This document shows, piece after piece, positions 1 through 24,275 of a stretch of 24,275 bases of DNA. The notes below the pieces were generated by a model, which saw nothing but the letters and a program-made list of their open reading frames with translations, was not told where the DNA came from and made no database searches. Origin of the DNA: a virus (taxonomy: Duplodnaviria > Caudoviricetes). The stretch is from positions 1-24,275 of the IMG/VR virus record IMGVR_UViG_3300025751_000149. One strand, given 5' to 3'. The position numbers and the translations under genes were made by a program. Every line of letters starts with the position of its first letter. The first letter of the stretch is position 1.

Positions 1-2
1 AT

Positions 3-3089
<3,087 letters not shown>

Positions 3090-3096
3090 GTGAAAA

Positions 3097-3804
3097 ATGG
3101 CAGCGATTGATTTTCCAGAAAGCCCACAGGTAGGAGATACCTATACAAACGGTATTAACGTTTATCAGTGGGACGGAACAGCATGGCGTCTGGTTCGCAC
3201 TAGCGCTGTTGGACCCACCGGTCCAGCAGGTCCAGCAGGTGCTGATTCAAATGTCACTGGGCCTACAGGACCTACCGGCCCCTCTGTAACAGGACCTACT
3301 GGACCTGCTTCAACAGAGGTCGGACCAACCGGTCCTACAGGGCCTACTGGAACGTTTGCTATCTCTGCTTGGACTACGTACACACCTCAGTGGACTGCTG
3401 CTACAACTAACCCAACAGTTGGAGATGCCAGTGTTACCGCTCGATACGTTGCAATTGGTGCAACTGTTATCGGGGAAATTCGAATTACTGGTGGAAGCTC
3501 TGTTAACGGGTTTAACAGAGGTTCTGGTGCTTACAGTTTTTCGCTACCGACTGACGCTGTTGCTGCTACATATCAGCCAGTTGGTCAAGTGGTCATGCGT
3601 AACGAAGGACCGGGAAATCAGTTCTTCGGGACAGCGATTTTTACTAGCGTAACTAATGGAATTGCCAACACAATTCAGTGTTACATGCATAGCCAGACAG
3701 CAACAATTGACGAAGGTGTTGCAGCCACCGAGTCAACTCCGTTCCTTTTCGATGTGAACGACAAGATTCTGATTCAGTTCATCTACGAAGCAGATTTGAC
3801 GTAA
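3097..3804 (+). CDS. Short collagen-like fibre protein with MAAIDFP N-terminal module and tail-fibre-type C-terminal domain
   Basis: AGGTG SD upstream of the ATG. N-terminus MAAIDFPESPQVGD..YQWDGTAW, short GPT tract, then 'WTTYTPQWTAATTNPTVG..ARY..IG.TV...GSGAYSFSLP', a motif I associate with phage fibre/minor tail proteins. Confidence 0.88.
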   Translation: MAAIDFPESPQVGDTYTNGINVYQWDGTAWRLVRTSAVGPTGPAGPAGADSNVTGPTGPTGPSVTGPTGPASTEVGPTGPTGPTGTFAISAWTTYTPQWTAATTNPTVGDASVTARYVAIGATVIGEIRITGGSSVNGFNRGSGAYSFSLPTDAVAATYQPVGQVVMRNEGPGNQFFGTAIFTSVTNGIANTIQCYMHSQTATIDEGVAATESTPFLFDVNDKILIQFIYEADLT

Positions 3805-3813
3805 GGGTAGATA

Positions 3814-5697
3814 ATGGCAGCGATTGACTTTCCCGATAGTCCAAATGTAAACGACACGTTTACAGTTGGTCCGCAGACTTGGATTTGGACAGGCACTGCG
3901 TGGGACTTGACTGTAGCGCCAGTGATTGGACCTACTGGTCCCACCGGTCCGCAGGGTGCTGCTTCAAACGTAACTGGGCCCACTGGTCCGACAGGTGCTT
4001 TCACCATTTCGGAAGACACTCCTCCATCTAATCCAGATGAAGGAGATGCTTGGTTCAATTCCTCTACCGGTCAAATCTACGTTTATTACGACAGCTACTG
4101 GGTTGAGTCTGCTTCTAGCAATGTTGGCCCTGCTGGAGCAACTGGCCCGACTGGAGCAACTGGTCCACAGAACATCACCCCGGGACCTACAGGTTCAACC
4201 GGACCAACAGGTGCAACTGGTTCTCAAGGAAACACCGGACCTACTGGTCCCCAAGGTCTTTACGTAGAAGGACCTACTGGACCTCAGGGTCCAACAGGAC
4301 GACAGGGCCCGACCGGTGCTCAGGGAGAGCGTGGCGTTGAGGGACCAATTGGTCCTATCGGACCTACAGGTCCACTAGGCCCGACCGGAGCAGACGGCCT
4401 TCTTGGTGCTACTGGTTCCCCGGGGCCTACTGGTCCGACTGGTCCTCGTGGATTCCAAGGTGCAACAGGTGCTCAAGGACCGACTGGTGCAACTGGTGCT
4501 TCGGTAACTGGTGCAACAGGTTCAACTGGACCGACTGGTCCCTCGGGTGGCCCCACGGGAGCGACCGGCCCGACAGGACCAACTGGTGCGACGGGTGCTC
4601 AAGGCGAGCTTGGTCTTCGTGGAGCAACTGGCCCTACCGGTGCGACGGGTGCCGCTTCAACGGTTGCTGGACCTACAGGTCCGACAGGTGCATCTATTAC
4701 TGGACCCACGGGACCCACGGGTGCCATTGGAATCACCGGTCCTACAGGACCTTCGGTAACTGGTGCAACAGGCCCAACTGGCGCTGAGGGTCTCGGTTAT
4801 GGAGGCATTACCTCTACAACGAACATCATTATTGGTGCCGGTAATAAAACATTTACAGTCAACGACCCGGGTGCCTTTGCTATCGGTGGTCGTATTCGAT
4901 TTGCCGCTCTTTCCCAGCCGCAGGATTACATGGAAGGTGTTATTACTGGTGTTGCTGGCCTCAGCATCACATTTGTTTCTGATATCTACAACGGAACTGG
5001 TAACACTTACAACTCTTGGTTGGCAAGCATTGGTAGTGGCCCTACAGGACCAGCTGGCGCTACAGGACCCGTTGGACCATCAATCAACATTAAGGGAACA
5101 GTTGCCAACTTTGCGTCACTTCCCTCTTCAGGCAACGTTATTAACGATGGTTGGATTACCGAAGACACAGGAAGTCTCTATGTGTGGTCTGACCAGTCAA
5201 CGTGGGTTGATGCTGGACAAATTGTTGGAGCAACGGGGCCGACAGGAGCAACTGGTCCATCAATCACAGGACCAACCGGACCAACTGGCGCAGCTTCTAC
5301 AGAAGTTGGGCCCACCGGTCCGACCGGCCCATCCGTCACTGGTGCAACAGGCCCAGCCGGTCCTACTGGTCCCGCTTATTACGAGCTCGTTGGTAATCAG
5401 TATCTAGAGAACACGGTTCTTGACGAAGAAGATGGAGCCAGCATCGTCAAGATAAACAGCTCCGTGTCCACGACAGTGACTGTTCCAGCAGACGGGGCAA
5501 ACGGTTACACGTTCCCGACAGGAACTCAAATTGTTATTACCCAGCTTGGTGTCGGTCAGGTAACTATCCAAGGAGACACCGGAGTTGTTGTGTTGAGCGA
5601 GGGAGCCAGATACACAACCAAAGCTCGATACGCAATTGCTTCTCTCATCAAACTATCCAGCAACTCTTGGCTACTGAGCGGAAACTTGTCGGCGTAA
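3814..5697 (+). CDS. Collagen-like fibre protein with MAAIDFP N-terminal module, knob domains and a C-terminal beta-domain ending ..WLLSGNLSA
   Basis: AAGGG SD-like motif, long G-X-Y tract, both knob types, internal '[23 protein letters not shown]' module, C-terminal 'TVTVP....[19 protein letters not shown]...LIKL..NSW..SGNL'. Confidence 0.9.
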
Positions 5698-5699
5698 TC

Positions 5700-6617
5700 A
5701 TGCTTATTTCAACCCATGCGATGCACGCAACCCTCCCCGTGCCCTTTGTGGCAGCGGGGTGGACTTTGGTTGCCGATTCGACTTTTGGGACGACAACTAT
5801 AAACACAATTACATCCAACAGTTTTGGTCAATACATTGTTGCCGGGAACTCAGGCAAAGTAGCCACTTCCACTGACAGCGGGTTTAGTTGGGTTGCTCGA
5901 ACATCGAACTTCAGTACGAGCAATATTTACTCTTCTGCGTACTACGACGGTCTTTACATGATTGGCGGAAGTTCTGGAAAAATTGCTACATCAACTGATG
6001 GAATTACGTGGACTTTAAGAGCTTCTGGTTTCGGAGCTAGCGCTGTTTTAGGAATAACTTATGCACCATCTGCTTCGCTTTGGATTGCTGTTGGAGGCTC
6101 CGGAAAACTAGCAACCTCGATTGATGGCATTGAGTGGGTACTGAGAACTTCTTCTTTTGGAACTTCTTTTATAAATGAGGTCTACGCAACCGAAACTTTT
6201 ATTATCGCTGTTGGCTACGACGGAAAACTTGCTACATCAACAAACGGTCTTGATTGGACGCAGAGAACTTCTTCGTTTGTTTATGACACCATCAACGATG
6301 TTGTAGCCAACGAAAGCAGGACTCAGTTTGTTGCTGTTGGTGACTCCGGAAAGATTGCTACATCATCTAACGGAACCTCGTGGACTCAGGTGTACCCACC
6401 TCCTTCTTTTGGTGCTTTTAGAATTACTTCGGTAGACGCAAACTCAGAAAGTTATGTTGCTGGCGGTACAGCCGGGAAGCTAGCAACTTCTCTTAGCGGA
6501 GTTGGGTGGACCCAGCGGCCTTCAAATTTCGGTCTCGACAACATCAATGCTGTTTTGCTGCAAGACAGTATCGGTATTGCTGTCGGGGGCTCCGGAAAGA
6601 TTGCGTATTCGGTATAG
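5700..6617 (+). CDS. 7-bladed beta-propeller with BNR/Asp-box (YCF48-like) repeats; putative receptor-binding protein
   Basis: Seven ~41-aa repeats 'A(V)G.SGK(L/I)ATS.(D/N)G..W..R.S.F'. The ATG at 5700, 2 nt after the upstream stop, is preferred over the TTG at 5667. Confidence 0.85.
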   Translation: MLISTHAMHATLPVPFVAAGWTLVADSTFGTTTINTITSNSFGQYIVAGNSGKVATSTDSGFSWVARTSNFSTSNIYSSAYYDGLYMIGGSSGKIATSTDGITWTLRASGFGASAVLGITYAPSASLWIAVGGSGKLATSIDGIEWVLRTSSFGTSFINEVYATETFIIAVGYDGKLATSTNGLDWTQRTSSFVYDTINDVVANESRTQFVAVGDSGKIATSSNGTSWTQVYPPPSFGAFRITSVDANSESYVAGGTAGKLATSLSGVGWTQRPSNFGLDNINAVLLQDSIGIAVGGSGKIAYSV

Positions 6618-6628
6618 GAGATATAAAG

Positions 6629-6796
6629 ATGTTTAAATATGTAATCATTCCAGATGGCCCACTTGTACAGATTATGTACGGTGACAACGTTATTGACGAG
6701 TGCGGTCCTTGGGAAAGTCTTGAAGCAGCAATCAATTGGGCAGAGGCTTATGTTGCGAGAAAAAATGCAGGAATCCCAGAACCAGTTATTCCATAA
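6629..6796 (+). CDS. Small hypothetical protein (55 aa), possible fibre accessory protein or chaperone
   Basis: Strong AGGAG SD (6616-6620) before the ATG at 6629: MFKYVIIPDGPLVQIMYGDNVIDECGPWESLEAAINWAEAYVARKNAGIPEPVIP. The 6506 start of the ORF track overlaps the previous gene and is unlikely. Confidence 0.8.
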   Translation: MFKYVIIPDGPLVQIMYGDNVIDECGPWESLEAAINWAEAYVARKNAGIPEPVIP

Positions 6797-6799
6797 AAG

Positions 6800-6805
6800 T
6801 ACAAT
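6800..6805 (+). promoter_or_regulatory. Putative -10 element (TACAAT) overlapping the AT-rich palindrome AATAATTATT (6803-6812)
   Basis: AT-rich intergenic gap upstream of a very strong SD (AAAGGAGG); no clear -35. Confidence 0.4.
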
Positions 6806-6836
6806 AATTATTTAGAGGATAGAAAGGAGGAGTACA

Positions 6837-7487
6837 GTGGCAGCAATTGATTTCCCAACCCCCACAGTTGTAGGTGAAGAGTTCACCGCTGGAAACAGCA
6901 CTTGGGTGTGGACAGGCACTGTTTGGGAGCTAAAGCGCACTGCTCCCACTGGTCCTCAGGGTCCACAAGGTATTCAAGGACCAACAGGTGCAACTGGTGC
7001 TAAGGGTGACACAGGTCCTCAAGGTATTCAAGGTGCTACAGGACCCGTTTCTGACGTTGCTGGTCCGCAGGGACCCACAGGTCCAACTGGTGTTCAAGGA
7101 CCCACTGGACCTCAAGGTATTCAGGGTGAACTTGGTACTCAGGGTCCAACAGGTCCCACAGGTGCTGACTCGAACGTAACCGGGCCTCAAGGTCCCACGG
7201 GTCCTCGTGGGCAAACTGGTCCTACCGGTTCGACTGGCCCTCAGTCTGAAGTTCCCGGTCCAACGGGTCCAACGGGTCCGGTAGGTAAGTTCATTGCTAG
7301 TCCGGTTCAGCCAGACATTGGATTGGCTACTGATGGAGATACTTGGTTCGATACCGGAACTGCCATTACATATGTTTTCTATAACGGTGTTTTCGTTAGA
7401 ACTCAGGGCGGGCAAACCGGACCGACTGGCCCCCGGGGCTTGCAGAGTACCTACGCAGTCTCGACTGCGTGGTGGTTAGGCGTATAA
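6837..7487 (+). CDS. Short collagen-like fibre protein with MAAIDFP N-terminal module
   Basis: GTG start after AAAGGAGG. N-terminus paralogous to the 3097 and 3814 genes, GPQ/GPT tract, one '[15 protein letters not shown]' knob, ends AWWLGV. Confidence 0.88.
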
Positions 7488-7572
7488 TATGCTGATTTCT
7501 TCGATTTCTACGAAATCACACCGTACTTCCGGTGTTATCCTATTTGTTGGGCTGTCTTGGTGTGAAAGAGGT
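7453..7572 (+). promoter_or_regulatory. Structured regulatory region upstream of the 823-aa gene
   Basis: Palindrome ACGCAGTC-TC-GACTGCGT (7453-7470), TATAAT (7483-7488), hairpins GATTTC-TAC-GAAATC (7503-7517) and ACACCG-TACTTC-CGGTGT (7518-7535), extended -10-like TGTTATCCT (7533-7541), SD AAGAGGT (7566-7572). Confidence 0.45.
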
Positions 7573-7580
7573 AATGAATA

Positions 7581-10052
7581 ATGCCCGGTTTTCTTGGCGG
7601 TAGCAGCGGCACTGGTGGCGGCACTGGTGGCGAAATCTCATTCCCGAAAGAGTTCATCGACCCAGTAACTAAGCTGCGTGTATCCACACCAGCCAACCTT
7701 ATTGACACCGACTTTGAGTACGGTCTTCAGCCCACCAAGTGGGAGACACTAGAGCTAATTAACAACACCCCTTCGTTCTTCTCGAAGTCGGGTGACACGA
7801 CCATCCCCAACATCAGTGCAATTAACACGATTCAGGGTTCTCGTGAAGTTACCGTCACAACAAGTCTGGACCACGGGCTTTCCGTCGGTATTCCCATCAA
7901 CGTAAACGGTACAAAGTCCATCACTGCAGATGGCGCTTACATCATCAACTCGGTACCTACCGCCAGAACCTTCACATATCTAGCCAAGGAAAATCAGTTT
8001 TTTACAGCCGCCATCGAAGACCTCTATACCTCGATTGTGACTGGCGAGTTCTTCCAAGGCTCGCAGATTCGTATTGCTGATTCGCACGGTTTGGTGACTG
8101 ATGCAGCGACTCCCTCAACTCTGACTGTTACAACAGAGAGTCCTCATGGTTTTGGTATCAATACACCTTTCTACTTTCTGAATCTGAACTCCACTATTTC
8201 TCAGGAGTTTGATTCGACTAATACCGCCGCTAAAACTTTTGATTCCAGTAACAACTCAACAGCTCGTGTTTTTGATGCATCGAACACGGTGACATCAGCT
8301 AACTACGACTTTTCTAATAGAACTGCAAGCCTTCCGGCTAGCGTTGCGGGAAGTCCAATCGCAGGTGTCAGCGTCGAAAATAATACAATTACTGTTGGTC
8401 ATACAACAGAGACGTTTGAGAATCGAGCTATTGGCACTCCTCTTTACTACGACGTAGTTGCGTCTAGTGGCTACTTTGCCAACAAACCTCGTGGAGTTGT
8501 CTTCCTCAAGGGGACCGACTCTCTAGGGGCTTCCCTTTCCACATTTACGGTTAGTGAAATCCCCAACGGAGATGTAATCGACATTACGTCAGCAATGACT
8601 GGAACTTTCCAAGTTGCAGACTTGGTTGCGGAGTTTGCTGGTAATAACCAAGATTTCGACAGTCAAATCTCTTTAACCATTTCAAGAGGAACAGCTCACG
8701 AATTCGACGGAGACAACTCCGAGGGAGCTACCTACACGATAAACAGTATTAGTGGCCTTGGAAATATTGCCCTAAGCGGTGATAGCAACTGGTCTACCGG
8801 TCAGATGGTGTACTACAGCACAGACGGTGCGGCTGCTACAGGTCTCACAAACAACACCACATACTGGGTTACAGCAGGTAACCCATCAGCCAGTGTTATT
8901 AACATTACAGACACCCCCGACGGAGCAACCCTGACTGCCATTTCTGGCGGTACTGGAACCCAGACTCTGACCGCTACTTCTGTGTCTTTGGACAAAGATA
9001 TTTTGGCTGTTCCCGGTCACGATTTTGAAGAATCAGACATGGTTTTGTACTCGTACCCAGCCGGTGGAGCGATTACAACATCAGAAGCCGCTCAGAACTA
9101 TTACTACGTTCAGAATGTCTACCCAGACGGAACCCACATTCGTCTAACAACCACTAAAGGCTTTGTTCTCGATGGAACCACTGAAGCCCGTGCTGCTTCG
9201 AGTGGTCAACAGATTCTGAACGACAACCCGGCTGCAACTAGTGGCACTTACTGGATTAAGCCCCCCGGTGGAACAGTTGCATACCCGACTTATGTTGATA
9301 TGGACCTTGAAGGTGGTGGTTGGACGCAGATTATGAAGCTGTCCTACAACACACTGCTCAGTCCATACATCGGTCGCCCCGGTGGGGCAACCCATGCTGG
9401 TGCTGGCTACACCTACGGCCCAACTTGGGACGGCTGGGCGTGGAACCAAGACTCCGACTTCGACACCCTGTTTAACGACAGTTCGAATTCCGACTTCAGC
9501 GATGTTGACTCTTTCTCCAAGCTGTTTTACCAGCTCCCATTCAATGATGTGATGGTTGTGTCTATTGCCGACACAACTAAGCGTCTCGGATGGAGGCACA
9601 ACGCTCAGATTGCAAACATGAGAGCCGTTACTGGTGGGACCGACCTATCTACATACGGAGATGAGTGGTTGTTCCCGGCAGTGGCGCAGTTGGAGTACTC
9701 GTGGACCCGTCAGTTGGAGCTTTTCCCGAGTGCAAGGAACTACCAAGCTCAGACTCCAACAGTTTTTGGGTTCAAAGTTCTTTCCGACCGAGCAAATAAC
9801 TTCAGCTCTATCAACAGTTATATGACCGGTGGTTACGACCCAGTTACATCAAACAACGTAACCGGTCACGGTGCATCTATGATTGGTATGGGCGGTACTG
9901 GCGGCATTAGCGGGCGATTTGGTGGCGGTATCGGGTTTGCTTACACCTCCAACTATGCCTTCCGTGTTGGTGGTCACTTCTGGAATTCCAGCTTCAACAC
10001 AAACGTCACTAACTACCGACTTTTCACTGGTTTGGCAGTGTTCGTCAGGTAA
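7581..10052 (+). CDS. Large virion structural/adhesin protein: N-terminal 'DPVTKLRVS..LIDTDFEYGLQPTKWE' segment, His-Gly-type repeats and C-terminal fibrinogen-like domain
   Basis: 823-aa ORF with SD. Repeats are shared with the downstream giant ORF. 'DGTTEARAASSGQQI...SGTYWIKP...YVDMDLEGGGWT' from ~9170 matches the fibrinogen-like YCDxxxxGGGW signature. Confidence 0.85.
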   Translation: MPGFLGGSSGTGGGTGGEISFPKEFIDPVTKLRVSTPANLIDTDFEYGLQPTKWETLELINNTPSFFSKSGDTTIPNISAINTIQGSREVTVTTSLDHGLSVGIPINVNGTKSITADGAYIINSVPTARTFTYLAKENQFFTAAIEDLYTSIVTGEFFQGSQIRIADSHGLVTDAATPSTLTVTTESPHGFGINTPFYFLNLNSTISQEFDSTNTAAKTFDSSNNSTARVFDASNTVTSANYDFSNRTASLPASVAGSPIAGVSVENNTITVGHTTETFENRAIGTPLYYDVVASSGYFANKPRGVVFLKGTDSLGASLSTFTVSEIPNGDVIDITSAMTGTFQVADLVAEFAGNNQDFDSQISLTISRGTAHEFDGDNSEGATYTINSISGLGNIALSGDSNWSTGQMVYYSTDGAAATGLTNNTTYWVTAGNPSASVINITDTPDGATLTAISGGTGTQTLTATSVSLDKDILAVPGHDFEESDMVLYSYPAGGAITTSEAAQNYYYVQNVYPDGTHIRLTTTKGFVLDGTTEARAASSGQQILNDNPAATSGTYWIKPPGGTVAYPTYVDMDLEGGGWTQIMKLSYNTLLSPYIGRPGGATHAGAGYTYGPTWDGWAWNQDSDFDTLFNDSSNSDFSDVDSFSKLFYQLPFNDVMVVSIADTTKRLGWRHNAQIANMRAVTGGTDLSTYGDEWLFPAVAQLEYSWTRQLELFPSARNYQAQTPTVFGFKVLSDRANNFSSINSYMTGGYDPVTSNNVTGHGASMIGMGGTGGISGRFGGGIGFAYTSNYAFRVGGHFWNSSFNTNVTNYRLFTGLAVFVR

Positions 10053-10061
10053 CCCCAGTTG

Positions 10062-10090
10062 TATAATAAGAGAAGGTCTAAGAAGAGGAG
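10062..10090 (+). promoter_or_regulatory. Putative -10 element (TATAAT) and SD (GAGGAG) for the 2889-aa gene
   Basis: Perfect TATAAT at 10062-10067 and GAGGAG at 10085-10090 within a 48-nt gap. Confidence 0.55.
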
Positions 10091-10100
10091 CTGCTAGCAA

Positions 10101-13100
10101 ATGGCACTGCTAAACATCACCGCTGTGGGTGGAGCGGGAACGCACACTCTCCAGAAGACAAATGTCAATCTGGATGAAGATTTTGTGTACTTCCCCGGGC
10201 GTGACAGCGCTACTACGCTTTCCTCTCAAGTCACTGATGAGAGCGCTTGGGTCTTTCGTGAGGGGACGGGAGACCTAGTTGGTATCGACTCTGACAGTGT
10301 TTATTTTCTAAATGCTGACGATTTTAGCGTTGGGTTTTCCGCCACAGCAGGTGGTTCCAATATTGACATCACAAACTTTGCCGCAGGAACTGTAACTTTC
10401 AACTTCCCGAACGTTTACAACCAACAGTTCAACCTTTCTCAGGTCAAGTACGAAGACCAGCAAGCCGTCAAGTATGTAACAGACGGAGACGCAATTACTG
10501 GGCTTGTCTCTGGAAATGTTTACTACGTCAAAAATCTACTCACCGGTCTTGGCGGCTCTAGTACATACAACTTCACTACACACACCTTCACAACCGGCGG
10601 GGCAGAGGGTCGTTATGGCCCGACAATCAGCCAACTTCGCACAGAGTACGAGGGTGCGGGCGCTACTTGGGCCTCTCAGTACCTTTCTCAGGGGGACTAT
10701 CAGGGGTATCAGGACTGGGAAGTGCCAGTTGATGGCGTCTACGAGTTCCATGTAAAGGGCGCTTCTGGTCGGGTCGGTCGAGCCAACGCCGGTCTCGGCG
10801 CTGCTGTTAAGGGCCGAGTGCGCCTCAACCGTGGTGAAATTATTACGATTGCTGTTGGTCAGGTTGGTGAGCTTCCCCCCAACAACACCACATGGCCTGC
10901 TTCATCTGGTGGAACATTCGTAGTTCGCAAGGATGGCAATATTCCTCTGTTTGTTGCTGGTGGCGGTTCGTCTTCTTCTAATACAACTTCTGCTCGTAAC
11001 GCAAATGGAAATGGTCAGACAACCAACCAAGGTGGTCGTTCACAGCAGTACAACTCAGGTTTTGGTGTAGACGGTAACGGTGGTGCCGGTCGCTCGACTG
11101 GTGGTGCCGGTGGTGGCTTCTACGGAAACGGTGGAAACTCCGAGCGTGGTGGCGGTGGACAAGGCTTCCAGAGCGGTCTAATTGGTGGCTACCCTGCTGG
11201 TAGCTCCTCCGGCGGCGGTGGATTCGGTGGTGGAGCCGGTTCAGACGGTCAGACTTGGGGTGGCCCCGGTGCAGCCGGTGGTTACTCAGGTGGTGCAACT
11301 AACGCCCGTGTCGGTAGCTACTACTGCGGTGGCGGTGGCTCTTGGATTATCGCTACAGCTACAGATGTTGCGACTTCCACTGGAACATATAACGGTTCGT
11401 CTCAGCTTCTGGGTCGTGATATCACAACAATTGATTACAACGACTCTAACGCAGACGGTTCGGTTGAAGTAACTCTAGTTGAGTCTTCGGTGTATGGATT
11501 TGTTCTTCACCAGTCTCCCGAAGACGCTGCTCAAGACCTTAATGAGATTGAGGTTGAGCCAGCAGGAAGCTCTTACCACGCTCTTATCCCACTCACTGTG
11601 GATGTGGACTCCAACCAAGTTCATTTCACCAGCCCCCACGGGTTCTTTGCTGGTAAAGCCGTCAACTACTTCTACGAGGGAACACCAGTTTCCACTCTGA
11701 ATGAGTCTTCGGTCTACTACATCGACGTTGTGGATGACTATTCATTCCGTCTCAGCACAACTCCGGACCCCGACTACACAACTGTCAATCTGACTGCTGC
11801 TTCTTCAGCAACATCAGAAGGATTTAATGATGTCGTCGTTAACCTTGACACAAACAGCTTTACTGTTCCTAATCATGGGTTCTTGGCAAATCAGCCTGTT
11901 CGCTATCGAACAGATGAGCAGGACCCGATTGTCCCCCTGCAGGACAACGCTACTTACTATGTCAAGGAAGTAATTGACGCTAACCGATTCACTCTTAGCC
12001 AGTCCCTTGATGGACCAGTTCTTGACTTGACTGCCCTTGGTGAGGGTCGGGGCCACAGCTTCGTCTTTACCGTTGTAAACGAATTTGAAGACAGCATCTA
12101 CATCCCAAGCCACGGATTTGTTACCGGTCAAACAGTTCAGTACGCCAAATCTCGTGACTACGAGATTAAGCGTCTCTACTCAAGCGGTGTTTACAAGTAT
12201 GTAGATATCGACACAGACGGTGGGTTTGACGGCAACCAGTTCTTGCTGTTTGACAACGTTGAGCGTCCATCAGAGCGTGCTCTCTTCCCGCAGTTGGAAA
12301 TTACAAGTTTCCGTTCGTCCGGAACAACTCGCTACATCACAACAAGCGCCAATCACGGTCTCCAAAACCAAATGTTTGTTGAGGTCAGCGGTCTCCCAGC
12401 AACAAGTGTTGCTATTGACCGTCGTTGGAATGGGTTCTGGCGGGTTACTGGTATTCAGTCTGCTAACGAGTTCTCCTATACAGCAGAGGAAAGCTTTACA
12501 CAGAACGCTACGGATGGCCCTGAGGGCGCAGTCATGCAGCGTGACCTTGACTATGAGTACTTCCTTGGCGAGCGCCGAGTAAAGATTCGTGGAATTCAGT
12601 CCTCCGGTCGTAACCGCTACATCTACTGCGACCGTCCGCACTACCACGCCAATGGGTATCTCATCAAGATTGAGGGAATCCCGGATGAGAACTACGGTGG
12701 GTACTTCAACGGCGAGTGGTTCAAGTCTGCTGATTGGAACCCCGGGGCTCTGGGCGATATAAGCAGCGAGTACGGTTTTTACTGGACAGCTGGCTCATCT
12801 CCCATTGGCGAAGATGAGAACATCACGTTCCCCTACTTCCAGCTTCCCACTGATGTATATGCCACGGTGGTGGGCTTTGGTCGAATTGACAACATCGAGA
12901 CTGGCATTAATGGTGCCCGCACCCGCTTGCGTTACCGCAATGACTTCGCAAGCCTCACCCAAGCCGAAGAGCTTGATGTCAGCGGATTTGTGTCAAAGCG
13001 TGGTGGCTATGTAGAAAGCCGTCGTCTTGACCGCAGAACTCGTATTTACTTCAATCTTGACTACAACCACGACCGTATAGTTGGCGACCGCATCACGGTC

Positions 13101-16100
13101 AACAGCATGGAAGACCGCTTCCGTGATGTGTTCAACCGTCAGTTCTACGTCAGTCAAGTTATTGATGCTGACGAGCTTTACGCTGAGCTAGACGTTCCAG
13201 TATCTAAAGAAATCGAAAGCATTCGATTTGGCGATGCCACCGGCAATACAGGTCAATACAACGATATCTACATCAACTTTGCTGAAAAGCATGGTTGGAG
13301 TGATGGCGGAGACGCATGGTTTAACATGCGTGACTTTACTGACCAATCTGACAAACTGTGGTCTGGGGAATGCAACATCATCAACCGACGAAGCGAGGGT
13401 ACTCGTCGCTACATCACCACAGACAATCCTCATCGCCTTAGCACCAACTACCGTGTTCGAGTATTCAACTTTGATGACGGTGACGGTAACGAAGCCGAGT
13501 TCAACGGGGATTGGATTGTTGCTGGAACCAGTAATGCTACTGAGTTCTACTACGACGTAGATACAGGAAACAGCCTCACCACTACGAACGAGGCGGCTGG
13601 GGTTGTCTCTGGTCGCATCCGTCGTGCGTACTTCCTTGACGATGTTTTCAACACTGGAATTACGTGGCGTCGTCGTACTGGGAATGTTGTGAGGATGTAC
13701 CTAGATGCCAACCACGGTATGCAGGTTGGCGAATGGCTTCGCATCTCGAACTGTACCGGTTCGCAGCCAGAAGAGTTTAATGGCGAATGGCAGATTACTG
13801 CTGTCCCGAGCGCCCGTGAAGTTGAGTGGATTAGCCCCAATACGGGCACCATCGCTCAGCAGAACATCGACGGAACCGTTTGGGCTAGCCGACAGATTCG
13901 TGCCTTTGACGAGCCGCAATACACCTTTGCTGTTGCTGGTCGAGAAATGCTTTCTCACAACATTATTCAAATTGAAACCCAGTTCGAGCACGGTTTTGAT
14001 TCTGGAATGACTGTCAACATCAGTGGTATGTCTGGCAACAACACTGGAGTTTTCAACGGAACATTTGACGTAATCAGTGCTGTTGATGACACCCATTTCA
14101 CGTTGACAAGGCCCACTCAGACCAACGTTACGCAGTTCAATGTTACAAACAGAAGTAGGACTTCGTTCCTGTGCGATGTAACTTTGAACACAACGCACAA
14201 CTTCCAACCGGGCGACACGGTAGTCATTTCGAATATGACTGGAACCAACATCGAGTCCTTCAACGGAACTCATGTGATTACAGCTGTACCTGCTACCAAC
14301 AGAATTCAATTTGTTGACCCGCTTGGTGGCGACGGAACAATTGCTGCTGCTTCGGTAACAGGAGTTTGTCAGCTAGAGCGAGTCCCCCTTGCAGCATCTA
14401 GCGGGACAATTCGACTCAATAGCTACAACAGCTCTGGATATAACATCACTTCATACGCCGACCTTGTAGAGACATCGACTGATGGCTACAACGGCATTAT
14501 GGTCACTGACACCGCAATCCCGGGTCTTAACAACCGTGACACGTACTACGTCCAAAAGGTTGACGACAATACAATTCGCTTGTCTGAGGACCCAAGTTTT
14601 GTCAACATCGCTGACATTCAGGGTGTTGGTGTTGGCAACCACTCTATTATCAACAAGTCAGTTGATTACGAGAATGACACAATCACCATTCCAAACCACG
14701 GATTCTCACTTGCAGAACTTGTCGAGTACGACACTGGTGGCGGAACTGCAATCGGCGGTTTGACTACAGCTACTCCGTATTATGTGGTTCCCATTGATGG
14801 AAACACTTTGCAGCTGGCTACATCTGTATCCAACGCAAACAACGGTGTTGCTATTGATTTGACAACAGCTACAACCCCGACTGGCAACCACACGTTGAAG
14901 TCCTTGATTAGAACTCCTGATGGCACATACACCATTAGTAATGTTCCAAGCTCTACAACATTCGAAGTAACTGCTAACGGTTCAGTTCCTGAAATTGTCA
15001 AGACCTTTGACCCGCAGTTCACGGTTGACCTAGAGCAAAACGTCATCAAGATTCCTTCTCACGGGTTCTTGACTGGAACCAAGGTTACATACAGCCCCAA
15101 TGGGGGGACTGCTCTTGGTGGTCTAACTGCTGACACGGTGTACTACGCAATTGCTGTCAACAAGGACTTCATCAAAATTGCTGACACAGCGGAAAACGCT
15201 GCTTCTGGCATCCCTCTCCATATTCTAACAATTGGAGCAGGAACCGAGCATCTATTTACTTCAGCCCAAATCAACGGTCAGATTACTGGTACCGGTACCG
15301 TAAGTACCGAAGTTGATTCGGTGTTGGTGAACGGTTCAGGTACCACCTTCTCCAAGATTCTGAAGGTTGGCGATGTATTCCGCCTCTTCCCGCCAGACAT
15401 TGAGTTGAAGTCATACTTTGAAGCATCAGATGTTGATGATTCAGCTGACGAGATTCTTGCTGCTAACCATCCGTTTGTGACGGGTGAGTCCGTGCTGTTC
15501 AATGCTGGCTCCGGTGGTCGTCGTGTCGGTATCTCAAGAATCCAGAGCTCTGGAACAACTCGATACATCTACACAAGCGAGACCCACGGGTACTCAATTG
15601 GAGATACAGTCACCATCTCTGGGCTTAGCAGTGATGACGCTGAGGACTTTGAGGGTACGTATGTTCTTACATACGCCACTGGTCAGGAAATCCGTTACAC
15701 GGCATCTGAAAGCTTCACCCTTGGTGTCGAGAACCAAGACTGGGGCGGTGTAGTAGACCCAGAAGGTCCAGATGGTGTTGCTCCAGCACCACTCATCAAC
15801 GACCGTTACTACTATGTTCGTCGCATTGAGGATGCTGCTGTTCGAGCAATTACTGCTCGTTATCGAACAAGCAATGTTGTCAGAATTACAACAAGCGCTG
15901 CTCACAACTTGCAGCCCGGTAACGTTGTAACAATTGACAGCATTACTGGTGTAAGCCCAGAGGTGTTCAACGGAACGCACACAATTATTGCGGTGCCATC
16001 GTCCACCACATTTGAGTTCAACTCAAATGGAGCAAACATCTCTAACGCTGGTGTCACAGGCAATGTGAACAACACAAGTAGCAACCTTGTGACACTACAC

Positions 16101-18770
16101 CCGAGCTATGAAGATGCGTTGGCTAACACAAATGCCATTGACCTTGCTACTCAAGGTTCTGGTAGCCAGTTGTACCTCAACCACGTTACGCCGTCTGCTC
16201 CTATCATTCGTGAGATTGCAGCTATCGGTTCGGATGAGCAGGTCACCGTAAGTCGCCCATACACGACGGCTTACGAGAATGTTTCCTACTCGTACCCGAC
16301 CTTCGTATACGTGCGTCCTCAGGGGTACTCACTACACCGCCCGTTCGACGGTGGTGTTGAAATGTCTACCGGTGCTGATACTTGGTACGGGTCGATTGTT
16401 CGTCAGACCCGTAAGTACTTCCGTTACCAGTCCGGTAAGGGTATCCAGACTTCGGCTGCTGTGAACTTCAAGCCCAGCATTGACATCGAAACAATGTACC
16501 GAGTTGGAACCTCGAACGTTGTTCAGATTCGTACCCGACGCCCGCACGGTCTCATCAACGGTCTGTTTATTCGAGTTGACGACGCCAAGGACCAGTACGG
16601 CGTAGACAGCCCCGTCTACAACGGAACCTTCCAAGTAACCGTGATTGACTCGTTCAACCTCACTGTTATTTCCCAGCAACCTATTGTTGAGCCGGTCGTC
16701 TACGGATACCCGAGACTCCACGTTGACGCTTGGACAAACGGTGCTATTCGTTCCGGTATGTTCGACTTCCAGAACGGTATGTTCTACGAGTTCGACGGTC
16801 AGAAGCTCTACGCAGTTCGTCGTTCTTCGACTCAGCAGATTGCCGGAACGTTCGCCTGCCTGCAGGGTTCCGAGAAGGTATTTGGCACCAACACGGCGTT
16901 CGAGACGCAGCTGAATGTTGGCGACTACATCGTCCTTCGTGGTCAGTCATATCGCATTGCTGACATTGAGTCAAATGACCGTCTTACGATTAAGCCCGAA
17001 TACAAGGGTGCTTCTGGTACAGAACGTGAATTTGACCCAAGCACTGTTGTAAATACGACCACAGATACCTTCACCATCCTGAGCCACGGGTACACCCAAG
17101 ACCTTCCTGTGGTCTACAACTCAATTGATGGTGAGCCGGTTGGTGGTTTGGTAAACGGACGTACTTACTACGTTGAGGTTCTGACAAGCAACACCTTTAA
17201 GCTGAAGGCAAGCCCAGACGCCGGAACTACCGTAAACCTTTCTTCGCAGGGGACAACAACAGTCCACTCGTTTACTCCTGCTAAGACGGGCATTATTGGT
17301 ACGTTGACTGTTGACACCAAGATTCCTCAGGAAGATTGGAGTTTGGACCCCTGTAACGGAACTGGTCCTACTGGCTACAACCTTGACCTGTCCAAGATTC
17401 AGATGGTTTACATGGACTACTCGTGGTACGGTGCCGGTAAAATTCGATTCGGCTTCAAGACCGTCGAAGGTCAAGTTAAGTACGTACACGAGTTCACTCA
17501 CAACAACCAGTTGTTTGAGTCCTACTTCCGCTCTGGTAACTTGCCAGCTCGTTACGAAGTCACAACCTTTGCGAACCCGACATACATCCCGTCGCTGTTC
17601 CACTGGGGTACTTCGGTCATCATGGACGGTGAGTTTGACGACGACAAGGCGTACTTGTTCACCAAGTCAAGCCAGACTCTTAACATTGGTGGTACGACCT
17701 CTAAGACATTTGGTTCAAATGCTCTGAGCAACATCACTGATGTTATCAACATTCCGTCACATGGTTTCTCTGATGGAGATGCTGTTCAGTTCTTGGGACT
17801 TGGTTCAAACGGTCTGCCTCAGAACAACAACCAAAACCCACGAACCCAGTACGTAGGGTCTTACTATCCGTATGACTACCTAATCAACGAAACCACGTAC
17901 TACATCAAAACTGTTGATGATAACAACATTGCTCTGGCGTTCACCGAAGCTGATGCTACGAGAAGTGAAGTTCCCATCACTAGCATCTCAAAGTCAAACT
18001 ACTTGGTAACTGTTGACACGAATGGCAGCCACAATCTACAAGTAAATGATTACGTGTTCATTCGTATTAGCCCTCAATACACGAACTACCTTGCTTACTC
18101 TGGGGTAGTCCGAGTGTCTCAGATTGTTGATGCCAACACATTTAGGTACTACCAATACAGCTACCAACGTAGTTCCAGCACCATCAGCAACCCGCAGAAC
18201 TCGTTCTTCCAGCGGAACATTATCAACTTCTACAACAGTGGAAACTCGCAGTCCACTTACAAGTTGTCTCCGCAAGGTTCGTTGAACAATACGTCTGGTA
18301 CTAACTACCAGCCACTCATCTCTATCCGACTGAGCCCCTCGGTTTCAGAAGGTTTGACGGGTGCATTGGGTGACCGAGACGTTATTAACCGAATGCAGTT
18401 GCGTCTGCAGGAAGTTGGTGTTCAGACCAACGAGTTGATTGATGTGAAGATTCTTCTGAATGGACGACTCAATAACTTGAACTTCATCGCTGTAGAATCA
18501 CCATCGCTGGTTCAAGTCGTGGAGCACACATCAAATGACACCATTTCCGGTGGTATTCAGGTGTATAACTTCAAGGCATCTGGTAACAACGGTGTTGAGC
18601 AGTCAACTAACGTTGATGTGAGCGACTTGTTTGAGCTCTCAAACTCCATCCTCGGAGGTGACTCGGTGTTCCCGGACGGGCCCGACATCCTCACCGTGGC
18701 GGTTGCTCGTCTGACCGGTCAAGAAACATTGGCCTCAGCGAAACTGTCATGGGGCGAGGCTCAGGCGTAA
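10101..18770 (+). CDS. Giant (2889 aa) modular virion structural protein with 'HGF..G..V.Y' repeats, FCCH-like beta repeats, an ALK/LTK-like Gly-rich domain and a conserved C-terminal core
   Basis: Many 'IP.HGF..G..V.Y....GL....YYV....F.L' and 'T...H....G..V.IS....FNG...(I/V)T.V...F' units. Gly-rich domain ~10580-11480. Core motifs RQTRKYFRYQSGKG, GMFDFQNGMFYEFDG and MDYSWYGAGKIRFGF. No signal peptide. Confidence 0.88.
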   Translation: MALLNITAVGGAGTHTLQKTNVNLDEDFVYFPGRDSATTLSSQVTDESAWVFREGTGDLVGIDSDSVYFLNADDFSVGFSATAGGSNIDITNFAAGTVTFNFPNVYNQQFNLSQVKYEDQQAVKYVTDGDAITGLVSGNVYYVKNLLTGLGGSSTYNFTTHTFTTGGAEGRYGPTISQLRTEYEGAGATWASQYLSQGDYQGYQDWEVPVDGVYEFHVKGASGRVGRANAGLGAAVKGRVRLNRGEIITIAVGQVGELPPNNTTWPASSGGTFVVRKDGNIPLFVAGGGSSSSNTTSARNANGNGQTTNQGGRSQQYNSGFGVDGNGGAGRSTGGAGGGFYGNGGNSERGGGGQGFQSGLIGGYPAGSSSGGGGFGGGAGSDGQTWGGPGAAGGYSGGATNARVGSYYCGGGGSWIIATATDVATSTGTYNGSSQLLGRDITTIDYNDSNADGSVEVTLVESSVYGFVLHQSPEDAAQDLNEIEVEPAGSSYHALIPLTVDVDSNQVHFTSPHGFFAGKAVNYFYEGTPVSTLNESSVYYIDVVDDYSFRLSTTPDPDYTTVNLTAASSATSEGFNDVVVNLDTNSFTVPNHGFLANQPVRYRTDEQDPIVPLQDNATYYVKEVIDANRFTLSQSLDGPVLDLTALGEGRGHSFVFTVVNEFEDSIYIPSHGFVTGQTVQYAKSRDYEIKRLYSSGVYKYVDIDTDGGFDGNQFLLFDNVERPSERALFPQLEITSFRSSGTTRYITTSANHGLQNQMFVEVSGLPATSVAIDRRWNGFWRVTGIQSANEFSYTAEESFTQNATDGPEGAVMQRDLDYEYFLGERRVKIRGIQSSGRNRYIYCDRPHYHANGYLIKIEGIPDENYGGYFNGEWFKSADWNPGALGDISSEYGFYWTAGSSPIGEDENITFPYFQLPTDVYATVVGFGRIDNIETGINGARTRLRYRNDFASLTQAEELDVSGFVSKRGGYVESRRLDRRTRIYFNLDYNHDRIVGDRITVNSMEDRFRDVFNRQFYVSQVIDADELYAELDVPVSKEIESIRFGDATGNTGQYNDIYINFAEKHGWSDGGDAWFNMRDFTDQSDKLWSGECNIINRRSEGTRRYITTDNPHRLSTNYRVRVFNFDDGDGNEAEFNGDWIVAGTSNATEFYYDVDTGNSLTTTNEAAGVVSGRIRRAYFLDDVFNTGITWRRRTGNVVRMYLDANHGMQVGEWLRISNCTGSQPEEFNGEWQITAVPSAREVEWISPNTGTIAQQNIDGTVWASRQIRAFDEPQYTFAVAGREMLSHNIIQIETQFEHGFDSGMTVNISGMSGNNTGVFNGTFDVISAVDDTHFTLTRPTQTNVTQFNVTNRSRTSFLCDVTLNTTHNFQPGDTVVISNMTGTNIESFNGTHVITAVPATNRIQFVDPLGGDGTIAAASVTGVCQLERVPLAASSGTIRLNSYNSSGYNITSYADLVETSTDGYNGIMVTDTAIPGLNNRDTYYVQKVDDNTIRLSEDPSFVNIADIQGVGVGNHSIINKSVDYENDTITIPNHGFSLAELVEYDTGGGTAIGGLTTATPYYVVPIDGNTLQLATSVSNANNGVAIDLTTATTPTGNHTLKSLIRTPDGTYTISNVPSSTTFEVTANGSVPEIVKTFDPQFTVDLEQNVIKIPSHGFLTGTKVTYSPNGGTALGGLTADTVYYAIAVNKDFIKIADTAENAASGIPLHILTIGAGTEHLFTSAQINGQITGTGTVSTEVDSVLVNGSGTTFSKILKVGDVFRLFPPDIELKSYFEASDVDDSADEILAANHPFVTGESVLFNAGSGGRRVGISRIQSSGTTRYIYTSETHGYSIGDTVTISGLSSDDAEDFEGTYVLTYATGQEIRYTASESFTLGVENQDWGGVVDPEGPDGVAPAPLINDRYYYVRRIEDAAVRAITARYRTSNVVRITTSAAHNLQPGNVVTIDSITGVSPEVFNGTHTIIAVPSSTTFEFNSNGANISNAGVTGNVNNTSSNLVTLHPSYEDALANTNAIDLATQGSGSQLYLNHVTPSAPIIREIAAIGSDEQVTVSRPYTTAYENVSYSYPTFVYVRPQGYSLHRPFDGGVEMSTGADTWYGSIVRQTRKYFRYQSGKGIQTSAAVNFKPSIDIETMYRVGTSNVVQIRTRRPHGLINGLFIRVDDAKDQYGVDSPVYNGTFQVTVIDSFNLTVISQQPIVEPVVYGYPRLHVDAWTNGAIRSGMFDFQNGMFYEFDGQKLYAVRRSSTQQIAGTFACLQGSEKVFGTNTAFETQLNVGDYIVLRGQSYRIADIESNDRLTIKPEYKGASGTEREFDPSTVVNTTTDTFTILSHGYTQDLPVVYNSIDGEPVGGLVNGRTYYVEVLTSNTFKLKASPDAGTTVNLSSQGTTTVHSFTPAKTGIIGTLTVDTKIPQEDWSLDPCNGTGPTGYNLDLSKIQMVYMDYSWYGAGKIRFGFKTVEGQVKYVHEFTHNNQLFESYFRSGNLPARYEVTTFANPTYIPSLFHWGTSVIMDGEFDDDKAYLFTKSSQTLNIGGTTSKTFGSNALSNITDVINIPSHGFSDGDAVQFLGLGSNGLPQNNNQNPRTQYVGSYYPYDYLINETTYYIKTVDDNNIALAFTEADATRSEVPITSISKSNYLVTVDTNGSHNLQVNDYVFIRISPQYTNYLAYSGVVRVSQIVDANTFRYYQYSYQRSSSTISNPQNSFFQRNIINFYNSGNSQSTYKLSPQGSLNNTSGTNYQPLISIRLSPSVSEGLTGALGDRDVINRMQLRLQEVGVQTNELIDVKILLNGRLNNLNFIAVESPSLVQVVEHTSNDTISGGIQVYNFKASGNNGVEQSTNVDVSDLFELSNSILGGDSVFPDGPDILTVAVARLTGQETLASAKLSWGEAQA

Positions 18771-18782
18771 GGAGAGGCGCAG

Positions 18783-19871
18783 ATGGCTATTCAAAGACTT
18801 GCTGCGGCAAGGCCACAAGCAAATGTCGATACAGGCATGGTTACATTTACGGACAGCTATTTGGTGTCCGTGGTTGTCACCAACATCTCACCTTCGGCAA
18901 CCCCAATTCCTAGAGTAGCCATTTTCATTGTTCCCTCAGGAGCGTCAACAGAAGGTTCCTACGTTTACCTTGCAAATAATCTAGACATCGGTTTCGGGCA
19001 AAGTTTTGAGACTTTTAGATTTGCTGTAAACCCGGGTGACGGTCTATTTGTTAGGTCTTCTCAGGCTACGGTGTCTTTTAGCGCTTATGGTCTTCTCCAA
19101 GACGATGCAATTGGTCAAGGAGATTTGTCTCTTACGTTTACAAACAAAGTTATTCGTGGCGTAGACAACACTCTTTACTTAGACATCGGGGATACTGCAG
19201 ACCGACGCTCTGATGCCGAGGTTGGCTATGTCCGCTTCAATACCGAGTACAGCGCCCTTGAGGTTCTGACAGGTAGCGAATGGGAGCTTGTTGGTACCGG
19301 AACTGGGGACGGAGCTACTGGACCGACTGGACCTACAGGTCCCATCGGTGACACGGGACCAACCGGTCCTGAAGTAACCGGTCCCACCGGACCCACCGGG
19401 CCCACTGGACCTTCTGGAGGACCAACAGGACCAACTGGAGCCACAGGACCAACAGGCCCGGGTGGCGGTGCAATTGACGTTGCCAACACAACAGATACAA
19501 CAACCTTTGTTGGTCTTTATGAGGACGCCACCGGAACCATTGGTGGTAAAACAAACTCTGGAATTGTGTACAACGCCAGTACAGAGGTTCTTACGGTAAC
19601 GGCAGTCGAGACGGGTTCAATCAACGCTCCGTCTAGTTTGACCGGTACCTACACCCTCACATCACCTACAACCATCACGCTGGACCCAGTTGATGAAATC
19701 ATCAACGATGCTCCGATGAAGCTGGTCAGTAAGACAGTCCTTGAGCTGTCAACCTTGGTATCAAGTGCGGGTTCTATCGTCTACTGCACAGATGAAACTG
19801 GCGGACCAGTTCTTGCTTTTTATGACGGTACTGACTGGCGGAGGGTGACCGACCGAGCGGTGGTCCAGTAA
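18783..19871 (+). CDS. Short collagen-containing structural protein with an 'ETFRF' N-terminal beta-domain
   Basis: AAGGAGAGG SD. N-terminal ~110 aa is paralogous to the 21511 gene. Contains 'GYVRFNTE...LE' and C-terminal '[27 protein letters not shown]' fibre-type motifs and a short GPT tract. Confidence 0.85.
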
Positions 19872-21436
19872 TGTCTGACGAGTTGCGGGAGTACACAGTT
19901 ACCGCACCAGACATGGATATCACAGATTCCATCTGGGACGACCTGCTCACTGATGCGCCAACTCCTGACACAATCCCCGACAGGTCAGTGGAAGTAGCTA
20001 ACGAGCGTACAAACAATCCTCGCAACACTTCTTACTTTCTTACTGATGCTGAAGCCGAGGCTCTTCGTCAGGACCCTCGTGTAGAGGCTGTAGAGAATGT
20101 CTCCGAAATCCCCGTGCGAAAGCGTGCTTTTCTAGACGGAAATTTCAACAAGCTAACAACCCAGACCGGAGAAAAGCAGAACTGGGGCCTGCTGCGTCAC
20201 ATTAATGCGACGAATGTTTTTGGGACTTCCACTTCTGACCCCGGTGGAACTTATGATTATGTTCTAGACGGCACGGGAGTAGATGTCGTAATTGTTGACA
20301 GCGGAATTCAAGCTGACCACCCCGAGTTCGAAGATGCTGAAGGTAACAGCAGGATTCAGCAAATTGATTGGTATACCGCCAGTGGCGTTTCTGGTTCAAT
20401 GCCAGCAGGGTTCTACGTTGACTACGACGGACACGGAACTCATGTTGCCGGAACAGTGGCAGGCAAAACTTTCGGCTGGGCAAAGAATGCCAATATTTAT
20501 GTCATTAAGTTGGCTGGCCTTGAGGGTGCGTCAGACCCTGTAGGAGGCATGAGCGCTGCAGACGCTTTTGACTGCATCCTTGGGTGGCACAACAATAAAA
20601 CCAATGGAAACCCCACGGTTGTTGTGAATAGTTGGTCGTACATCATCTACTGGGATGAAGCGACCGACGAACTTACTTACAACGAAGTCACTTACTATCC
20701 GGTAACAGGTGGTTCCTATCAAGGTGTACCGCATAGCGATACAACAAAGGACACTGCTAAGGGTTTAACTGGTCAACAAGTTGATACAACACTTTTTGTT
20801 TTCAATCAGAGAGTCGCCTCAGTAGATGCTGATATTGCCTCAATGATTAGTGCTGGAATTGTTGTGTGCAACGCTGCTGGCAATGGCGGTCTGAAGCACG
20901 ATGTGTCCGGTGGAGTTGATTACGATAACTACGTGACAGCCACCGGTCTGTCAAACTTCTACTACCACAGAGGTGCCTCTCCTTCCGTTAACGGCTCTTC
21001 TGGATTTGAGGTTGGCTCATTTGGCACAAACTTCATCGGTGGTGTGGAGGCAAAGTCTGTTTACAGCGATGCTGGCCCCGGAGTAAATATTTATGCCGCT
21101 GGGGACAGAATTATTAGTGCTTACAGCATTACCAATGCAGATTCTGCCAGCAATCCTTACTACTTAGACAATGGGTATTACCAGCAGGTTCTTTCCGGGA
21201 CTTCCATGGCTACTCCTCAGGTAGCCGGAATGTGTGCCCTGCTTTTCCAAGCTCACAGGGACTGGACACCTGCTCAGGTTGTTGGCTGGATGCAGGGAAA
21301 TTCTAAGACTATCCTGCACACCACGGGCCTCAGCGATGACTACTCCACCACAAACAGCGTGTACGGCGGACCAAATAGGATTGCTTACCTGCCAATGGCT
21401 GGTCAAAGACCATTTTCCCTAAGTGAAGTAGCATAA
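19871..21436 (+). CDS. Subtilisin-like serine protease (peptidase S8) with N-terminal propeptide-like region
   Basis: Catalytic triad motifs VVIVDSG (Asp 20297), HGTHVAG (His 20432), GTSMATP (Ser 21203) and oxyanion AAGN. I9-like 'LTDAEAEALRQDPRVEAVE'. TAATG overlap with the upstream gene. Confidence 0.95.
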   Translation: MSDELREYTVTAPDMDITDSIWDDLLTDAPTPDTIPDRSVEVANERTNNPRNTSYFLTDAEAEALRQDPRVEAVENVSEIPVRKRAFLDGNFNKLTTQTGEKQNWGLLRHINATNVFGTSTSDPGGTYDYVLDGTGVDVVIVDSGIQADHPEFEDAEGNSRIQQIDWYTASGVSGSMPAGFYVDYDGHGTHVAGTVAGKTFGWAKNANIYVIKLAGLEGASDPVGGMSAADAFDCILGWHNNKTNGNPTVVVNSWSYIIYWDEATDELTYNEVTYYPVTGGSYQGVPHSDTTKDTAKGLTGQQVDTTLFVFNQRVASVDADIASMISAGIVVCNAAGNGGLKHDVSGGVDYDNYVTATGLSNFYYHRGASPSVNGSSGFEVGSFGTNFIGGVEAKSVYSDAGPGVNIYAAGDRIISAYSITNADSASNPYYLDNGYYQQVLSGTSMATPQVAGMCALLFQAHRDWTPAQVVGWMQGNSKTILHTTGLSDDYSTTNSVYGGPNRIAYLPMAGQRPFSLSEVA

Positions 21437-21465
21437 AGTCAGGGTTGGGTATAGATGATGTGTAG

Positions 21466-21493
21466 TAAACTAGATAATAGATTTCCTAGGAAA
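21466..21493 (+). promoter_or_regulatory. Putative -10 element (TAAACT) followed by the perfect palindrome TTTCCTAGGAAA
   Basis: TAAACT at 21466-21471 and a 12-bp palindrome at 21482-21493 in a 74-nt intergenic gap. Confidence 0.35.
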
Positions 21494-21510
21494 GTGACGG
21501 TGGCTGTCTA

Positions 21511-24053
<2,543 letters not shown>

Positions 24054-24056
24054 CCC

Positions 24057-24109
24057 ATTTCTCTCCGCCAACTGTTATAGTGGTCTTGCCACTGCAGATG
24101 GAGAGAAAT
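24057..24109 (+). promoter_or_regulatory. Inverted repeat pairing with the SD of the methyltransferase gene, with an extended -10-like element in the loop
   Basis: ATTTCTCTCC (24057-24066) is the exact reverse complement of GGAGAGAAAT (24100-24109). TGTTATAGT lies at 24073-24081; inner stem AGTGG/CCACT. Confidence 0.6.
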
Positions 24110-24110
24110 A

Positions 24111-24275
24111 ATGACCCAGCTCCCCAATTGGTTCGCCAACGACGGGCAAGCAAATTTTCATGCCCACCTGAGCGAACTATCTTCCACACCAATTAGAGCT
24201 CTACAAATTGGTGCTTACACGGGGGATGCAAGCTTGTGGATGTATTTTAATCTTCTCAAGCACCCCGACTCTGTT
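24111..24275 (+). CDS. Class I SAM-dependent methyltransferase (Methyltransf_24-like), 3'-truncated; not in the ORF track
   Basis: GGAGAG SD. Translates as MTQLPNWFANDGQANFHAHLSELSSTPIRALQIGAYTGDASLWMYFNLLKHPDSV, where LQIGAYTGDAS is a motif-I-like SAM-binding loop. Confidence 0.8.
   Translation, partial: MTQLPNWFANDGQANFHAHLSELSSTPIRALQIGAYTGDASLWMYFNLLKHPDSV

Follow-up and report, generated by a model that had tools for sequence, protein, structure and literature searches.

Introduction

Neither strand complementation nor the encoding of an adhesin in a gene of its own is new in principle. In chaperone-usher pili, donor-strand complementation lets the N-terminal strand of one chain complete the fold of another, and in the long tail fibre of phages T4 and T2, gp37 forms a hairpin needle while the adhesin gp38 is encoded separately. 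The locus that we report here would draw on these known principles in an architecture that is itself undescribed. It resembles gp37/gp38 in its predicted out-and-back fibre and in its separately exchangeable tip, but we found no homology between the two, the outgoing chain itself bears the tip, and the shaft would consist of barrels common to two gene products. It differs from chaperone-usher pili in its fold, and no chaperone was seen: domain and family searches of the two genes and their neighbours gave no match to an Ig-like pilin fold, a chaperone or an usher. Whereas those pili are polymers, the locus would encode a heterodimer that arose by gene fission, with strand exchange predicted at many repeats.

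The family concerned is PHROG 5838, or T4-like gene cluster 863, annotated as "virion structural protein" (S-PM2 p175, S-BM3 SBM3_00190); the presumed virion location of its members rests on this family annotation. In the available passages of PMC2984593 and PMC3037559, p175 and cluster 863 are not named. Fused members form one chain of 1095-2890 aa, whereas in the window (the whole stretch of 24,275 nucleotides that we analysed, IMG/VR record IMGVR_UViG_3300025751_000149, from a virus of the Caudoviricetes) collinear core segments, FCCH-like barrels and the same C-terminus are divided between two genes, and the window's clade adds an arm of His-type repeats and a terminal head. A literature search in which subscription titles were thinly covered, and which included the accessible parts of PMC10611076, PMC2984593, PMC3037559, PMC13576161, PMC13612043 and PMC8185196, returned no description of this split.

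Results

Two genes correspond to one polypeptide of related phages

ORF1 (7581..10052, plus strand; 823 aa) encodes an outgoing arm (residues 1-527) followed by an exchangeable head, and ORF2 (10101..18770, plus strand; 2889 aa) encodes the returning arm, which has six His-type repeats, as well as inserted domains and most of the core. The two lie in the same reading frame within the window, separated by 48 nt (10053..10100, plus strand) that hold a -10-like TATAAT (10062-10067), a Shine-Dalgarno-like GAGGAG (10085-10090) and an in-frame TAG (10095-10097), and the coordinates confirm this layout as it was given in the initial annotation. The common frame is incidental, since the 52 distinct gaps of the clade split 22/14/16 over the three frames. 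We rejected a clade-wide internal promoter because a promoter scan gave no -35 partner for the TATAAT, and a similar hexamer occurs in 11 of 49 short gaps. In three loci (L031, L040 and L087, 3 of the 52 distinct gaps) an ORF of 114-125 aa lies between both genes and may encode a chaperone or tip partner.

Collagen-like fibre genes flank the pair (window positions 3-7487 and 18783-24053); those at 3097, 3814 and 6837 have an N-terminal motif in common, and those at 18783 and 21511 a different one. A subtilase lies within the fibre block (19871-21436; Peptidase_S8, E 3e-25) and is possibly a maturation or surface protease. Upstream of ORF1, at 7461-7535, there is a sigma-70-like match (10/12) with a terminator-like hairpin, in numbers equal to chance.

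Both ORFs map in order on PHROG 5838: residues 25-195 of ORF1 match profile positions 102-275 (E 2e-21) and residues 2068-2308 of ORF2 match positions 320-560 (E 6.6e-131), the rest of the core being collinear. This establishes the homology of the two proteins to one fused family and bears out the proposal that one ancestral gene now exists as two. The proposal had drawn on two motifs that normally occur in one phage polypeptide, namely the N-terminal segment of the ConA/GH16-like core (7659..7745, plus strand; ORF1 residues 27-55, the rest of the core being in ORF2) and a second motif at 16401-16442. Both indeed lie in one CDS in S-PM2 p175, S-BM3 and MW202722, and a search for single chains that cover the N-terminus of ORF1 and the C-terminus of ORF2 found them in cyanophages. 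The second motif falls inside the C-terminal core region (16305..18767, plus strand), which contains nested barrels and is collinear with the part of S-PM2 p175 that starts near residue 308 and reaches to the end of the protein.

Each core query matched 44 phage records. Among 80 cyanophage-type loci, both motifs lay in one ORF in 73, none was split and 7 were incomplete; another set of 80 loci held 55 fused, 16 split and 9 uninformative cases, and 15 of these 16 belonged to the window's clade, the other (L111) having a lone break inside the core. The domain of about 90 aa that precedes the core is absent here, so that the core begins at about residue 18 as against about 90-100 in most fused relatives. 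Two distant relatives, L108 (9950-15541) and L105 (8288), likewise have no such domain; L108 is fused and a candidate sister of the split clade, and was left out of the tree described below. A Pfam scan of 23 distant relatives found little.

The split is fixed at one site

The initial annotation had judged that the split looks fixed. All 15 loci of a first set are split at the same site, as are 70 of the 81 loci of a second set, in which the contigs of the other 11 end inside ORF1. Every one of the 70 informative loci of this freshwater clade thus has the same junction and two ORFs, and we regard the locus as a split variant of PHROG 5838. These loci include redundant contigs, two of them almost identical to the window, and comprise 55 distinct ORF1 sequences. 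In a quick, midpoint-rooted tree of the C-terminal core, built from 48 split and 37 fused rows that each had 200 or more aligned residues, a branch with SH-aLRT 100 separates the split rows from the fused ones. Thus the split is fixed at one site across a clade that occupies one side of a tree branch.

In the databases, relatives of the ORF2 start have it at their N-terminus in 82 of 82 cases, all of which have an ORF2 without the first core segment, and all 16 longer matches to the arm were ORF1 proteins with longer heads rather than fusions. A scan of metagenomes (1/64 parts) gave 8 loci, and the two examined both have the two ORF homologues in order. Our non-exhaustive search of database relatives and part of the metagenomes found no fused relative with exactly this arm, so the state before the split and the order of events were not seen.

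The Actinomycetia phage DSL-LC01 (OQ999401) has the same split and the same head type as the window, in genes annotated "hypothetical" and "ALK tyrosine kinase receptor" (WJZ48559 and WJZ48558). It was assembled from a metagenome, its host is predicted to be actinobacterial, and its split genes are not discussed in the available part of its description (PMC10611076); the same host prediction applies to the clade as a whole. This closest annotated genome encodes a tape measure and a major tail protein, with no sheath annotated. Its region L266:44323-45420 holds a UDP-galactopyranose mutase and glycosyltransferases, of interest beside an intelectin-like head.

That the junction is an assembly artefact or marks a decaying pseudogene is extremely improbable. 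Single records do carry other breaks, in the core of L111 (5926-5938) and in ORF2 of L049 (14418-14936), which are likely errors or deletions. Against this reading, the junction is identical in the 70 loci and both ORFs remain open down to about 50% identity. The coverage check suggested by the initial annotation excluded misassembly, as DNA contigs from X4, X8 and X11 bridge 9161-10101 without indels; those from X10 cover the junction piecewise.

A second possibility, also very unlikely in our view, is that complementation in trans is not needed because the two products are covalently linked afterwards or arise as a single chain through splicing, readthrough, frameshifting or ribosomal bypass. 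In its favour, the ORFs share one frame in the window, and skipping 9162-10103 would restore an intact repeat. Across the clade, however, the gaps range from 3 to 380 nt in all three frames, hold a further ORF in 3 of 52 cases, and carry a Shine-Dalgarno-like motif in 39 of 49 short gaps. Contigs from RNA libraries of two studies (X17, X18) span the gap unspliced, although DNA carry-over is possible and the contigs do not prove transcription, and no joint that skips the head is among the matches listed for the contigs of four RNA runs. Because the gaps do not keep frame and the RNA contigs are unspliced, readthrough is excluded and splicing is unsupported. Pfam gave no intein match, and positions 9100-10300 contain one weak inverted repeat and no direct repeats. 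Across the clade we thus found none of the marks of a split intein, an intron or recoding, whether a frame-keeping gap, a splice joint or an intein domain.

ORF2 begins with the strand that the last ORF1 repeat has lost

As proposed in the initial annotation, the last His-type repeat of ORF1 ends at 9161 and is followed by a fibrinogen-like domain. Its body, without a tail strand, spans 8976..9161 (plus strand; ORF1 residues 466-527), and the tail strand that completes it in our model lies at the N-terminus of ORF2 (10101..10151, plus strand), where G10, G13 and H15 are invariant in 49 rows. A tail profile built from intact repeats of fused relatives, with the search seeded by five intact ORF2 repeats, scored 52 distinct ORF2 N-termini at a median of 16.25 bits (minimum 7.7; window 16.5), compared with a median of 1.8 (maximum 8.0) for 251 other ORF starts and of 2.8 (maximum 14.8, with 16 above 8 bits) for 1040 shuffles.

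The same HMM recovered an intact ORF1 repeat tail in 0 of 29 control cases, and a PSSM was used for ORF1 instead. The start of ORF2 outscored the sequence after the cut ORF1 repeat in 50 of 50 pairs (medians 21.2 and 0.2), and a tail was called at the ORF2 start in every pair, and in one pair behind the truncated repeat body; five of the 55 ORF1s were omitted as their anchor was not located, and the positive control was weak, since 25 of 50 intact ORF1 tails scored above 8. When the whole-repeat HMM is aligned to ORF1, the match extends to residue 543, 16 residues inside the head, and the cut point consequently rests on the tail test, the alignment and the model. By HMM, above its controls, and by PSSM, ORF2 begins with the missing tail strand, which substantiates the claim that it opens with the tail lost from ORF1.

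A predicted zipper between the two chains

We modelled ORF1 residues 200-530 with ORF2 residues 1-660 as one heterodimer. The complex reached an ipSAE of 0.77 in three runs against 0.00 for the best of 3 controls; of 157 solved complexes 116 reach the mark applied, as do 2 of 215 mismatched pairs, figures that hold roughly for our own alignments. Halves of split genes tend to pass such a test because they resemble intact repeats that the predictor has learned. At least 88% of the contacts are common to the runs, and the partner has a pLDDT of 84 in the complex compared with 64 beside an unrelated chain. Reassembly of the junction repeat across chains, as first suggested, thus passed against controls at the level of prediction; the model supports binding but does not show it, and its contact map is more informative than the ipSAE score.

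In this map, ORF1 strands 487-491 and 373-375 flank residues 15-20 of ORF2 on either side, and ORF1 349-353 pairs with ORF2 493-496. The predicted interface also includes ORF1 residues 227-248 and 361-380 and the ORF2 repeat tails at 93-106, 565-580 and 646-656, and its 412-420 confident contacts extend to the tails of four further ORF2 repeats. The ORF1 residues concerned fall in outgoing strands with the Phe motifs F210, F220 and F231 (8190..8324, plus strand), of which 227-248 contact ORF2 in the model, and in the linker strands 347-380 (8619..8720, plus strand). The top contacts join H15 and H493 of ORF2 to F375 and F352 of ORF1, respectively, residues that hardly vary, if at all, across 49 rows. 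The ORF1 repeat at 385-465 is absent among the contacts listed, which is not evidence of absence. A strand of one chain is thus predicted to complete a domain of the other, conserved Phe strands of ORF1 pairing with His-bearing tail strands of ORF2 repeats, and complementation is predicted along several more repeats than the single junction repeat of the initial annotation.

For inter-chain covariation the alignment offers about 38 effective sequences. The spacing of the ORF1 Phe motifs is almost constant across the clade and the return point of ORF2 is nearly fixed, while ORF2 accepts large insertions inside its repeats. One is a glycine-rich domain in the second repeat (10548..11480, plus strand; residues about 150-460; phrog_22713, and PF12810 on relatives), and another, in the window's subclade, is a block of FCCH-like barrels of about 780 aa in the fifth repeat (12159..14501, plus strand). 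Strain differences also cluster at 11117-11290 in the glycine-rich domain, a second variable module of which one X4 contig has a divergent version, and the 12159-14501 block is missing from L051 and L060, the two other loci with the window's head type.

It might be argued that contact between the chains is confined to the junction repeat, where they would form an adaptor that holds the tip, and that the zipper and shared core are overstated or completed by homo-oligomers. Consistent with such an arrangement, the least-error contacts are mostly at the junction strand, the core motif is of low confidence even in a fused model, and a single heterodimer was modelled. We nevertheless consider it quite unlikely, given the confident contacts that reach four more ORF2 repeat tails, the nearly fixed motif spacing and return point, and the first core segment missing from ORF2 in all 82 relatives.

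Core and barrels

The AlphaFold model of fused S-PM2 p175 (pLDDT 79) matches GH16/ConA jelly rolls over residues 119-898 (Z 14.2, rmsd 3.0, 175 aligned), a jelly roll that is seen in the predicted structure of this homologue and not in the window's own chains; the core motif itself (residues 112-128) has a pLDDT below 50, and Foldseek with the whole model gave nothing meaningful. In this fused protein, the core fold is predicted to begin in an ORF1-type segment and to end in ORF2-type sequence, and from its model we infer that the core of the split clade may assemble in trans.

ORF1 folded alone is confident from about residue 246 on, while most of residues 1-245, its most conserved part, have a pLDDT below 50; the 13 same-head relatives share 95% identity over residues 18-75, which are unfolded in the ORF1-only model. 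The low confidence of residues 1-245 may come in part from a shallow alignment, since they include an intact barrel that should fold alone. This FCCH-like beta-barrel (7830..7988, plus strand; residues 84-136) is matched by HMM at E 1.8e-8, and its S-PM2 equivalent matches an endosialidase barrel with Z 11.3. FCCH barrels face outward on siphovirus tail tubes, according to the accessible text of PMC13576161. A second FCCH-like barrel appears to be divided between the chains. Its first half (8118..8189, plus strand; ORF1 180-203) was placed by eye, the HMM giving only E 0.8, and its putative second half (14916..14975, plus strand; ORF2 1606-1625), which the HMM did not match, was placed by eye on a conserved motif. 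This barrel is intact in S-PM2 and interrupted by a nested insertion in L103, L108 and L124; the PHROG 5838 family is built by nested insertion.

The head at the cut end is exchanged among unrelated folds

The head of the window (9162..10052, plus strand; ORF1 residues 528-823, 296 aa) was described initially as lectin-like, and profile and Foldseek searches make it a member of the fibrinogen family closest to intelectins. It matches human intelectin-1 along the full length of the profile (E 5e-8) and intelectins are its top Foldseek matches (probability 1.0); Pfam Fibrinogen_C scored 17.5 bits, below the cut-off of 22, and the ESM Atlas gave no match with the head. The fold of intelectins (human intelectin-1, 4wmq/6usc; Xenopus XEEL) is matched along the full length of the head, but at about 15% identity and a TM to target of 0.42-0.49. 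At what we take to be the acidic calcium ligands of the intelectin sugar site, a weak alignment places Thr, Ser, Ala or Gly in the head. Intelectin-1 binds galactofuranose via calcium, as stated in the available part of PMC8185196; as these ligands are not evidently kept, that specificity is not transferable and we claim no ligand.

Heads of 55 ORF1s fall into clusters of 20, 17, 6 and 2 with ten singletons. Among 28 heads scanned, 3 match Fibrinogen_C (below cut-off), 14 start with He_PIG, 9 have Gly_rich_2 without He_PIG and 2 have no match; the 16 longer relatives have Gly_rich_2, one of them also LamG. Unrelated folds therefore occupy the same junction, intelectin-like here and Ig or glycine-rich in relatives, and this exchange goes beyond the initial annotation. 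Head class changes at least 5 times on a tree of the ORF1 arm and 9 times on the core tree, where 2 is the minimum possible, with the labels of L061 and L054 set by eye. An independent strain (X8) differs over ORF1 307-823 by 10 amino acids; each of these lies in the head, 8 of them within 716-804, and they may represent one recombined patch. A diversity-generating retroelement was rejected as their source, the differences not being adenine-specific and 9100-10300 holding no direct repeat in the 24-kb contig; a distant template could lie beyond that contig.

Could the split be a tolerated accident, with chains that reassemble and a head that is decoration or a spacer rather than a receptor-binding module? 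The head has no known ligand and does not evidently keep the intelectin calcium ligands. Fused relatives, moreover, vary in the same region without a split, so variation does not depend on a free end. We still hold this to be unlikely, because the head folds are of types typical for surface binding, heads have been exchanged repeatedly, strain differences are located in the head, and the gene lies among collagen-like fibre genes. It is likely that the split frees an end to carry an exchangeable tip of sugar-binding type.

Discussion

The reading that we favour, and consider probable, is that ORF1 and ORF2 fold together non-covalently into an antiparallel out-and-back fibre with a shared jelly-roll base and an exchangeable receptor-binding head at the turn. 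The fused state would be ancestral. The first strands of ORF1 would be seated in the jelly-roll core, and its outgoing strands would zip antiparallel onto the repeat tails of ORF2, whose own N-terminal strand would fill the tail place of the last ORF1 repeat. Beyond the modelled region, F210 and F220 would serve the fifth and sixth ORF2 repeats, and the zipper would close the second FCCH barrel from its halves in the two chains. The head, at the turn of the hairpin, would bind a host surface glycan.

A more far-reaching version, which we put forward tentatively and rate at slightly under an even chance, is that one chain serves as a spine along its whole partner, giving a strand to each of six barrels, to the split FCCH barrel and to the jelly-roll base. 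The cut at the turn would then create a swappable cartridge, whose adhesin, be it intelectin-like, Ig or glycine-rich, determines the host range of abundant freshwater actinophages.

The finding offers an architecture, of nested domains and an out-and-back fibre, for a widespread phage virion family that has been without a structure. It also presents a gene fission that became fixed in the middle of a domain and that the phages apparently tolerate since its halves zip together. As a natural split barrel, the pair is a candidate for orthogonal protein coupling, and the occurrence of an intelectin-like fold on a phage is relevant to the origin of the intelectin lectin family. Finally, the C-terminal domain of ORF1 is the likely host-recognition module of an abundant, uncultured clade of lake phages, and this head can be expressed and tested without phage culture.
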